This document shows positions 1 through 64,000 of a stretch of 64,000 nt of DNA, piece after piece (the stretch's first letter is position 1; each line of letters opens with the position of its first letter). The notes below the pieces were generated by a model. It saw nothing but the letters and a program-made list of their open reading frames with translations, was not told the DNA's origin and did not search any database. Both the position numbers and the translations under genes were made by a program. The stretch spans positions 1 through 64,000 of the forward strand of contig WJMJ01000128.1 in assembly GCA_014728035.1 (NCBI GenBank), read 5' to 3'. This DNA is from Promethearchaeota archaeon (GTDB lineage: Archaea; Asgardarchaeota; Thorarchaeia; Thorarchaeales; Thorarchaeaceae).

Positions 1-447
1 ATGATTTGCAGAAAAGATTCCAGGTTCATATTCAAATTCCGCAAGTGTGTATTGCTCTGGAATTGATGTGAGCCGAGCAGAAAGGTGATTTGACATGAGC
101 CAGATTACAACATCCTGTTCAGAATAAATCCGCACTTCTACATGTTCCCAATCGCCAAGATGTTCTCCCAATCCAAGAGGTGCTCTTGGAAAACGATTGT
201 AACGGTACCAGAACCAGTATCGGATTTGAGTAAGAGTTGAATTTTTCCAGAGCTCAAAGTAGCAAGGAGTCTTTGGATTGAGTTTCTTAGGTGATAGATC
301 TTTTTCAAATTGATCCCAATCATCACTGAAAGTTTGATAGGTTTCCTCTGCATCACTAGGATAGCAGCAATATTCTCCTTCTCTTGGGTGAAAGAGGAGG
401 ATTGGAGCATACTCACGAACTAAGGAAAAATCAACATCTTCGGACAT
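1..447 (-). CDS. Vps62/NPP1-like protein (partial, runs off window start; absent from ORF track)
   Basis: Manual translation from ATG 447: MSEDVDFSLVREYAPILLFHP...IRYWFWYRYN...GEHLGDWEHVEVRI. YAP, YWxxYxYN and HxGDWEH motifs are typical of Vps62-like proteins. Confidence 0.75.
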   Translation of the reverse strand, partial: MSEDVDFSLVREYAPILLFHPREGEYCCYPSDAEETYQTFSDDWDQFEKDLSPKKLNPKTPCYFELWKNSTLTQIRYWFWYRYNRFPRAPLGLGEHLGDWEHVEVRIYSEQDVVIWLMSNHLSARLTSIPEQYTLAEFEYEPGIFSANH

Positions 448-485
448 TATTATAGATGCAGATATACTACAATAAGAATGTTTTA

Positions 486-578
486 GAAAGAAATCACAAA
501 TCGGGTTTTGGCTGGTGAGGCCAAAACCCCCGCATGTGAAGTGAAAGGAGATAAAGGTAAAGGTGTATTACCTTCACG
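486..578 (-). ncRNA. Candidate small RNA or structured 3' element downstream of the his operon
   Basis: TATA-like TATTATAT at 597-604; hairpin 557-577 with a G-U pair only on the minus strand; CU-rich linker; 10-bp hairpin 503-529; U-rich tail. Confidence 0.35.
503..529 (-). terminator. GC-rich hairpin followed by U-rich tract
   Basis: GGGTTTTGGC-N7-GCCAAAACCC perfect inverted repeat; minus strand continues ATTTGTGATTTCTTTCT. Confidence 0.55.
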
Positions 579-718
579 TATGTATGGGTGTAGAAAATAT
601 AATAGTCTAAAGTTAGAACACGGATTTTCCTTGTTTTCCATTTTTGTTCTGATTCTCGAACGAAAAATTCCAATTCTGCAAGAGAAAAAGGATGGACAAT
701 AAGTCCATCCAAGTCATC

Positions 719-1048
719 CTATTCAAGAACGAGTTTGTGAAAACAAGTGCGCTTATTCAGATGACAAGCAGAACCTTTTTGGTCAACCAAAAAGACCAAT
801 GCATCGTTGTCACAATCAGTAAAGATTTGTATTATCCTTTGGACGTTACCAGACGTGACTCCCTTCTTCATAATTCGTCCCTTAGACCGACGATAATAGT
901 GTGCATATCCGGTTTTTTGTGTCAATTCTAAGGCAGCTCTATTTGTATAGGCAAGAGTAAGAACCTCCAGAGTATTTGCCTCTTGAACCACAACTGGAAC
1001 CAGACCATTTCCTTTTTGGAAATCGATCTCGTCAATTCTGATGTTCAT
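719..1048 (-). CDS. hisI: Phosphoribosyl-AMP cyclohydrolase
   Basis: [24 protein letters not shown] and ACH...CF motifs; no HisE domain. Confidence 0.95.
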
Positions 1049-1827
1049 AGTCTCACCTCCAGATTGTTTTCTGAAAGAAAGTGTTTAACATGGGGGATTG
1101 GAAATTGCTCAAAGTGGAAAACAGATGCCGCTAGAGCAGCGTCGGCCATTCCAGTTGTAAGGACTTGGAGAAAATGCAATGGGTTTCCTGCACCACCACT
1201 CGCGATGATAGGAATATTCACAGAGGAGGAAACATGCCGAGTGAGGAAAATATCATATCCATTTTTTGTTCCATCACAGTCCATAGAAGTAAGGAGAATC
1301 TCACCTGCACCAAGCTCTTCACCTCTTATCGCCCAATCCAAAACATCAATGCCAGTTGGAATGCGTCCTCCATGAGTATAGACCTCCGTATATCCAATCT
1401 GTTTCATATCAGGATTTTGTGAGGTTCGTTTGGCATCAATAGCCAGAACCACACATTGCGACCCAAAAATCTGAGAGATTTCTTCAATGATACTTGGCCG
1501 ATTTACAGCAGCAGTATTTATGCAGATTTTATCAGCTCCCGCCTCAAGTAGTAATCTAGCATCTTCAACAGAACGAATTCCACCACCCACAGTGAAGGGA
1601 ATATCCAATTGAGAAGCGACTTGCTTTACAGTTTCTATGATGGTATTTCGTGCATCTGATGAGGCAGTAATATCCAAGTATACTAGCTCATCAGCTCCTT
1701 CACAGCTATAACGCAATCCTAACTCAACAGGGTCTCCAGCATCTTGGAGGTCAACAAAGTTCACACCTTTTACGACACGTCCCTTATCCACATCAAGACA
1801 GGGAATAATTCGCTTTGCAAGGGTCAT
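1045..1827 (-). CDS. hisF: Imidazole glycerol phosphate synthase cyclase subunit
   Basis: [11 protein letters not shown]...[34 protein letters not shown]. Confidence 0.98.
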
Positions 1828-2552
1828 GATGTAACCTCCAAAGCCAATATGACTTCTTCAAGTGTTACTAATCCTTCATAGAGCGCACGACCGATTATTG
1901 CACCATATACACCAACCCCTGCAAGTTCTCTCAAATCATGTAACGAAGAAACACCGCCCGCAGCAAGAATATTTACAGATGTCGTTTTGCAGAGGTGTCG
2001 AAATACATCTACATCACAACCACTTAATGTGCCATCACGTTCAATAGCGGTTACTAAATAGGTTTGAAAATCACACTTTGAAAACAAATCAATTGCTGCT
2101 CCAACCTGTATAGTTGTTGATTTCTTCCACCCATCAATTCGGATAGAATTATCAATATAATCCAAACTGATGATTATTCGTTCAGAACCGTAGTCTTCCT
2201 TGAGTCGAAGTAGACAGCTCAGATTAGTCAAAGCCATAGAACCTACTATAATTTTGCAATTATCATAGCGAAGTAGATATGATGCACTTTGATAATCTCG
2301 GATTCCACCCCCAATTTGTAACGAAACTGAGCTTGATTCTAACATATCTAGAATGAGTGGCAGGTTTGATCCTCTTCCGGTTGCTGCATCCAAATCAATC
2401 AACTGTATAGTATCAACACCAACATCAATCCAATTATCAAGAACCTTCTGCGGAGTTCCCCATTTCGAGTAGTTAGTTCTTTGAGAGGGGTTTCCTTGGT
2501 ATAATCTAACAACAGAATTGCTCATCAGGTCTATTGCAGGAATGACCTTCAT
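1824..2552 (-). CDS. hisA: ProFAR isomerase
   Basis: [38 protein letters not shown]. Confidence 0.95.
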
Positions 2553-3163
2553 GACCGACCCTCCTTTGCAATTTGGACAAATCGTTCAAGTATGTGGAAT
2601 CCTTGAGACCCCGATTTTTCAGGATGGAATTGAGTGGCAAATATTGAACCATGTTCGATTATTGCAGGGAACTGAATCCCATAATCTGTAATGCCAGTTA
2701 TGACACTTTGATTCTCTGGTTGAGCGATGTATGAGTGTACAAAGTAGAACCAAGACGCATTGAGAGACCTATCAAGTATTCTACTGTTTCGATCTAACCT
2801 CACCCTATTCCATCCCATATGAGGTGTCTTTAGAGATGTCGGAAGTTTTTCAACCCGTCCTTTGATAATGTCAAGTCCTGTTGATTCACCCTCTTCACTG
2901 AATGAAAAGAGTAATTGAAGCCCTAAGCAGATTCCCAATACGGGAATTGACGATTCAATCAATCTTTCAATTTCATTCACTGCAGGTTTGATGGATTCAA
3001 TTGCGGACCCAAAGTGACCGACACCCGGAATGACCAAGCCATCACAGGAGATATCAGCATCAACGGATGCTACACGCGCCGAAACCCCAGTACGTAGTAG
3101 TGCATTTTTGATGCTGAAGAGATTGCCAGCACCATAGTCTAGAATTAGTATCTTGGTCATCAA
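2549..3163 (-). CDS. hisH: Imidazole glycerol phosphate synthase glutaminase subunit
   Basis: DYGAGNL, PGVGHF, GICLG, PHMGWN, YFVHSY, QFHPEKS. Confidence 0.98.
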   Translation of the reverse strand: MMTKILILDYGAGNLFSIKNALLRTGVSARVASVDADISCDGLVIPGVGHFGSAIESIKPAVNEIERLIESSIPVLGICLGLQLLFSFSEEGESTGLDIIKGRVEKLPTSLKTPHMGWNRVRLDRNSRILDRSLNASWFYFVHSYIAQPENQSVITGITDYGIQFPAIIEHGSIFATQFHPEKSGSQGFHILERFVQIAKEGRS

Positions 3164-3729
3164 AGCACCCCCTTCGCACTCGGTATCTCTTTGGTCTGGA
3201 CGGAGATACCCTCTCTGAGTGATAGAGCAAGGGCTTTGAAAACCGCCTCTACTTTGTGGTGATCATTCTTTCCATATTGAACTAAAATATGTAAATTGAA
3301 GCAAGCTGAGTGTGCAAAGGTTTCAAGGAAGTGCTTGATGTCCTCTGTTGGTATATCTTCTATTATTCTTCGCTCAAGCGGGATATTTGCAACATAGTAT
3401 GAGCGTCTAACCAAATCTAAGACAACTTGTGCTAGTGAGCAATCCATAGGAACTAACGCACTACCAAATCTCTGGATTCCAGTCCCATCACCTAAGGCTT
3501 GTCGAAATGCTTGCCCGAAAACAATAGCAATATCTTCAATGATATGGTGTAGTAAGTCTCCAGATGCCTGAATCGTGACATCAATTCCACTGTGTACACT
3601 CAAGGAGTTCAGCATGTGCGACAGAAATTTGGATGGAGTACAAATGATAGATTCTCCACTACCATCAAGATTAACTTCTACAGAGACCTTCGTTTCTCTG
3701 GTTTCTCGTTCAACTATTGCTCTTCTCAT
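3160..3729 (-). CDS. hisB: Imidazoleglycerol-phosphate dehydratase (start revised to ATG overlapping the hisC stop)
   Basis: RETRETKV, FLSHML, HHIIED, NDHHKVEAVFKA, IPSAKGVL; GGAGG SD. Confidence 0.96.
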   Translation of the reverse strand: MRRAIVERETRETKVSVEVNLDGSGESIICTPSKFLSHMLNSLSVHSGIDVTIQASGDLLHHIIEDIAIVFGQAFRQALGDGTGIQRFGSALVPMDCSLAQVVLDLVRRSYYVANIPLERRIIEDIPTEDIKHFLETFAHSACFNLHILVQYGKNDHHKVEAVFKALALSLREGISVQTKEIPSAKGVL

Positions 3730-4814
3730 TTTAGAACCTCCTTTAATGCATCCAAAAATCGAACCATCAGATTTGATGGAGCAATAGTAACACGAAGGCA
3801 ATTGGAATACTGTAGAACAGTCCCTATGTCACGAACTAAGATTCCGCTTCTCATCAACTGTTGTTGAATTTCTGTGGAATTATTCCTAGCACTGAAGAGG
3901 AGAAAATTTGTTTCAGATGGAAATGGCAACACTCCAGAAAGGGATTGAAGACTATCAAATGTTCGAGACCGCTCTCTTCTCATCTGATTATCAGCATCAA
4001 TAACCAGCTCAAGATTATCCAAGAGAGCTAATGCCACCTCTACTGAAAATGTGGATAACGGAAAAGGCTGTTGAACTCTCTCCCGTAAAATAGTCATTAG
4101 AGATCGGTCTCCGATTGCATACCCAACTCGAAGACCAGCAAGCCCAAACGATTTTGATAAGGTTCGGAGTATCACGAGATTCGAATAAGTAGACAACAAC
4201 GGGGAAGTTCGAGGATTATCAATCAGATACGCCTCATCAAGAAGAACAAGACAATCTGATTCTTGAAGTAAGATTTCAACATCATCTATACTCTGTTGAT
4301 TACCCGTGGGATTATTGGGAGAACACAAGAAGACGATCTTTGTTTCAGGTCTGATTGAATTCAAGATAGAATCAATATTCAAACTAAAATCTTGATTCAA
4401 TGATACTTGTGAAAAGTTGCACCCGTGAAACTGTAACACCCTTTTGTACATTGAGAATGTAGGAGTTACCACTATAGCATGGTCATCTTGTGACAAAACA
4501 GACCGCACAAACAACTCGATAAGCTGGTCGCTTCCATTACCAAGTAAAATCTGATCCGCATCTGTACAATTCATAGAAGCCAATTTAGAACGGAGAGTAT
4601 AGATGTCGGATTGATACTTGCGCGGATCATAAGAGTCCACAGTTTCAAACATCAATTTCCTAAGGGAAACCAAGTCGATAAACAAGTTCTCATTTGCTGA
4701 CAAATCAAGATAATCCTGAATGCCCAAAGATTCCGTTATTGTTGTTCTATAAATCGAGGTGCGTTTGGCAATATCTGAAATGAGACCCATCCATCTCCGA
4801 GATTGGAAACTCAT
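3726..4814 (-). CDS. hisC: Histidinol-phosphate aminotransferase
   Basis: LSANEN, GNGSDQLI, CSPNNPTG, DEAY, LRTLSKSFGLAGLRVGY. Confidence 0.95.
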   Translation of the reverse strand: MSFQSRRWMGLISDIAKRTSIYRTTITESLGIQDYLDLSANENLFIDLVSLRKLMFETVDSYDPRKYQSDIYTLRSKLASMNCTDADQILLGNGSDQLIELFVRSVLSQDDHAIVVTPTFSMYKRVLQFHGCNFSQVSLNQDFSLNIDSILNSIRPETKIVFLCSPNNPTGNQQSIDDVEILLQESDCLVLLDEAYLIDNPRTSPLLSTYSNLVILRTLSKSFGLAGLRVGYAIGDRSLMTILRERVQQPFPLSTFSVEVALALLDNLELVIDADNQMRRERSRTFDSLQSLSGVLPFPSETNFLLFSARNNSTEIQQQLMRSGILVRDIGTVLQYSNCLRVTIAPSNLMVRFLDALKEVLK

Positions 4815-6112
4815 TTGGGAAACCTCCCTTTTGTCGCAGAACCGTGGCTCGGAAGACCCTCACATTCTGACAGGATTTGTACATTATCCGACACCTTACG
4901 GAGTCCATTTTCAGTACACTCAACGATAGCATATGTTCTTACGAAATCAGCAACCGAGAGATGAGAATAGACATTTCCGTATCCTCCAGTTGGTAAGACG
5001 TGATTTACTCCTAAACAATAGTCACTAGCCGCTACGGGGGAATAACCACCAATCAAAACCAGACCTGCAGTCTTGATTTTATCCGCATCAAATCTGGCAT
5101 TAATTGTCATAATCTCCACATGTTCAGGAGCGTATTGATTAACAAAATTAAATCCCTCAACAAGATTTGAGCAAACATACACTAGACCATTATCATTCAA
5201 AGACTGACGGATTGTCCAAGATCGAGGAAGGTTCAAGGTTATCTCTTGCAATAGACGAATGACATTGTCAGCTAATGCGTCTGAATCAGTGACCAGAACT
5301 GCTTTGGCATCCGGATCGTGCTCTGCTTGAGATATTAAATCGAGAGCAATTAGTCTAGGATTAGCAGACTTATCCGCAATCACAAGAAGTTCGCTAGGCC
5401 CAGCTAGCATATCCACGGGCACATCGATAGATACCATTCGTTTTGCTGCAGTCACATATCGATTCCCAGGACCTACTATTTTATCTACTGGGTTTATTGA
5501 GGATGTACCATAAGCAAGTGCGGCAATTGCTTGAGCCCCACCAACCCGATAGATTTCTGTTGCTCCACAGATGTCAGCTGCAACAAGAGTGAGTGGATCT
5601 ATTTCACCATTTGGACCAGGAGGAGTACATATCACAACCCGCGATACCCCAGCAACAATAGCTGGTACAACGGACATCACAACAGAACTTGGATATGCAG
5701 CAGAACCACCTGGAACATAGCAACCTATGCTTCTCAGAGGAGCGATGGCATTTCTAATACCAACACCCTCGATTGTGATGCCATATTGTAATCGAGCCAA
5801 TCCAACTTCATAGTGATGGGCAAGTCGTTTTTTCGACTCGCAGATTGCATCCATGGCATCTTGATTAACTAATTTGTAAGCTAATTTGATTTCTGTATCC
5901 TTCACTCGAATACGTCCAGATATATCGACTTGATCATAGATCTTTGTGAACCGTAAGAGTGCCGTATCACCCTCACATCGAACTGATTCAACAATCTCAG
6001 ATACATCTGTATCCATCACATTGCGTCCTCGCACCGAACGAGGCCAACGTGAGTCCAGAATATATTGAGGTGTTTCATTGACCTTACAGATAGAGAGAGG
6101 CGGATTCTTCAT
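4811..6112 (-). CDS. hisD: Histidinol dehydrogenase
   Basis: GCYVPGG, GGAQAIAALAYG, KIVGPGNRYV, AGPSE, SQAEHD, APEH, NHVLPT. Confidence 0.98.
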   Translation of the reverse strand: MKNPPLSICKVNETPQYILDSRWPRSVRGRNVMDTDVSEIVESVRCEGDTALLRFTKIYDQVDISGRIRVKDTEIKLAYKLVNQDAMDAICESKKRLAHHYEVGLARLQYGITIEGVGIRNAIAPLRSIGCYVPGGSAAYPSSVVMSVVPAIVAGVSRVVICTPPGPNGEIDPLTLVAADICGATEIYRVGGAQAIAALAYGTSSINPVDKIVGPGNRYVTAAKRMVSIDVPVDMLAGPSELLVIADKSANPRLIALDLISQAEHDPDAKAVLVTDSDALADNVIRLLQEITLNLPRSWTIRQSLNDNGLVYVCSNLVEGFNFVNQYAPEHVEIMTINARFDADKIKTAGLVLIGGYSPVAASDYCLGVNHVLPTGGYGNVYSHLSVADFVRTYAIVECTENGLRKVSDNVQILSECEGLPSHGSATKGRFPK

Positions 6113-7095
6113 GATTCAACACCTCTCAGTGCCGAAACATCTTCCAATGATAGAACCTGTCGGGGTTCGTATACGACTAGCCCTTGAGCTAATTTTCGAA
6201 GTAATGGAATAAAATGCAGGTATTCACTTCTATCGATGACTGTATTCAATGCAACCCAATCATCATCTGATAGCGGGGATATAGTAGGTTTCTTGAGACC
6301 CGGAAGTTGCTCCAGAAGCACCTCAAGGTTGGACTTTTCCACATTCACAAATATGTGTAAACGTTTTCGCCCATCTATGACACCACCTAAAAGAGTGGCA
6401 ATGTCAAGAACCTTCTCTCGCTTTTGAGGTTCTGATAGAACTGATGAATTGCATATTAGAACAGCACTAGACTCCATCAGTACTTCAATAACCTTCAGTC
6501 CGTTCTGACGAAGAGAAGTTCCAGTATCCATTACTTCGACGATAGCATCTGCCGCAATAGGTGGTTTTGCTTCCGTTGCTCCAAATGAGAGATATACAGC
6601 AACCTTGTCATTCTCACCTTTTCTCCACCAAGGTGTGATAATCAGAGGTTCTTGGTTTCCAAAGAGTTCGTGATATGCAGCATTATTCTGAATTGCACGT
6701 GATGCAAGATTGGGATATTCTGTGGAGATTCGAAGAGTCCTTCTGTCATTTGCGAATGTACGGATTAGGTCCGATAGTGAGCAAATTTCAGACATGCAAT
6801 TCTGAATTGCAACAACAATTCGTACCTTAGAATATTCAAGATCTAATAGGGTTTCAACTTTCACGCCAGTTTCAGCTATCCAGTCAGCACCAGTGATGCC
6901 CACATCTTGAATCCCTTCAGCAACGTAGATGGGAATCTCCTGTGGGCGTAACACTCTCAGTTCAATATGGTGATCATTAATGGATGGTTGGTAGGTACGA
7001 GAACTACCGGAAATAGAATATCCTGCACGACTCATAGCTTTGAGTGTGTCATTCATCAAGTGCCCATTTGGAATAGCAAGTCTTACCTGATCCAT
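6109..7095 (-). CDS. hisG: ATP phosphoribosyltransferase, long form with C-terminal regulatory domain
   Basis: RPQEIPIYVAEG..DVGITGAD, SFGATEAKP, DTGTSLRQNGL, PGLKKPTISPL. Confidence 0.96.
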   Translation of the reverse strand: MDQVRLAIPNGHLMNDTLKAMSRAGYSISGSSRTYQPSINDHHIELRVLRPQEIPIYVAEGIQDVGITGADWIAETGVKVETLLDLEYSKVRIVVAIQNCMSEICSLSDLIRTFANDRRTLRISTEYPNLASRAIQNNAAYHELFGNQEPLIITPWWRKGENDKVAVYLSFGATEAKPPIAADAIVEVMDTGTSLRQNGLKVIEVLMESSAVLICNSSVLSEPQKREKVLDIATLLGGVIDGRKRLHIFVNVEKSNLEVLLEQLPGLKKPTISPLSDDDWVALNTVIDRSEYLHFIPLLRKLAQGLVVYEPRQVLSLEDVSALRGVES

Positions 7096-7237
7096 AATTT
7101 TTCACCTAGAATTAGTTTGGTTGAATTCATTTCATTCAATGAAAGAAATCGCTGAACAGAGAGTCCACTAGAATACAAAATTAGAGAACTGAAAAACAGC
7201 GAAAACGGAGAAACCACTAGAAGATTGATTTCAAGTG

Positions 7238-7294
7238 TTATCGTAGCGATGTTGTTACAGATGAACACAATCGCCTGTGAACGCAAGACCTCAT
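7238..7294 (-). CDS. Putative uORF (MRSCVHRRLCSSVTTSLR) in the hisG 5' region
   Basis: TTTATA at 7332-7337, GGTGA SD at 7303-7307, ATG 7294, TAA 7238; one His codon. Confidence 0.3.
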   Translation of the reverse strand: MRSCVHRRLCSSVTTSLR

Positions 7295-7390
7295 TGTGTG
7301 TTTCACCAAGAGTCTGGCCCGATTGTGTCAATATAAACATTGCTGCACAAAAAAGAACATCGGGCCCTCGTCACCCCTCCTTTTGTCACA

Positions 7391-7450
7391 CTAAGCTACT
7401 TGGCACCGCCAAGTGGCATGACGTTGCCATCGCCAATGATGAGTGTCCAT
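7391..7450 (-). CDS. Putative His/Trp-rich leader peptide MDTHHWRWQRHATWRCQVA
   Basis: GAAGGT SD-like element ~8 nt upstream; 3 His and 3 Trp in 19 codons; overlapping hairpins; downstream TTCTTTTTT. Confidence 0.6.
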   Translation of the reverse strand: MDTHHWRWQRHATWRCQVA

Positions 7451-7499
7451 ATTTTCAAACCTTCTTTCTATTTCTATGAAAACGGTGTTCGACCTATTT

Positions 7500-8858
7500 T
7501 TAAGCGGCCTGTTCTCTTGCAATACTAATATCTCCTTTTGGTAAAGATGCCTGCTCTGACGAAAGACTACCCGACAGTAGACTGTCATATGCACCCATGT
7601 CAAAATATCCATGACCTGAGAGATTGAGGACGATTGTTTCTTCTCTGTTGTTTCTCTTTGCATAGAGAGCACGGTCTATTGCTGCCTTGATTGCATGTGC
7701 TGATTCTGGAGCAGGAATAATTCCTTCACACCGTGCAAAGAGAACCCCTGCATTTAGTACCTCAATTTGGTCGTAAGCAATTGGCTTGATACATCCCTCA
7801 TTCACTAGAGCACTGATGGTAGGAGCCATTCCATGGTATCTCAGCCCTCCTGCGTGGATTTTTGGTGGTGTGAAGTTTTGACCAAGCGAATACATTTTCA
7901 GTTTTGGAGTAAGTCCTGCTGTATCCCCAAAATCATACTTGTATTCACCCTTTGTCAAGGTTGGACATGCTGTTGGTTCAACTGCAATATAGTCCACGTC
8001 ATCAAATCTTGAATCAGCTAGGAATGGAAACACCATTCCACCGAAGTTGCTACCACCACCTACACATCCAATTAAGGTGTCCACCTTTTCATCAACACTC
8101 TCAAGTTGTGCTATGACCTCTTGCCCAATGACAGTCTGATGCAATAGGACGTGGTTCAACACCGAGCCAAGCGTATACTTTGTATCCTCACGACTTAGGG
8201 TATCCTCAAGTGCCTCACTGATTGCTATACCAAGGGTTCCAGGATGATCTGGATTATCCTTCCGGATTTGGCGGCCAAACTCAGTGATGTCAGAGGGGCT
8301 TGGTACAATAGTAGCTCCAAAGGAGCGCATCAAGGTCCCACGATATCGCTTCTGCTCGTAGCTGATCTTGACCATATACACCATTGCTTCAATATCAAAT
8401 ACTGAGCAGGCTAAGGCAACCGCACTGCCCCATTGCCCAGCGCCAGTTTCAGTAGCCAGACGTTCAGTACCTTCCTTGGCTGCATAATATGCCTGAGCTA
8501 AAGCAGTATTCAACTTGTGACTTCCAGTCGGTGACACATCCTCACGCTTGAAATAAATCCGCGCAGGGGTCTTCAACCGTTCCTCAAGTCTTACAGCTCT
8601 CTGAAGCGGACTTGGTCGCCCAAATCGTATCAGGGCATCTCTAATCTCTGTGGGAATTTTTACAAGCTTCTCTTGAGTTGCTTCCTGCTTAACACACTCT
8701 TGTGCGAAAATTGCAGTAAGCACATCAGGACTAGCTGGTTCACCAGTTCCAGGATCTATAGGAGGAGCCAAGGGCTCGGATAGATACGGTACTATGTTGA
8801 CATAGTTTTTTGGAACATCTTCTATATCCAATATAATTCGATTCTTGTTTACACTCAT
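7500..8858 (-). CDS. trpB: Tryptophan synthase beta chain, TrpB2 type (start revised to MSVNKNR)
   Basis: [16 protein letters not shown] (PLP lysine), [41 protein letters not shown]; N-terminal extension typical of TrpB2. Confidence 0.95.
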
Positions 8859-9020
8859 GGATGTTACGTCCAATTTTTTGTGACATACGCCCCTTCGATG
8901 AATCGTGTGATACTGCAATCTGAGTGAATGAAAGATGCAACTCGCGAATTGGTTGATAAAAAGAGCAACTCTGAATGCAGTAATCGAGTGTCTGTATCAA
9001 TCGGACAACTGGCGAACTAA

Positions 9021-9077
9021 CTAGACGGGTCCTCGTGGACCCCAATGCCATTGGTAATGATACACTCTCGACACCAT
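9021..9077 (-). CDS. Putative aromatic/His-rich leader peptide MVSRVYHYQWHWGPRGPV
   Basis: TATATATA at 9118-9125, GAGGTG SD at 9081-9086, ATG 9077 (or GTG 9074), TAG 9021; YHYQWHW cluster followed by a GGGTCC-ACGA-GGACCC hairpin. Confidence 0.65.
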   Translation of the reverse strand: MVSRVYHYQWHWGPRGPV

Positions 9078-9117
9078 TAACACCTCGAAAGGGCTGCGTT
9101 GTGCGTTTGAAGACCCC

Positions 9118-9125
9118 TATATATA
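9118..9125 (-). promoter_or_regulatory. TATA box for the leader-trpB2 transcript
   Basis: TATATATA ~32 nt upstream of the leader SD, consistent with a start site near 9095. Confidence 0.5.
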
Positions 9126-9255
9126 CGTTACGCATTATTGTACATCAATGTTCATTTTTGTACATTATTTCATTTTTCTGATTGTGTTGCAAAATTCAAA
9201 CCAATGATTTAAAGAACGAAAAGGATTATGAATCTCTAATTGACGAGATAACATA

Positions 9256-11577
9256 TTGGCGATAATAATGAGAAGAATGATTCCAGTAACTTTGTTGATG
9301 GTTTTTCTTTTAGCAAGCCCATTAGCAATCGCGAGTAGTGAACTTATCCGAAACACTACAACAGAAACAGAATCTATTGATACGGGGAGAAATACATCCC
9401 TCTCTACTATCAATAAAGCAACCGATGATTGGAAAATGAGTCATGTTGAAAACGGCAGGTTCGAGAATTGGAACAATCCGCATGATCCTGATTCATTCAA
9501 TGACTATCAATCCCGTGAGCATTTCACATGGTATGCAAGCAATCCATGGCCAGTCAGTGAGGGAAGCAAATCATTTGGGTTACAAGTAAAAGCTGTTGAT
9601 GAGTATCATCATTCTGAAGCACAGCTAAATCCAAACCCACAATCTCAATGGGACAACCCAACAAATCTCACGATTAGTTTCGATTATTATTTAGATTCCA
9701 TTGTGAACCCATCGAATGTCAATTTCTTCCATCTGGAGCTAAAAATGAAAGAGAACTTTGCTACAAAATACTTGCATTATTACATGAAGGGAGCAAGTAT
9801 CAGTTCGAATAGTTCGTACTACGCATATTTCAACTTGGATAGTCCACTAGACCAGTGGAATTCCTTCAATCGTAATATCACGGAGGATTTCTTTGATGTC
9901 TTTGGTGCATATCCATCAGCATTCACAACAATGTATTTCTATCTACAAACGGAAGAATCAGCTTATAGTCGAGTCTTTGTTGATGATTTCTATATGGTAA
10001 ATAATACTGTGAGAATTGGTGGAAGTGTGAATAATGGAAATTTCGAGGGTAGTGGAACATGGTATTCGACACAAGATTCGGATCCTGGAGATATATCTCA
10101 AACTACTGATAGACAAGAAGGGAATTGGGCTCTCAATATGACAACTCTATCCCATGGAAATAATAGTAATGCAGAATTTTCATTCGACCCAAACATTCGA
10201 ACAACCAGTCAAAATCAAGACCGTTTTGAGTTCCCGTGGAAGATAGATGACTGGCAGGTTCCTGATGAAGACAGTTATCTATCCATGCAAGTGGAAATGT
10301 CTAATAACACCCACGAGTTCCACATCTTCTATTGGTTCTGCTATGTGGGTACTGTCGCACCAGTACAATACGAGGGATACAACGAAATACTTGTAGACGA
10401 TTTCAATTCAACGGGTACATGGAACTATTTCAATCGCAGTATTTGGGAAGATGTAACTGCGCTGAATGTCACCACAGAGCTAGTGATTGAAGGTATAGAG
10501 TTTCACATGGAATGTAGAGAGCCTGGTAGCAGATTGGTATTTCTTACGGACAACATGAGCATAACAGCATCAGCTCTTAATGACCGGGATTACGAAGACC
10601 AGCTTGCTGTTGACACCCCAATACGTTCATGGGGTACAAACGGAATAGATGAAGATTCAAACCTACTTGTAACTGACTTTGCCTACTCTGGAAACAAGGC
10701 TGCGAATCTCACACTAACTGACAACTCGAACATATGGATGGACCAAGAACTCAAAGAAAGAACACTGAATTCAACAACTGAACTCTATCTAGATTTCAAT
10801 TGGTATTTGGATGATTTTTCAGCACTTGAGGATGACGAGATTCTAATCTACGTCAGCTTCTATGATTACAATATCTATTATGTTCTTGCAACAGGAAGAA
10901 GTTCGACATATGCAGGAGAGGGTGATGCATACATCATGTTACCAGAAGCAAACCAGACCGGTACTTGGATAAATACCCAGATTAATTTGTATCAAGACTT
11001 CTATGATACATATGAAGAAGCCCCAATATACATTGACTATATTGCAATAGGGGCAGACACGGATGCTGGAGGTAGACTTGAAATAATCTTTGATGATCTC
11101 TATATCTATGAAGGTTCTCCTCCTGTTATTAGCGATGTGAAACAAACTCCTCTGAGTCCAAACACAGAAGAGACTGTTGATGTCTATGCAGTAGTTCAAG
11201 ATCCAAGTCTTGATATGGTCTGGTTAGAATACAGAGTGGATGGTGGTACATGGTCAGAAGTCATAATGACTGAAACCGTATCTTCAAACTACACTGCGAC
11301 AATCCCAACTCAACTAGTAGACTCAGAAGTTGAATATCGGATTACCGCGAATGATACGTTTGGAAAGCTCTCAACATCTATTAACGGAACTGACTATTAC
11401 AACTATACAGTAGTCGAAACCGATGTGCCCTCGACTACCACAACAACTTCTACAACTACACCTCCAGATCCAATAATACTAGATCCTACAGCCATTATGT
11501 TAATTGGAGCACTATTAGCAATAGCTGTGATCGCGGTGTACTTTGTAGTTATTCGCCCAAAACAGACTAGCAGTTAG
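9256..11577 (+). CDS. Secreted, C-terminally anchored surface glycoprotein with repeated CBM-like beta domains
   Basis: Signal peptide; repeated NGxFE...W..FNRxIxxD units; Ig-like domain; Thr-rich linker; C-terminal TM; many NxS/T sequons. Confidence 0.75.
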   Translation: MAIIMRRMIPVTLLMVFLLASPLAIASSELIRNTTTETESIDTGRNTSLSTINKATDDWKMSHVENGRFENWNNPHDPDSFNDYQSREHFTWYASNPWPVSEGSKSFGLQVKAVDEYHHSEAQLNPNPQSQWDNPTNLTISFDYYLDSIVNPSNVNFFHLELKMKENFATKYLHYYMKGASISSNSSYYAYFNLDSPLDQWNSFNRNITEDFFDVFGAYPSAFTTMYFYLQTEESAYSRVFVDDFYMVNNTVRIGGSVNNGNFEGSGTWYSTQDSDPGDISQTTDRQEGNWALNMTTLSHGNNSNAEFSFDPNIRTTSQNQDRFEFPWKIDDWQVPDEDSYLSMQVEMSNNTHEFHIFYWFCYVGTVAPVQYEGYNEILVDDFNSTGTWNYFNRSIWEDVTALNVTTELVIEGIEFHMECREPGSRLVFLTDNMSITASALNDRDYEDQLAVDTPIRSWGTNGIDEDSNLLVTDFAYSGNKAANLTLTDNSNIWMDQELKERTLNSTTELYLDFNWYLDDFSALEDDEILIYVSFYDYNIYYVLATGRSSTYAGEGDAYIMLPEANQTGTWINTQINLYQDFYDTYEEAPIYIDYIAIGADTDAGGRLEIIFDDLYIYEGSPPVISDVKQTPLSPNTEETVDVYAVVQDPSLDMVWLEYRVDGGTWSEVIMTETVSSNYTATIPTQLVDSEVEYRITANDTFGKLSTSINGTDYYNYTVVETDVPSTTTTTSTTTPPDPIILDPTAIMLIGALLAIAVIAVYFVVIRPKQTSS

Positions 11578-11613
11578 AATATGGTATATGCCTTTGTTCA
11601 TTGAGAAATTGAT

Positions 11614-11638
11614 GAGCAAAGGTACTTGCTCTTTTTTT
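11614..11638 (+). terminator. Hairpin plus T7 terminator
   Basis: GAGCAA-AGGTAC-TTGCTC-TTTTTTT. Confidence 0.65.
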
Positions 11639-11666
11639 ACGAAACTGATTTTAGATACAAAACTTA

Positions 11667-12320
11667 TTGTTTAGTATGAACAAAAAGACAGCTGCTTTGT
11701 TACTCATCGTGGTTATTGTTGTTTCCAGTGTAGTTCTATTCGTTCTACGGGGGAGGACTGGTATATTATTTGACGCTGGTGACAGATATGATTCGACAAA
11801 ATTGGACTACATGAATGTCGTATATGAGAATAGAACAGATATCCTAGCATTCAATGAAGGATACAGCGAATCAGACAATTGTCCATGGGGGTTTGAACAT
11901 AATGGAATTGATTATTTCCTTGCAAACGATTCAGTGGTTATAGCTGCTGCTCCAGGTCAGGTTATAGATATCGAATGGAAAGACTATGGAGAAGGTGAAG
12001 AAAATAGGTTCCATATCAGAATTACAATCCGTTTCAATGCGACTGTAGAGATAGGATACAACTTTGAGCCGTGGACGCAAAATGAAGCAGATAAGAATCA
12101 ACAAATAGCAATGTTCGATGTAGAGGTTGGAGAGTGGGTTGAAATTGGCGATAAAATTGCAAGCTTTCTTAATGTTGGTGATGGAGCACATATTCACTTT
12201 GATGTGATTCAAGATAACACACGCTACTGCCCAAAACAGTATTTCTCACAAGAAGGATACGCAGAGATTATGGAGATGATTCATTCATTCCATCCTACAT
12301 GGGAGCTATGCTATCCATAA
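11667..12320 (+). CDS. Membrane-anchored M23-family metallopeptidase-like protein
   Basis: N-terminal TM; HNGIDY (HxxxD), VIAAAPGQV, VEVGEWVEIGDKI, HIHF (HxH). Confidence 0.7.
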   Translation: MFSMNKKTAALLLIVVIVVSSVVLFVLRGRTGILFDAGDRYDSTKLDYMNVVYENRTDILAFNEGYSESDNCPWGFEHNGIDYFLANDSVVIAAAPGQVIDIEWKDYGEGEENRFHIRITIRFNATVEIGYNFEPWTQNEADKNQQIAMFDVEVGEWVEIGDKIASFLNVGDGAHIHFDVIQDNTRYCPKQYFSQEGYAEIMEMIHSFHPTWELCYP

Positions 12321-12328
12321 CCTATCCG

Positions 12329-13390
12329 TTATCGTATATGATAAGTAAAGAACCGGTCAAGATACATTGACATCCATTTATAGAAGTCGCCAAACAGTTT
12401 TCTGACAAACTCCAAGTCAAAACGTTCTCTCAGAATCATATCGACTACTGCTTTTCGCAAGAACGGGTAGTAGTGTGGAAATGGTAGCACATTAACAGGA
12501 AAGACTTTGTGTTTTGTCAAAAAGATATTTACTCGCTCCACCCAGCGTGCATTGATGACATCTTCAGAGTATGATTTTGGATCCTCGACCATTAGCGATT
12601 CTAGCTCAGCTAGAATAGGAGAAAATATCTCATTTTGAATAGCATCAAAAGAGAACCCCTCTTCTTTTGCATCAGTATTCCGGACAATCTTCTTATAGAG
12701 TCCTGCTAGGTCATCTGACCCTGGAACATCATAGACAGACCGTTGAAGGCTTACAAGTCGCTGAAATTCCGATGTCAGTTTTCGTTCTTTTTCTAGTACT
12801 GAAAATACATTGATGAAATGTGTGCTGTCCCAATCTGGGCAATCAAAGACATCGCGGTAAGTTTGAATTGTCTTTCGGTATGCGGTAGGTAGCCGCAACT
12901 CATGAGGACTAGTGATACTCCAAATATTCATGAAGATATACGGAGGGATATCTAATCGTTCATTGGGATTTACCCTATAGCTTGGGAAACAATAGTTCCC
13001 GTCCACGACGATCAAGTCTGGATTGAAAAGACCATTTCCAGTCTGCTTAGCAAAAGCTGAGTCTGATTTTGATATTATTTCAGTTGTCTGTGAGGGAGAG
13101 AGTGGAAGAAACTCGCGAGGACGAACGAGATGGAGATTATCACTGAGGGGAAGATAATAACAAGTACCAACTTTATCCAAGGAAAATGCGGTATCGAATT
13201 TGCGTTCATCGGAAAATTGCAGATGTTGCATAGATTGGAAGAAATCTTGATTTGTGTGATTTATATCAATAGCTAATACTTTCCAAGGTTTAGGTCTCGA
13301 AAGAGCCCATACAGCCAAGTTAACAGACATTGGACTCTTGCCGCTTCCACCTTTGTTGCTCGTTACAATTACTGTCTTTGGTTTTTTCAT
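12329..13390 (-). CDS. ParA/MinD-like P-loop protein with divergent C-terminus
   Basis: Deviant Walker A SNKGGSGKS, VLAIDIN, DLIVVDG. Confidence 0.7.
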   Translation of the reverse strand: MKKPKTVIVTSNKGGSGKSPMSVNLAVWALSRPKPWKVLAIDINHTNQDFFQSMQHLQFSDERKFDTAFSLDKVGTCYYLPLSDNLHLVRPREFLPLSPSQTTEIISKSDSAFAKQTGNGLFNPDLIVVDGNYCFPSYRVNPNERLDIPPYIFMNIWSITSPHELRLPTAYRKTIQTYRDVFDCPDWDSTHFINVFSVLEKERKLTSEFQRLVSLQRSVYDVPGSDDLAGLYKKIVRNTDAKEEGFSFDAIQNEIFSPILAELESLMVEDPKSYSEDVINARWVERVNIFLTKHKVFPVNVLPFPHYYPFLRKAVVDMILRERFDLEFVRKLFGDFYKWMSMYLDRFFTYHIR

Positions 13391-13391
13391 A

Positions 13392-14345
13392 CTATTTCAC
13401 CCAACTCCATCTCAAATGATGCGAAAGACCAATTACAATTTCCAGAATGGTACCCCAGCCAATCACCAAAATAAGATCAGTTACAACTTGGATAACTACA
13501 ACTCCTACAAAAGTAAGAAAGAGCTTTCTAATGATTTGATTTGGCGAGGACAAGCGGGTCAGATCGCTCCTTGCTTTTTCTAGCAATCTGATATTTGCAC
13601 GCATATCCCGGGTCGCATCCTCTAACTTAGCCTTGACATATCCTTGGTCATCAGAAAAGGTACCTTCTTCAAGAATGATCATCTCATTTTTCCACCGTTT
13701 CAGATATTCTCCAAGAGCCTCAAGTACACTTGCTCTATTTTCATTAACCATGACTTCATATCTGCCAACTTCATAGACCACGACTTTGATTACGCTTGCA
13801 AGAACAATAAGGGTTCCAAAACTAAGTGAGCTACTAAGGAAAAATCCAACAGAGAGTAGTTCATTTCCAGGAAAGAATTGCTCAAGAATTGAAAATGCAC
13901 GTACACCAGCTGCTTTGTATGCAGTGATGAAGAACAATAGTCGTATTGTCAAGTAGCTTCGAGAGAGACTCAATCGCCACCAACTAATAGTAGGTGTTCC
14001 GCCAGCACTGAAGGGACTGTGAATAAATACTGAAAAAATAATTCCACCAGTATTCAGTACAAATAGTAATGAAACGAGAAGAAGTCCCAAGCCTAAAGCG
14101 AGTCGAACCCATCCGGTTACACTCATGACACCAGCATCAACTTGTTCCAACACCAATTGGAGTTCTATGAATTGACGTTGGAAAATTGCGTCCTGCATAG
14201 CAGTGATCAAAGTGGGATGCGTCAGAAGATAGCCAAGAAAGAACACTGCATAGAGAGAGATTGCAACAATAGAAGCCGCACTAACTGACGTAAAGAAGGT
14301 ACCTAACCTATCGTCTAATTTAGTTCTATGTGACTTCTGGCTCAT
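13392..14345 (-). CDS. Multi-pass membrane protein with cytoplasmic coiled-coil segment
   Basis: About 5 hydrophobic helices; ends 1 nt before the ParA-like gene. Confidence 0.7.
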   Translation of the reverse strand: MSQKSHRTKLDDRLGTFFTSVSAASIVAISLYAVFFLGYLLTHPTLITAMQDAIFQRQFIELQLVLEQVDAGVMSVTGWVRLALGLGLLLVSLLFVLNTGGIIFSVFIHSPFSAGGTPTISWWRLSLSRSYLTIRLLFFITAYKAAGVRAFSILEQFFPGNELLSVGFFLSSSLSFGTLIVLASVIKVVVYEVGRYEVMVNENRASVLEALGEYLKRWKNEMIILEEGTFSDDQGYVKAKLEDATRDMRANIRLLEKARSDLTRLSSPNQIIRKLFLTFVGVVVIQVVTDLILVIGWGTILEIVIGLSHHLRWSWVK

Positions 14346-14469
14346 TAGGTATACCCCGGTGGTGGCGGCTTTTCGAGGCTTGACTCATTTAGAGACTTGA
14401 GTATATGATATTATCTTGTAGGAATCAAAAGCATAATAGTTGCTGCATTCAAGCATTAAATAAACAGAA

Positions 14470-15627
14470 TCATAATTGCTTGGTCTGAACGCCACCAGGA
14501 ATCATGCATTCGAGGGTTGTTGGAATCTTTCCAGTTTCTGACTCGTATCTTTTCTGAATGTATGACATAAATTTGGACACACTATTTGATTTTACCATAC
14601 AAAGAACTGCACCGCCAAACCCAGCTCCAGTCATCCTTGCTCCCAAAACTCCTTGATGGCGAGTTGTTAAATCAACCAATAAATCCAGTTTTGGATGAGA
14701 CACTTCGTAAAGATCGCGTGAACTGGTATGAGAACGAATCATAATCTTTCCAAATTCTTCCAAATCATTGTGCTGAATTGCAACAATTCCATTCCGGACC
14801 CTACTATTCTCTTTAACAACATGTTCTACTCTCTTAGACAACTTATCATCCAAAACATCATCAAGAATATCAAGTTGTGATGGATCGATATCACTAAGTG
14901 TGCCAATGTCCCAACCCGCTTCATTCAATATCCTCAAGGCTTGTTGACATTCTCGACGCCTTTCATTCAAAGCATCACCTGCTGCTCGAGATATCATCGA
15001 GTCAACAACAACGAATTTAATATCAGGTGATATTGGCACATGACGAACTTGAAGATTCTGACAATTTATACCCAGCAAGGAGTTGTTTTTTCCAAGCTGT
15101 GAAGTGAATTGGTCCATCACCCCACAAGATACCATACAATATACTCGTTCAGCCTCAAAAGAAATCATAGCAGCAGCCTTTGGAGAAAGGTCAAGCGAAT
15201 CCAATTGTGCAACGAGATTTGTTAGTGACACTTCAAAAGCAGCTGATGAACTCAGACCAGACCCTTGTGGAACATTTCCATGGATAACTGCCGTAATTCC
15301 AGATGGATTGTGTTTTCGACGATTAAGTGCCCAATAGATACCTTTCGCATATTCGGTCCAATCTGGCTTGTCATACTTTGGAACATCAGAAGGACTGAAA
15401 GAAAAAGTTGCATCATAATCCATTGAGTGTAGATGTACTTCTGTACTTGAAACTCCTAATATCCAAACAAACCTATCAATGGTCGCAGCAAGAACCAGAC
15501 CTCCATTGTAATCAGTATGATTGCCCAGAACTTCTATCCGGCCAGGTGCTCGAGATAATACGGGATGAATGTTATTTGAACCAACAAATTCCTGTAATGT
15601 ATGGAGCATGTTTTCCGGCAAGTCCAT
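14470..15627 (-). CDS. galK: Galactokinase
   Basis: APGRIEVLGNHTDYNGG, PQGSGLSSSAA, CGVMDQ, GARMTGAGFGG. Confidence 0.95.
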   Translation of the reverse strand: MDLPENMLHTLQEFVGSNNIHPVLSRAPGRIEVLGNHTDYNGGLVLAATIDRFVWILGVSSTEVHLHSMDYDATFSFSPSDVPKYDKPDWTEYAKGIYWALNRRKHNPSGITAVIHGNVPQGSGLSSSAAFEVSLTNLVAQLDSLDLSPKAAAMISFEAERVYCMVSCGVMDQFTSQLGKNNSLLGINCQNLQVRHVPISPDIKFVVVDSMISRAAGDALNERRRECQQALRILNEAGWDIGTLSDIDPSQLDILDDVLDDKLSKRVEHVVKENSRVRNGIVAIQHNDLEEFGKIMIRSHTSSRDLYEVSHPKLDLLVDLTTRHQGVLGARMTGAGFGGAVLCMVKSNSVSKFMSYIQKRYESETGKIPTTLECMIPGGVQTKQL

Positions 15628-16568
15628 CAGACTGCCTCCCTCAATTCTTTTGCAATAGCCTCTGGAGAGGAGTCATTGGTATATGTGAAACTACCAGTTT
15701 CAACACCACCAAGATACTTGATACGAGTTCGGTCCCGCCATGGAGGATAGAATTCAATATGAAAGTGCCAATAGGGATACTTTCTCTTTGAAGGGCGTGT
15801 ATGAAATGCCATTATGTATGCATTTTCATCAAATACCTTATTGTATCTTCGAGCAATATCCCGAATTATTTTTCCTAGTTCCAGTAACTGCTCCTTCATT
15901 TGCAGCAGACTAGAAACATGGGAAAAGGGGTAAATATGTACTTCATAGGGTAGACGAGCAAAGAATGGAACAACCGCTAAGAAATTGTCAGTTTTTGTGA
16001 TAATTCTAGAGGTGGCTGATTTAAGTTCATTAGAGATAATCTGACAGATCACACATTCCTCTTCAGACTCCCATAATCTCTCTGCTTGGTATATCTCGCG
16101 CTGTATCCGAGGGGGTATGAAAGGCATTGCGTAAACCTGTGCGTGAGGATGATTCAGACTCACACCAATCGCCTTTCCCCGATTCTCGAACTGAAATACA
16201 TATTCAATTCCTTTCAGAGCATCAAGTTCTTTGAACACTCTGGTATACTCATTCATGATCAGCCCAACCTGTTCATCGGACATATCCTCGATTTGAGTGT
16301 CGTGTTCTGGAGATGTCACTATTACTTTGCATACGCCATATGCAGGAGCTTCCATCACGATATCTCCATCGAGGGGCATCGGACCTACACCAGGAGACAA
16401 TGCAGGAAAACGATTCTCTAAGGTCAGAACTTTCCAATCACCCTGAGTTTCTTTTTGGCCAGGGCAAAACGGGCATTGACGCTCCTTTTTTTGAAATGGA
16501 CGTTTTGCTCGTTTTGGTGTGATTATTACCCATTCACCCAACATTGGATTCCATCGCACATGGCTCAT
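15627..16568 (-). CDS. galT: Galactose-1-phosphate uridylyltransferase
   Basis: RWNPMLGEWV, CPFCPG, FENRGKAIGVSLNHPHAQ. Confidence 0.95.
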   Translation of the reverse strand: MSHVRWNPMLGEWVIITPKRAKRPFQKKERQCPFCPGQKETQGDWKVLTLENRFPALSPGVGPMPLDGDIVMEAPAYGVCKVIVTSPEHDTQIEDMSDEQVGLIMNEYTRVFKELDALKGIEYVFQFENRGKAIGVSLNHPHAQVYAMPFIPPRIQREIYQAERLWESEEECVICQIISNELKSATSRIITKTDNFLAVVPFFARLPYEVHIYPFSHVSSLLQMKEQLLELGKIIRDIARRYNKVFDENAYIMAFHTRPSKRKYPYWHFHIEFYPPWRDRTRIKYLGGVETGSFTYTNDSSPEAIAKELREAV

Positions 16569-16686
16569 AGTCTAAATACACTCCAGTTACGAATGCTTCA
16601 AAATAGAGATACTGAAGAATCTTACCGAATACCTATTATTACAAAGATAGGAAATTCTAAAGGTTCCTTATCGTTTCGCACAGTAG

Positions 16687-17448
16687 GTGAAATTGTTGGT
16701 AGAAGATCTGAAAAAGAGATTACAAAGAATTGCAGCATCTGCATGGCCTGCTAAAGAGATGGAGCAATATGGGGGATGGCTATTAAGAGCCAACAATGGA
16801 ATAACCAGTAGAGCTAACAGTGTGTTTCCTGAAGACAATCCTCCTGCAGAGTTAGAAGAAGCTATCGAATACGCAATTTCCTTCTACATGAAGCGGTCTA
16901 TTGAGCCACAATTTCAACTTACCCACTTCACCAAACCATCAAACCTTGATGAAGCTCTTGATGCGAGAGGGTTTACCATATTGATGCCAACCCAAGTCCA
17001 GATTGCAAATATAGACGACATTCTAAAAACCGCATCAAAAAACGCGGTAGAGGTTTCCAATGAAGTAACCGATGAATGGATAGAATGGTACCAAAATATC
17101 ACTGGTAAAGGAGACTACTATATTAAAATAAGAAGAAGCATAATGGAAAGGATTCCACCACCAAAAATATTGGTATGGATTAGGCAAGATGAAAGAATAA
17201 CATCACTGGCCATGGGAGTTCTAAGAGAAGATTGGGTAGGGTTGTTTTCTGTTACGACAGATCCCAATTACAGAAGAACAGGAGGCGCAACAGCAGTGAC
17301 TCGATCTATTGCTGATTGGGCAAAGAGGCATGGTGCGAAAAAGGCATATCTACAAGTTGAGAGTGATAATGCTCCGGCTCTGGCAATGTATCAAAAATTA
17401 GGATTTACAAAGTTCTTTGATTATTGGTATAGAACGCTCGAGGTGTAA
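16687..17448 (+). CDS. GNAT-family acetyltransferase
   Basis: GGWLLRA..G.TSRANS, VTTDPNYRRTGGA, YLQVESDNAPALAMYQKLGF. Confidence 0.9.
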   Translation: MKLLVEDLKKRLQRIAASAWPAKEMEQYGGWLLRANNGITSRANSVFPEDNPPAELEEAIEYAISFYMKRSIEPQFQLTHFTKPSNLDEALDARGFTILMPTQVQIANIDDILKTASKNAVEVSNEVTDEWIEWYQNITGKGDYYIKIRRSIMERIPPPKILVWIRQDERITSLAMGVLREDWVGLFSVTTDPNYRRTGGATAVTRSIADWAKRHGAKKAYLQVESDNAPALAMYQKLGFTKFFDYWYRTLEV

Positions 17449-17485
17449 TTCCCCGAGCTCAATACCAAGACCTCGTGTTACATTT

Positions 17486-18316
17486 TCAAATTCTTCTTAG
17501 CCAGGATTCATAGTCACTCTTTATTTTCTTAGCATCTTCACTGTCGCCAAAATTACTGGGATTGATTGATAATTTATCGCCATCTAAAACAGCTTCGACA
17601 ACAAGGATGCCAGGAACCTCTATTTTGAACCCAATTTTACCATCACGTTCAAAACGTTCAGTGTATACCAATTCAGCATTCTTCACGGTTGAAAAAAGAA
17701 GATATGCTGCTTTCTGATCGGCACTTCCGGTGGATACAGGTGACGTTTCTTTCTCAGGTTTTGAAACTGACTTAGGAACGGGTTTCGGGTCGGGTTTTGG
17801 TGGCTTTGGTGGTTTTGATACAGCCGGCTTTGGTTCAGAGGAAGCAGGACTTGATGTACTAATAGCAGGAGAAGCTTCATAGCTAGCATCAGAAGATTCA
17901 GGAGGAGGAGCAGTTGGTCCAGAGCCATCATCCAATGTAGCGAGAACTTCGTCTTCAAATGTCCATTTCTGGTCTAAAGCAGTCTTAAAGCGCTCAATAT
18001 TTGCAGCTACTTCGGGGTCTCCAGAGTCTTTTTCCATCATTTCAACAAGATGACTTGTGGCCATTCCGATAGTTGTCACTCCTACGCTATGACCAGATTT
18101 CTGAATTCCTTTTCCAATACGTAATGCATGCATACGTGTTGGCATATTCACATCACGACCAATCCATACCCAGCAAGTGTCATTAAATTCATCTAAAACA
18201 ATTAGAGCCCGATCACTAGTAACCATTCCGGGGTCTAATTTTACTGGCAAAATCTCACCAGAGTCATCTTCTAGCATAAGCACAAAAGGTCTTCTTGATA
18301 ACGTCTTAATTGGCAT
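17486..18316 (-). CDS. Single gelsolin-like domain, Pro-rich linker and C-terminal domain
   Basis: MVTSDRALIVLDEFNDTCWVWIG...MHALRIG matches the gelsolin repeat core; linker KPPKPPKPDPKPVPK. Confidence 0.75.
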   Translation of the reverse strand: MPIKTLSRRPFVLMLEDDSGEILPVKLDPGMVTSDRALIVLDEFNDTCWVWIGRDVNMPTRMHALRIGKGIQKSGHSVGVTTIGMATSHLVEMMEKDSGDPEVAANIERFKTALDQKWTFEDEVLATLDDGSGPTAPPPESSDASYEASPAISTSSPASSEPKPAVSKPPKPPKPDPKPVPKSVSKPEKETSPVSTGSADQKAAYLLFSTVKNAELVYTERFERDGKIGFKIEVPGILVVEAVLDGDKLSINPSNFGDSEDAKKIKSDYESWLRRI

Positions 18317-18425
18317 GTTAATACCTCCAATGGGTCTTGGTCCCAGTAATTTCTGGGAGTAGTCCTTTTTAACAAAATGTCAGACGAACTAGAAAAAGCA
18401 AGATTCCGTTGTAAATCCTCACCAA

Positions 18426-18692
18426 TTAAGACCCTAACGAAGTTGAGATCATATCCAGTTCTGCATCGATTGCCATAAGAGATTGGGTTTCTTCCATGCC
18501 CTTGATTCTACGAATCTTTGTAAGAATAATGTCGACAAGACTCTCCATATCTCTGCCGCGTACCTCTGCAATTATATCATATGGCCCAAAGACTTTATGA
18601 GCCTCTTCAGTAACATGAAGATTCAAAATTTCTTTGAGGACATTATCCTCTTCACCAGCCTTCGTTCTAATAAGAATGTAAGCTTTGACCAT
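18426..18692 (-). CDS. Stand-alone Lrp/AsnC ligand-binding (RAM) domain
   Basis: KAYILI...EAHKVFGPYDIIAEV...KIRRIKGMEETQSL. Confidence 0.9.
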   Translation of the reverse strand: MVKAYILIRTKAGEEDNVLKEILNLHVTEEAHKVFGPYDIIAEVRGRDMESLVDIILTKIRRIKGMEETQSLMAIDAELDMISTSLGS

Positions 18693-18877
18693 TGTGTATT
18701 ACCACCAAAGGGGATTAGCTCACGACTCTTATCTTCCTGATAAACTCTTCTGAAAAATAATTAGACTGATAAAATATCCTCTCAAACCAGATAACAAAGT
18801 GTGACTGAGTGACGCGTATTTTCGCGCCACATTCAGCCAAGAAGATTTGGTATGCGACAGAGTCGCAGCTTGTCATT

Positions 18878-19015
18878 TTAGTCGGACATAGCAAATCTTG
18901 GGCATTTGTCTTTGTTTATACCTGGTGTATCGCAGGGCTTGTTCATCCCTTCATAGAATTTGAAGCCATCAACGCCACATTTGCTTTCATCCGCATTAAA
19001 TTCTGGGCAGGTCAT
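18878..19015 (-). CDS. 45-aa four-cysteine micro-protein, probable metal binder
   Basis: GGAG SD; MTCPEF...KC...PC...KCPRF. Confidence 0.6.
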   Translation of the reverse strand: MTCPEFNADESKCGVDGFKFYEGMNKPCDTPGINKDKCPRFAMSD

Positions 19016-19243
19016 ATATTTGTTCTCCAGTATTGGTCCGCCATGTCGTATGTTCTTGAGAAACATTCAACATAGACTAGCGCAGAGAAATTCCCTTTAG
19101 AAACATATTAAGATTGTTCGGACACAATTGAAAATTCGTAAGGTTTGATAGCTTATCGAAGTCGAATAATAGGACAATCTATGCTGCATATCTCTATAAC
19201 ACATCAATTGTATAATTGTAAGATAGTTGTGGAGTTGAATACC

Positions 19244-20065
19244 ATGATAGGTTCTCTACAGATAACAGTGCCTGCAGGATGTATGAACGATTGTCCATTT
19301 TGTGTATACAGACAACATGCAACTCGATTCAGAACTACATGGCAGAGCAATCATGCAAGATGGTCTCGTGAGATAGAACGCAGAATTAGATATGCAGCAA
19401 GTAGAGTAGCTGCCATAATGATCACAAGTCACGGTGAACCAACCATCAATATCAATTACATTCGCGATATCATGAAGATAATTAATCGGGTGGCACCTGA
19501 ACTTACTCACGTTGAGATACAGACTAGTGGAGTCGGAGTAGACGACGAAAAACTAGATAGTCTCTATGAAGCGGGTATACGAGTTATCTCGTTATCAGTT
19601 CCTGCTTTACACGAAGAAGATATACTACGAATCATGAAGGTACCTTCAAAGAAGAACTATAGACCACTTGAACTGGTTTCCAAAATACGAGAGAAGGGCT
19701 TTGTTCTCAGATTATCTATTGCAATGACGGATTGGTTCGACGACTATGATTTAGAATATGTAATGGCCCTTTTGGTAAAGGATTGGAAACCAGATCAAGC
19801 CTCATTCAAGAAGCTTTACGGTGCAGACGAGATAGCAACAAAGAATTATGACAATCTGCTTGAAGATTTCAAGAAAGTAACAAGATACAGAAAGCTTGAA
19901 CTACTCGCATTAGGTGCATGGAAGTATGATGCTGATGGAATCGGAATTGTTTGGAATGATGACTGTATGGTTGCAGATGAAGGCGAGGAACCACGATATC
20001 TCATTCTTCAGCCTGATGGAAGATTATATACTCGTTGGGACACAAAGGGATCAGTGATTTTCTAA
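19244..20065 (+). CDS. Radical SAM protein of unknown function
   Basis: CMNDCPFC, MITSHGEP, EIQTSG. Confidence 0.85.
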   Translation: MIGSLQITVPAGCMNDCPFCVYRQHATRFRTTWQSNHARWSREIERRIRYAASRVAAIMITSHGEPTININYIRDIMKIINRVAPELTHVEIQTSGVGVDDEKLDSLYEAGIRVISLSVPALHEEDILRIMKVPSKKNYRPLELVSKIREKGFVLRLSIAMTDWFDDYDLEYVMALLVKDWKPDQASFKKLYGADEIATKNYDNLLEDFKKVTRYRKLELLALGAWKYDADGIGIVWNDDCMVADEGEEPRYLILQPDGRLYTRWDTKGSVIF

Positions 20066-20073
20066 GGTTATAA

Positions 20074-20886
20074 CTAATCAAAAAGCCCTCTTTCAGTTAA
20101 AATGTCTATCAAAAGCTTGGGCTCATCTGTGAAAATACCATCAACATCCATGTCTATAAGTTCCCCCATTGTTTCCTCATCATTGATAGTCCAGACATGA
20201 ACTGCTATATTTCTCTCATGAGCTGCATCAACAAATCTTTGAGTAACAACTTCAATTCGTCCACTATCTTTAGGAACCTGAAGAGCAAAATATCGTGGAT
20301 TTTTAGGAAGAAATCGCTCCATATGTGCAACCATTCCAAGAACAAATCGTTTTACCTCTCTAGGACTTGCAGCTGTCTTAATATCGGATGCTAGCCCTCT
20401 CATTCGCTCAATCTGCTTTGTATGGAATGAGCCGACGATAACACGTTTTTTTGCTCCTAGGCGAGTTAGTAAATCAATTAACATCTGTGGAAACTCATCA
20501 ATTTCATCCTTAATGTCAAGGTTAAATTTCGTCTTCGGAAAGGTTGTTAATGCTTTCTCAAGTGTTGCAATCTTATACCCCTGCCCTTTGAATGGGAATG
20601 TTTCACCATCGAGAGTATAGTGTTCTCCCATATCAAAACCAAGTAGATCTTCCAAAGAGTAGTTTAGCAACACATCGGCTTCTCCGGTTAATCTTTCCAT
20701 GGTGTCATCGTGAAACAATACAATCTGGCCATCACCAGTAAGACGAATATCTGTTTCAATATAGTCAACACCAATATCAACAGCTGCTTTTATTGCCTCC
20801 AGTGTGTTCTCTGGTGCAGCTTTTGGGTCTCCTCTATGACCCATTATCAATGGACGATCAGTTTTTCGTAGGGGATTATCGGTCAT
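20074..20886 (-). CDS. Glycerophosphodiester phosphodiesterase
   Basis: GHRG..APENT, IETDIRLT.DG..VLFHD, HVWTIND, VDGIFTD. Confidence 0.93.
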   Translation of the reverse strand: MTDNPLRKTDRPLIMGHRGDPKAAPENTLEAIKAAVDIGVDYIETDIRLTGDGQIVLFHDDTMERLTGEADVLLNYSLEDLLGFDMGEHYTLDGETFPFKGQGYKIATLEKALTTFPKTKFNLDIKDEIDEFPQMLIDLLTRLGAKKRVIVGSFHTKQIERMRGLASDIKTAASPREVKRFVLGMVAHMERFLPKNPRYFALQVPKDSGRIEVVTQRFVDAAHERNIAVHVWTINDEETMGELIDMDVDGIFTDEPKLLIDILTERGLFD

Positions 20887-20997
20887 GATAGTAACACGTT
20901 GAACATTGTTAGCCATAAGTCTTCTTGATTTCGATTTTCGAAATCTATAATTGGACAAACTCTTAGCTCGCATTACCTGGATAGATAGTGGTTAAAT

Positions 20998-21618
20998 ATG
21001 ATGGCACAAGTTGAATGGACTAAATCAGGAATCCCATCAAAGGAAAGCATCATAGACGCTGCTGCTGCTGGAATGGTATCTCGTCATGATGACGAGTACA
21101 AGGAATTCATGCCGGATATTTCGTTTGAACGTGCGAAAGAGTTTCTTAAAAAGATGATTAGACTAGGACATGATAGTGTTTTGGAACATATTGTCTTTCA
21201 ATTTTGGGTCAGTATATCTAGAGTAGCATCACACCAACTTGTAAGACATAGAATAGCATCTTATACTCAAAAAAGTCACAGGAAAGAAAGGAAACTGACA
21301 TTGGATGATTTTGTCATCCCAGAACAACTTGATGGAAAAGATAGAGAAGAGTGGATTGACGATATTAAGAAGTACATTAAAACATATGAGAAATGGTTAG
21401 AGAAGGGATATGCTGTCGATATTGCTAGAAGAAAACTACCTCAAGAAACTCGTACAGACTTGATTATGACCATCAATGCAAGATCGCTTCGAAACTTTTT
21501 CAGACTTCGAGCTGAACATGTAGCTGATTTCGAGATAAGAGATATGGCTCTCAAGATGCATATGTTAATAGAAAAGGAAAATCTTATCTTCCTTTTTGAG
21601 GATATACCAATAGAATAA
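20998..21618 (+). CDS. thyX: Flavin-dependent thymidylate synthase
   Basis: GHDSVLEH, ISRVASHQLVRHRIASYTQKSHR, NARSLRNFFRLR. Confidence 0.93.
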   Translation: MMAQVEWTKSGIPSKESIIDAAAAGMVSRHDDEYKEFMPDISFERAKEFLKKMIRLGHDSVLEHIVFQFWVSISRVASHQLVRHRIASYTQKSHRKERKLTLDDFVIPEQLDGKDREEWIDDIKKYIKTYEKWLEKGYAVDIARRKLPQETRTDLIMTINARSLRNFFRLRAEHVADFEIRDMALKMHMLIEKENLIFLFEDIPIE

Positions 21619-21759
21619 CCATAGAAAATCAATCTGATACTATCAAAGTAACAGTCTTAAAAAAATTAGTATTGATAGTCACTATTGTGCTGTTTTTTAC
21701 GTTTGGTGAAACTGCATACCAAACGATAATTGGCTTGCTTCATGGATTTTTCAGATTGT

Positions 21760-21795
21760 AAAAAAGAGGGAAAAAGGAGCACCTGTGAGTGCTCC
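21760..21795 (-). terminator. por operon terminator
   Basis: GGAGCAC-N6-GTGCTCC followed on the minus strand by TTTTTCCCTCTTTTT. Confidence 0.7.
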
Positions 21796-21803
21796 AATAT
21801 TGA

Positions 21804-22760
21804 TTATTCTACACCGCATTTCTTCTTGAGCAGTTCCCAGTCCTCTTTAATCCAGGTCTGAATCTGCTTTCTGAAATCTTCCCACTGTGGGTCTTTGAAT
21901 AAGTGTCTAAATTGACCCTGTGGTTTCATGTAGTCATCGACAGGAGTTAGCTCCTTCAGCCGCTTACTTGGACCGGACATGATGTATTCTTCACCATCAA
22001 TAATCTCATAGAGAGGGTGAATACCAGTCTCAACAGCAAGTTTGGCTAATTCCATGCTTTTAGCAGTGTCAGACCTCCAACCTCGTGGACATGGAGAGTA
22101 TGCATGAATGAATGCAGGACCCTCAACTTCAAGCGCCTTGCGAAACTTGTTGATGAAGTCTCGATGGTGGTAAGGAGTAACTGTTGCGACATAGGGAATC
22201 TTGTGAGCGGCTACAATCTCAGCGATTGGTTTCTTCCGCTGTTGCTTGCCGGGTTCAACTTTTCCTGCCCAAGAGGTAGTAGTTTCTTGACCAGGGAGTG
22301 TAGCACCTGAACGTTGGATACCGGTGTTCTGGTATGCTCCGTTGTCGTAGACCATGTATACAATATCATGGCCCCGTTCGAGCATTCCACTTAGAGAGCC
22401 AAACCCAATATCAAAGGTACCACCATCTCCACCGATGGCAACAACATCAACATGTTCGTGCTCAAAACGTCCCTTTTGATGCATCACCTTGTATGCTTCA
22501 GCGACACCAGAGGCGACTGCTGAGGCATTCTCGAAGGCCACATGGATCCAGGGAATCTCCCAAGCTGTGTAAGGATATATTGTTGTAGCGACCTCAAGAC
22601 ATCCTGTTGCCTCACATACCACTGTTGGACCGCGTAGTGCCATACCCATGAGTTTGACAACGGTAGGTGCTGCGCAACCTGCACACATTCTGTGACCTGA
22701 TGAAAGAATCTGGTCTTTCTCAATCATATCTTTGATTCGTACTGCTGCTTCTTCAGTCAT
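21804..22760 (-). CDS. porB: Pyruvate/2-oxoacid:ferredoxin oxidoreductase beta subunit
   Basis: GHRMCAGC, GGDGGTFDIG, DNGAYQNTGIQRS, SPCPRGW. Confidence 0.93.
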   Translation of the reverse strand: MTEEAAVRIKDMIEKDQILSSGHRMCAGCAAPTVVKLMGMALRGPTVVCEATGCLEVATTIYPYTAWEIPWIHVAFENASAVASGVAEAYKVMHQKGRFEHEHVDVVAIGGDGGTFDIGFGSLSGMLERGHDIVYMVYDNGAYQNTGIQRSGATLPGQETTTSWAGKVEPGKQQRKKPIAEIVAAHKIPYVATVTPYHHRDFINKFRKALEVEGPAFIHAYSPCPRGWRSDTAKSMELAKLAVETGIHPLYEIIDGEEYIMSGPSKRLKELTPVDDYMKPQGQFRHLFKDPQWEDFRKQIQTWIKEDWELLKKKCGVE

Positions 22761-23962
22761 TATTTTCTAACCCCCAGTGTTTCATAGAGTGGAGCTTTGC
22801 CTTTCTCAAGATACTTCTTCGTTTTCTTGAATCCTTCAACAAAGGTAGTTGGTGGCACATCACGGCCTCCGAGTCCCACTACAAAGTCAGCAATCAACGG
22901 GCGTTTCTCTGCTTCATAGAGTGCACTGCGAATTTCAAGAGCTAATGGATGAGTAACTGCTCCAAAGGACATTGCTTTCTCAAAAATCATAACAGCCTTT
23001 GCATCACCAACAGCTTTCTTGATGGCTTCAACAGGGAATGGTCTGAACATCTTCAATCGGATGACCCCGACCTTCTCACCCTGTTCACGAAGTACATCAG
23101 CGACAACTTTTGCGGTTCCGCCCATGGTACTCATTGCAATAATGATGATTTCAGCATCTTCAGTCTTGTATTCCTCAATCATTCCATAGGATCGTCCTGT
23201 GAGTTTTTCAAACTCCTTCTCGACTTTCTTGTAAATCTTTGGAACTTCTTGGATTGCACGGTCCTGTTGCTCCTTAAATTCAAAGTAATAATCCGTAAGA
23301 GCAAGTGGGCCCATTGTGATTGGTTTGTCTGGATGCAGTGGTAAAACTGGTTCACGAACACCTAAGAAATCAGTTACAACTTCAGTTGGAAGCATCTCGA
23401 CTCGTTCAACATTGTGACTTAGAATGAATCCATCAATACCCACCATTACAGGTAAGAGTACATCATGGTCTTCGGCTAATTTAAATGACATAATAGTTGT
23501 GTCATAGGCTTCTTGTGAACTCTGACAATAGAGTTGTACAAATCCACTATCACGCATTCCCATACCATCTGAGTGGTCATTGTGAATGTTGATCGGAGCG
23601 CTCAATGCTCTATTTGCGACAGTAAACACAATCGGCATGCGCATTGACGCTGCACAGTAGAGAATTTCCCACATAAGCGCAAGTCCTGCTGATGCAGATG
23701 CGGTAGCTACTCGTGCTCCGGTTGCTGAAGCTCCAACACATGCAGACATTGCACTGTGTTCAGACTCTACAGGTATGACAGCGGTCTGTACCTCACCATC
23801 TGCTGCGAACTTTTGAAAGTCTTCTACGATGATGGTCTGAGGTGTGATGGGATATGCTGCAAGAACATCAAGGTCGCACTGCTTGAGTGCATGAGCAATT
23901 GCTGCATCGCCAGTCAGGCCTTCGATTGAAATCTTCTCTTTTGCTACTGTCATATTATTCAT
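22760..23962 (-). CDS. porA: Pyruvate/2-oxoacid:ferredoxin oxidoreductase alpha subunit
   Basis: AYPITPQT, ESEHSAMS, NRALSAPINIHNDHSD, GLGGRD. Confidence 0.93.
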   Translation of the reverse strand: MNNMTVAKEKISIEGLTGDAAIAHALKQCDLDVLAAYPITPQTIIVEDFQKFAADGEVQTAVIPVESEHSAMSACVGASATGARVATASASAGLALMWEILYCAASMRMPIVFTVANRALSAPINIHNDHSDGMGMRDSGFVQLYCQSSQEAYDTTIMSFKLAEDHDVLLPVMVGIDGFILSHNVERVEMLPTEVVTDFLGVREPVLPLHPDKPITMGPLALTDYYFEFKEQQDRAIQEVPKIYKKVEKEFEKLTGRSYGMIEEYKTEDAEIIIIAMSTMGGTAKVVADVLREQGEKVGVIRLKMFRPFPVEAIKKAVGDAKAVMIFEKAMSFGAVTHPLALEIRSALYEAEKRPLIADFVVGLGGRDVPPTTFVEGFKKTKKYLEKGKAPLYETLGVRK

Positions 23963-24251
23963 TCTCCATGGTTATGCTGTCTGTTGGGCATTCGTTAGCA
24001 CAAATACCACATCCCTTACAGTAGTCATAATTGTAAGCGTAAGCGTGGTTTCCATCCTTCTCAGTAAGAATCACAGCCATATCTGGACAGTATATCCAGC
24101 ATTTTCCACAAGTTCCGTTTTTCACCCATAAACAAGTTTCAGGGTTATGTACGGGCCTCTGGGAGCGCCAGCCACCAGTTTTGTATTCAGTTGCGTTGCC
24201 AGGCTTGATTATATTACCAGCCATTGGAATCTCGTCAAACTTTTCGCTCAT
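23955..24251 (-). CDS. porD: Oxidoreductase delta subunit (ferredoxin-type)
   Basis: TGGWRSQRP, CGKCWIYCPD, YDYCKGCGICANECP. Confidence 0.93.
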   Translation of the reverse strand: MSEKFDEIPMAGNIIKPGNATEYKTGGWRSQRPVHNPETCLWVKNGTCGKCWIYCPDMAVILTEKDGNHAYAYNYDYCKGCGICANECPTDSITMENE

Positions 24252-24823
24252 CCTACTTGAGCCTCCTCTACTGCCTTTTCCATTGCGGCTTTGTTAAGTT
24301 CTCCAATCTTTCCAGGGTATCGTTCGAGTACTGCTTCAATCGCAGTATCGATTTTTACCGTGCCAACAGCGTGAACAGCTGAAGCCATGGTGGGCATGTT
24401 GTAAAATGGACGACCAAGTATATCTAAAGCAATAGTGGTAGCATCCACTGTGACAACTTTACCAGTTTTGAAATCGTATTTCTCACGAACTTCATCAGGG
24501 GAAAGAGTAGTGTTAAGAACAAGAGTCCCTTCTTCTTTCAATCCTTCAACAGGATTTACAACCTCCAGTAGCGTTGGGTCAATACAGACCACTACGTCAG
24601 GATTGTAGACCTGTGCATAAATTTGAATGGGATTCTTGCTAATTCTCAGGAACGCCCTCACTGGTGCCCCTGTTCTCTCAGGGCCAAACTCGGGGAAGGC
24701 TTGGATATAATTGCCTTCTGCAAGGGCGGCCTTACCTAGCATCTGGTTCGAAGTGACAACTCCTTGGCCACCTCTTCCGTGCCATCTAAATTCGGTAATG
24801 CCTTTAGCAAAATCAAGTGCCAT
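24248..24823 (-). CDS. porG: Oxidoreductase gamma subunit
   Basis: EFRWHGRGGQG, QAFPEFGPERTGAPV. Confidence 0.93.
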   Translation of the reverse strand: MALDFAKGITEFRWHGRGGQGVVTSNQMLGKAALAEGNYIQAFPEFGPERTGAPVRAFLRISKNPIQIYAQVYNPDVVVCIDPTLLEVVNPVEGLKEEGTLVLNTTLSPDEVREKYDFKTGKVVTVDATTIALDILGRPFYNMPTMASAVHAVGTVKIDTAIEAVLERYPGKIGELNKAAMEKAVEEAQVG

Positions 24824-24941
24824 ATTTATTCTCACCTTCAGGGTGAACTATGGTGACTTCCCTTGGTCTATCCTTATGTATTTGATGGAGTGGTACATGA
24901 AAACCGATTGAATTCGATAAATGCGATGAAATCAGCGGTAG

Positions 24942-26159
24942 TTAGAATTTCTTAATCAAGAGAATTACCACAATGACAGATATCCCCGATAGAATAGATG
25001 CCATCACGACAATAGGAGTACCCATGCCACCAATCAGACCTGGAATGACTGAAATATCTACAGTGTCTTGATCTACATTGCCCCTAGCGTCACGAACTTC
25101 AAGTGTTATATTATGAACACCTGGTGAAAGATTGTCGATATCGACCGATATTGTTCTACCATGCCAAGGCATGATTTGTGGTTCATTTCCATCTAGTGAG
25201 AGTGAGTAGCTGTAAGGAAAGTCGTCACTTGCATTCCAAGATACAGTATTCCCACGAGTTTCATATTCAATTGTAATATCACTAGAGGGTTCAATTATTG
25301 GAAAATCTAAGTCAAGCAGTGTAACAGGAAAATGATCTCGTGAGCCCGCAGTTCCATCTATCTGATGCTCATCAGTTTGCTGAAGGTTGCTCCATCGATT
25401 TCCTTGGGCAATCCCATCATCCCAACGATTCCATGTGCCATCATCTTCTGCATTATTGAGTGGATGTATGTCATCAAATCCACCATTCCATCCAATGCTA
25501 TTATTGAACACAAGATGGCCTTCTGAAAACCCATCAAGTTCAATCCCAGATAGACTATTCCCATATATTTTGCATTGGGTAACTGTAGAGTTTTGGCCAC
25601 CAGAGATATCAATACCCTTAGCGTTATTGCTGGTAGTACACTTGATGGCAGTACAATTTCGTGAAGAGGACATTCTGATACCTGAATTACCATTATGAAA
25701 ACTACTGTTGATTATACTAAATTCTTCAACTCCAGACAATTCGATACCATATCTTGGATTACCAACAACAATGCAATCTTGAACAATCCCATTTCTTGTG
25801 TTTGTCATCAACAATGCAGCATTACTCCCACCTCCAATCAAGTAGCAATTTCGAATCACATAATGTGAGTCAATATTCCGTATGGATATACAAATAGTGC
25901 CGGAAATTCGAAGGTTCTCAATAACATATGGGTCTTCAACACTGCCAGATCCTGAAAATCCATGAGATGTAAAATCAAGGTCATCATTGATTGAGAAAGG
26001 AATATGCTCCTCGTAAGAAAGGGCATGGTTTGAAAGAGGTATGCTATTTGCAGAATGAACTGATGGAATATATGCTGTACACATGCATAATAAAATCAGC
26101 ATGACTAGACCCTTTGTCAAATAACCTTTCACCGTCATGGTTAATTCCACTAGAATCAT
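24942..26159 (-). CDS. NosD/pectin-lyase-like beta-helix surface protein with Ig-like domain
   Basis: Signal peptide, GFSGSGSVEDPYVIE, Asn/Ile coils, WDDGIAQGNRWS, C-terminal TM. Confidence 0.85.
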   Translation of the reverse strand: MILVELTMTVKGYLTKGLVMLILLCMCTAYIPSVHSANSIPLSNHALSYEEHIPFSINDDLDFTSHGFSGSGSVEDPYVIENLRISGTICISIRNIDSHYVIRNCYLIGGGSNAALLMTNTRNGIVQDCIVVGNPRYGIELSGVEEFSIINSSFHNGNSGIRMSSSRNCTAIKCTTSNNAKGIDISGGQNSTVTQCKIYGNSLSGIELDGFSEGHLVFNNSIGWNGGFDDIHPLNNAEDDGTWNRWDDGIAQGNRWSNLQQTDEHQIDGTAGSRDHFPVTLLDLDFPIIEPSSDITIEYETRGNTVSWNASDDFPYSYSLSLDGNEPQIMPWHGRTISVDIDNLSPGVHNITLEVRDARGNVDQDTVDISVIPGLIGGMGTPIVVMASILSGISVIVVILLIKKF

Positions 26160-28072
26160 GTTCTAAGTCTACGTTTAAGGATAACGACCAGAATAATTAC
26201 TGCTACGGAAATAGCGCTACCAACCAATATCATCAGAAGTAGAGGGCTGTCTCCCGAACCAACAGGTGGATAGGGATTTCTCTCGTATAAGGTCAATGGA
26301 AAATTATCTACACTATTAGCATCACCATCTATAGGATAGATTGCAGCTACCGACGGGTCGAAATCACTCCATGAGTTACCTTGACTTATTCCATCATCCC
26401 ACATATTCTCTGAGCCTTCATCACGAGCATTTCCTTCACCATTCCAACCAATAGCATTTCCAAAAATGAGATTATACTGACATGTAGAAGTGTACACGCC
26501 AAGATAGATTCCATATAGTGTGTTGTTGAATACTGCATTATTTCGAATGGTCACATTCGTTGTATCATATATGAATTCGATACCATTAGGTGAGTTGTTA
26601 TAAATCCGATTTCCAAATATCATTAATTCGAAACACACACCAACAGAGATTCCACCATGTTGCCAAGTAAATTTGCCATTATGGTGAATGTCATTGAATT
26701 CGATATAGCAATCTTTTGAAGAATACAGACTGATTCCTGCAACCACATTGTGATACAGTTCAACTTCACGAACTTCACAACCTTCACAGAAGATCAACTG
26801 GATACCAATAGAAGTATTATGAATACTTCCGGATTCAATAGTTACATCATCAGCATTTGTCAGGATTATCTGGCCGTAGATATCTGCACTAAGATTCACA
26901 TTGAAATCAGCGTTCGAGTAGTACAGAGGTTTTCCATTGACAATATTTGATTCTATAGTATGAATAGTTTGCGATATTGAACTAGCCACGAGTTCAATTC
27001 CACCATTAACAAAAACATTGTTGGAAATTTCAATACTGTTAGAATAAACAACTTGCAGACTGGAGCTCCCTTCAAAGTAATTTTCTAGGATTGTCAAGCT
27101 ATCTGATTCCAGAACGATTATACTTGAGCTGAATGCGAAAATGTCATTGTCGGAAATATGTGCATCATTTGAATGCCAAAGTCTCATTCCAACTGATACA
27201 TCATTCAATGCATTATTCTCAATTTTGAAATCACGGGAGAATTCTACCGCAATCCCATAATTAGCCGATGTGATGATGTTATCAGATACAATCCACCCAT
27301 AACCATCACCTGCTAAGACTAACACAACAGACAGCACTACAGCAGCTTCATTATAAGTTGGGCCACTATGATTCAGAATGGTGTTGTTTTCACAGATGCA
27401 ATTATAGGATACTCCACTCAGTAAGATAGATGCTTGACTACAAGATTGTATTGTGCTATTAGAAATAGTTGCATTCTCGGAAGTTATGATACCTATCCCA
27501 ATTATAGAAGTAGTCACTTGATTAAGTATAACATCAGTATTGTTGCATTCGAGTCCATAAATCGCTTGGAATGAGTGATGAACTGAATTATTTTGGATAG
27601 ATATTTCATTAACCGAATGAACCGAAATTCCCGAATCCTTGTCACGAATTATATTATCTGCTACTGTACCATGTGTCACATTTTCGAAATATATACCAGA
27701 ACCAAAATCAGGCCCAAAAAATGAATAAGGGGAAACTGAATCAATCCAGCATAAAGTGATTTCAAAGTAACTATGGATATTGGTGATATTGATACAGGTA
27801 ACATCAGAAGTGATATTTAATCCAGAAATTATGTATGGATCATTTTCTGTTCCAGAACCACCAAATCCTAATGTGCCAAAATCGCTTTCTTCGTCAATCA
27901 AGATAGGTGAGTGAGGAGTATAAGATCCAGTAGATATCTCTAGCGTGAAGTTTCCATTATCAGACTTGTCAGAAACAATATTTAGCTCCATAGGGTATGG
28001 ATTTTTGTTTATTGGTTGAAATAGTACGATTGATAGCAGCAAAACGCCAATGGTCAAGCTTCTTATTTTCAT
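26156..28072 (-). CDS. NosD-like beta-helix surface protein
   Basis: GFGGSGTENDPYII, beta-helix coils, NIVNGKPLYY insert, WDDGISQGNSWSD, C-terminal TM with basic tail. Confidence 0.85.
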   Translation of the reverse strand: MKIRSLTIGVLLLSIVLFQPINKNPYPMELNIVSDKSDNGNFTLEISTGSYTPHSPILIDEESDFGTLGFGGSGTENDPYIISGLNITSDVTCINITNIHSYFEITLCWIDSVSPYSFFGPDFGSGIYFENVTHGTVADNIIRDKDSGISVHSVNEISIQNNSVHHSFQAIYGLECNNTDVILNQVTTSIIGIGIITSENATISNSTIQSCSQASILLSGVSYNCICENNTILNHSGPTYNEAAVVLSVVLVLAGDGYGWIVSDNIITSANYGIAVEFSRDFKIENNALNDVSVGMRLWHSNDAHISDNDIFAFSSSIIVLESDSLTILENYFEGSSSLQVVYSNSIEISNNVFVNGGIELVASSISQTIHTIESNIVNGKPLYYSNADFNVNLSADIYGQIILTNADDVTIESGSIHNTSIGIQLIFCEGCEVREVELYHNVVAGISLYSSKDCYIEFNDIHHNGKFTWQHGGISVGVCFELMIFGNRIYNNSPNGIEFIYDTTNVTIRNNAVFNNTLYGIYLGVYTSTCQYNLIFGNAIGWNGEGNARDEGSENMWDDGISQGNSWSDFDPSVAAIYPIDGDANSVDNFPLTLYERNPYPPVGSGDSPLLLMILVGSAISVAVIILVVILKRRLRT

Positions 28073-28185
28073 AATCTCTCCTCAAATATTGTACAGTGAA
28101 TACGAGTCCAAACGAATATGAATTCTTGTTTTGAAAGAATAAAAAATCTACGCGGAGAAACGGACTCGATATATTAAATCGACAA

Positions 28186-29349
28186 TCATTTCTTTCTTTT
28201 AATAATCAAGATGATAATGACGATGACAATTCCAGCACCAAATGCACCCAAAAGTAATGGATTCAATCCCATTGAAGGCATAGTAGGGTCAGCATCAATA
28301 CTGGCCCGAGGATAGGGATCCTGATTTTCCGCAGCTCCATCAATTGCATAGGGAAAATCAATGATATCATCATCGTTAGCGTCAGGAGCAATCCAATCAG
28401 AATAGAAATTGAACATGAATTCATTATTTGCTCCAGCATCATAACACTGACTAGTACCAGTATTTTGTACAAACGAATTCCATGTAATAGAGTTATTTAC
28501 AGAATTACTCGAAAGAGAAACCCCGTAGTCGGAGTTCATTCCTATAAGATTTCGAAAAACCAATCCATCACTTGATGACCGAAAAGCAATACCAACTCCG
28601 TCATTAGATTCTATTACACAATTGTCAATATTGATGGCTTCACATGAAGTCAGATTTACTCCATCTAGACCAGAGTAGGTTATCTCATTGCGTGCGATGT
28701 TTATGGATGATGAAGAAGACAATCTGACAGCATCAGATGTTGAGTTAACAATATCATTATCTTCAATTGACAGTGTATCAGTGTCAATGGAAAGAATACC
28801 ATTATCTCCGTTATGTTCAATATCACTTTCACGGATTGTAACATTGCTACAGGAAGATTTCATTTCAATTCCTTGAGCCGTGTTACTATGAATATCACAG
28901 AGTTGAATCATAACATTTTCACAATTTGAGAGAAGAATGCCTGATGACCGATTATAGATTTCTACATTGAGTATTCTTCCGTTTGATACCTGATTTAGAA
29001 AAATTCCGGTCCATGTTCCACTTCCATTAATTATACAATCAGAAAGTAAGAAGTAAACTGAAGTATCGGAAATACTAATCGCATGAGTAGTTGTATTATC
29101 AAATTGATATCCAGTTATCACATACGGATCGCTAAACACTCCAGATCCGGTCCACCCTTCCGATATCGCAAGATTCTGAAAATCCAGATTACTGGTTATT
29201 AAAATAGGATCATGATACGCTATACTAGTGTCAATAAATTTAGGGGATTGCCAAGTCTTCTTGGTTGAATCCAGAGGATATACATACATCATAGTAGTTA
29301 TCAAAATCAAAAGGAGAAGGAAACTGGTTTTTTTATTCATCTTCTTCAC
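28186..29349 (-). CDS. NosD-like beta-helix surface protein
   Basis: GWTGSGVFSDPYVI, coils, NFYSDW..PDANDD.I.D.PY.IDG, C-terminal TM. Confidence 0.85.
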   Translation of the reverse strand: MKKMNKKTSFLLLLILITTMMYVYPLDSTKKTWQSPKFIDTSIAYHDPILITSNLDFQNLAISEGWTGSGVFSDPYVITGYQFDNTTTHAISISDTSVYFLLSDCIINGSGTWTGIFLNQVSNGRILNVEIYNRSSGILLSNCENVMIQLCDIHSNTAQGIEMKSSCSNVTIRESDIEHNGDNGILSIDTDTLSIEDNDIVNSTSDAVRLSSSSSINIARNEITYSGLDGVNLTSCEAINIDNCVIESNDGVGIAFRSSSDGLVFRNLIGMNSDYGVSLSSNSVNNSITWNSFVQNTGTSQCYDAGANNEFMFNFYSDWIAPDANDDDIIDFPYAIDGAAENQDPYPRASIDADPTMPSMGLNPLLLGAFGAGIVIVIIILIIKRKK

Positions 29350-29428
29350 TCCAAGCTGAGATATGAAGGCATCAGACTCTGTGATAAGAGAAAGTCGTGT
29401 TCAGTTATAAGGAATACTTTTTGAAAAT

Positions 29429-30799
29429 TTAGAAACGTTTCCTCACAAAAACTATCAAGATAAATACACATATTGCCGATACTATCGAAGAAACAGCGAT
29501 GCGCATCAAATCCAACGCATTGAACGGGCTATCAGAATAATACATCTGATTTATGATGAGAATAGATTCATTTCTGTATGGATTCTCATGTGGTCTGGAA
29601 TCACTAATTCCTGTAGTACCTGCAAGCTGATACGGAACATCCACAACTTGATTGTTATCGATGTCGGGCTCTGTGTGGTCGGAATAGAAGTTATCTACAA
29701 ATACGGTACTTATTCCATTATCATTAGCTTGAGGTGATATTCCATTATGAACAAAATCATTCTGCAGAACGGTGTTGTTGGTACAGCTTGGTTCGATTAT
29801 CACTCCATAACTTTCACTTAGAGCAAATATGTTCCAAGATATTCTGTTTCTTGAAGTAGATTGATTTTCTAGCGACGATGATTGTAGACGAAGCCCTTCA
29901 TTAGAACAGTTCATTAGAATATTTCCATGAATTGTACAGTCTGATGCCAAAATCCACAACCCCCGATTACAGTTCTCCATGAGGTTAAAACTAAAAACAC
30001 ATTGTGCTGCCTGAGAACCTAGAGCTTCTCTATTTGACATGATTATTCCAGTCTGCCGAACTGATTGGATGTGATTTCGTATTACGGAAACATATACCGA
30101 TTCTAAGATGTGAATACCTACAGATCTAAGGTCACTAATCGTATTATTATCCAATACCAACCTGTTCTCTTCAGTCCCATGAGATGATGAAATGATGATG
30201 CCAGCACCTATGCAATCATAAATTGAATTTTCAGTCACCACGATTGGACCAGAACAATTAGCTATCTGTATTGCGGAATATTCATCGGTCACAATATTTT
30301 CATTGATAGAAAAATTTGAACAGTTATAGATAACAATTCCATTCGTACCGTTCAATATGGTGTTTCGTTCAATAATGAAGTTCGTGCTATTTGAAATTTG
30401 GATTGCAGCCCATTGCGATGAATAGGTATTCAGGTAATTGTCTAAGATATGAAAATGCAATCTAATGTTCTGGATACGAATCAGCCAACTTATTCCTTCT
30501 ATAGAATACCGTTGGATTAGTATTGGATTCTCAATCGTTCCTGTTCCACTCCACTCATTTTCAGTTGCAATAGAAAGAAAATTCTCATCACTATCAATAT
30601 GAATGGGATGCCTGTTTTCATAGAATGCTGCGTTTTCAATTGAAGATACATTCAAATCCTGTTGGTTTTTTGTGAGAACTGGTATTGTTAATAGACTGAA
30701 TAGAAGAAGAATGGTTAGCAACGATTGAAAAAGGTTGTATCGCATTACGAACATCAAGCTAGATAGATGTGGTTTCAGAATTAATAGATTTACATCCAA
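29429..30799 (-). CDS. NosD-like beta-helix surface protein
   Basis: WSGTGTIENPILI, coils, NFYSDH..PDIDNN.VVD.PY, C-terminal TM. Confidence 0.85.
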   Translation of the reverse strand: MDVNLLILKPHLSSLMFVMRYNLFQSLLTILLLFSLLTIPVLTKNQQDLNVSSIENAAFYENRHPIHIDSDENFLSIATENEWSGTGTIENPILIQRYSIEGISWLIRIQNIRLHFHILDNYLNTYSSQWAAIQISNSTNFIIERNTILNGTNGIVIYNCSNFSINENIVTDEYSAIQIANCSGPIVVTENSIYDCIGAGIIISSSHGTEENRLVLDNNTISDLRSVGIHILESVYVSVIRNHIQSVRQTGIIMSNREALGSQAAQCVFSFNLMENCNRGLWILASDCTIHGNILMNCSNEGLRLQSSSLENQSTSRNRISWNIFALSESYGVIIEPSCTNNTVLQNDFVHNGISPQANDNGISTVFVDNFYSDHTEPDIDNNQVVDVPYQLAGTTGISDSRPHENPYRNESILIINQMYYSDSPFNALDLMRIAVSSIVSAICVFILIVFVRKRF

Positions 30800-30928
30800 G
30801 CATCAAAGTAAGAGTAATGCTGGAATATCTGGCATTTCATAATAATCTGCAAAATTGATTTATACTTCAAATTTTAACCTGTAACCTGGGAAACAAAATA
30901 GGTATCATTTGAAATCTGGGAGATCATT

Positions 30929-33673
30929 ATGGAAACAGAATCTTTCGAGATCATCAGTTGCGATATAGAAGAGAATGAAGTAGAAATAATGGGCATCCCA
31001 ATTTCAAACATATATTTTTCTAATGAATCTCTTGAAGAGAATACCTACTACTCTTTTGTTGGTGAAAAATTACCCCAAGTAGTTATGAAAGGTGTGAAAA
31101 TTAATAAAGGCCAAAATAGTAGTTTCAAGCTTGATCAAATAGGTGTATCAAAAGATATAGCGAGTCTTCTAGGTGGTAGAAAAAAAGCCAGTCTTTCATA
31201 TTGTGGAATGTCATATTGGGGAATTAGCTTACTAGCTGATGATAGATTTTCTGCAAATGAATCTATTTACTGTGATGAAGAATATCTCTATCTTGTTGAC
31301 AACGTGTTTATTGAAATATTTGACAAGAAAACTTTACATAGACTATCTACCATAAATATTGGAAGAAGGAAGATTCGTGTAATCAACACATCTAATGAGA
31401 AGTTATTTGTTATTGTTAACGAGTATATCTATGTATTTTCAAGACACAATTGGCGTCTTCTAAAGGGTAGACAATATACAGCAAAAGAACCGAAAGAAAT
31501 ACTTCCGGTTTTCAGAAAAAATAATTTCTTCGTGTTTGAAAAAGCAATTATTCGTATTGAAACTGATACTTATACGGAGAAAAAATACCTTGGAGGCACA
31601 AGGTCAACAGGAGCTATCACAGTTGATGATTCACACCTTTATCAAAGCGGATACAACGGTATAATGAAGATTTGGAAACTTAATCAGGATAGACCATTTA
31701 CTGAATTACGGGGGCATAAGGCTGAATATCTATTGAATGATGAAATCTATATCTATTCTTTCAAAGAAAATAAAATCAATATATGGAGCAAAGGAAGAAA
31801 AGAACTAAGAGTAAAAGGTTTAGTAGGTTCAATTTCTGCTCCACCTGCACAGTCAAAGAGATTTTTATTTGTCCCGATTGGTCAAATAATGTTGGTATTG
31901 GAAAAAACAACTTGGGAAAGTGTAACTATAGAAACTGGCAAGGTCAAATCAGTTTGTGCTGACAATGACAGAATATACGTACTAAGCGAGGATGAACTAA
32001 AGATATATCAAGAAGACACACACAAACTCATCTCAAGACTTGAACGATCGGACCAGAAACTCAGAAAAAATGAAAGAGGGGGTTATTGGGGTGTGCTGAA
32101 CGATAAGGTATATGCTGACATCTTTGAGGGGATGGAAATGCATACCTATAGATGGGACATTGGTGACTGGGAGCCGAAAGTTGTCCATAGAGATGAATTC
32201 AAATTTTCCGACAGGTCAAAATCATCCCATGTGAGTCAGATTGGATCTCATATCGTCTTTATTTCCGACAAGAAGAATACTGCAGATATAGTAGGAAAGA
32301 TGCTTGATACCTTGCAATTCGAAATGCCAATGGTGATAAAAAGCTCTGTTACACGGATAATTGAACCTGTTCTCTTGCAGACTAAAACAGATTTGTTTCA
32401 TTTAGAATTGATACAAATGACAAGTGACCTTGAAATACCTAGGGATTTCAAAATTAGAAGTCTAGATTTCTCTAGTGAGTCTACAATGGAAAAAGAGGAA
32501 AGAACTGAAGAACCAGTCGTTCCCGAGCTTATCCCCTCCAGTGACGAAATTAAGGAAGCGATAGATGAAATCGAATCCCACGGAGTTGTTGTGAAACGAG
32601 GCTATGTTAGTGAAGGTGGTAGTATAAAATACAAGGTCAAGATCGAAAATCATACTAAATATGTCATTAATAATGTTACAATCAATATTCTGGGATATCC
32701 AAATGATACGCTGAAACTAGTCAGTTCAAAAGAGAGAATCGTTCAACGTATTGAACCAAATGGCGCATTCAGATCTCTGCAATTCATATTTCAACCAACT
32801 CAAGATTGTGTTGAAGGAGAGATACTTGCTACAGTATCCTATATAGACCACCAGAATGAGATTGTAACTATCAAAGTTGCACCTCAAGTCATACGATCGA
32901 TATGCGATATGTTGGAACCAATTGAGATGCGATTAGATGAGGTCATGGAATGTATTGATACAATGGATTCTGGACTTGAAGAACATCCTTTGCCATGGAA
33001 TGCTGCTGTTACTTTTTCAATGCTGTCAAGATTAGTTGCACTAAAGAATATCCAAGTTACTAGTAGCGAGTCTCGGGAGGTTGGTAAGCAGTTTATTGGT
33101 ACAATTCGAGGTATGGCTAAAGGAAAATATACGGATAAGCGAATAGCTCTTGAAATCGTCATAGTTGGCAATATTGCAGACCCAAAATGTATGATGAGTT
33201 TGAAGATCTGTAGTGATGAGGAAGATATGATTCCGGTGTTAATCACGGAAATCATGAAAGAGATTAGAAATCTGAGACTTTCCATAGACAAGGTTGTTAC
33301 TGATATGGACCAACTCCTAATGAATGCAGGAGAATCTTTGGAATCAAGTAAAATCATTCTTGCAAGTATCCAAGAACTTGAATCAAAACAAGATACTAAT
33401 TCATTATTAGCCAAGAAGATATTGGACTTGATAACGCGAAAATATGAGGAAATACTGACAAAGGAGGTTAATGAGGAAGCTGCAATTAATGAAACTCTTG
33501 ATTTAGTAAAAATGATGTCCGAAAAAGTCCTAGAAAAGAAGTCCATTCGGGATCGTCTTATGTCGGGATTAAGAAAAGTTGCCAGTGAAAAAATTGAGAA
33601 GTCAGCAGCACAAGTCCTCTGTGGAATTGCAAAAACAGCTTTGTTGGTACTAACAGGAATTCCGATACCATAA
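30929..33673 (+). CDS. Beta-propeller, Ig-like/appendage-platform and coiled-coil multidomain protein
   Basis: WD-like repeats (GIMKIW..ELRGH, KINIWS); KYKVKIEN...FIFQPTQDCVEGEI sandwich followed by an alpha/beta region; helical C-terminus. Confidence 0.6.
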   Translation: METESFEIISCDIEENEVEIMGIPISNIYFSNESLEENTYYSFVGEKLPQVVMKGVKINKGQNSSFKLDQIGVSKDIASLLGGRKKASLSYCGMSYWGISLLADDRFSANESIYCDEEYLYLVDNVFIEIFDKKTLHRLSTINIGRRKIRVINTSNEKLFVIVNEYIYVFSRHNWRLLKGRQYTAKEPKEILPVFRKNNFFVFEKAIIRIETDTYTEKKYLGGTRSTGAITVDDSHLYQSGYNGIMKIWKLNQDRPFTELRGHKAEYLLNDEIYIYSFKENKINIWSKGRKELRVKGLVGSISAPPAQSKRFLFVPIGQIMLVLEKTTWESVTIETGKVKSVCADNDRIYVLSEDELKIYQEDTHKLISRLERSDQKLRKNERGGYWGVLNDKVYADIFEGMEMHTYRWDIGDWEPKVVHRDEFKFSDRSKSSHVSQIGSHIVFISDKKNTADIVGKMLDTLQFEMPMVIKSSVTRIIEPVLLQTKTDLFHLELIQMTSDLEIPRDFKIRSLDFSSESTMEKEERTEEPVVPELIPSSDEIKEAIDEIESHGVVVKRGYVSEGGSIKYKVKIENHTKYVINNVTINILGYPNDTLKLVSSKERIVQRIEPNGAFRSLQFIFQPTQDCVEGEILATVSYIDHQNEIVTIKVAPQVIRSICDMLEPIEMRLDEVMECIDTMDSGLEEHPLPWNAAVTFSMLSRLVALKNIQVTSSESREVGKQFIGTIRGMAKGKYTDKRIALEIVIVGNIADPKCMMSLKICSDEEDMIPVLITEIMKEIRNLRLSIDKVVTDMDQLLMNAGESLESSKIILASIQELESKQDTNSLLAKKILDLITRKYEEILTKEVNEEAAINETLDLVKMMSEKVLEKKSIRDRLMSGLRKVASEKIEKSAAQVLCGIAKTALLVLTGIPIP

Positions 33674-33717
33674 CATTCGGAGTGAGATGCTCAAGAATGA
33701 ATGCCAGCTGCAGATAG

Positions 33718-34308
33718 TTAGTCTTCAGTTTCTTCCAATGGGTCTATTATTTCGACATATAACTCATTGAGCTCAAAAAAGATCTCATAATACTCAGGGC
33801 TTCTAATTTTAATGAAAAGTGCATCATCAAGTCGGTCGACATCTACAAATTTGAGTTTTCTTTCTAATGTCCGAGGATAATATCCGTAGAGCAATGAAAT
33901 AACCATCAGAAGGAATATCACTAGTAATGGAAAAAGAGGAGGAAGAATAGGGCGGTCGTTGTAGTATGCACTCAAAACACCCAGAAGAAAATAGATTCCA
34001 GGATACCAAAGAATTAGAAAAGCAATCCATGCCTTGATTATTTTTCCAGTTGTTCTAACAGCTTTGCTTCCGTGACGCATACATGTTGGGACCCAAATCA
34101 CAGTTGCTCCTTTCTTCGCGTGTAGTAGTGATTCCGTCTTATCTGCACTACCACTAAATGTTGTAGACGCAAGTTGTTTGTCCTCACTGCTCCAAACTTG
34201 CATTGATACCAAATCTTCAGCTTCAGCAAGACAGACTGGACATATCTCTGGAAAGACTACTTTAGATAGCTTAACCTTCAATAGGGGATTTCCATTTTTC
34301 TTGCTCAC
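33718..34308 (-). CDS. Two-TM membrane protein with Cys/His metal-binding motif
   Basis: FPEICPVC...VPTCMRH; two hydrophobic helices. Confidence 0.7.
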   Translation of the reverse strand: MSKKNGNPLLKVKLSKVVFPEICPVCLAEAEDLVSMQVWSSEDKQLASTTFSGSADKTESLLHAKKGATVIWVPTCMRHGSKAVRTTGKIIKAWIAFLILWYPGIYFLLGVLSAYYNDRPILPPLFPLLVIFLLMVISLLYGYYPRTLERKLKFVDVDRLDDALFIKIRSPEYYEIFFELNELYVEIIDPLEETED

Positions 34309-34327
34309 AGTTGATATTCACACCTTT

Positions 34328-34723
34328 CTATTTTTCAGCAGATTCTCCATCAGGAGGCATAACTAAAATCTGAACACTAGTCTGAGGTCGCTCCGTTTCA
34401 GGTTCATATGCGTCAAACGTGTCGAATGTCATTTGATATCGAAAACGTTTCTCCATCTTCTTGATTTCATGGGCAATTCTGACAGAGAGGCCAATTCCTT
34501 TGAAACCATATCCTCGAATGGCAACCATTTTGTTTCCATTCTTGACCAAATCATAAGCAGTGTTTGCAACTTTATAGACATCAATTCTCCCAGCAACATT
34601 AGAAATTTCTAATAGAATATAATCACTGGTGGGAAAGACTCCAACATCTTTTTCCATGGTTGCTGCAATCAGAGAGTCGTCGGTAATTCTTAGCTGTTCG
34701 GGAATTCGGTCTCGGAGAGTCAT
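34328..34723 (-). CDS. Divergent Alba-fold nucleic-acid-binding protein (start revised to MTLRDR)
   Basis: VAIRGYGFKGIGLSVRIAHEIKK and TFDT...TSVQILV parallel the Alba KARGxAIxxAVDVAE and STIEI motifs. Confidence 0.55.
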   Translation of the reverse strand: MTLRDRIPEQLRITDDSLIAATMEKDVGVFPTSDYILLEISNVAGRIDVYKVANTAYDLVKNGNKMVAIRGYGFKGIGLSVRIAHEIKKMEKRFRYQMTFDTFDAYEPETERPQTSVQILVMPPDGESAEK

Positions 34724-34829
34724 AATTAATACCTTGAGAAAAGGACTAATCAATGTGTTGTCCAACGTACACAGGTCAAACACTATATGGTACAAATACA
34801 AATTAGTTACGCTAAAGGAGTAGAGCGCG

Positions 34830-35810
34830 ATGGAGAAGAATAAGACTGCTGCAATAGCAATCACTGCTATTGTGATTTCGTCATTAGTACTTGTTGCTGT
34901 TTGGTATCCTACAACTGTCCCAGATGTGAGAATCGGATACTTATCTCAAGACCTGCATCAACTAGCTCTGAGGGTAGCTGTTGTCAAGGGCTGGTTTGCC
35001 GAAGAAGGACTAGAAGTAGAATTAGTGCAATATGGAAATGGAGCCCATGAGATGGACGGGTTTAACGGTGGGCAAATAGATATGGGATATCTAGGAGCTG
35101 CTCCAGCAATCACAAAACGCATCAACCAAGAGGTCTTGATTACCATCCTGGCTGCTGTGAATCTCGAGGGTTCAGCAATAATGGGCTTGAAATCAGAATA
35201 TGATGCTGGTAGAGTGACCACTATCGCAGATCTGGAGGGAAAAACAGTTTATCAACCAGGACCTTCAACTGTTCAAAATTTCCTTCTTCGCCTTGCATTG
35301 AATCAATCAGGACTCTCTTTTGAAGACATTATACCCGGAACCACATCCCCGGCGTATATGGCGGATTCACTTACCCCAGAAGCACCTGCCTTTGTAGTCT
35401 GGGAGCCATTCAATGCTCGAGCAGAATATGAAGGGAAAGCAGTTCCATTAGCAAAATCAGGTGAGATCTGGCCAGAGCATCCTTGTTGTGTAGTAGCATC
35501 GACTAACACATTTCTCTCAGACCATCCAGATATCGTACAAAAGGTCATTGATATTCACAAGCGAGCTGAAGATTGGATTAACACCAACCCGGAAGATGCA
35601 ATTCAGATAGCGATGGATTGGCTAATGATGGATGAAACACCAGTTTCAAACGCGTTCGACAACATCATTTTCGATTACAATCTGAATATGACGGGCCTTG
35701 AAAGATATCTTAGCTTTCTTATTGATGAAGAACAGGTCAGTATGGATCAAAGCGATATTGGAACTTTCTTTGATTCTTTTGTCAATACAACTTTTATTGA
35801 GAGCATCTGA
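34830..35810 (+). CDS. NitT/TauT-family ABC transporter substrate-binding protein
   Basis: N-terminal anchor, VRIGYL..DLHQL, IDMGYLGAAP, WEPF, WPEHPCC. Confidence 0.9.
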   Translation: MEKNKTAAIAITAIVISSLVLVAVWYPTTVPDVRIGYLSQDLHQLALRVAVVKGWFAEEGLEVELVQYGNGAHEMDGFNGGQIDMGYLGAAPAITKRINQEVLITILAAVNLEGSAIMGLKSEYDAGRVTTIADLEGKTVYQPGPSTVQNFLLRLALNQSGLSFEDIIPGTTSPAYMADSLTPEAPAFVVWEPFNARAEYEGKAVPLAKSGEIWPEHPCCVVASTNTFLSDHPDIVQKVIDIHKRAEDWINTNPEDAIQIAMDWLMMDETPVSNAFDNIIFDYNLNMTGLERYLSFLIDEEQVSMDQSDIGTFFDSFVNTTFIESI

Positions 35811-35851
35811 GTAAAACGGCAGATTCAAAGGAACGATACTGCGCTAACAAC

Positions 35852-36694
35852 TTGAGAAAAATGAAGTCCCAACAGGATACTACAAGTGTTAGCCAGTCAG
35901 TTCCTCAAAAAGGGAAAGATATCCGAAAAAGAAGAGGAATCAACTTATTTCTGAAGATAATTCTACCCATTACAATTCTGGTTGGCCTCTGGCAACTTGT
36001 AGCCATACTTTCTGGAACTTCAATAGTAGAAGTGGTGGAGGCATTTGTAAGATTATCCATTGAAGGAGATAGTGAGGGACACCTCCTGATTGATCATGTA
36101 CGAATGAGTCTCTTTCGCGTGGTTCTGGGATTCCTAACCGCAATTATTACTGCAATACCAATTGGAATTGCTATTGGAAGATATCAATTGATAAACGATA
36201 TTTTTGGTCCAGTCGTGGATGCAATGAGACCGATTCCTCCCATTGCATGGATACCACTATCAATACTCATGTTCCGTGCAAATCTTATTGGCTCTCAAGT
36301 TTTCATCATCTGGATAGGAGCATTCTTTCCAATCTTGATTAACACAACCACGGGAGTAAGAAGAACTGAACCAGTTCACGTAGATGTTGCCAAGACATTC
36401 GGAGCATCTGAAACACAAATACTATCAAAAATTGTAATTCCCTCAGCAGGACCTGAAATATTCGCTGGATTCCGAATAGGATTTGGAATAGGCTGGATGT
36501 GTCTAGTTGCATCAGAAATGATAGGTGGAGGTCTCGGTCTTGGATATCTCGTACTCATCATGCAACAAGTAGGAAGAACTGGAGAGGTGATTTCGGCAAT
36601 GTTGCTAATAGGACTCATTGGGTTTCTAATTAGTTACGTCTTTCTCATAATCGAGAAAAACCTGCTCAAATGGAGGCAGGATGTTTCTGTGTAG
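35852..36694 (+). CDS. NitT/TauT-family ABC permease
   Basis: SLFRV, RPIPPIAWIP, FFPILINT, AKTFGAS, GWMCLVASEM. Confidence 0.92.
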   Translation: MRKMKSQQDTTSVSQSVPQKGKDIRKRRGINLFLKIILPITILVGLWQLVAILSGTSIVEVVEAFVRLSIEGDSEGHLLIDHVRMSLFRVVLGFLTAIITAIPIGIAIGRYQLINDIFGPVVDAMRPIPPIAWIPLSILMFRANLIGSQVFIIWIGAFFPILINTTTGVRRTEPVHVDVAKTFGASETQILSKIVIPSAGPEIFAGFRIGFGIGWMCLVASEMIGGGLGLGYLVLIMQQVGRTGEVISAMLLIGLIGFLISYVFLIIEKNLLKWRQDVSV

Positions 36695-37475
36695 GACGTT
36701 CCTCCAACATCTTTTCTCGTTCTTCTCGTAAGACCTCAAGAATTTTGGAACGATAAGTAAGACATTCTGCAGATGTCCGATCACGAGGCTTAGGAATATC
36801 AATAGTATATTCTGCAATGATTTTCGCAGGGATATTGCTCATGATAATAATGCGATCTGACAAAAACACGGTCTCATCTACATTATGAGAAACAAAGAGA
36901 ACAGTAGAATTAGTACGTTCTCGAATTCGCAACAACTCTTCCTGTAGAAAGTTTCTAGTTTGAGCATCTAAGTTTGACAAGGGTTCATCAGCAACTAAAA
37001 TGTCGGGAGATGTGATCAAGCTTCGAGCCATTTCGGTCTTTCGGGCTTGTCCACCAGAAATCTCGTGGGGGAGATTGTCTTGATATTCTGTCATGCCGAT
37101 TAGTTCCAACATCGAATCGGAAAGTTTACTTCTTTTTTCGGGGGTTATTCCCTGCAATTCAAGACCGAACTCGATATTTCCACGTACCGTTCGCCACGGG
37201 AAGAGAGATTCTTGCTGAAAAATGAAGCCGATTCGATTATGACCCAGACTGACCTTAGTTCCATCAATTAGAATTTCACCCTTTGAAAAACGTAAAAGTC
37301 CAGCAATAATCCGTAACAAGGTGGTCTTACCACACCCACTTGGTCCGAGAATACTTACGAACTCACCCTCAGCAATTTCAAAACTTATTGAATCAAGAAC
37401 CTTAACCAATTCACCATCATCAGCTTCAAAGGTCTTTGAAAGATTTCGAATTGCAAGTTTTGACAGTGCTTTCAC
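36666..37475 (-). CDS. NitT/TauT-family ABC ATP-binding protein
   Basis: GPSGCGKTT, FQQESLFPWRTV, ISGGQ, ADEP, VSHNVDE. Confidence 0.92.
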   Translation of the reverse strand: MKALSKLAIRNLSKTFEADDGELVKVLDSISFEIAEGEFVSILGPSGCGKTTLLRIIAGLLRFSKGEILIDGTKVSLGHNRIGFIFQQESLFPWRTVRGNIEFGLELQGITPEKRSKLSDSMLELIGMTEYQDNLPHEISGGQARKTEMARSLITSPDILVADEPLSNLDAQTRNFLQEELLRIRERTNSTVLFVSHNVDETVFLSDRIIIMSNIPAKIIAEYTIDIPKPRDRTSAECLTYRSKILEVLREEREKMLEERPTQKHPASI

Positions 37476-37650
37476 CTATCTAATACTGACTAAGGCTCAG
37501 TTAAATACTGTATTGTCCTAACAAAATTCAAGTTCCCTCAGAACAAAGTAGAAAAGGACTCCCTTCATTGAGAGAATAATTAATACTGCATATTGGTAAG
37601 AACATCAGGTCCAATTATTAGCAGATTGAGTATATGATTGAGGTATTGAA

Positions 37651-39966
37651 GTGACATCGCCCAAAATATTATCCGAAATTTCTGACGACTTAAGTACAAG
37701 CGCGATTGCAGTAGGAGATGTAACCGGTTCGGGTGAGCCGGAACTCTGTACTGGAGGACGTGATGGTGTATTACGTCTCTATAGCACAAATCATAGTTCG
37801 TATAAATTTCTAGCTCAACTGGACCTATCAGGAAGCATTCTATCTATCAAGATTGCAGATGCAAATAATGATGGACAAAACGAAATTGTGATTGGTAGAA
37901 GTGTAGGGATTGGAGAAACACCAGGAGCAACTGGAACAGTTCAGATATACAGATACGCTCCAAGCGGGCAATTTGAACTATTGGCAGAACATGCTATTGA
38001 TAGATTTGTTACCACTGTTGTAGTTACTGATGTCACAGGTGATGACAAAAACGAGATTGTTGCAGGAGGAAGTGATTCCACCCTCAGAGTTCTGAGAATG
38101 TCGCCTGAAAATCAATTATCTGAATATGCAAAATACCAACTTGATGACATGCCGATTGCCATTGGTACTTGCGATGTGATTGGTGACGAGATTGATGAGA
38201 TGGTCACTGGTAACCGTGATAAGACTCTGCGTGTATTCAAACTTCGAGAGGGTGTCATTGAGCAAATAGAAGTTCTTGAACTTCCCAGTCCAGTTATCTC
38301 AGTCACCTCAGGAGACATCCTGGGAGACCGAAAGATGGAACTTGGTGTTGTTACTCATGATGGCTCAATCAGAATTTACAGAAATGAAGAGAGTAAGCTT
38401 GACCTCTTCTCCACACTCGAGGATGTGAAAGCATTATCGATTAGAATGGAAGAGATAAATGCAGACCATATGGATGAGGTCATAATAGCTACTTCTGATA
38501 TGAAAATCAATTTTTACAATCTGTATATGGCAGATCTGAACCTTGTAGCATCTGTAGATATAGACTCGAAAATACTAGCTCTAAGTGTAGGAGATTCGAG
38601 AGGGGATGAGCGGAAAGAGGTGCTTGTAGGAGTATCAAATGGTCCATTGAAAATAATAGAGGGCCTCTACAAAGTTATTCCGAGTTTTGATATTCCACAT
38701 TCCGCAAAAATTGGTAGTCCAATTATTGCCAAAGCAACACTAGAGAATGTCACAGACCAACCAATGACAGGAATCGCTGGGAAGATATACTGGTTTCCAA
38801 AAGATCACATGGAAATTTCAAATCAACAATTGCGATTCGACCTTGAACCAGGTGAGAAGAAAACCGTTGAAGTGAAACTCCTTCCAAAGAAAGAAGGTAG
38901 TGTCATCATTCGACCAGTCGTTCTGATGTGGAAAGACGATCAAGAGAAAGTCAATCAAGTTACAACTCCAGAAACTGTTCTTCTGATAGAGAAAGGGGAT
39001 GGAGAAGCTTTCATGACATCACTTGAGGAAGAAAGTTCAGAACCTGTCGAGTCAGTAGATTCTACACGAACTGAAACAGCCACTAAATTCACACCTGCAG
39101 AAGGAACTGGATTTAGTTCGATTCCAGACTCTGAAATAGCACAGATTACTTCACAAAAGAGTAGTCCTCAAGATTCGCTCAAGGAAGCTGAAGCTCTTTT
39201 GGATCAGTTATTTGGTGGTGAATCAGACGCGAAAGCGGCATTAGAGGACGTAAAATCCATGATGGGGTCAGAAACAGCTACCGAATCTGTTTCTACAACA
39301 CCTGAAGATACCACGGAGCCAGAAGCCACGGAAGTTGAATCTGATCTGGTCACCGAAATTCGGACCCGAAAACCAAAACCAACACGCCCCAATGCTTCAG
39401 CCGATGCCTATTCATACCTATTCAAGACCATGGTTATTGGTGAGGGTGCTGTTGGAAAGACAACACTGGTAAACCGTTATGTAACTGGTGTATTCGAACG
39501 AGATTACAAGACAACCATAGGATCACAATTTGCTGTTAAGCTAACGCATATCTCACCACCATCCAGCGAATATGCAGTTGGTATCAAGATACAAGCATGG
39601 GACGTTGCAGGACAAGCTAGATTCAAAGCTGTTAGGAAGATGTACTATTCTGGAGCAGCAGGGGTTATTTTGGTTTTTGATGTCACAAGACGCAGATCTT
39701 TCAAAGAGTTGCATAAATGGATAGAAGAAGCTGATTCTTCAATTGGAACCCGTGTCCCAATGATATGTGTAGGAAACAAAATTGACCTTCCAGATAGAGC
39801 AGTCAGTTCAGAAGAAGCCAAAAAGTGGGCTGAGGACCAAGGATTCCTCTACATGGAAAGCTCAGCAAAGACTGGGGAAGGTGTTGCTGACATGTTCACA
39901 GTTCTAGCAGAATTGATGTGGCGTGAAGCAAAGAAGAATGCAGAGGCGAAAAAGAAGGGAATGTAG
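37651..39966 (+). CDS. FG-GAP beta-propeller, Ig-like domain, acidic linker and Rab-like GTPase fusion
   Basis: About 7 repeats of (G/A/T)Dx(x)GDxxxE(I/L)VxG..D..(L/I)R(V/I); C-terminal GEGAVGKT, TIGSQF, WDVAGQ, NKID, ESSAK. Confidence 0.85.
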   Translation: MTSPKILSEISDDLSTSAIAVGDVTGSGEPELCTGGRDGVLRLYSTNHSSYKFLAQLDLSGSILSIKIADANNDGQNEIVIGRSVGIGETPGATGTVQIYRYAPSGQFELLAEHAIDRFVTTVVVTDVTGDDKNEIVAGGSDSTLRVLRMSPENQLSEYAKYQLDDMPIAIGTCDVIGDEIDEMVTGNRDKTLRVFKLREGVIEQIEVLELPSPVISVTSGDILGDRKMELGVVTHDGSIRIYRNEESKLDLFSTLEDVKALSIRMEEINADHMDEVIIATSDMKINFYNLYMADLNLVASVDIDSKILALSVGDSRGDERKEVLVGVSNGPLKIIEGLYKVIPSFDIPHSAKIGSPIIAKATLENVTDQPMTGIAGKIYWFPKDHMEISNQQLRFDLEPGEKKTVEVKLLPKKEGSVIIRPVVLMWKDDQEKVNQVTTPETVLLIEKGDGEAFMTSLEEESSEPVESVDSTRTETATKFTPAEGTGFSSIPDSEIAQITSQKSSPQDSLKEAEALLDQLFGGESDAKAALEDVKSMMGSETATESVSTTPEDTTEPEATEVESDLVTEIRTRKPKPTRPNASADAYSYLFKTMVIGEGAVGKTTLVNRYVTGVFERDYKTTIGSQFAVKLTHISPPSSEYAVGIKIQAWDVAGQARFKAVRKMYYSGAAGVILVFDVTRRRSFKELHKWIEEADSSIGTRVPMICVGNKIDLPDRAVSSEEAKKWAEDQGFLYMESSAKTGEGVADMFTVLAELMWREAKKNAEAKKKGM

Positions 39967-39968
39967 GA

Positions 39969-40568
39969 CTATTGAGTTGTTTGAGAAACTCCTATATCAA
40001 AGGCTTCAAGATTTTTTTCACTTGACCCTAAAACGTTAATGAGCGCAGCTCTAATAGAATCAATGGAGAGGGGGGAAATTCTCATACCGGCCATCACACC
40101 AATAAGGAGTACATTAAGAGAACGAAAAGCATCGATAGACCGAAGAATCTTATCTGTATCGATAGCAATCACTTTCATGCAAATTTTTTGGTGAATTGCA
40201 ACAATACGTTCAACATCAGGATAGTGTTCAGTGCCTCTATGTACATTGCTTGAATAGATAGGGGTTTTACTCAGAATCGCAATAGTATCAGACCCTGCGA
40301 ATTTCACAGATGCTCGAAGAGATTCTATCGGTTCCAAACCAATCAAAAGATTGAGTGTTCCCTTGGGAACTAAAGGACTTGCATCTTTATCCCAAACTCG
40401 GATATGAGTGAAAACAGATCCACCTCTTCTTGATGCACCAAAGGTTTCCCCTACAACAGGACGTAACTCTTCAAGCTGAACAGCTTTTGCAAGTACTCTT
40501 CCAGCAATAACATTGCCTTGCCCACCAACACCAGCGAATATGATGTTATATGGATAATCCATATTCAT
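39969..40568 (-). CDS. iorB: Indolepyruvate:ferredoxin oxidoreductase beta subunit
   Basis: AGVGGQG, GETFGASRRGGSVFTHIR. Confidence 0.88.
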   Translation of the reverse strand: MNMDYPYNIIFAGVGGQGNVIAGRVLAKAVQLEELRPVVGETFGASRRGGSVFTHIRVWDKDASPLVPKGTLNLLIGLEPIESLRASVKFAGSDTIAILSKTPIYSSNVHRGTEHYPDVERIVAIHQKICMKVIAIDTDKILRSIDAFRSLNVLLIGVMAGMRISPLSIDSIRAALINVLGSSEKNLEAFDIGVSQTTQ

Positions 40569-42418
40569 TCCTCCTCAATAGCCCCATGAGGACAAACTGA
40601 TATACAAGACCCACATCTCACACATTGATACTGCAGAATTTCTGCTTTCTCGGTTTGCTTGTTCCAAGTGATTGCAGTACAACCATAATCGCGAACACAA
40701 ATTTTACAATCAGTACCACGACATAATTCAGATTTTACTATAATACGCGATGCATCACCTTGTTTCTGCCTACGTTTTTCTTCGAGCCTGCAAACCCCAT
40801 CTAATAGGAGTACCTTTAGTCCAGACTCCTTTATAGTTGAATAGATCAAATCAGTTAGCTGAGACACATCGGTTGAATCTATCCTTGTAAATACATCTGG
40901 TTTAATACTTTGAACAATATCCGGAATTCTGACCATGTGCTTCATTTCGCCGATTTTCATGGAACCAGGATGCGATTGAAACCCTGTCATTGCGGTAGTA
41001 GCATTGTTCAGAATAAGAAAAGTCAAATCAGCATTATGATGACGGGCATCAATAAGAGCAGGAATACAGGCGTGAAAGAAGGTCGAATCTCCTGCCACTG
41101 AAACCACTTTTGATTCAAGTCCAAACTTAGAAAGCTGTCCAATGCCACTAGCTGTTCCAATTCCTGATCCCATTGCTTGCATTGACTCCAAAACATCATT
41201 ATAGAACACCCCCAAAGAATAACATCCAATATCTCCGGTTACTATCAGATTTCCTTTCAACCTTTTTCGAACTCGACTTAAGGCATAGAATACATTTCTA
41301 TGAGTGCATCCTGCACAAAATGTTAAGGGTCGGGATATCAGATGTTTTTCAGCATCATGGATACCTTCAGGCATTGTAGGCTGTTTCATTAATGTGACAA
41401 ACTCACGTAGAGATTCTAATACAACATCTACATTCATCTCACCATGAGCTGGAACGAGATTGGTTCGTTTCCCCTCAATTCTACAAGTATGATCTTGAGT
41501 TGAAGCTATTGCACGGAATTCATCCTCAACAAAAGAATCAGTTTCTTCGAAGAAGATGATAGTCTTTGCTTCTTCTAGTGCTTGTCTAACAAGTTTATCA
41601 GGAAGAGGAAAAGTTGTAACAAGACCTAGGAGGGACACTGCTTCTTCAATATACAATTGTGCTTCTTCAACGTATTTTTGGCAGACACCTGTGGAAATAA
41701 TTACTATATCATTCCAGTCAATAGGAATGGTATTGAGAGTGAAAGAGTTGAATTGCTCTCGTATTTTTTCAATTCGCCCCAGTAAGTCGAGATGGCGAAG
41801 GTCCGGGTGAGGTACATTGTAGAGACCTTTTGGTAAATTCTGATGGGCAATCCATTTTCCACTGGAGATGTTTTCTGTTTTAACTAATGCGCTGGAATGA
41901 GATAATCTAGTTGTACTGCGAATTAGAACTGGGATTTGGAAATCTTGGGAGAGTTTCAGTGCAAAGTCCATGACGTCGTACGCTTCCTGTGGAGTACTTG
42001 GTTCTAGTAATGGAATATTAGCAGCTTTTGCGTAGAAACGGGAGTCCTGTTCATTACTAGAACTATGTCCCTTCGGATCATCACAGACAATTATTACGAG
42101 CCCACCAGTTCCAGTGCCGGAGAGATTTAGATTTAATAGAAAATCTGAAGCCACATTTAGCCCCAATGATTTCATTACACAGACTGATGGGATACCCATC
42201 CAGCTTGCTCCAGCAGCTGCTTCCAAAGCGACTTTTTCGTTCACTGCCCATTCAATGATGTTGTTTGTTTTTGATTGGTAAAGCATAAGGGTCTCAATAA
42301 TCTCTGTCGAGGGAGTCCCAGGATATCCAGTACAGAAACCTATTCCTGCTGAAATAGATCCTCTTGCAAAAGCGATATTCCCACTCATTAACTGCTCAGA
42401 TTTGAGACCTGAATCCAT
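40565..42418 (-). CDS. iorA: Indolepyruvate:ferredoxin oxidoreductase alpha subunit (start revised)
   Basis: GYPGTPSTE, NEKVALE, DDP..HSS.NEQDSR, FCAGCTHR, GDIGC, GDSTFFH, C-terminal ferredoxin cysteines. Confidence 0.92.
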   Translation of the reverse strand: MDSGLKSEQLMSGNIAFARGSISAGIGFCTGYPGTPSTEIIETLMLYQSKTNNIIEWAVNEKVALEAAAGASWMGIPSVCVMKSLGLNVASDFLLNLNLSGTGTGGLVIIVCDDPKGHSSSNEQDSRFYAKAANIPLLEPSTPQEAYDVMDFALKLSQDFQIPVLIRSTTRLSHSSALVKTENISSGKWIAHQNLPKGLYNVPHPDLRHLDLLGRIEKIREQFNSFTLNTIPIDWNDIVIISTGVCQKYVEEAQLYIEEAVSLLGLVTTFPLPDKLVRQALEEAKTIIFFEETDSFVEDEFRAIASTQDHTCRIEGKRTNLVPAHGEMNVDVVLESLREFVTLMKQPTMPEGIHDAEKHLISRPLTFCAGCTHRNVFYALSRVRKRLKGNLIVTGDIGCYSLGVFYNDVLESMQAMGSGIGTASGIGQLSKFGLESKVVSVAGDSTFFHACIPALIDARHHNADLTFLILNNATTAMTGFQSHPGSMKIGEMKHMVRIPDIVQSIKPDVFTRIDSTDVSQLTDLIYSTIKESGLKVLLLDGVCRLEEKRRQKQGDASRIIVKSELCRGTDCKICVRDYGCTAITWNKQTEKAEILQYQCVRCGSCISVCPHGAIEEE

Positions 42419-42531
42419 AGTAACCGAACTCACCATCCCAAAGATAAAGCAATAGAAAACAGTTTCCATTAACATAATTCCTGAGTGAAAACAATGAAAA
42501 AGGGTTGTGAATACTAGAAATTCGAATAACC

Positions 42532-43605
42532 ATGAGTAAAAAAGGAGAGGCACGAGGTAAAAAACTCACATCCGTGTTCTCAATTTCACACGATAAAGAC
42601 GTGGATGGGTTATGTGCTGCAGCAATTGTTGCTAGATATGCAAAACAGAAAAACCTCGAATTCGATGTACTCCTAACAGATTACGGATCATTCGAATATG
42701 CATTCTCGAAAGTAGCAGGATTGCGGGATACACTTATTGTAGTTACTGATCTCGGATTAGATGAGAACTATTTGGACGCTGTTGAGAAGGGCTTAAGCAG
42801 GGCGATTTCCCAGAATTGTAGAGTAGTATGGCTGGATCACCACGAGTGGTCAAAAGAAGCTATCAAGACAATTATTCAATTAGAACGGAAGCCAATTGTG
42901 AAAATCAATCACGATTTCTGTGCAGCGGAGATAGTATACAAAGTATTGATGCCTAGAGACCTCATCAGTGGAGAACTGGCTGCAATTGCTCATGATACTG
43001 ATTTCAATGAAAGGAAGATACTAGCCGCAAATGCTTTGACTGATGCGGTATCAGTGATTAGATTTAGTGCGATTGACAAAAGACATGATATCACTGATTC
43101 ACTCAAACCCCTGTTATTTGCATTAAGTGAAAATGGAATTGCAGGAGTATGGGACTCGAAACGCAAGAAATTACGAGATAACCTTCTCGCAAAACAAGTG
43201 CATCATTATAGAAAAGACAAAGCAAAGAAAATGAAGAAAGCCTTTGCAGGCCATTGTGATCAAGAGATTAAAGAACTCTTAGTTAGAATTGTAGAGATTC
43301 CCTCAGGAGTCACAACAACAGATTTTGGCACATACCTAGCAAATCCAGATAATTTGGAAATCGATGGCAAAAAATACAAGCCAGCAGACCTTTTAATTAC
43401 ACTTAGTCAAGGTGGAATGTTAGGATTTAGAAGAAGTGGAGAAAAAGCACTTTGCAATGCAGCTGCAAAAATCTTCAAAGGTGGTGGCCATCCGTACGCA
43501 GCCGGAGGAGAATACGGGCTCTACGATGATTTTGGTGCGGTTTGTGCGGATATCTTCAACACCCTTAGCAAAGACACTTCTTGGATTACAGAAGAATCAG
43601 GATAA
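42532..43605 (+). CDS. DHH/DHHA1 phosphoesterase (nanoRNase-like)
   Basis: SHDKDVDG, VTDLG, WLDHH, GGGHPYAAGG. Confidence 0.88.
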   Translation: MSKKGEARGKKLTSVFSISHDKDVDGLCAAAIVARYAKQKNLEFDVLLTDYGSFEYAFSKVAGLRDTLIVVTDLGLDENYLDAVEKGLSRAISQNCRVVWLDHHEWSKEAIKTIIQLERKPIVKINHDFCAAEIVYKVLMPRDLISGELAAIAHDTDFNERKILAANALTDAVSVIRFSAIDKRHDITDSLKPLLFALSENGIAGVWDSKRKKLRDNLLAKQVHHYRKDKAKKMKKAFAGHCDQEIKELLVRIVEIPSGVTTTDFGTYLANPDNLEIDGKKYKPADLLITLSQGGMLGFRRSGEKALCNAAAKIFKGGGHPYAAGGEYGLYDDFGAVCADIFNTLSKDTSWITEESG

Positions 43606-43614
43606 TAATCAGTT

Positions 43615-44553
43615 TCACAATAGGTCAATAGGTTCAGATTCTTCCCATAGACGGTCAAAAGTCATAGATGCGGCTTTAATAAGTGGATAATTTGTTTCTT
43701 TAGTGATGAATACACCCGCATCTGGTTTGACCTTGTCACTGAGAAGCAACATCATTTTGGAGTCGTTCCAAATTATTGCACGATATGTTCTAATGGGTTT
43801 TGGATGAAGTCGAATCTGCAATTTTCCAGAACGAATTTGCTTTTCTAATGAAATCGGATTGGACTTGGTGATTTTTTTGACCGATTCCAAGAGATTGGTT
43901 TTCTCATCGGGTGGACAAAGAAACACTCTGATATCAACACCACGTTCAGCAGCTTTTATGAGCTGCCTTTGTATCGGGCTATATTCGATAGACTGTTGAA
44001 CGAAACTCCGATGGCCAAATACTCTTAGAATATCATCTTGTTTTGCAGGTTCTATTATCCCTACTATGATTGCGTTGCTAACTCCAACAATTCCATCAAT
44101 GCCCCCAGGTGAAATATATTCAGAACCCGATAAGTACGAGTAAAATTTTCGAGCTAGTAATAAGGGATTTACTGTTCTAAGATGGGCAATTTTCATTTTT
44201 AATCCTTGAATTGCAGTATCCTGTTCAAGAATCTTGATTTTGGATGCCTGACCAAGTGCATCTGCAATAATGTCTAGAGTGACAGAATATTTGTATGGAC
44301 GTCCAAGACTATCTTTGTGAACGAAACCACGATCTACAAGACTATTCAAACAGTTCCGTACCCATCCACGAGTAAAGGGTGTATTTCCTTCTCTTTCACG
44401 TGTGCTATTGATATACTCTAGAATTTCTTTAAAGACCAAGGGTCTGTTTGTATTTCGAGATAGTTCTAATATTCTTCGTAAAACTTGAATTTCCCGAGAG
44501 GTTTCCTTCGCATCTAGAATCGCCAGCAAGTGTTTGGCTGTTTCTGGTTTCAT
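43615..44553 (-). CDS. TrmB-like regulator (wHTH, coiled coil, PLD-like effector domain)
   Basis: WVRNCLNSLVDRGFV...RPYKY; AAERGVDIRVF; FDRLWEES. Confidence 0.7.
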   Translation of the reverse strand: MKPETAKHLLAILDAKETSREIQVLRRILELSRNTNRPLVFKEILEYINSTREREGNTPFTRGWVRNCLNSLVDRGFVHKDSLGRPYKYSVTLDIIADALGQASKIKILEQDTAIQGLKMKIAHLRTVNPLLLARKFYSYLSGSEYISPGGIDGIVGVSNAIIVGIIEPAKQDDILRVFGHRSFVQQSIEYSPIQRQLIKAAERGVDIRVFLCPPDEKTNLLESVKKITKSNPISLEKQIRSGKLQIRLHPKPIRTYRAIIWNDSKMMLLLSDKVKPDAGVFITKETNYPLIKAASMTFDRLWEESEPIDLL

Positions 44554-45437
44554 GGTAACACCTCTATTGTCAAAGAGGCATCAAAAAATTCTCTATCAAA
44601 AGTACGAAGTGCATCTAATATTATAACATGATTCAAATAATGTGGAATATATGATGCAGACAACGGTTCCTCCGATGTGACCATTATCAGACTATTATCA
44701 TTTAGACTCACAAATTGATACGTTGCATGAGTATGGATTCTTCTTCGAAACCATATTTTTTCTCTGTCACTAAGACCCCTTATATTCTCCAAAAGAGAAG
44801 ACGGCACTTTCCAATCATGAGGCACTAATACTCGAAGTTCCACACCAGCGCTAGTTAATTCTTGAATGTTCTCAATGTCTAATAGAACACAATCCATTTC
44901 AGTTCCGCCCCATCCCAATGACATTCGAATAGTATCAGCATTTCCTGCAACATTAAAGACTTCACTAGAAATTAGACGTAGAATACTTTGCGCTCCAAGA
45001 GCAAATCGTGATTTTCTCTTTTGTTTTTCACCAGTTAGAATCTCAATAAGATACTGAGCTAGTATAGTTGTATCTACTTGTTTCAACTCTTTTTGAGATT
45101 GCTCAATTGATCTAAGTTCTGCTCTTAATCTGTTGATTGACTCAGGTAAACGCTCTCTCAAAACCCGGTCAAGATGATCAAATCCAGTATTGTAGATGTG
45201 CTTATAGCCAGATTCATCGATGGTCACCAATCCAATCTTTTGTAGTTCACTCAGTCCACGATAAACCAAAGACTCGTTTGCTTTTTTTCCACGAAGAAGA
45301 TGCAATTTACTCATAATATCATTAAAAGTTGAACCAGTCAATCCTTGTGTTTGGATTATAGCAGTTAGAATATCAATATTAACCGAGTTCAAATCAATAC
45401 CCAGAAATTCTAACACAGCTTCGTCATTTTGAAACAT
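44550..45437 (-). CDS. TrmB-like regulator
   Basis: LVYRGLSELQKIGLV...YKHIY; AGVELRVL; FDREF; paralogous to its neighbours. Confidence 0.7.
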   Translation of the reverse strand: MFQNDEAVLEFLGIDLNSVNIDILTAIIQTQGLTGSTFNDIMSKLHLLRGKKANESLVYRGLSELQKIGLVTIDESGYKHIYNTGFDHLDRVLRERLPESINRLRAELRSIEQSQKELKQVDTTILAQYLIEILTGEKQKRKSRFALGAQSILRLISSEVFNVAGNADTIRMSLGWGGTEMDCVLLDIENIQELTSAGVELRVLVPHDWKVPSSLLENIRGLSDREKIWFRRRIHTHATYQFVSLNDNSLIMVTSEEPLSASYIPHYLNHVIILDALRTFDREFFDASLTIEVLP

Positions 45438-45800
45438 ATATGTTCACAAATCCTTACCAATAGATCTTCCAAAGGTCTGAGAGAACAATGCCGCCTATGA
45501 TAGCCGTTTTCTGCAAATGTTTGACCTTCTTCTGCATCATTAAGAACGTGGTATTCCGATTCACATAGGATTCTGAATAATCTCGGGTTGTATCACCTTT
45601 AACTAGTTCACAGGAAATCGCTCTATATGAAAAAGGAGCACATGGATACTGTTGAATTGAAAGCATTCCTTTTAGCAATGGCATTTCGCTAGAATCAGGA
45701 TTGATGTCAATACATATCTTTGAATATTCTAAATGCTTTTGCGTGTATTTCTTAAGCATGATGAATTACTCCTTTTGAAGAATCGATTTACTTTTTGTTC

Positions 45801-46874
45801 TTACTCTCCATGATTGCTCTGCTTTTCTCTAATATCTTCAATCGCGTCACTAAGTAGTCTTGAAACCTGAGTGTCATACTTGTTAAGAATCTCGGGTGTT
45901 AAGTCAAGAAGAGGAATTGCCTGTACCCATTCCTTGTCAAAAGCTTCACAAACATTGTCTATCATATCCGGATTGAAATCCCTACTGACATATATCGCCG
46001 TCATTGGATTTTCTGTGATAATTAGAACCATTTGTTCAGAACCTATTGTAAGATGACTATATGTTCTCGGCCCTTCGTAAAGACGAACAGTAAAAGGAAT
46101 ACCTTGTTTTCGGAAGCCATCTAGGACTTGTAACATCTGTTTGAAAAAATCAACTGGAAAACCAGACTTCTCGATATCATCAATTTCAAGTAATTCGGGA
46201 CCAACGAGATATTGAATCTCGATTCCTTTCATTGCAGTCCTAAGAAACTTCTGCATACGATTTTCAACATGGTCATCCAATGTTGACTGGACCCATTGGA
46301 GGATTACTCTTATCTTAGAGTTAGGATCAGCAGATGTTTCCATTAAATCATTCAAAACTATGTGAATCTCGTTGAGCCCTTTTAGAAAACGTGCCTTTAC
46401 TGTAGGGCGTTCGTCTGAGTATGTTTCGAACAACTGCTGTGCAAGTTGACTACAATTTAGCTTAGAGAGAATTTCTAATCGGTCTTCAAGGTATTCTTTT
46501 TGCTCTTCAATCTCTTGAATTTGGTTTTTCCGAATTGCTTCGAGGCCAGAAATAACCGTATTGATATCTGCGGTGTAGTGTTTTCTATAAGACCCTTCAG
46601 TCACTGTCTTGATTAACCCTGTAGTCTCGAGTTTCTTCAGTAGTCTTTGTACCCATGGTCTTGTAAGACTTGCACCAAAGGAAGTAACAAGTGTACTATA
46701 GATTTCTTTAGAAGTCAAAGAGGTGTTTCCTTGGCTTAAGGATTGTAAAATTGCTTGTAGAATCAACATTTCTGAACTAGGTTTTTCATCATCAACTAAT
46801 CCAAGAATACTGAGTGATTCCTTAAAGTCTTCAAAAGTCAATATATCCATGCCCTTTGTTACTATTTTTTCCAA
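45801..46874 (-). CDS. TrmB-like regulator
   Basis: WVQRLLKKLETTGLI...YRKHY; KGIEIQYL; FDKEWVQA. Confidence 0.7.
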   Translation of the reverse strand: MEKIVTKGMDILTFEDFKESLSILGLVDDEKPSSEMLILQAILQSLSQGNTSLTSKEIYSTLVTSFGASLTRPWVQRLLKKLETTGLIKTVTEGSYRKHYTADINTVISGLEAIRKNQIQEIEEQKEYLEDRLEILSKLNCSQLAQQLFETYSDERPTVKARFLKGLNEIHIVLNDLMETSADPNSKIRVILQWVQSTLDDHVENRMQKFLRTAMKGIEIQYLVGPELLEIDDIEKSGFPVDFFKQMLQVLDGFRKQGIPFTVRLYEGPRTYSHLTIGSEQMVLIITENPMTAIYVSRDFNPDMIDNVCEAFDKEWVQAIPLLDLTPEILNKYDTQVSRLLSDAIEDIREKQSNHGE

Positions 46875-47062
46875 GTAATGATTCCCAATATCCTTGTGAT
46901 TTGAGACGTCTTTCTTACTTCATGACTGTATACAAACACAGTATTTATAGAGATATGTATATCATCTAAGTATGTCGGGTCTAGCCGACACCAATCATAT
47001 CCGAAAAAATGAATTTCTTCGTGTTATGATTGCACGGCATGTTACGGCGGAAAAATCCGTCA

Positions 47063-47126
47063 GAAGCAGGGCTCCTCGGGGGGGCACCCCTGCTGTGGGG
47101 GGGTGAAATCCCTGCTTCACCTTTTT
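47063..47126. other. GC-rich multi-stem element (terminator or ncRNA 3' end)
   Basis: Outer stem GAAGCAGGG/CCCTGCTTC, inner CACCCC/GGGGTG, T5 on the + side. Confidence 0.5.
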
Positions 47127-47131
47127 GTTCT

Positions 47132-48358
47132 CTATAATCCACTTACTGCAATTGCTTTCATATAACCAATACCGATTTTTAGTACCATCGGTAAGAAGTT
47201 ACTGAATAAATTCATGTATGTAGAAACTCCAGCAGTCCCTTGAATAAGTTCATTCAAAGTTTTTGCATCTAATTCCTCAAGTACAATCTCCGCTGCTGAA
47301 ATAGGATCATTGAACATCGCATATTTAGAAACAGCCCACATACCTTTACCAGTTTGAGTAATGTTGTATGCAAGTTTTGAAGCACGATATTCTTTCTCAT
47401 ATTGCTTGACACTCTTTGCGGAATAATCTCCCTCATCAGCCATTCGTTTGGCATGTTTTGCAAGCATGATACCAGCATGGAAACAGGTAGTGACACCACC
47501 ACCCACAATCGAAGATACTTGACCAGCAGAATTACCGCATAGAGCAACTCCTGCATTAGTAAATCGAGGAATAATTCCAGCACATGGGACAACGCCACCA
47601 TTTACCGCAACAATTCTAGCATTCTTGGTTTCTTCGTGGGTACGCATATATTTTCGCAGTACATCTTTCATTGGTGGAAGTTTATTCCATTCTTCAACAG
47701 AGGATGGTACTCGACCAATTCCAAGGTTAACTTCCGTTTCACTTCGAGGATACATCCAGAGATAGCCGAGACCTACGTCTTTACCAACATAGAAGTAAGC
47801 AACATTTGGATCAACATCTTTGCAACCTGCAAGCTTGAATCGGTATCCATAACTCAGCAACCACTTAGGATGGGTAAAGCCTGCAGTTTCTGAAACTCTA
47901 CTGAACGATCCATCAGCACCGACAGTAAGTGATGCATTGATTGTTTCACCTTGGTTATATTTCACACCCGAAACAAAACCATCATCTTTAATTACAGAAG
48001 AAACACGTGAATTGAATTTGAAATCTGCCCCATCAGATTCAGCTCTTTCACGCATTAGCTCTTGGCATTTATCTTCATCTAACAAGTAGGAATTACCAAG
48101 TAGTGTACGGTCAACGACAATATTGGAACCCGTATCAAGACTTTCTCCAACTATAGAGGTGTATTTGTTTCCAACATACTCTGAAGTTGGTTGAACCCGT
48201 AAAAATCGTAATGCTTTGTCAGTTACGAGCTCACCCATCAATGAGTCAGTCTCTTTTTTTCGTTTTTCTAAAACAGTAATGTCAAGTCCATGGTCTGCCA
48301 TTCGCCAGGCTGACATGAGACCAGCGGGACCAGTTCCTGCTATTATCGCATCTTTCAT
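47132..48358 (-). CDS. Geranylgeranyl reductase-family FAD oxidoreductase
   Basis: IIAGTGPAG, VGADG..SRV, GYLWMYP, NLGIG, CGNSAGQV...GGG. Confidence 0.85.
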   Translation of the reverse strand: MKDAIIAGTGPAGLMSAWRMADHGLDITVLEKRKKETDSLMGELVTDKALRFLRVQPTSEYVGNKYTSIVGESLDTGSNIVVDRTLLGNSYLLDEDKCQELMRERAESDGADFKFNSRVSSVIKDDGFVSGVKYNQGETINASLTVGADGSFSRVSETAGFTHPKWLLSYGYRFKLAGCKDVDPNVAYFYVGKDVGLGYLWMYPRSETEVNLGIGRVPSSVEEWNKLPPMKDVLRKYMRTHEETKNARIVAVNGGVVPCAGIIPRFTNAGVALCGNSAGQVSSIVGGGVTTCFHAGIMLAKHAKRMADEGDYSAKSVKQYEKEYRASKLAYNITQTGKGMWAVSKYAMFNDPISAAEIVLEELDAKTLNELIQGTAGVSTYMNLFSNFLPMVLKIGIGYMKAIAVSGL

Positions 48359-48498
48359 TGTTCTTCACCAAGAATGCTTCTTGGATTTCGCAGAAAGAGT
48401 CCTCTATATCTCTTTTCCCTTGGTGAATATTTCCTCTAGTAACTAACTTATAGGGAGGTGTAAATGACAAAGACGAGTAAATTTGATGATGTGAAACC

Positions 48499-49359
48499 AT
48501 GAAAGCAAAGAGTATCGCTTATTCCATATACATGATTGTATCGATTCTATTTAGCTTCATGGTGGCATCCTTGATACCAATATTCATGTGGATGGTGTTC
48601 TACGAAAATATTGATCGAGTTATAGATGCAATGGGTTGGCCTTTTGTGAACTTTGAAGGTTTCATTCTTGACCTATTTGGACATCTACTACCTCAATTTG
48701 CTTTCGATCGGTTTTGGTTTCTGATATTCTTAGTTCCAATGACCTTGATATGTTATGGATTCTTTCTTGGTTTTCTTATCGGTATGTTCAAGTTATCACG
48801 AAGAGGCATTCCGTTTTTGGAAGATGGATACTATCCTATGGAAACGGAAAAATGGCTGTTGTATGAATACTACGAAGTTTACTATATTATGCTACCGTAT
48901 TTTGCTTGGTTCTTCAGCGTGTTCTTAGACACAAAACCTCGACACACTCTATTTGGTGCTAAAATTGGTTCTAACACAGTAGTTGGTAGTGGAAGGTTGT
49001 TCAATCCAGAACGAACCGAAATTGGAAACGATTGTTTCTTTGGATATGATGCCATTGTGAGTGGGCATGTGTATGAAGGAGATAGACTCTACTTGAAGAA
49101 GGTAAAAATAGGTAACAATGTTACAGTAGGTGCTAATGCGGTCATCCTTGCAGGGGCAGTCATTGGAGATAATGTTATTGTGGGAGCAAATTCAGTCGTT
49201 CCAAAAAACCGAGAGATTCCACCAGATACGATTTGGGTACATGGAAAAGCGATACCCAGGAAGTCTCGAAGAATAAAGCCAACAGATGCGGGAGTGGTGA
49301 AAGAACCAGCTGCTGAGGAAGACCTGACCGATGATGAACTTACAGAAATAGATGACTAG
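48499..49359 (+). CDS. Membrane protein with hexapeptide-repeat (LbH) acyltransferase domain
   Basis: N-terminal TM helices; FGAKIG, KIGNNVTVGANAVILAGAVIGDNVIVGANSVV. Confidence 0.8.
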   Translation: MKAKSIAYSIYMIVSILFSFMVASLIPIFMWMVFYENIDRVIDAMGWPFVNFEGFILDLFGHLLPQFAFDRFWFLIFLVPMTLICYGFFLGFLIGMFKLSRRGIPFLEDGYYPMETEKWLLYEYYEVYYIMLPYFAWFFSVFLDTKPRHTLFGAKIGSNTVVGSGRLFNPERTEIGNDCFFGYDAIVSGHVYEGDRLYLKKVKIGNNVTVGANAVILAGAVIGDNVIVGANSVVPKNREIPPDTIWVHGKAIPRKSRRIKPTDAGVVKEPAAEEDLTDDELTEIDD

Positions 49360-49425
49360 AACACTTCATTCCATATTTCTAACAGATATTGGACAAGGCT
49401 AATATCACTCAAAAGGAGTGACTTA

Positions 49426-49845
49426 TTGAGAGAGATTGCTTTGCGTCTTCTAATGTTTCATGTTGAAAACTTTTGGTATAATCCTCACAATCCGCAGAAT
49501 CCAGATATCCGAAACGAGCGGTTGGCCTTTGACGAATCAATCCTTGTTTGGATTCAAGCAGAAGAAAAGGACGAAGAAGAACGCACGAAAGTACTCCGAA
49601 AAATGGTCAAAAATATCCGATGGCTTAGCAAGAAATTGAATTGTAATAGCATAATTTTACATTCATTTGCACATCTAGGTGATAGTAAATCCTCACCCGA
49701 ATTTGCAGACGAAGTTATTGAAGAAACGATGAAGCGTCTAGTGGATCGAGACTACAAAGTCCACATTGTTCCATTCGGAATATTCAATGAATTCCAGATG
49801 CATGTCAAAGGACCATCTCTTGCAAAAGTATTCAAGCAATTCTAG
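49426..49845 (+). CDS. Free-standing archaeal ThrRS editing domain
   Basis: RLLMFHV, IILHSFAHL, PFGIFNEFQMHVKGPSLAK. Confidence 0.85.
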   Translation: MREIALRLLMFHVENFWYNPHNPQNPDIRNERLAFDESILVWIQAEEKDEEERTKVLRKMVKNIRWLSKKLNCNSIILHSFAHLGDSKSSPEFADEVIEETMKRLVDRDYKVHIVPFGIFNEFQMHVKGPSLAKVFKQF

Positions 49846-49880
49846 GCGATTATATCAGTTGATACAGATAGGTAAGTAGA

Positions 49881-51299
49881 ATGTCCGATACAAAACCAAA
49901 ATACACTCCAAGAGGGTATCAAGAGTATATCCTTGATAGAATTGACGAGTACAAAGAAAGTAATCTGTTACTTGAACTTGACTGTGGTCTTGGAAAGAGG
50001 TTCATCACTCATCAGCTAGTAGTGGACCGATATCCAGATGCTAGATTCATAATAATTGTTCACTCATCATCATCTTTAGCTGAAACAGTAGACTACCTCA
50101 AAGGAGAATATGGTGGTCTCGAAGAAGATTTAGGTGAAATATCTTCTAGAGTGAGATCAGGAATTCGTAAATGGATTTTGAAAGAAAAAAGAGTTGTTGT
50201 TGCAACACCCCAGACACTTACAAATATAGTCAAACGAGATCCGGAAGTGCTTGATGATTTCGATATATTCCTGATAAATGAAGTTGATACACTAGTTCGA
50301 AGAACAAGTGGACGTACAGCACTGGTATTCCCTTGGCCCACTCTTTTAGCTCATTTGAGAGATAAATGGGTAATTGGAATGAGTGGAACACTCAGAGATG
50401 ACCATGCAGTCTTTACAAGGGAACAAGTTGAGATAAGAAAAGAGCTCAACACATTGAAAAAATACATCAAGAATTCTCAAGTCATTTCAATGGAAGACCT
50501 CTATGGTACAGATGTAGAACAGTATCTCGAACCCACCTTTCTAACGATGAAACGTGTCGTGGATGTACGAATAAGGTCGATATCAAAAGTGTTAGACGAG
50601 TTGATACGTACTACTAGGTCAGAGATATTTCACGAGTTGGGGGAGGAGGACAGTTTGCACCTTATTGATGGTGATGCAAGAAGAGTGCACATGATGCTTG
50701 AAAGACTACCAATTACAGAGGAGCTCAAAAGCAGATATTCAGGTCTTCTTATGTTGAGAAAGTATGTATTTGCTATGCCGCCAAAAAGATTCCTGAGAAT
50801 GTTCTACAATGACTATATGAAACACTACTTCAATGTGAGTGAGCTCCAACGAGTTTTGCCTACAATATCAGCTAAAGTAACAAAGGCACACAAGATAGCT
50901 GCGAAACATCAAAAGACCCTCATATTATCATCCTATCTAAGTATGGTCAAACAAGTCAAGCAAGTATTTGAAAAGTCTGGAATGCCAGTTCTTACAATCA
51001 CAGGAAAGACCAGAGATAAAGGAGAGGTCTTACGAGAATTCAAAGAGAATCCAGAAATTAGAGCGTTGGCAATGTCTCCAGTAGGAGAACGAGACCTCGA
51101 TATTCCTCAAGCAGAAATTATGGTGATTATGGATGCAATCAACACCAGTAAAACAATGTATCAAAAATTTAAGAGGACACGAGGAGGAGTCGTTGTACTT
51201 CTGGCATATGCCGGGACATCAGAAGAAATGAAGATGCAGCGACTCATGGACAACATCTTGAAGAAGTATCCATGGTCTACTGCAATACTTGATGAATAA
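49881..51299 (+). CDS. Hef/FANCM-like SF2 helicase with degenerate motifs
   Basis: PRGYQE, LDCGLGK, VATPQT, INEVD, GMSGT, VGERDLDIP, YQKFKRT. Confidence 0.75.
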   Translation: MSDTKPKYTPRGYQEYILDRIDEYKESNLLLELDCGLGKRFITHQLVVDRYPDARFIIIVHSSSSLAETVDYLKGEYGGLEEDLGEISSRVRSGIRKWILKEKRVVVATPQTLTNIVKRDPEVLDDFDIFLINEVDTLVRRTSGRTALVFPWPTLLAHLRDKWVIGMSGTLRDDHAVFTREQVEIRKELNTLKKYIKNSQVISMEDLYGTDVEQYLEPTFLTMKRVVDVRIRSISKVLDELIRTTRSEIFHELGEEDSLHLIDGDARRVHMMLERLPITEELKSRYSGLLMLRKYVFAMPPKRFLRMFYNDYMKHYFNVSELQRVLPTISAKVTKAHKIAAKHQKTLILSSYLSMVKQVKQVFEKSGMPVLTITGKTRDKGEVLREFKENPEIRALAMSPVGERDLDIPQAEIMVIMDAINTSKTMYQKFKRTRGGVVVLLAYAGTSEEMKMQRLMDNILKKYPWSTAILDE

Positions 51300-51307
51300 A
51301 CTAGAAA

Positions 51308-52219
51308 CTAGGTTTCAGCAACAAAAACCGATGAGAATAGGTCAAAGAGAGGTTCGAGGAACGAAGGTTCCAAATCGCTGTATACATGACGACACATTGC
51401 AATGAAATTCTGTGTCCGCTCCTCAGCATCTATTCCACTTTCAAGAACTTTCTTTGACTTCTTTGTCAGACTCTTCGTTATGGATTTGGCGTTCTTGTGC
51501 TCACCCAAGAGTTTCTTTGTGTCTTGTTCAATACGTTGAATTTGGCTTTTAATCCGAATATCTGCGAGTTTATCTGTGCCCATAGATTTCACCAAGTCCA
51601 TCAACACATCTAGAATAGCATTGTGAAGACCAGATGAAAGAGATTCTATCTCGTAGGCTGTAAATTTTACGCCACTGCCATCTACTCCAAGAGACCATTT
51701 CAAGTCACTCGTGCGTTTGATCCATAGTTCTTTTTGACCAATGTGAATGTGTTCTTCAAAGAATTTACTATCAAGACTCGATGCTAATGACACTTTCAAT
51801 AATGCCGCTTCTGGAAGACGAAGGCTGATTGAGTCTGAGTTGTTTTTAACGATCACACATTTTCCACCGCTAAGGGGAATTTTATGAGCATAGTCCGAGG
51901 AAGGAGCAACTTCTATTGGTGGGAGGTTTTTCAATAGATTGGCTAGTTCTCTAATCTCACTTTCCGTACATATGAAAGATTGCCCATCACCAGAAACAGT
52001 AATCATACCTTCATCAGAACGCTCAAACTCAATTTTGTTTCCACTTCCCACATCAGTAGTCTTTTTGTAGGTCTGCTTATAATTTCGTGCAGTTTGTGCG
52101 AGTTTGTCTAATGCAGCTGAAATCATATGAGCTTCGCCGTATCCTATAGCAATCTCCTCTTCACCAGATGATCCGCGACCTATTCCAACAGCACCATCAG
52201 TCCTTATCTTTACATACAT
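51308..52219 (-). CDS. Hypothetical protein with four beta-strand/helix repeats and a helical C-terminus
   Basis: Full-length ORF with repeating hxxxEhxxL helices. Confidence 0.7.
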   Translation of the reverse strand: MYVKIRTDGAVGIGRGSSGEEEIAIGYGEAHMISAALDKLAQTARNYKQTYKKTTDVGSGNKIEFERSDEGMITVSGDGQSFICTESEIRELANLLKNLPPIEVAPSSDYAHKIPLSGGKCVIVKNNSDSISLRLPEAALLKVSLASSLDSKFFEEHIHIGQKELWIKRTSDLKWSLGVDGSGVKFTAYEIESLSSGLHNAILDVLMDLVKSMGTDKLADIRIKSQIQRIEQDTKKLLGEHKNAKSITKSLTKKSKKVLESGIDAEERTQNFIAMCRHVYSDLEPSFLEPLFDLFSSVFVAET

Positions 52220-52283
52220 CGTTGAATACCACTAAAGAACGAGTATTCTTTACTCAAAACTATTGTGTATGTAATAATAAATA

Positions 52284-52320
52284 GAAAAAGAAGGAGTCTG
52301 CAGAAGGATGATCTTCTGCA
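52284..52320 (-). terminator. Hairpin plus U-tract terminator
   Basis: TGCAGAAG-N6-CTTCTGCA followed on the minus strand by CTCCTTCTTTTTC. Confidence 0.6.
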
Positions 52321-52328
52321 TTACTGAT

Positions 52329-52688
52329 TTAAATCGAATCTTTGACATCAAAAGCTAGATTTCCAGCTTCTTTTGTTTTTATTGAGATGTCAATTTTATG
52401 TTCGCCTTCTTCTAGTTGTTCTGCATGAATGTGAATTGCAATCTCAACACCAACTTTAATTGGAAAAGCATTACTCTCTGAAATTTCTGAAGCCATGACC
52501 TCAGCATCACCAGATTTCACATGAATAGTTTCTAGCGGATATTCAGTCCCATCTACTTTGATTGGAGTCATGCCAATTGCTGTGCCTGCAGAAAGAGAAT
52601 TTTTTATTTTAAAGACGAAGCCATCATCAGTGTTCTCTAAGCTTCCTTTCACGTAAAGCTTTCTTAGCAAGAATTTCGGTATTTGCAT
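52329..52688 (-). CDS. Conserved small beta-rich protein resembling a domain fused to some HMG-CoA reductases
   Basis: IPKFLLRKLYVKGSLEN..GF.FKIKN signature. Confidence 0.6.
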   Translation of the reverse strand: MQIPKFLLRKLYVKGSLENTDDGFVFKIKNSLSAGTAIGMTPIKVDGTEYPLETIHVKSGDAEVMASEISESNAFPIKVGVEIAIHIHAEQLEEGEHKIDISIKTKEAGNLAFDVKDSI

Positions 52689-52825
52689 ATTATTATTGAC
52701 CTTCCTCTAGATTGTTTACTAATTATTTCAAAGTCGTCGTACAGCTTTTATAGGTTCCGAACCATAGAAAAAGTGTTCTGAATTGACACTTTGAGAAAGA
52801 GAAGTATTATTGGAAAATTGTTTGG

Positions 52826-53926
52826 ATGGTTCAGAACACTGTCATAGCAGCGGGAGATAACACAGTAATGGCCGAAAAAACCGATATTGTTTCACAATTT
52901 CGTTGTCAACAATGCAATGCACCATATCCTCTGGGAGCTGATGATGTAATAGCTACATGTCCATATTGTGGTTATACATTTGAAGTTGGGGGAGATGAAA
53001 TAGCATCTCATTTAATCCAGAAGAACCAGCTTTCCACGAAGAAGGTAGTAGAACTAACAAAGACCTGGTTAGAATTTGCAGCAGATAAGACTGTTGGGAA
53101 GGGGATAATGAAAGATATCAAAATAGGAAAACCCGTTCTTCAGTGGATACCGACTTTCAAAGTTGATGCGTTCTGTAGCAAGTATCATCTTGGCGGAAAA
53201 AAAATCAAAAGAGGGAATGAAAAAGTCTGGAAGAAAATTGAAGGTTCCGAGAACACTAGGGAGAATGAATGGGTTCTGGCAAGACGCCATGCTGCATCTT
53301 TTGGTATTAGAGAATTTATTGGTACTTTAGATAATGCTGAGATACATGATTTCTCCATAGACCTAACAGACAACTTTCCTGTGCTAAATGCGGAAATAGT
53401 CATTGATGACGCTGAACGTCGAGCACATCTGTTGAAAACACGTCGAGAGAGAGATCAATTAAAGGAAGAAATGGATGAATTATTTGATTATCGACTAACT
53501 ATGGACATTAAAAATTGTGATTATATCCATGTACCATACTGGTTAGTTCGTTACAATTACAGGAATGGAACATTTCGAGTTGCAATATCGGGGTCAACTG
53601 CTGAAGTTGTGCTTGGAGAATTACCGGTTACGAAACAATACAGGATTAAGAAATGGGCAATCAGCTTGGGCATGCTTATTATTTCAGCACTTTCTATGCA
53701 GGCTCTGCCGTACTCGGTTTTTCTAATTGCGCTGGGAGATGGCGACTCAGATGCGTGGATTATCCCTCTTATTATCGCAGCAATTGGAATAATGACTTTC
53801 GTGGCTGCAGTAGTTTTAGTAGCTAACGTACTGAAATATGAAATTCAAGTTGATGCAGATGGAGAAGAGAGAGAAGAAGAGTCTGATTTGCCATTAACAC
53901 TCAAAGACATTGGAGGATTTTTCTAA
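52826..53926 (+). CDS. Zn-ribbon protein with two C-terminal TM helices
   Basis: CQQCNAP...CPYCG; HVPYWLVRY.Y; ISGSTAEVVLGELP. Confidence 0.8.
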   Translation: MVQNTVIAAGDNTVMAEKTDIVSQFRCQQCNAPYPLGADDVIATCPYCGYTFEVGGDEIASHLIQKNQLSTKKVVELTKTWLEFAADKTVGKGIMKDIKIGKPVLQWIPTFKVDAFCSKYHLGGKKIKRGNEKVWKKIEGSENTRENEWVLARRHAASFGIREFIGTLDNAEIHDFSIDLTDNFPVLNAEIVIDDAERRAHLLKTRRERDQLKEEMDELFDYRLTMDIKNCDYIHVPYWLVRYNYRNGTFRVAISGSTAEVVLGELPVTKQYRIKKWAISLGMLIISALSMQALPYSVFLIALGDGDSDAWIIPLIIAAIGIMTFVAAVVLVANVLKYEIQVDADGEEREEESDLPLTLKDIGGFF

Positions 53927-54903
53927 TGAGCTCGATTAATTGCCCAAATTGTGCAGGTAATATAGAGATACCTAAACAAAGTAACACCGTCGTTTGCCCA
54001 TATTGCAATACAACAGTTCAGGTGAAAACTGGAGAGATTATCAAAGAAAGCTATCTTATGCGTCTTCAATTCGATATCAAAGCAATAAGAGAGAAAACAT
54101 TTAGTTGGGCAGCAAAACAACTTGGCGCACCAGACGATATCGAAGAGAAGGCGGAGATAATAGAGAAGGAATTGGTCTACTGGCCTTTCTGGGTAGTCGA
54201 AGTTGAAGCTAAAGCCGAATACGGTGGAAATCAGAAGATACCCAAGTTTGGAAGCTCAACTGGATTAACTAAGATGGGGTGGATAGAAACCTATGAAAAA
54301 GATAACCTTGACATGGAAGAAGATATTTTTGTCCCAGCAACAAAAGACACCCCTAAAGTATTAGAATCATACATTATTCCGACAAAAAGAAAGGAGTATT
54401 TTACGAAGGATACCATTCTTGAACAACAAGCTACGACTCGTCCAATTCAAGTAAATCGAGAAAATGCTATGAAACAGGCAAAGAAGAAAATGGAAAAGAT
54501 TCTTCGAGATGAAGCTTATGAAGAAGTGGATGAAATCGTACATTTTAGCTCTGAAATGAATATTCCAGCGGTATTCCTAGTGCATGTTCCAATCTGGCAT
54601 ATAAAATACAAATATTCCATCAGAACATATGATGCAATGATAGATGGAGCTTCAGGTCGAATTATCAAGCTCGCATTTCCACGAAAAATGGCATTCCGGG
54701 CTATGGTGTTTACTGGAGGAATACTCCATCTAGTAATTGGTGGTGGAATTGGTTTGATTCTGGCGTATGTCGGCATTTTTGTCTTGGATGGGTTATTCCC
54801 CACTATATTTGGAGCTACATTTGGTTTGGGTATGCTAGCATTCAGCCTACGATTTTTCAGAACCGCAATTACACTCGAATCGGAGGAAGAAATCGCAAGC
54901 TAA
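53926..54903 (+). CDS. Paralogous Zn-ribbon protein with two C-terminal TM helices
   Basis: CPNCAG...CPYCN; HVPIWHIKY.Y; IDGASGRII; TAATG coupling to the upstream gene. Confidence 0.8.
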   Translation: MSSINCPNCAGNIEIPKQSNTVVCPYCNTTVQVKTGEIIKESYLMRLQFDIKAIREKTFSWAAKQLGAPDDIEEKAEIIEKELVYWPFWVVEVEAKAEYGGNQKIPKFGSSTGLTKMGWIETYEKDNLDMEEDIFVPATKDTPKVLESYIIPTKRKEYFTKDTILEQQATTRPIQVNRENAMKQAKKKMEKILRDEAYEEVDEIVHFSSEMNIPAVFLVHVPIWHIKYKYSIRTYDAMIDGASGRIIKLAFPRKMAFRAMVFTGGILHLVIGGGIGLILAYVGIFVLDGLFPTIFGATFGLGMLAFSLRFFRTAITLESEEEIAS

Positions 54904-54928
54904 CCTGTAGATGAAAATCGCAAGAAGA

Positions 54929-56548
54929 TTATAGTGAATCAAGATGGTCAAACCATCTTGTTGTATCTCGACTAGCTGGCATCCATGCCCCAGTTCGATC
55001 ATCCCAATCATCTATCCATAGTGCTAGATGGTATGCACCATGATATCGTTGACCAAGAACATGAATCTCAGGAGGTGGGGTCAGCTTTGCCATAGCAGAT
55101 GCGAATCCATGAATACCACCTTGAGGGAGAAAGGTGCGCATCAATAAACGGTTAGTAGTATCAAAGTCAACATATGCAACAGGTAATCTAAGAGATAATG
55201 CACCACATATCTTCGCTGTATCAGGATTGTTTGCAATGACCAGTGCGGATTCGTTTAATCCTACATGATGTATCTCCCAAATTTTTCTTATCACATCTTC
55301 ATCTTTTAGTCTGCTCAATCTAGTAGTGATATCAGATGACCGTCCACGTATTTCTTTTCGGAGTTCTCGAACTGTTTTGTATCCTTTTTCAAATGCAGAT
55401 AGTAAACGAATATCTCTTTCATCCAAATCAACTGGAGAAGGGGCATCTTCTGTTACTAGAGGAAAAACAGGAGCCCACTCATCCCTCTGCAATAAATCAG
55501 ATTCAAGAGATATCGCATTCCAATCCATCCGCCAGATTCCATTGTCGGGGTCATAAGAGTCCAAACTAATTGTCCGAGCAGACCGATGACGTTCAAAGAC
55601 ATTTACGAATATGCCAATACGCTTTACCGATTGGATAAACCTGTGAAGATCAAGAATATTCTCGGAGTTATCAGGTATCGCTAAAGTAGCAAAAAGACCT
55701 CTCTTTCCAGTTACTACCGCATTTGAAGTGTATAGATAGGGACACCAATTTAGAACACTTACGCAATCAGAATAAGACGCTTGTCCAGGTTCCAGTACAA
55801 CTTGAAAGACTCTGATTCCGATTTTAGAATAGACAACAGACTCGAATTCTCTTAGTTGTCTGCGTTTTTTCATTGCTGAAATTAATGTGCTGACCCATAC
55901 CTGAGATATATCTGCTCTTTTTCCAATTTCGGTCTTTGAAATTTCTGGATTGCGCATCAATTCATCAATTATAGTGATTTCTGCTGAAGATAAAGCGCTT
56001 GAATAATTGCTTGCAAACCGATACAAGAAAAGCTGCCAATCGGAGATGGTGAGGTCAATCCCATAACGAGAATTTTTCAATATTGAATCCACCAACTCAT
56101 CCAAGGCATCCTCACCATCAAGATTGTAGAGAGAGGCAAAAGTCATTGATGGAGAATATACTGTCTGATGAGATGTGTCAATAGGAGGTTTGGTTTCATT
56201 CCATAAGGAATACCAAGTTTTAGATTGTTTTACAAATTCTCTACCAAAAGCAGCGGCGAGATTGTAACATACTTCATTGTTTTTGATAATTTTCAGAAGT
56301 GAGCAACGTAGAATTTCACGTGCTAACACCCCTCGAAGGAAAGGATGTTTTTGAAAATCACATTCTGGAACAAGTATCCGATCATTATCCAAAGATATCC
56401 TCCATAATGATTCAGGTGTAGAGTTCATATTCGCATCAAAATCTATTGTTGGAGATATAGGTGGAATATGAAACCGCTCAATAATAATTTGTTTAATATC
56501 TTCCAACCATTTTCTTAGCAGGTCTGCTGAATTCTCGTCGTGTCCCAT
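54929..56548 (-). CDS. Multidomain regulator with N-terminal domain and two wHTH/Lrp-like modules
   Basis: HTH1 IIDELMRNPEISKTEIGKRADIS; HTH2 LDERDIRLL..TVRELRKEI; repeated YDPDNGIW/WDDRTGAW. Confidence 0.65.
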   Translation of the reverse strand: MGHDENSADLLRKWLEDIKQIIIERFHIPPISPTIDFDANMNSTPESLWRISLDNDRILVPECDFQKHPFLRGVLAREILRCSLLKIIKNNEVCYNLAAAFGREFVKQSKTWYSLWNETKPPIDTSHQTVYSPSMTFASLYNLDGEDALDELVDSILKNSRYGIDLTISDWQLFLYRFASNYSSALSSAEITIIDELMRNPEISKTEIGKRADISQVWVSTLISAMKKRRQLREFESVVYSKIGIRVFQVVLEPGQASYSDCVSVLNWCPYLYTSNAVVTGKRGLFATLAIPDNSENILDLHRFIQSVKRIGIFVNVFERHRSARTISLDSYDPDNGIWRMDWNAISLESDLLQRDEWAPVFPLVTEDAPSPVDLDERDIRLLSAFEKGYKTVRELRKEIRGRSSDITTRLSRLKDEDVIRKIWEIHHVGLNESALVIANNPDTAKICGALSLRLPVAYVDFDTTNRLLMRTFLPQGGIHGFASAMAKLTPPPEIHVLGQRYHGAYHLALWIDDWDDRTGAWMPASRDTTRWFDHLDSL

Positions 56549-57201
56549 GTTGAATCATTTTCCTGCCATTGTTGTGCGATCTTAAGTATAACTTTTCCAA
56601 GTGCTGTGATTCGAGTTATTCTTCGTCTGCCATGTTTCTGGACTTCAACATAACCAGCATCTCTCAAATCCCGAACATGCTCAGAGATGGATGATGCTTC
56701 CAAGTCTGTGCGAGAGCCTAACTCTTTATTTGACGTGATTTGCTCATTCGGCTTAGAAAGAATTTGCTTAAGAATATTCTTTTTTGGTTTAGTCAACATC
56801 TGCCGTTTCTTTGGAAATAGATCAACTAGATGATATTGAGAATCAGCAGGCTTTCCCAATACTGTCAAATGTAAGATGCTCTCAGAATATTGAGCAGCCA
56901 TACAAAAAGCTGTAACCATTATCTGATTGCTAGAACATGGTGCAAAGTGAACTTCTGATTCCCGATACAGATATGCAATATCTAGTAAGGTAGATAGTAT
57001 ATCGTGATAGTCAACCGGTTGAACTTGATACGAGTCTGTATCAACAAGTTTTCTGAAATCATTTTTGATTTGCAAAACATATTCTCTAAGCTCAGCAGAA
57101 TGAACGAATACAACAATACTACATTTACGTTGTAAAAGTATGCATTGAACCGCTTCAAAATTCCCTGTGTCCACAGACACAACTTGAACAATTTTTCTCA
57201 A
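56515..57201 (-). CDS. Csa3/DUF6293-like CARF-fold plus wHTH regulator
   Basis: Rossmann-like N-terminus (VDYHDIL...EVHF..SS.QIMV.A.CMAA); SNKELG...SSISEHVRDLRDAGYV...GRRR..RIT.LG. Confidence 0.7.
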   Translation of the reverse strand: MRKIVQVVSVDTGNFEAVQCILLQRKCSIVVFVHSAELREYVLQIKNDFRKLVDTDSYQVQPVDYHDILSTLLDIAYLYRESEVHFAPCSSNQIMVTAFCMAAQYSESILHLTVLGKPADSQYHLVDLFPKKRQMLTKPKKNILKQILSKPNEQITSNKELGSRTDLEASSISEHVRDLRDAGYVEVQKHGRRRITRITALGKVILKIAQQWQENDSTWDTTRIQQTC

Positions 57202-57384
57202 ACTCCACCCACCAACACTTCGGTGTTATTTCCGAACTTGGCATACTAATCCGAATTTCGTTACCCGGATCGAAAATCGGACCTACTGTTTCCTTGCTGT
57301 TTGAGAGATGCTATTCCTTGATAATAATGATATCAAGGTTTGACCCAAAGGGTCCAGAAGATCCCCCCTGGTAATCTAATGCAA

Positions 57385-57421
57385 ACGTGAACAATAATTG
57401 TTCACGTATCTCTCTTTTTTT
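57385..57421 (+). terminator. Perfect hairpin plus T-tract
   Basis: ACGTGAACAA-TAA-TTGTTCACGT followed by ATCTCTCTTTTTTT. Confidence 0.6.
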
Positions 57422-57853
57422 GTGGTGGCAAGTATTAATATATTGAGTACAGGTAATAAATTCTCAACTCGGATATTCTGAGCTGAATTTACAAATAAAA
57501 ATACAGAAGTTCCAAAAACTCATTTTCTGGAAACAATATCATAGTGTTTTGAAATTCTAGTTTATAGATGTTACCGGAATTCAATCGAAGATCCTTTTCA
57601 TCAGATTCCGACGAGAAAATAATAGGTCTAGAGCGCCTCTAGAGCCGTTTTAGGCGATTGATGGTGGACACTTTTTCACTTATATTAGAAATTACCATAC
57701 TTAATGTGTAATTATCGGTGTTTCTAATCGATATATGGAGTCGTAACGAAAATTTTGTGTAATCGTGGGGGGGCCTTTTCCTCCAAGATTCTTTAGATGA
57801 TTTTTGTGATATAGAGAACAATAATACAAGAAAGAAGATACCAAGCACTCTTA

Positions 57854-58441
57854 TTATTTCAGAGCATCCACTTCCGCAGCTGATTGAATCCAAAAACCAA
57901 CTCGAACCAATACCTCTTCTAGGAAGCGAGGCATGTTATCAGGCTTGGCATCTTCTGGAAAACGGTAGCTCCGATACTCGTTGAATTTTTTAAACGTTTT
58001 ACCATATTTGGTATCCAAAGGTAATTTTACCTTCTTGTCGCATACCACTGCTAAAGCACGAATTAGAGTTATGTAATCGAAATCCAAGGCAAGAAGCCAT
58101 TTTCGCAAGATTGGATAGTACTTTGTTTGATCAATCTTATCCCAAGGTAAGGACTTGAGTTCTTCTCGGTTTTTTGTCATTACTCGTTCCGAGTTAAAAC
58201 TGCATTTCTTATCATAGGGGCATCTCGCTCGTGCATACACCTGCTTATTTGCAATCCATACTACAATTTCATGGACCGCCTTTGTTTGTAATTTCTCTTT
58301 GTGTTTATCTGCTGGTAAAATCATCTCAATAACACGCGAGTCTTTGAATGGAGCGCCTTTTTTGAAATACAGACTAAGAGCCCATGCGAGTGCAGGCAAA
58401 GTATTAACTGGATAGTATTCATCAGGATCTGGCATTGTCAT
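57854..58441 (-). CDS. Hypothetical basic protein
   Basis: 195-aa ORF with normal codon usage; no motif recognised. Confidence 0.7.
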   Translation of the reverse strand: MTMPDPDEYYPVNTLPALAWALSLYFKKGAPFKDSRVIEMILPADKHKEKLQTKAVHEIVVWIANKQVYARARCPYDKKCSFNSERVMTKNREELKSLPWDKIDQTKYYPILRKWLLALDFDYITLIRALAVVCDKKVKLPLDTKYGKTFKKFNEYRSYRFPEDAKPDNMPRFLEEVLVRVGFWIQSAAEVDALK

Positions 58442-58612
58442 TCCAGACCATACAAAACTCCTTGATATGATTTAGGGTGTTTGACAGTCCCTGAAAACTT
58501 GGACAACGGAAGGTTCCTACTGCAAGGAAAAATGTATGTTTTCAAAATGGAATGACGATTCTTAGCACACTGCTCTGAGTAGTGTGTTACAAATAAGACA
58601 AAGGAAATATAT

Positions 58613-59155
58613 TCACTCTTTCTGACGTTCTTCAACAAGCGTCTTTGCTAATTGTTCAAAGATGTCAACAATTCCTTGTCCTGTCTTCGCACTTGACTCA
58701 ACATAAGGCATGTCATGACGTTCTGCGAATTCTTTGCCCTCTGCAGGGTCTACAACACGATCTGGTAGGTCTGTTTTATTAGCAACAAGAACTAAAGGTA
58801 TTTTCTTTCCTAGTGCTTTCTCTAATTCATTCAGCCATTCTTCAAGAACGATAAACGTTCTTCGTCGACTAACATCATAGACGAGAATTCCACCACTAGA
58901 CCCACGATAGTACATTGGACGTAGAATCTGAAAACGAGACTGGCCAGCAACATCCCAAATTTGAAGTTTTACTGTTAGAGGATCACCACTACGGGAAGGG
59001 ATCTCAAGGTTCTTCACGGCAAATTGAGAGCCGATTGTTGTCTTGTAATCTGTACGGAAAAATCCATGAGAGAAGCGTGTAACAATAGCAGTCTTACCTA
59101 CTGCTCCTTCCCCTAGCACAACCACCTTAAACAGGAAATCATAGCTACTACTCAC
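58613..59155 (-). CDS. Rab-like small GTPase (GTG start after GAGG SD)
   Basis: YDFLFKVVVLGEGAVGKT, TIGSQF, KLQIWDVAGQ, YYRGS, LVYDVS, NKTD, ESSAK; no C-terminal Cys. Confidence 0.93.
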   Translation of the reverse strand: MSSSYDFLFKVVVLGEGAVGKTAIVTRFSHGFFRTDYKTTIGSQFAVKNLEIPSRSGDPLTVKLQIWDVAGQSRFQILRPMYYRGSSGGILVYDVSRRRTFIVLEEWLNELEKALGKKIPLVLVANKTDLPDRVVDPAEGKEFAERHDMPYVESSAKTGQGIVDIFEQLAKTLVEERQKE

Positions 59156-59287
59156 GTGAACGCCTCGTTTGATTTTATAGGGAGTGGTCGAATCGAAATT
59201 CGACAATAACTTGTCCAAATCGTCAAGAAATGGCAAGTGTTCTCTAGCGATTTTAAGAGGGATAGCATCTAATAAGCTTTCGCGAGC

Positions 59288-60097
59288 TTAATACATCCCA
59301 CCAGGAAATCTTTCGGATTCAATTAATTCTAGGAAGTCAGCCAGAATATCATTGAACTGGTTAGGTTGTTCGACCATGGGATTGTGGTCAGACTTTCTAA
59401 CTATTGCAATTTCAGCGTTTGGAAACAGTATTTCGTATTCCTGGACTTCATCAACAGGCATAATGTTGTCCTCATCACCACAGACAACAAGAATTGGAAC
59501 TCCAATTTCAGGTAGACGGTCTGTGACATCAAAAACATCGCAGGCTTTCAAGTCCCGAGACATCATCTTGGGCCGTTTTTCCTTATACTCCCCTTCAAGT
59601 GAACGAATTTCATACTCACGAGATTTGTGCTTGGACAATCGGCCCCGTAGAAGGTTGAAAGTGTCTTCAATCGCTTCAATCACTAGTCCAATTGCCAAGT
59701 TTCGAATTTTCAAGTCTGGACGTGTACTCACAAGAACCATGGCGGTCGGTTGAAAAAGATCTTTCTGAAGCCCATATGACATGACAACCCCACCACCCAT
59801 ACTGTGACCAACAAGCACATACTTGTCAAGACCAACATAATCAACTAAAGCTGCAACCTCTCGTGCGTATTCATCAATATCCGCAGGAGAATCATTATCA
59901 TCTGAAAGCCCATGATTGGTCAGGTCGATTGCGATTACTCTATGCTTTTCTGCGAACTTTTCAATCTGGATGGACCAGATAACGTGGTACGAACCTGCAC
60001 CATGAACTAATACAAGAGGAATACCTTTGGTCTTATCTTCTCGTTCATCTACATCCAAATAATGTATCTTGAGTCCATTATACTCGAAGTATGGCAT
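59288..60097 (-). CDS. Alpha/beta hydrolase
   Basis: LVLVHGAG, GHSMGG, GDED, HNPMVEQP. Confidence 0.9.
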   Translation of the reverse strand: MPYFEYNGLKIHYLDVDEREDKTKGIPLVLVHGAGSYHVIWSIQIEKFAEKHRVIAIDLTNHGLSDDNDSPADIDEYAREVAALVDYVGLDKYVLVGHSMGGGVVMSYGLQKDLFQPTAMVLVSTRPDLKIRNLAIGLVIEAIEDTFNLLRGRLSKHKSREYEIRSLEGEYKEKRPKMMSRDLKACDVFDVTDRLPEIGVPILVVCGDEDNIMPVDEVQEYEILFPNAEIAIVRKSDHNPMVEQPNQFNDILADFLELIESERFPGGMY

Positions 60098-60191
60098 ACA
60101 GACACCTCGAAAAGAAAATGAACGAGTCCATATAGAGATATTTTGCGTATCAGTAGATAGCTTTTTACAGAGAATTTTTGGATAGCACATA

Positions 60192-61574
60192 GTGACCATA
60201 ATGACAAAGCTGTTTGGTACTACTGGAGTTAGAAAAATTTACGGAACTGAATTTGATGTTGAGATGGCCTTGAAGTTGGGAAAGTCTCTAGGTACGTATC
60301 TCAAGGAGGGTACTGTCCTGATAGCACGAGATGCTAGAACTACCGGACTTATGATTGCTGATGCCCTTTCTGCGGGATTATTGTCAACCGGAGTAAATGT
60401 AGTACGTGGTGGAATCATTCCAACGCCAACGTTGGCATTGATGACTAGAGAGCTCGGATATGATGCAGGTTTGATGGTCACAGCATCACATAATCCACCA
60501 GAATACACTGGAGTGAAGTTCTGGGGAGCAGACAGTATGGGACTTACACAAGATGTTGAGTCTAAATTGGAAGAGATCTTTCATTCAGAACAGTACCAAG
60601 TTGCCACGTGGAAAAAGCTTGGAAATGAGTCAAGTAATGGTACATTGGTAGCAAGTCATATTGAAAGATTGCTTGAAAGGTGTGATGTTGATAAAATACG
60701 TTCAAAGAAATACAAAGTAATTGTTGACCCAGGCAATGGAGCTGCCTGTGTACTTACTCCATATCTTATGCAAGAATTGGGATGCAAGGTAGTCACTGTA
60801 AACGGTCAACTGGATGGACATTTTCCAGGTAGAAAATCAGAACCTGAAAAAGAGTCCCTAACAGACTTAATTCGGCTGATTGAAAATACTGGGGCAGACT
60901 TGGGAATTGCACATGATGGGGATTCGGACCGGGTTGTATTTGTGACCGAAACAGGGGAAGTAATTCGTGGTGATCGGACAATTGCTTTTCTGGCACAAGA
61001 GTATCTCAAGACTACCGCTAGCAAGACCATTGTTACAACAGTAGATAGCTCACAGGTTCTAGATGAAACCGTTAAGAAAGCAGGTGGCGAAACTATCCGT
61101 ACTCCGGTCGGAGATATTCAAGTTGCAATAAAGATTCGAGATGAAGATGCAGCAATGGGAGGAGAGGCATGTGGTGTATTTATCTTCCCGGAATTTCATT
61201 TGGCACCTGAGCCATTTTTGGCAGCTTGTAAGATTCTTGAAATCATGGCGAAGACAGACAAATCCTTTGGGAGTCTAATTACAAATATTCCGATTTATCC
61301 TCTTCAGAAATCAAAAGTCCCCTGTGCTAACGAATTGAAACCTAAAGCAATGGAAAAGCTATCAGATGTGCTTCCCAAAGCCATGGGAGATGTCGTTGAA
61401 GTCTTAACTGTTGACGGTCTGGGAGTGTTTCTTAAGAAAGGCTGGGTTCTTGTACGTCCATCAGGAACAGAACCAATCATTCGTATAACCTGTGAAGCTC
61501 CAGAAGAGGAAATAACTCAGAATATCCTCAAACAAGCAAAATCGATCGTAGAGGAAACAATGGAAACTCTTTGA
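60192..61574 (+). CDS. glmM: Phosphoglucosamine mutase / PMM-PGM family
   Basis: LFGTTGVR, TASHNPPEY, HDGDSDR, GGE, RPSGTEP. Confidence 0.88.
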   Translation: MTIMTKLFGTTGVRKIYGTEFDVEMALKLGKSLGTYLKEGTVLIARDARTTGLMIADALSAGLLSTGVNVVRGGIIPTPTLALMTRELGYDAGLMVTASHNPPEYTGVKFWGADSMGLTQDVESKLEEIFHSEQYQVATWKKLGNESSNGTLVASHIERLLERCDVDKIRSKKYKVIVDPGNGAACVLTPYLMQELGCKVVTVNGQLDGHFPGRKSEPEKESLTDLIRLIENTGADLGIAHDGDSDRVVFVTETGEVIRGDRTIAFLAQEYLKTTASKTIVTTVDSSQVLDETVKKAGGETIRTPVGDIQVAIKIRDEDAAMGGEACGVFIFPEFHLAPEPFLAACKILEIMAKTDKSFGSLITNIPIYPLQKSKVPCANELKPKAMEKLSDVLPKAMGDVVEVLTVDGLGVFLKKGWVLVRPSGTEPIIRITCEAPEEEITQNILKQAKSIVEETMETL

Positions 61575-61705
61575 GGTGGATTCCAAAAAATATGATTCTG
61601 ATTTGCGGAATAACAAAGTCTATCAAATAGAACACACATAAGCAAACAAGGTTTATAGCACAATTAAATAAAATCAGATATGATTACTTAAAGGTCTGAA
61701 TAGCC

Positions 61706-62101
61706 ATGGGCGACGACGAAGATTTCATTATGGAAGAATTTGAATGGGCTCTTAAGGACCCGACCGAAGAAAAACTACGCGAACTTGGAGAAGTAGTTAG
61801 CACAATAACAAAGAAATTGATTGAATTCATTGAATCACTCCAATCTGAAGTCGCCGGATTAAGGTCGGAAGTTGGAGGGCTCGAATCAAAAATTGGCTCT
61901 CTCGAATCTAAGATGGCCTCTGGTTCTTTCACACCCTCATCATCAGCACCATCTTCAGCAGCTGATGCTGCTCCTGCAATGGCAAAGGCACCCACAGCGA
62001 GAGCACCCCCACCTAAATCTAGCGCTGGGGGCGGCGGTGGAATGATGGGCGAACTCAAAGCTCTTCTAGCAGCTCGAAGAAAGAAAGCAGAGGGCAGCTA
62101 G
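61706..62101 (+). CDS. Coiled-coil micro-protein with Pro/Ala linker and WH2/VASP-FAB-like motif
   Basis: Heptads IESLQSEVAGLRSEVGGLESKIGSLESKM; APPPKSSAGGGGGMMGELKALLAARRKK. Confidence 0.75.
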   Translation: MGDDEDFIMEEFEWALKDPTEEKLRELGEVVSTITKKLIEFIESLQSEVAGLRSEVGGLESKIGSLESKMASGSFTPSSSAPSSAADAAPAMAKAPTARAPPPKSSAGGGGGMMGELKALLAARRKKAEGS

Positions 62102-62105
62102 TTAC

Positions 62106-62771
62106 TCAGAGCAGTGTTTTGACACTGTTTTCAGGATAGAATGGTCCTGCATGTTCTGGTAAAGAGATTGTAAAAGCTTCTGCACGTTTTACATCAGCTT
62201 GTACGCCCCGTAGACGAGTTCGAGCATCATACAGTTTCTCATAGAAATCATTAGCTTTTGATATCTGTGATTTGTGCTGCTTCAATGCCCGAAGTGCAGT
62301 AGAGTAGGATTCTGAAATATCTACTTGGATGTGAGGGTGAGAATGTAAAGAGTTGATCTCCATATGATAGATCCTTTCTACACGATGGGCGTTATCAAAA
62401 ATCGTAATATGAGATGCCCACTCAACTGCTTGTTGTACTATTTGGACGCAAATCTGGTGATTTCTGTTATAATCATCTTCAGAATGTGTGATAATGATAG
62501 TTGGACGTGACTTGAGAATTGTAGCCACTACCTCGTGGACCATACTCATGTCTATATCAAAATCATCCCGTTCACTAAGATAGAGATTTCGCACACCAAG
62601 AACTGTACACGCCTTTTTCAGTTCCTCATTTCGTTCGTCATTACCAGTCATACAATGAACATCAACTGGAATGCCATTTCTCACATGTTGATGAATCGTT
62701 CCTCCAGCACCTAAAGATTCATCATCAGGATGAGCAACAATAACGAGTAGAGAAGGAGATTTACCAGACAT
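62106..62771 (-). CDS. PIG-L/BshB-like de-N-acetylase
   Basis: VAHPDDESLGAGG, RNEELKKACTVLGV, VDISE...AL..HKSQ, RLRG...AEAF. Confidence 0.85.
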   Translation of the reverse strand: MSGKSPSLLVIVAHPDDESLGAGGTIHQHVRNGIPVDVHCMTGNDERNEELKKACTVLGVRNLYLSERDDFDIDMSMVHEVVATILKSRPTIIITHSEDDYNRNHQICVQIVQQAVEWASHITIFDNAHRVERIYHMEINSLHSHPHIQVDISESYSTALRALKQHKSQISKANDFYEKLYDARTRLRGVQADVKRAEAFTISLPEHAGPFYPENSVKTLL

Positions 62772-62881
62772 AATGAGTGCTTTTCTTTTCTTCAATATCA
62801 ACATTGTGAAAGAAAGCAATATGCTCCTACCACTGTTCTTAAAGGTGGGCTAAATTAGTTAGTAACAAAAAGGTGAACTAC

Positions 62882-64000
62882 TTGAAAATAGGAGTGAATA
62901 TGTATCCCTCCGTCGGAGGTTCTGGATACCTTGCTACAAGATTGAGCCAAAATCTTGCACATCGAAATCACATAATCCACTTTATCACCTATGAACGTCC
63001 ATTCTCTTTGATGTGGGAACAACCAAAAGGGATTCACGTCGATCTTGTTGATAGATTTGATTATCCATTATTCAAAGCAGTTGGTCCCCCATATTCAATG
63101 GCTCTTACGTCAAAAATACTAAAGGTTGTCAAAGAGGCGAAATTGGACCTTATTCACGCACATTACGCAATTCCACACGCAATGTCTGCTTATATGGCAC
63201 GAGAAATCTCTGGCATACCATATGTAGTTACATTACATGGCTCTGATGTACACACTCTTGGTCTTGATCCAGCATACAAACCAGTAGTTCAATATACTGT
63301 CCAGAAAGCTAATGCGGTTACTGCAGTTTCTGAATTTTTAAAGGAAAAGGCAGTAAACGAACTGGGAATAGAACGTAAGATACATGTCATTCCAAACTTC
63401 ATTGATGTAGAAGAATTTCAACCAGCCAATGATTGCAGATTGGTAGTTGAAAGCGGATGTGTTTCTTTACGACAGGTTGAGGATCCGGAGGCAATCCATC
63501 CAGAGGAAAAGGTTCTCTTGCATGCATCAAACTTCAGGTCGGTAAAACGAGTTGTGGATATAATAGAAATCATGAGGATTGTTGTCGATCATCAACCTGA
63601 AACACGATTGATAATCGCTGGAGACGGGCCGACTCGAATAGAGGTGGAGAGGAAAATCGAGGCATTGGATTTGTGTAATCATGTTCACCTCTTAGGAGTC
63701 AAGAGTAATATCCAAGAGATTATGTGTTCGGCAGATTTGTTCATACTGAATTCCACACTGGAAGGAATGCCATTAGTACTCTTGGAATCCATGGCTTGCC
63801 AATTGCCCATTGTTACAACTCCAGCAGGAGGAATTCCTGAACTCGTTCGACCGGGACTGGATGGAGTGGTTACAAAAGGATTTGAGCAAGAAGAATTTGC
63901 AGAAGCTATCATTGATTTATTAGTTGATGACAAAAAGAGAAAAAGATTTGCAGTGGCTGGAAGAAAGCGAGTTGAAGAATCATTTTCTGCAAAGGCAATT
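62882..64000 (+). CDS. bshA: BshA-like GT4 glycosyltransferase (partial, runs off window end; absent from ORF track)
   Basis: AGGTGA SD and TTG start; MKIGVNMYPSVGGSG..AT.L, HAHYAIPHA, TLHGSD, HASNFRSVKRV, EGMPLVLLESMA. Confidence 0.85.
   Translation, partial: MKIGVNMYPSVGGSGYLATRLSQNLAHRNHIIHFITYERPFSLMWEQPKGIHVDLVDRFDYPLFKAVGPPYSMALTSKILKVVKEAKLDLIHAHYAIPHAMSAYMAREISGIPYVVTLHGSDVHTLGLDPAYKPVVQYTVQKANAVTAVSEFLKEKAVNELGIERKIHVIPNFIDVEEFQPANDCRLVVESGCVSLRQVEDPEAIHPEEKVLLHASNFRSVKRVVDIIEIMRIVVDHQPETRLIIAGDGPTRIEVERKIEALDLCNHVHLLGVKSNIQEIMCSADLFILNSTLEGMPLVLLESMACQLPIVTTPAGGIPELVRPGLDGVVTKGFEQEEFAEAIIDLLVDDKKRKRFAVAGRKRVEESFSAKAI

Follow-up and report, generated by a model that had tools for sequence, protein, structure and literature searches.

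In a family of the Thorarchaeota, the gene trpB2 is preceded by a short leader open reading frame that is apparently translated and that carries a conserved Trp codon inside a covarying RNA. From the comparative sequence analysis given here I consider it reasonably likely that this reading frame, uORF1, is the translated sensor of a structured 5' leader of ~240 nt that controls trpB2. The window, by which I mean the whole stretch of 64,000 nucleotides that was analysed, belongs to contig WJMJ01000128.1 of a Promethearchaeota archaeon (Thorarchaeaceae, GCA_014728035.1; genome label G000), and the loci lie on its minus strand. An earlier note on this DNA had proposed two leader ORFs rich in His and Trp codons, uORF1 before trpB2 and uORF2 before the his operon, as attenuators of the bacterial kind. 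The annotation of the locus can now be corrected: trpB2 and the his operon have a genuine leader each, that of his at a different place, and one candidate is spurious. The elements of the trpB2 leader are:

9129..9164, minus strand, array of TGTACA-type boxes with 10-bp phasing, presumably a transcription-factor operator
TGTACA 9164-9159, TGAACA 9154-9149, TGTACA 9144-9139, TGCGTA 9134-9129, minus strand, the individual boxes as read from the sequence
9118..9125, minus strand, trpB2 TATA box, conserved TTTATAWR/CTTATAAG
9085..9094, minus strand, 5' strand of helix P1 (GCCCTTTCGA), the extreme 5' end of the leader, overlapping the uORF1 ribosome-binding site
9021..9077, minus strand, uORF1, leader ORF of 18 codons, stop TAG at 9023-9021
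9027..9042, minus strand, P4 hairpin GGGTCC-ACGA-GGACCC, beginning 5 nt past the conserved Trp codon
8983..9013, minus strand, span of the downstream (3') strands of P3 and P2
8958..8972, minus strand, small hairpin AGAG-TTG-CTCT plus T5 (8962-8958) in a pyrimidine-rich tract, this genus only
8889..8898, minus strand, 3' strand of P1 (TCGAAGGGGC), from the fold, ~30 nt 5' of the trpB2 start
7500..8858, minus strand, trpB2, stand-alone TrpB-like PLP enzyme of 452 aa

The product of trpB2 is identified as TrpB2 by above-cut-off matches to NCBIfam NF009057 (665 bits) and TIGR01415, with Pfam PALP in addition, and the genes that follow are, by Pfam, hisG-D-C-B-H-A-F-I; these matches bear out the gene context given in the earlier note. 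The TrpA and TrpE families have no match in the G000 genome, which is 98% complete, and judged by this gene content trpB2 is its sole tryptophan-forming gene, working from indole and serine. A layout of TATA box, ribosome-binding site, small ORF and a leader of 80-260 nt is seen in 12 of the 1132 eligible genes of G000, and both trpB2 and hisG are among the 12.

The leader was searched for with a model (R1, threshold E <= 0.01) in a family set of 86 genomes, 59 with and 27 without trpB2. It is detected in 58 family genomes, five of which, all from genus g4, are false hits inside coding sequence, leaving 53 true ones. The model matches 53 of the 59 trpB2-bearing genomes, has no true match among the 27 trpB2-less ones, and has 0 matches in 124 genomes from 26 other families. 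Six trpB2 genomes have no match: in three (genus g12) the leader has diverged and keeps the same parts, two are cut by a contig end, and one has a 49%-identical paralog. Wherever the downstream gene is readable it is a TrpB2 ortholog (52 of 52, 61-96% identity), and duplicated trpB2 genes (in G014 and G086) have a leader ahead of each copy. The regions upstream of trpB2 at six loci in five other Asgard families contain no convincing Trp-codon leader. Weak model matches (L193-L201) were judged false, either lying inside coding sequence or being without the promoter and start-codon features of true leaders. The conservation that the earlier note called for is seen to this extent: uORF1 is kept wherever orthologous trpB2 occurs in the family, whereas the His/Trp enrichment is not kept and uORF2 is limited to one genus.

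Read on the minus strand from 9077 to 9021, uORF1 is MVSRVYHYQWHWGPRGPV followed by its stop. This ORF comes first on the trpB2 mRNA, ~18 nt past the start of the transcript, which is predicted near 9095 from the usual archaeal spacing between TATA box and start. Its ribosome-binding site, GAGGTG at 9086-9081, is a 6-nt match to the complement of the 3' end of the G000 16S (GGATCACCTCCT). The sequence, the hairpin and the T-run are present as they had been described; of the Shine-Dalgarno sequences claimed for each of the two ORFs, that of uORF1 stands, but uORF2 has only a weak AAGGT. What is conserved in uORF1 is an in-frame start 21, 24 or 27 nt ahead of the Trp codon in C-CAA-TGG. In-frame starts are kept in 48 of 48 distinct trpB2 leaders; in the 36 nt preceding TGG, ATG is found 50 times in frame versus 8 and 3 times out of frame, and in both leaders without ATG an in-frame GTG stands in its place. 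The Trp codons of uORF1 are at 9050-9048 (the conserved one, within C-CAA-TGG) and 9044-9042, the second position being L, S, M, R, T or K elsewhere in the family. In one of ~57 copies the canonical Trp position is lost (TGT), a Trp two codons later remains there, and every trpB2 leader retains a Trp codon. Among the 20,104 small ORFs of G000, at least six His plus Trp codons occur in 0.19% (38 cases) and at least four in 2.6%. The richness in His and Trp is true of the G000 sequence, but it is not the property that is conserved, and the suggested sensing of both amino acids fails because the His codons of uORF1 are not conserved.

The motif C-CAA-TGG is almost fixed at the nucleotide level, including the third-codon position and the use of CAA rather than CAG, which points to a constraint on the RNA beyond coding. 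Around the Trp codon, frame 0 and the -1 frame are equally open (a stop in 2 of 49 sequences each), so that openness of the frame alone is no proof of uORF1 translation. The residues past the Trp track the RNA stem (GPRGPV, GRERPT, RPHGRV, APRGAV) and each covarying change in the stem also changes the peptide (P to R, A or T), which argues that the RNA and the Trp codon are kept, not the peptide.

The stem in question, P4, has UA 20, CG 17 and UG 16 times at one position and changes from GC to CG or UA at others, with variants such as GGCTCC/GGAGCC, GCGTCC/GGACGC, GGGCC/GGCCC and GGTCCTTC/GAAGGACC; its closing pairs GGG/CCC are nearly invariant at the nucleotide level. In P3, GCCA at 9013-9010 pairs with the Trp codon plus C, UGG facing a downstream CCA, and in P2 positions 8999-8983 pair with codons 2-6 of uORF1 (~9072-9058). 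P1 is a long-range helix that joins the 5' end to a segment just ahead of trpB2 and closes the leader of ~240 nt; its cognate duplexes average -19.2 kcal/mol versus -12.6 for non-cognate and -11.0 for shuffled ones, and its sequences differ between clades. For P2-P4, on a structure-naive alignment, 71.7% of the helix cells are paired versus 36-44% with the partners slid, and the covariation score is 0.243 versus 0.08-0.12, reached by 0 of 500 shuffles, for a structure that had been derived from the same sequences. RNAalifold on the MAFFT alignment recovers P4 alone, P2 and P3 coming from single-sequence folds. The search for covarying stems upstream of trpB2, proposed in the earlier note, returns P1 and P2-P4, conserved with covariation.

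The same note had placed a hairpin and a U-tract after uORF1. The GC hairpin is conserved and T5 is present in this genus, but family-wide the T-runs are at shuffle level: 9 of 48 leaders have a run of at least five T between uORF1 and trpB2, versus ~21% of shuffles, which is the shuffled expectation, and no conserved oligo-U terminator was found between the two in these 48 leaders. Nor is there a conserved downstream partner for the strand that a stall would free (cognate -18.5, non-cognate -18.7, shuffled -18.9 kcal/mol), by a crude search with which a kinetic terminator/antiterminator switch could still be compatible. With T-runs at shuffle level and no conserved alternative pairing, the bacterial trpL/hisL layout is absent. 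A scan for bacterial-type promoters and terminators yielded none above shuffles. Equilibrium refolding with a ribosome on the Trp codon or on the stop had no systematic effect, P1 and the accessibility of the trpB2 ribosome-binding site being unchanged with the ribosome at the Trp codon; this site has a mean unpaired probability of 0.54 and is not sequestered consistently.

If uORF1 is a sensor, a ribosome would load on it while the RNA is being made, ahead of the formation of P1, the closing helix that hides uORF1's own ribosome-binding site. When charged tRNA-Trp is scarce the ribosome would dwell at the Trp codon, with the hairpin holding it back further, and by keeping the P2-P3-P4 domain unfolded it would raise the output of trpB2. 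The step acted on could be termination (premature or factor-dependent), the translation of trpB2 or the stability of its mRNA. Control by ribosome stalling, as the earlier note had it, is supported for trpB2 by the conserved leader but is unsupported for his via uORF2. Counting against the sensor reading is the conservation of a single Trp codon; the trp leaders known from bacteria carry two or more, usually adjacent.

Alternatively, the leader may be a structured RNA that is read by a ligand, by uncharged tRNA-Trp or by an RNA-binding protein, with the small ORF tolerated in it and not acting as sensor. A multi-helix junction closed by P1 beside the trpB2 ribosome-binding site does look like a riboswitch, C-CAA-TGG and the GGG/CCC of P4 hardly vary even at synonymous positions, the UGG is paired to an internal CCA much as a codon is to an anticodon, and a terminator switch for a ribosome was not found. 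However, the starts shift among three positions and yet stay in frame, each with a ribosome-binding site, one paralog that has lost the canonical TGG still keeps to the need for a Trp codon, and no Rfam family, T-box and Trp_leader (RF00513) included, matches at E <= 10 in 6500-9800. As to a T-box in particular, there is no model match and the UGG of uORF1 lies inside a helix, not in a specifier loop. I regard this explanation as unlikely, if the most serious of the rivals. Less probable still is an arrest peptide of the TnaC kind, in which free tryptophan would bind the complex of ribosome and nascent chain and stall it at or near the stop codon. The Trp residue is conserved, many versions of uORF1 end in Pro plus one residue before the stop, and in two genomes the stop comes directly after Gly-Pro. 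Nevertheless, the residues after the Trp follow the stem and form no peptide motif, uORF1 does not show the Trp, Asp and C-terminal Pro at fixed spacing from the stop, and the stop has no set position, being found in some versions within the hairpin loop and in others up to 10 codons later. A gene for tryptophan synthesis should presumably not be switched on by abundant tryptophan, and I give this idea very little credence.

Control might also be purely transcriptional, exerted by a factor at the TGTACA boxes, with a leader that has no sensing role and only adjusts how stable the mRNA is or how efficiently it is translated. The phased array adjoins the TATA box and is found upstream of it in nearly all trpB2 leaders of the family, the TATA motif (TTTATAWR/CTTATAAG) itself lying ~41-45 nt 5' of the uORF start in every aligned leader. 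The pattern of array plus TATA box occurs in G000 at the trpB2 promoter and at one unrelated locus only, and a regulon scan for double TGTACA returned trpB2 plus unrelated sites only. TGTACA is presumably the sequence of the TRP box to which TrpY binds in Methanothermobacter. However, such a factor leaves unexplained the in-frame Trp codon, the ribosome-binding site with its start, and 240 nt of covarying structure, and a promoter layer and a leader layer can coexist; I think it improbable that the boxes are the whole of the control.

On the his side of the locus the elements are:

7391..7450, minus strand, uORF2, 19 codons, three of them His and three Trp, within the 3' UTR of trpB2
7349..7354, minus strand, T6 run read from the sequence, likely the trpB2 terminator
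7330..7337, minus strand, his promoter TATA box, conserved in 5 genera; in relatives a TGTACA box precedes it
7238..7294, minus strand, conserved his leader ORF MRSCVHRRLCSSVTTSLR, ribosome-binding site GGTGA at 7307-7303, invariant His codon CAC at 7279-7277
7206..7218, minus strand, anti-ribosome-binding-site element AGTGGTTTCTCCG, a conserved block that can pair with the ribosome-binding-site region of the his leader ORF
6109..7095, minus strand, hisG, first gene of hisGDCBHAFI (Pfam HisG and HisG_C)

The sequence of uORF2 (7450-7391, MDTHHWRWQRHATWRCQVA, then stop) exists as it had been given, and a T6 run follows at 7354-7349; at the equivalent place genus g7 has a clear GC hairpin plus U-run. 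uORF2 comes after the stop of trpB2 and ahead of its likely terminator, 5' of the his TATA box (7337-7330). It is retained only in G001, a sister genome of the same genus, and is missing from genus g7 despite the same trpB2-his synteny. Being upstream of the his promoter and limited to one genus, it was rejected as a leader of the his operon, and by its position and distribution it is probably a chance or genus-specific ORF. The claim that both uORFs stand directly upstream of their Trp and His genes holds for uORF1 before trpB2, but uORF2 falls outside the his mRNA. A 17-nt motif common to both intergenic regions was also rejected, as its score is attained in 164 of 1000 shuffles and G001 has it in degraded form.

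Aligned among its relatives, the his operon carries a leader ORF analogous to uORF1 (7294-7238) with one invariant His codon. It is found in 15 sequences from 11 genera and, in 14 of 14 with readable downstream DNA, at 124-145 nt before hisG; the start is ATG or GTG, the His codon CAT or CAC, and this genus has an in-frame deletion of 3 nt. Pairing of the anti-ribosome-binding-site element is predicted in most sequences, with weak covariation (cognate -13.9 versus non-cognate -12.6 kcal/mol). With its own promoter and a different leader ORF, the his operon gives no indication of the read-through into hisG-I that had been proposed. A consecutive run of His codons of the hisL type is absent: the leader has its one invariant His, and the three His of uORF2 are scattered. 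A scan of genome contigs with a 14-base pattern of the his leader was discarded, having returned only chance matches in unrelated bacteria.

Taken together, the two leaders suggest a more general and more tentative proposition, to which I give slightly less than an even chance: in Thorarchaeota the ribosome may sense an amino acid on a leader ORF with a single sensor codon, Trp (or His, in the his leader), placed just before a hairpin. The leader around it would fold back on its own ribosome-binding site, and its output would differ from the bacterial terminator hairpin and may be exerted through factor-dependent termination or through the stability of the mRNA. If true, this would be a first for attenuation-type control at the level of a domain, and a new design. 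According to a paper from 2021, archaea have no known example of transcription attenuation or antitermination (PMC8448881), and for archaea or Asgard my literature search turned up no paper that deals with sensing by leader peptides. A leader ORF with a Trp codon before the sole Trp-forming gene is a concrete and mutable test of coupled translation in gene control, and the test would concern the archaeal lineage closest to eukaryotes.

TrpY and TRP boxes are documented in Methanothermobacter, without the box sequence being given there (PMC6737238), and repression of that kind is resembled in that TGTACA-type boxes, by the consensus presumed above, overlap a Trp-gene promoter here too; however, it acts at the DNA level and leaves the transcribed trpB2 leader unexplained. 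TnaC of the tna operon shares a leader peptide with one critical Trp and an output thought to be factor-dependent termination, not an intrinsic terminator, but in the Thorarchaeota the peptide after the Trp is not conserved, and trpB2 makes tryptophan and does not degrade it. In translational attenuation of the ermC/cat type, a ribosome paused at a defined codon would likewise hold a hairpin open, and the GC hairpin of the Thorarchaeon leader begins close enough to the sensor codon for a ribosome there to reach it; there, however, the freed strand releases a downstream ribosome-binding site, whereas that of trpB2 (unpaired 0.54) is unchanged by a modelled stall. Closest are the E. coli trpL-type attenuator (RF00513) and the actinobacterial trp leaders (PMC1262725), which also have a short ORF with its own ribosome-binding site and Trp codon(s) in an RNA structure directly before a Trp-forming gene, and in which the initiation region of the leader ORF is also later hidden by pairing. 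In contrast to the trpL type, the leader described here is archaeal, has one conserved Trp codon and not a tandem run, is without a conserved hairpin-plus-U-run terminator or detectable 2:3 antiterminator, is enclosed over its whole 240 nt by a long-range helix, and matches no Rfam family. As the bacterial terminator design is absent, the output step could reveal a new conversion of ribosome speed into gene expression.

On the minus strand of the window, trpB2 and the his operon are each preceded by a small open reading frame within a longer leader, together with the following features:

9129-9164 (-), three to four TGTACA-type boxes, in exact 10-bp phasing with the trpB2 TATA box family-wide (upstream parts of loci L140-L192)
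9125-9118 (-), trpB2 TATA box
9077-9021 (-), uORF1, the small ORF before trpB2
8858-7500 (-), trpB2 (NCBIfam NF009057, TrpB-like PLP enzyme, 665 bits; TIGR01415 also passed)
7450-7391 (-), uORF2, which lies between the trpB2 stop and the T6 run
7354-7349 (-), T6 run
7337-7330 (-), conserved his TATA box, downstream of uORF2
7294-7238 (-), conserved his leader ORF before hisG, a different ORF from uORF2
7095-719 (-), hisG-D-C-B-H-A-F-I, following trpB2 (Pfam)

TrpA (PF00290) and the chorismate-binding TrpE family (PF00425) gave no match in the 98% complete genome of the window, and both are present in 14 of 14 control genomes. TrpB2 is therefore the only tryptophan-forming enzyme found there, and judging from gene content the organism seems to make tryptophan solely from indole via this enzyme. 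Some trpB2 matches in related genomes (G077, G042, G017, G014) contain one to three in-frame stops (TGA, TAG and TAA in G017), and may be pseudogenes or assembly errors.

Both uORFs agree exactly with their transcription in the earlier note, and the ribosome-binding site before uORF1, GAGGTG, matches the complement of the 16S 3' end of the same genome, GGATCACCTCCT. From the position of the TATA box, transcription is predicted to start near 9095, which would make uORF1 the first feature of the mRNA. The phased boxes presumably resemble the TRP box of TrpY. At the his TATA box, relatives carry one TGTACA upstream, which is degenerate in the genome of the window.

It had been proposed that uORF1 is a His/Trp-rich leader peptide, to be checked across the Thorarchaeota for conservation and covarying stems. 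The ORF and a covarying hairpin are indeed kept; the His/Trp enrichment is not, as the peptides of the family differ widely (e.g. MVSRVYHYQWHWGPRGPV, MIRVCLGQWLWGPVGPV, MSVRYCQWITGRERPT, MSVRPYQWGRGLKRPLQLVL). Constant in the leaders are the phased TGTACA boxes, the TATA box and the ribosome-binding site; a Trp codon with a start codon 21, 24 or 27 nt 5' of it; the string C-CAA-TGG; and a GC hairpin (P4) beginning 5 nt past the Trp codon. The canonical TGG is missing from a single copy, where Trp is retained two codons later. One pair of P4 occurs as UA (20 sequences), CG (17) and UG (16), and variants of the whole stem include GGCTCC/GGAGCC and GCGTCC/GGACGC. Since the encoded residues follow these stem changes (Pro to Arg, Ala or Thr) and the stop codon lies variously in the hairpin loop, past the stem or up to ten codons further on, the tail of the peptide is a passenger; conservation concerns the Trp codon and the RNA.

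BLAST matched the uORF1 block in other genera, its flanks remaining without alignment. When 185,579 species genomes were scanned for an exact pattern, nine loci were found, all Thorarchaeota or Promethearchaeota (MAGs, by contig labels), with trpB2 downstream in all seven with readable 3' DNA. An 85-nt covariance model of the leader matched 58 of 86 family genomes before the removal of false matches; five matches in genus g4 were rejected, being sited within coding sequence. Cross-tabulated with a TrpB2 search, the leader is present in 53 of 59 trpB2-bearing family genomes, and the model has no true match in the 27 family genomes without trpB2. Three of the six unmatched genomes (genus g12) carry a diverged leader with all parts kept, two others are truncated at contig ends, and the last has a 49%-identical paralog. 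All 52 readable genes downstream of leaders are TrpB2 orthologs, mostly starting 135-165 nt past the uORF stop (by first in-frame Met), and genomes with two trpB2 copies carry two leaders. Outside the family, none of the 124 genomes examined, which represent 26 families of the same phylum, gave a match to the model. In another Asgard family, a locus (L221, genome G027) has a GC hairpin and then long T-runs at about 60-110 nt 5' of trpB2, which could be the terminator of the neighbouring gene or an unrelated regulatory element.

Diverse leaders, each folded independently, share one structural plan. One strand of the closing helix P1 is the very 5' end of the leader and takes in the ribosome-binding site of the uORF; the other lies mostly 10-45 nt ahead of the trpB2 start. 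The mean pairing energy is -19.2 kcal/mol for cognate strands versus -12.6 for strands of unrelated leaders and -11.0 for shuffles; the P1 strands are clade-specific (GCCCTTTCGA/TCGAAGGGGC in the window, CACCTTCGA/TCGAAGGTG elsewhere). Inside P1, P2 pairs uORF codons 2-6 with a block about 25 nt past the stop, P3 pairs a conserved CCA with the Trp codon (with a flanking pair exchanged between C:G and A:U), and P4 caps this domain. In a structure-naive alignment 71.7% of the cells are paired, versus 36-44% with slid partners, and the covariation score is 0.243 versus 0.08-0.12, for a structure derived from the same sequences. An out-of-frame ATG at 8884-8886 (-), with a good AAGGGG ribosome-binding site, directly follows the 3' strand of P1, 27 nt before the trpB2 start.

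Of the 1132 eligible genes in the window's genome, 12 combine a TATA box with a ribosome-binding site, a small ORF and a long leader, among them trpB2 and hisG. The his leader ORF follows the pattern [M/V]-R-x-C-[V/L]-H-(x)-[R/W]-R-L-[C/R]-S-S in 15 sequences from 11 genera, 124-145 nt before hisG in all 14 with readable downstream DNA; its start (ATG/GTG) and His codon (CAT/CAC) vary, and the window's genus has an in-frame 3-nt deletion. A conserved GTTTCTCC block could, as modelled, pair with its ribosome-binding site, with weak covariation. That this ORF, with one His codon, is a histidine sensor is only plausible. The his leader also contains TTGCGTTCATC in two copies, a direct repeat of some 11 nt at a distance of 19 nt (7259-7286 (-)), with the His codon in frame in copy 1 and copy 2 out of frame. 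The repeat is perfect in several relatives (L210, L212, L213) and could serve alternative pairing or as protein sites.

The assignment of uORF2 as leader of the his operon had to be abandoned, as it lies 5' of the conserved his TATA box. Its composition is rare (at least six His plus Trp in 0.19% of 20,104 small ORFs, or 38 ORFs in this genome). It is kept with two amino-acid changes in the same-genus sister species, and absent from genus g7 despite the same gene order, where a hairpin and U-run terminator alone are found. The hairpin CTTGGC-GGT-GCCAAG inside it (6 bp, 7398-7414 (-); shortened to 5 bp, with another loop, in the sister species) may be trpB2 3' UTR structure rather than coding. 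A 17-nt similarity to the P4 region was dismissed, being within chance and decayed in the sister species.

I lean towards the trpB2 leader being a sensor read by a ribosome at the Trp codon. The uORF ribosome-binding site would be free only as long as the 3' strand of P1 has yet to be transcribed, in keeping with a single reading during transcription, and a ribosome that pauses at the Trp codon would keep P2-P4 unfolded. That the leader is instead read as RNA only, without a translating ribosome, I consider unlikely; in its favour, C-CAA-TGG is near-fixed even at synonymous positions, and against it stand the ATGs before the Trp codon, 50 in frame versus 11 out of frame, with an in-frame GTG where ATG is absent. 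For the ribosome-read sensor, I do not commit to an output step, because the U-tract of the proposed bacterial layout is not enriched (runs of at least 5 T in 9 of 48 leaders, equal to shuffles), no conserved alternative partner for the freed strand was found across leaders, and a modelled stall at the Trp codon leaves P1 and access to the trpB2 ribosome-binding site unchanged. The step could lie in factor-dependent termination, in stability or in a kinetic switch invisible at equilibrium.

The output module of the bacterial attenuators is thus missing from the trpB2 leader. In the literature searched I found no report of leader-peptide sensing in archaea, from which no example of attenuation or antitermination is known (PMC8448881); the known archaeal trp regulators are TrpY and Tar (PMC6737238).

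Follow-up and report, generated by a model that had tools for sequence, protein, structure and literature searches.

The trpB2 gene of a Promethearchaeota archaeon (Thorarchaeaceae, an Asgard lineage; assembly GCA_014728035.1) is preceded on the minus strand by a leader that carries a short upstream open reading frame (uORF1) with tryptophan codons. This raises the question of how such a leader could sense tryptophan, and whether it would do so by choosing between terminator and antiterminator hairpins. The window, i.e. the whole stretch of DNA analysed, covers positions 1-64,000 of contig WJMJ01000128.1 (64,000 nt). Comparisons were made among 55 distinct leaders of 133-216 nt, and stop-codon and TGG statistics were also computed over 22 clusters sharing no 8-mers.

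Genomic context and distribution

The only TrpB-family gene detected in the genome was trpB2. Because neither TrpA nor IGPS was found when looked for in the genome, trpB2 is the sole Trp-forming step detected there, and the organism appears to make tryptophan solely from indole via this stand-alone enzyme.

7500-8858, minus strand: trpB2, a TrpB-like PLP enzyme (NF009057 match, 665 bits)

Most genera of the family have a GGAG-type Shine-Dalgarno (SD) sequence of trpB2's own, while trpB2 of the window's genus has no SD. The gene hisG follows trpB2 in the window's genus and one other genus only.

A covariance model of the leader matched 58 of 86 genomes of the family and none of 124 genomes of the phylum's other families, with one copy per genome and every time 5′ of trpB2; no further copies were found with it in the host's own genome. 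Two weak matches within the family (L162 and L163) were rejected as false, both lying within unrelated coding sequence. An Rfam scan of positions 7000-9600 at E <= 10 gave chance matches only, with no Trp_leader and no T-box, and a consensus promoter/terminator scan was uninformative since the host is an archaeon. The parts conserved in the leader are the TATA box, the SD, uORF1, the GGGTCC-ACGA-GGACCC hairpin and two long-range stems.

Promoter and TGTACA boxes

The original prediction described a Trp-related leader with a promoter, an SD (GAGGTG) and a uORF, in that order from a TATA box onward. All of these were recovered at their predicted positions and are conserved in relatives, with a Trp codon in 55/55 leaders.

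9139-9164, minus strand: three phased TGTACA-type boxes, TGTACA-N4-TGAACA-N4-TGTACA, a putative TrpY-type operator
9118-9125, minus strand: TATA box TATATATA

A TATA-like octamer lies at a fixed -72 from CAA in 50 of 54 leaders. From the usual archaeal TATA-to-TSS spacing, the transcription start is predicted at about 9095 ± 3, upstream of uORF1 as originally proposed. The box pattern at 9164-9139 is unique in the 4.3-Mb genome and has a phasing of 10 nt; a fourth, degenerate TGTACA-type box adjoins the TATA box, and relatives have GTAC cores at -111, -101 and -91 relative to CAA. The boxes resemble TrpY operators, the consensus of which is TGTACA, and form a putative operator. The genome contains a TrpY-family homologue on contig 153, which scores 153.7 bits against NF053754 (cut-off 180) and is unlinked to trpB2, and in another family of the phylum a TrpY-family gene (201 bits) is divergent from trpB2. 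The arrangement is like the TRP-box concept of TrpY repression of trp genes in Methanothermobacter (PMC6737238) in that phased TGTACA boxes stand directly upstream of the TATA box, and unlike it in that the homologue in the same genome is below the family cut-off and unlinked, and the operator is putative.

uORF1 and an invariant C_CAA_TGG site

9081-9086, minus strand: SD-like GAGGTG of uORF1, within or beside the 5′ arm of helix P1
9021-9077, minus strand: uORF1, 18 codons, MVSRVYHYQWHWGPRGPV and stop (ATG at 9077, TAG at 9023-9021)
9048-9054, minus strand: C_CAA_TGG, the Gln-Trp codons of uORF1, overlapping the ATG (9051-9049) of a second frame, ORF2; proposed one-tRNA -1 slip site

The start codon of uORF1 is ATG in 45 and GTG in 10 of the 55 leaders, an SD-like purine tract lies 3-10 nt upstream of it in relatives, and its frame is preserved across a clade that has a 2-nt indel. 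Its Trp is codon 8-9 in 46/55 leaders and its stop lies 27 nt past TGG in 38/55. Most uORF1s (42/55) have a single Trp codon rather than two or more adjacent regulatory ones; W-x-W occurs in 12, the window's own included. A tie between the His codons of uORF1 and a downstream his operon was considered and rejected, given that His is not conserved and hisG follows trpB2 in just two genera.

At the C_CAA_TGG site, C, C, A, T, G and G are each present in 55/55 leaders; one leader lacks the final A of CAA (54/55). The codon before CAA is GGC, TAC, TGC, CGC, AGC or CTC, so that its final C is kept in 55/55 though six amino acids are encoded. The site has an X_XAA arrangement, with C_CAA followed by UGG in 54/55 leaders. 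The canonical X_XXY_YYZ two-tRNA slip heptamer is absent at C_CAA_UGG, where tRNA-Trp would be unable to re-pair on AUG. Genus g14 has C_CAC_UGG at this site and CAU_UGG in its second copy, both of them poor slip sites. The ORF2 ATG is present in 54/55 leaders; in one genome both leaders have CTG in its place, and ORF2 is still open to trpB2.

Fold of the leader RNA

The conserved fold consists of nested helices, P1, P2, P3 and P4. RNAalifold on a MAFFT alignment recovered P3 alone, the variable parts being unalignable, so P1, P2 and P4 were instead tested by comparing cognate with non-cognate duplex pairing.

9085-9094, minus strand: P1 5′ arm GCCCTTTCGA, at the predicted mRNA 5′ end, with a discontinuous extension to 9071 (MFE fold and covariation)
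8889-8898, minus strand: P1 3′ arm TCGAAGGGGC, about 30-40 nt upstream of the trpB2 ATG, with an extension to 8908 (MFE fold and covariation)
9058-9070, minus strand: P2 5′ arm, uORF1 codons 3-7 (MFE fold and covariation)
8985-8999, minus strand: P2 3′ arm (MFE fold and covariation)
9006-9013, minus strand: P2b 3′ strand GCCAgTTG, pairing with CAATGGC at 9053-9047 (MFE fold)
9027-9042, minus strand: P3 hairpin GGGTCC-ACGA-GGACCC, beginning 5 nt past TGG (UA/CG/UG covariation at one pair)
8968-8982, minus strand: P4 5′ arm (MFE fold and covariation)
8911-8925, minus strand: P4 3′ arm (MFE fold and covariation)
8958-8972, minus strand: AGAG-TTG-CTCT followed by T5, a weak, unconserved hairpin at the place of a conserved pyrimidine-rich tract of relatives

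For P1, the duplex energy was -22.1 kcal/mol for cognate versus -16.6 kcal/mol for non-cognate arms (0/5000 permutations; t = -7.5), and for P2 covariation was likewise detected at 0/5000 permutations (t = -4.6). The pairing of the 5′ part of the uORF and the imperfect stem, both suggested previously, correspond to P2 (9070-9058 with 8999-8985) and P4 (8982-8968 with 8925-8911; t = -3.5) of the MFE fold, and in both the cognate arms pair better. P1 and P2 cover the SD and the start of uORF1. Both the Trp codon and the ATG of ORF2 are held in P2b, whose TGG:CCA pairs are retained in most relatives with weak covariation. The P3 hairpin, another feature of the original prediction, was found at 9042-9027 and covaries; its spacer after UGG has a mode of 5 nt (32/55) and its mean energy is -11.8 kcal/mol, a stable structure in the range of 5-9 nt downstream of the proposed slip site. 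The adjacent CCAAT-GGC-ATTGG does exist as an inverted repeat (9054-9042), but as a hairpin it is not conserved, being lost in most relatives. In the controls of the duplex tests, an alternative 1:3-type pairing between the uORF1 SD region and the P2 3′ arm gave no signal. Nor did the predicted folds systematically sequester the trpB2 SD, whose unpaired probability was 0.15-0.81.

A second, overlapping reading frame

8740-9051, minus strand: ORF2, the -1 frame of uORF1, 103 codons, starting at the ATG inside C_CAA_TGG

The original prediction had overlooked this overlapping -1 frame running to trpB2. Before the trpB2 start, the 55 distinct leaders contain 18 stops in the ORF2 frame, nearly all of them its own terminal stop, versus 186 in each other frame; in the variable part of the 22 clusters there are 0 stops in the ORF2 frame versus 48.7 and 61.1 (22:0, p = 2e-7). 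ORF2 is open to its terminal stop in 55/55 leaders, and in 53/55 this stop lies <=17 nt from the trpB2 start or past it. Whatever the leader length or relative frame, the end of ORF2 falls at -11 to +20 nt relative to the start of trpB2 in 48/55 leaders, the commonest stop position being +4 (15 leaders), an ATGA/TTGA overlap with the start. By its sequence, this geometry of most genera is suggestive of termination-reinitiation coupling; in the window's genus ORF2 overlaps trpB2 by 119 nt (stop at +119). In the leader L030, whose trpB2 is broken, uORF1 has been cut short and the ORF2 stop comes 79 nt too soon.

ORF2 is also depleted of Trp codons about 3- to 4-fold. Among 37 representatives TGG occurs 8 times in its frame versus 32 and 35 in the others, and by cluster 7.3 versus 21.3 and 24.1 (sign test 17:3, p = 0.0013), whereas the Cys and NGG controls were flat. 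Such depletion fits, on sequence grounds, an ORF that would need to be translated during Trp shortage. A genuine small protein was rejected as an explanation of ORF2: its product matched no Pfam family, and only its first ~14 residues are conserved, coinciding with the RNA core.

No SD was found for ORF2. The motif GAGYGTG was rejected in this role, since at 11-13 nt from the ATG it is too distant compared with other starts in these genomes; it is possibly an internal-SD stimulator. Because ORF2 lacks an SD, its ATG is paired in P2b, and a -12 kcal/mol hairpin begins 7 nt downstream, the surroundings of this ATG are, as modelled, poor for fresh initiation.

A proposed frame switch and its alternatives

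The leader is most likely a Trp sensor read by the ribosome via a change of reading frame, rather than a terminator/antiterminator switch. We tentatively propose, at somewhat less than even confidence, that a ribosome starved at UGG enters ORF2 by a slip or by restart on AUG, melts the leader fold and carries translation on to trpB2. Transcription would begin ~25 nt past the TATA box from a promoter that is probably repressed, through its TGTACA boxes, by a TrpY-like protein, and a ribosome would load at the uORF1 SD during leader synthesis. With charged tRNA-Trp plentiful, CAA-UGG would be read and translation would terminate at the UAG 27 nt on; the leader would then adopt the nested P1/P2/P3/P4 fold, with the SD and start of uORF1 buried and CAAUGG paired. 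With Trp-tRNA scarce, the ribosome would pause with its P site on CAA and its A site vacant over UGG, and could pass into the -1 frame in one of two ways: peptidyl-tRNA-Gln might shift its pairing from CAA back onto C-CA, a one-tRNA "hungry" slip, or the ribosome might restart on the overlapping AUG. Trp-poor ORF2 would be read through P3, P2, P4 and the P1 3′ arm, so that the leader would stay unfolded, and in most genera the ribosome would terminate on the trpB2 start codon and thereby couple trpB2 translation. ORF2 translation may also guard the transcript against premature termination. In the window's genus the ORF2 stop lies 119 nt within trpB2, which there lacks an SD, so that termination-reinitiation cannot be the output.

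A more specific version, in which a programmed hungry-codon -1 slip on C_CAA is the amino-acid sensor that moves ribosomes from the dead-end uORF1 into a Trp-free frame leading to trpB2, is possible, if somewhat doubtful. Hungry -1 slippage is documented at G_GAA, where a missing A-site tRNA leads to a shift to GGA; it is described as slow and does not require a downstream hairpin (PMC6771820), and hungry slippage alone therefore leaves the conservation of P3 unexplained. Against the slip, post-slip tRNA-Gln on CCA would have a central C:U mismatch. As CAA followed by UGG automatically makes AUG, frameshift and AUG restart are inseparable by sequence.

ORF2 might instead be initiated afresh at its own AUG, by re-initiation after uORF1 terminates 27 nt further on or by a new subunit once uORF1 ribosomes melt P2/P2b/P3, and couple to trpB2, in which case the uORF1 Trp codon would be a by-product of AUG-G and P2b pairing, and Trp control would reside in the TrpY-type promoter only. 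The ATG of 54/55 leaders, the pairing of UGG with the downstream CCA, and the precedent of termination-reinitiation in archaea (PMC6728339) are in keeping with this, and TGG avoidance would also suit an always-needed ORF; yet a Trp codon on the ORF2 start would block ORF2 when Trp is short, and this codon is invariant while ORF2 avoids Trp. As fresh initiation also gives no role to the invariant C ahead of CAA, would have to proceed without an SD and with a stable hairpin 7 nt past the AUG, and does not account for the two ATG-less leaders that keep ORF2 open, we regard it as unlikely. There is a smaller chance still that ORF2 ribosomes act by occlusion, as in rtpLP of Bacillus subtilis: when Trp is replete they would cover or run over the ribosome-binding site (RBS) of trpB2 and keep the gene off, while a starved ribosome stalled at UGG would cover the ORF2 AUG, silence ORF2 and let trpB2 start from its own SD. 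ORF2 indeed extends every time to the trpB2 SD or beyond, in the window's genus to 119 nt past the start, and the GGAG-type SD of most genera is largely unpaired in the folds. The 3- to 4-fold Trp depletion would, however, be purposeless in a frame read only in plentiful Trp, overlaps of the ATGA/TTGA kind are classically associated with positive coupling, and the poor context of the ORF2 AUG is ill-matched to the strong initiation that occlusion requires.

It is quite improbable that sensing is done by the folded three-helix leader itself, with a conserved junction of CCAAUGG, GUYUAG and NCCA as a pocket for a protein, tRNA-Trp or small ligand and the ORFs as secondary features. Its covarying helices do enclose invariant unpaired bases, and UGG and NCCA are reminiscent of T-box contacts; but an ORF2 free of stops, positioned on the trpB2 start and depleted of Trp codons bears the signatures of translation, the uORF1 start, SD and frame are preserved through indels, and no Rfam family matches. 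Classical transcription attenuation, the mechanism of the original prediction, in which ribosome position picks between mutually exclusive hairpins and ample Trp lets transcription end at the T-run near 8958, appears very improbable. In its favour are a pyrimidine-rich tract conserved ~75-85 nt past CAATGG, runs of T5 or longer in several genera, and leader ORFs rich in Trp followed by T-runs in other Asgard lineages. However, most relatives have CTTCTTCTC-like tracts in place of T-runs >=5, covariation was seen in the nested helices only, with no covarying alternative pairing detected, and masking the nucleotides under a ribosome placed on the Trp codons or on the stop left P1, P4 and the accessibility of the trpB2 RBS unchanged. 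The small AGAG hairpin does have its sequence and T-run at 8972-8958, but it forms at p <= 0.26 in every fold tested, is not conserved, and rises rather than falls upon a Trp stall. Under the refuting condition set in the original prediction itself, the mechanism fails. Attenuation also leaves ORF2 unexplained and has no Rfam Trp_leader match on its side.

Comparison with known systems and implications

The proposed frame switch shares features with several known systems. In ermCL, a ketolide-induced frameshift sends a share of the ribosomes into the spacer and unfolds the structure hiding ermC, which can then be expressed (PMC5009743). The present leader likewise has a short ORF upstream of the regulated gene, with a proposed frame change and reading of the spacer that would unfold the mRNA; the trigger of ermCL is an antibiotic on a bacterial ribosome, whereas here it would be a vacant A site over a Trp codon, the proposed new frame is long, conserved, Trp-poor and ends on the gene start, and the host is archaeal. 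One-tRNA hungry -1 frameshifting (dnaX under starvation, the HIV-1 FFR route; PMC6771820) resembles the proposed step in that the P-site tRNA moves back one base while the A site awaits a scarce aminoacyl-tRNA, and X_XAA matches G_GAA; those frameshifts are errors, suppressor effects or viral set-points, and re-pairing here would be centrally mismatched. As with E. coli trpL (Rfam RF00513), a gene for Trp synthesis is preceded by a structured leader containing a short ORF that has an SD and a Trp codon, and the ribosome would be the sensor, but here there is one invariant Trp codon, no conserved terminator/antiterminator pair, no Rfam match and a second overlapping ORF, and the host belongs to the Archaea. 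Neither do the helices correspond to those of the T-box riboswitch, for which Rfam gave no match. In the rtpLP-rtpA (anti-TRAP) system, completing the leader peptide reportedly blocks the SD; both leaders have a Trp-codon ORF and would set translation by ribosome position relative to the next RBS, while the scarcity of Trp codons in ORF2 speaks for a long frame that is translated during starvation. As in the termination-reinitiation coupling shown in archaea (PMC6728339), 48/55 leaders have the upstream stop on or right beside the downstream start (ATGA, TTGA, 0-20 nt), although the upstream ORF here is a non-conserved leader frame instead of a protein gene and the window's own stop lies 119 nt inside trpB2.

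Our literature search found amino-acid-sensing, ribosome-read leader peptides reported from bacteria only, with no archaeal report, and no published natural example of Trp-shortage sensing by a frame switch; of productive frameshifting specific to starvation it has been stated that "no examples are known" (PMC5009743). The leader provides a clearly delimited, family-wide example from the Asgard archaea, the prokaryotes most closely related to eukaryotes, and its two overlapping frames, nested fold and gene coupling make up an architecture unlike the bacterial terminator/antiterminator scheme. At ~250 nt, the system is small and amenable to direct testing. If true, the frame switch would answer whether hungry-codon frameshifting has a productive use; in its version as a programmed hungry-codon slip, it would represent the first natural productive starvation-induced frameshift and, for Archaea, the first description of an amino-acid attenuator mediated by the ribosome.

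Two overlapping frames in the trpB2 leader

From its pattern of conservation, the element upstream of trpB2 is a family-wide, two-frame tryptophan (Trp) leader that is probably translated. The original prediction had described a TATA box, a GAGGTG tract and a short upstream ORF (uORF1), all of which are present at the positions it had assigned; the overlapping -1 frame (ORF2) was missed.

Features of the trpB2 leader and of the trpB2-hisG spacer in the window
9125-9118, minus strand: TATA box
9086-9081, minus strand: GAGGTG tract
9077-9021, minus strand: uORF1, encoding MVSRVYHYQWHWGPRGPV, then stop
9070-9058 with 8999-8985, minus strand: helix P2 (minimum-energy fold, cognate-arm test)
9051-8740, minus strand: ORF2, 103 codons in the window's genus, ATG at 9051-9049 within CA-ATG-G, -1 frame of uORF1
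8982-8968 with 8925-8911, minus strand: helix P4 (minimum-energy fold, window-pair scan)
8858-7500, minus strand: trpB2, TrpB-like enzyme (NF009057, 665 bits)
7450-7391, minus strand: small ORF of the trpB2-hisG spacer, encoding MDTHHWRWQRHATWRCQVA, then stop, with three His and three Trp; only in the window's genus
7340-7083, minus strand: long spacer ORF before hisG, 85 codons, ending 13 nt inside hisG

Across 55 distinct leaders, uORF1 starts with ATG in 45 and GTG in 10, an SD-like tract is kept, and the reading frame leading to the Trp codon survives even a 2-nt deletion in one clade, where the start has shifted in compensation. The heptamer C_CAA_TGG is invariant in 55/55 apart from one A-to-C change, and the codon preceding CAA may be Gly, Tyr, Cys, Arg, Ser or Leu, with C as its third base in every case. 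The uORF1 stop lies 27 nt past TGG in 38/55 leaders; the His codons of uORF1 are not conserved across the set.

ORF2 is open in all 55 leaders over the otherwise unconserved 130-215 nt to trpB2. Before the trpB2 start there are 18 stops in its frame, nearly all its own terminal stop, versus 186 in each other frame; counted over 22 clusters without any common 8-mer in the variable region, the numbers are 0 versus 48.7 and 61.1 (22:0, p = 2e-7). The ORF2 stop falls at -11 to +20 nt relative to the trpB2 start in 48/55 leaders, most commonly at +4 (ATGA or TTGA overlap), independent of leader length and of how the two ORFs are phased; the shortest example, a 133-nt leader, still ends ORF2 at +4. 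The window's genus, with ORF2 ending 119 nt inside trpB2, is an exception. Since the peptide matches no Pfam family and is conserved over its first ~14 residues only, coincident with the RNA core, selection appears to act on translation of the ORF2 frame, not on its product.

Invariant in uORF1, TGG is avoided in ORF2: across 37 representatives the ORF2 frame holds 8 and the other two 32 and 35, or by cluster 7.3 versus 21.3 and 24.1 (sign test 17:3, p = 0.0013), and TGT/TGC and NGG controls, by the same cluster count, have no frame bias. A frame cleared of Trp codons is one that must be read when Trp is scarce, in keeping with an output switched ON by starvation.

Three cases depart from the common pattern. 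Contrary to the general avoidance, ORF2 in the genus of L003 (genome G015) has the C-terminus K-W-Y-H-W-W-stop, 40 nt short of trpB2; this form may be a hybrid with the Trp-rich leader type. Contig 6 of genome G014 carries two trpB2 copies 11 kb apart (L015, L167), each preceded by a leader with CTG in place of the ORF2 ATG and ORF2 nonetheless open to trpB2; the second copy has lost its first Trp codon (CAC TGT CAT TGG) and kept the later one. At L030 (genome G016, contig 167), the only locus with a broken trpB2 (internal stop; 41% identity across its first third), the uORF1 ATG has become ACG, with an early stop after Gln-Trp-Glu and ORF2 79 nt short, so that gene and leader appear to decay together.

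A nested leader fold

Folding of 9100-8850 shows a modest excess of stability over shuffles (z = -2.35), and the two long-range pairings of the original prediction are in the minimum-energy fold as P2 and P4. When duplex energies of cognate arms were compared with those of arms from other lineages, P1 reached -22.1 versus -16.6 kcal/mol and P2 -17.1 versus -14.9 kcal/mol, with 0/5000 permutations as good for either and no signal in three control pairings. The mRNA is predicted to begin with the 5′ arm of P1, which contains or adjoins the uORF1 SD; the 3′ arm of P1 ends 15-25 nt upstream of the trpB2 start. The first uORF1 codons form the 5′ arm of P2, and in P2b UGG/AUG is paired with a downstream CCA. 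Both abutting inverted repeats exist in the window; the CCAAT-GGC-ATTGG hairpin is not conserved, and the conserved one is P3, a GC-rich hairpin beginning 5 nt after TGG with compensatory changes.

The mutually exclusive, ribosome-dependent structures originally proposed found no counterpart. A blind scan of 250 window pairs recovered only P1 (t = -7.5), P2 (-4.6) and P4 (-3.5), all nested, with no second partner for any window. With a ribosome footprint masked over the stop or over either of the Trp codons, P2 and P3 were lost, and neither P1 nor P4 nor the accessibility of the trpB2 ribosome-binding site changed. The AGAG-TTG-CTCT hairpin with its T5 run is present as placed, is not conserved, and had p <= 0.26 in all folds tested. 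Together, these results leave a terminator/antiterminator reading unsupported: the original observation was largely real, and its mechanism is not supported.

A possible starvation-triggered frame switch

ORF2 begins exactly at the waiting position of a Trp-starved uORF1 ribosome. The most likely reading, at slightly less than an even chance, is that the leader is a starvation-triggered frame switch in which this ribosome enters ORF2 by slip or restart. Fresh initiation at ORF2 is unlikely because there is no SD, the start codon is paired and a stable hairpin lies 7 nt downstream, so that the most economical reading would have the ribosome stalled at UGG itself enter ORF2. It could do so by slipping back one base on C_CAA while the A site is empty; such one-tRNA -1 slippage is established biochemically, one case being G_GAA to GGA, with the same X_XAA geometry (PMC6771820). 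Slippage would account for the invariance of the C that precedes CAA, which is otherwise puzzling. The ribosome could also restart on the overlapping AUG, for example after loss of a short peptidyl-tRNA; this would follow the same logic, and the two routes are inseparable by sequence. The avoidance of Trp codons in ORF2 argues against models that have it read only in Trp plenty.

The conserved frames and helices are observed; from them we infer the later steps. A ribosome in ORF2 would melt P3, P2, P4 and the 3′ arm of P1 and would terminate on the trpB2 start, leading to coupled reinitiation, and termination-reinitiation is known in archaea (PMC6728339). Since the uORF1 SD would stay free while ORF2 is read, the ON state could be self-sustaining; if ORF2 is not translated, the fold would close over the uORF1 initiation region.

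The frame switch has several weak points. Slippage would leave a central mismatch after re-pairing, and hungry slippage has been reported without a hairpin requirement (PMC6771820), so that it would not by itself explain the conserved P3. Genus g14 has C_CAC_UGG or CAU_UGG and no AUG, with ORF2 still open, and in the window's genus the ORF2 stop is at +119 and trpB2 has no SD. The trpB2 SD is not consistently hidden in predicted folds, and an extra transcript-level effect may be needed, such as a translating ribosome protecting the leader from termination or decay.

By analogy, the closest parallel is the ketolide-induced frameshift in ermCL, in which ribosomes that have changed frame read on into the spacer and open the structure that hides ermC; the same paper states that of productive hungry-codon frameshifting there are 'no examples known' (PMC5009743). 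Bacterial trpL attenuators share a Trp-codon leader ORF within a structured leader but have alternative hairpins and an Rfam match, neither of which was found here. No leader-ORF sensor from archaea, Asgard lineages included, turned up in our literature searches.

Distribution and promoter

The same leader precedes trpB2 in all Thorarchaeota loci examined. A covariance model of the 80-nt leader core matched once in the host genome, in 58/86 genomes of the family (15/16 genera) and in 0/124 genomes of 26 other families of the phylum. Several family genomes without the element (G004, G005, G011, G019, G022) also have no trpB2. The only matches away from trpB2, two weak ones inside coding sequence, were rejected as false positives.

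Counted from the C of CAA, three GTAC-core boxes (-111, -101, -91) and a TATA box at -72 are kept across the 55 leaders, and the triple-box pattern occurs once in the host genome. TGTACA is the TRP-box consensus of TrpY. In another family of the phylum, trpB2 and a TrpY-family gene (201 bits) are divergently oriented. The host has a TrpY-like HTH+ACT gene (contig 153:19830-20360; L166:1495-2016, minus strand; 153.7 bits to NF053754, below the cut-off of 180), unlinked to trpB2 and with no TGTACA boxes in its upstream region. The TGTACA boxes of the leader fit the TRP-box concept for TrpY (PMC6737238).

Other leader ORFs and tryptophan supply

Downstream of trpB2, a 400-nt spacer precedes hisG-D-C-B-H-A-F-I. 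A comparison of hisG leaders, covering 7083-7500 (minus strand) of the window and the region after trpB2 in L002 and L006, revealed a 110-codon leader ORF in L006, from another genus, ending 8 nt inside hisG, and a shared block of ~45 nt, AATGAGGTCTTGC...GGCGATTGTGTTCATCTG. Coupling of biosynthetic genes to long leader ORFs may be more widespread among these archaea. In Odinarchaeota (L021, L022, L072), the trpB2 gene is preceded at ~70-215 nt by a leader ORF of 45-46 codons with the C-terminus W-A-W-R-W-L-x-W-P-stop, in which four Trp codons are invariant; a short hairpin spans the stop codon, and a T6-T7 run follows ~25 nt before the trpB2 SD, a design nearer to the classical Trp-rich leader peptide than that of Thorarchaeota. 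L020, from family f4 of the same phylum, has an ORF ending G-W-P-W-R-G-P-W-Q-stop (-319 to -118 before trpB2); between it and trpB2 stand GCCTG-TTTTT-CAGGC and an extended T-rich stretch, which together resemble a terminator hairpin.

Among public sequences, the closest relative is a MAG of Candidatus Thorarchaeota, at 96% identity. With trpB2 as the only TrpB-family gene in the host genome (98% complete), no TrpA (PF00290) found there, and one sub-threshold IGPS-like match with nothing above threshold, trpB2 is by inference the sole detected Trp-forming step, which suggests that the host either makes Trp, probably from scavenged indole, or is a Trp auxotroph.
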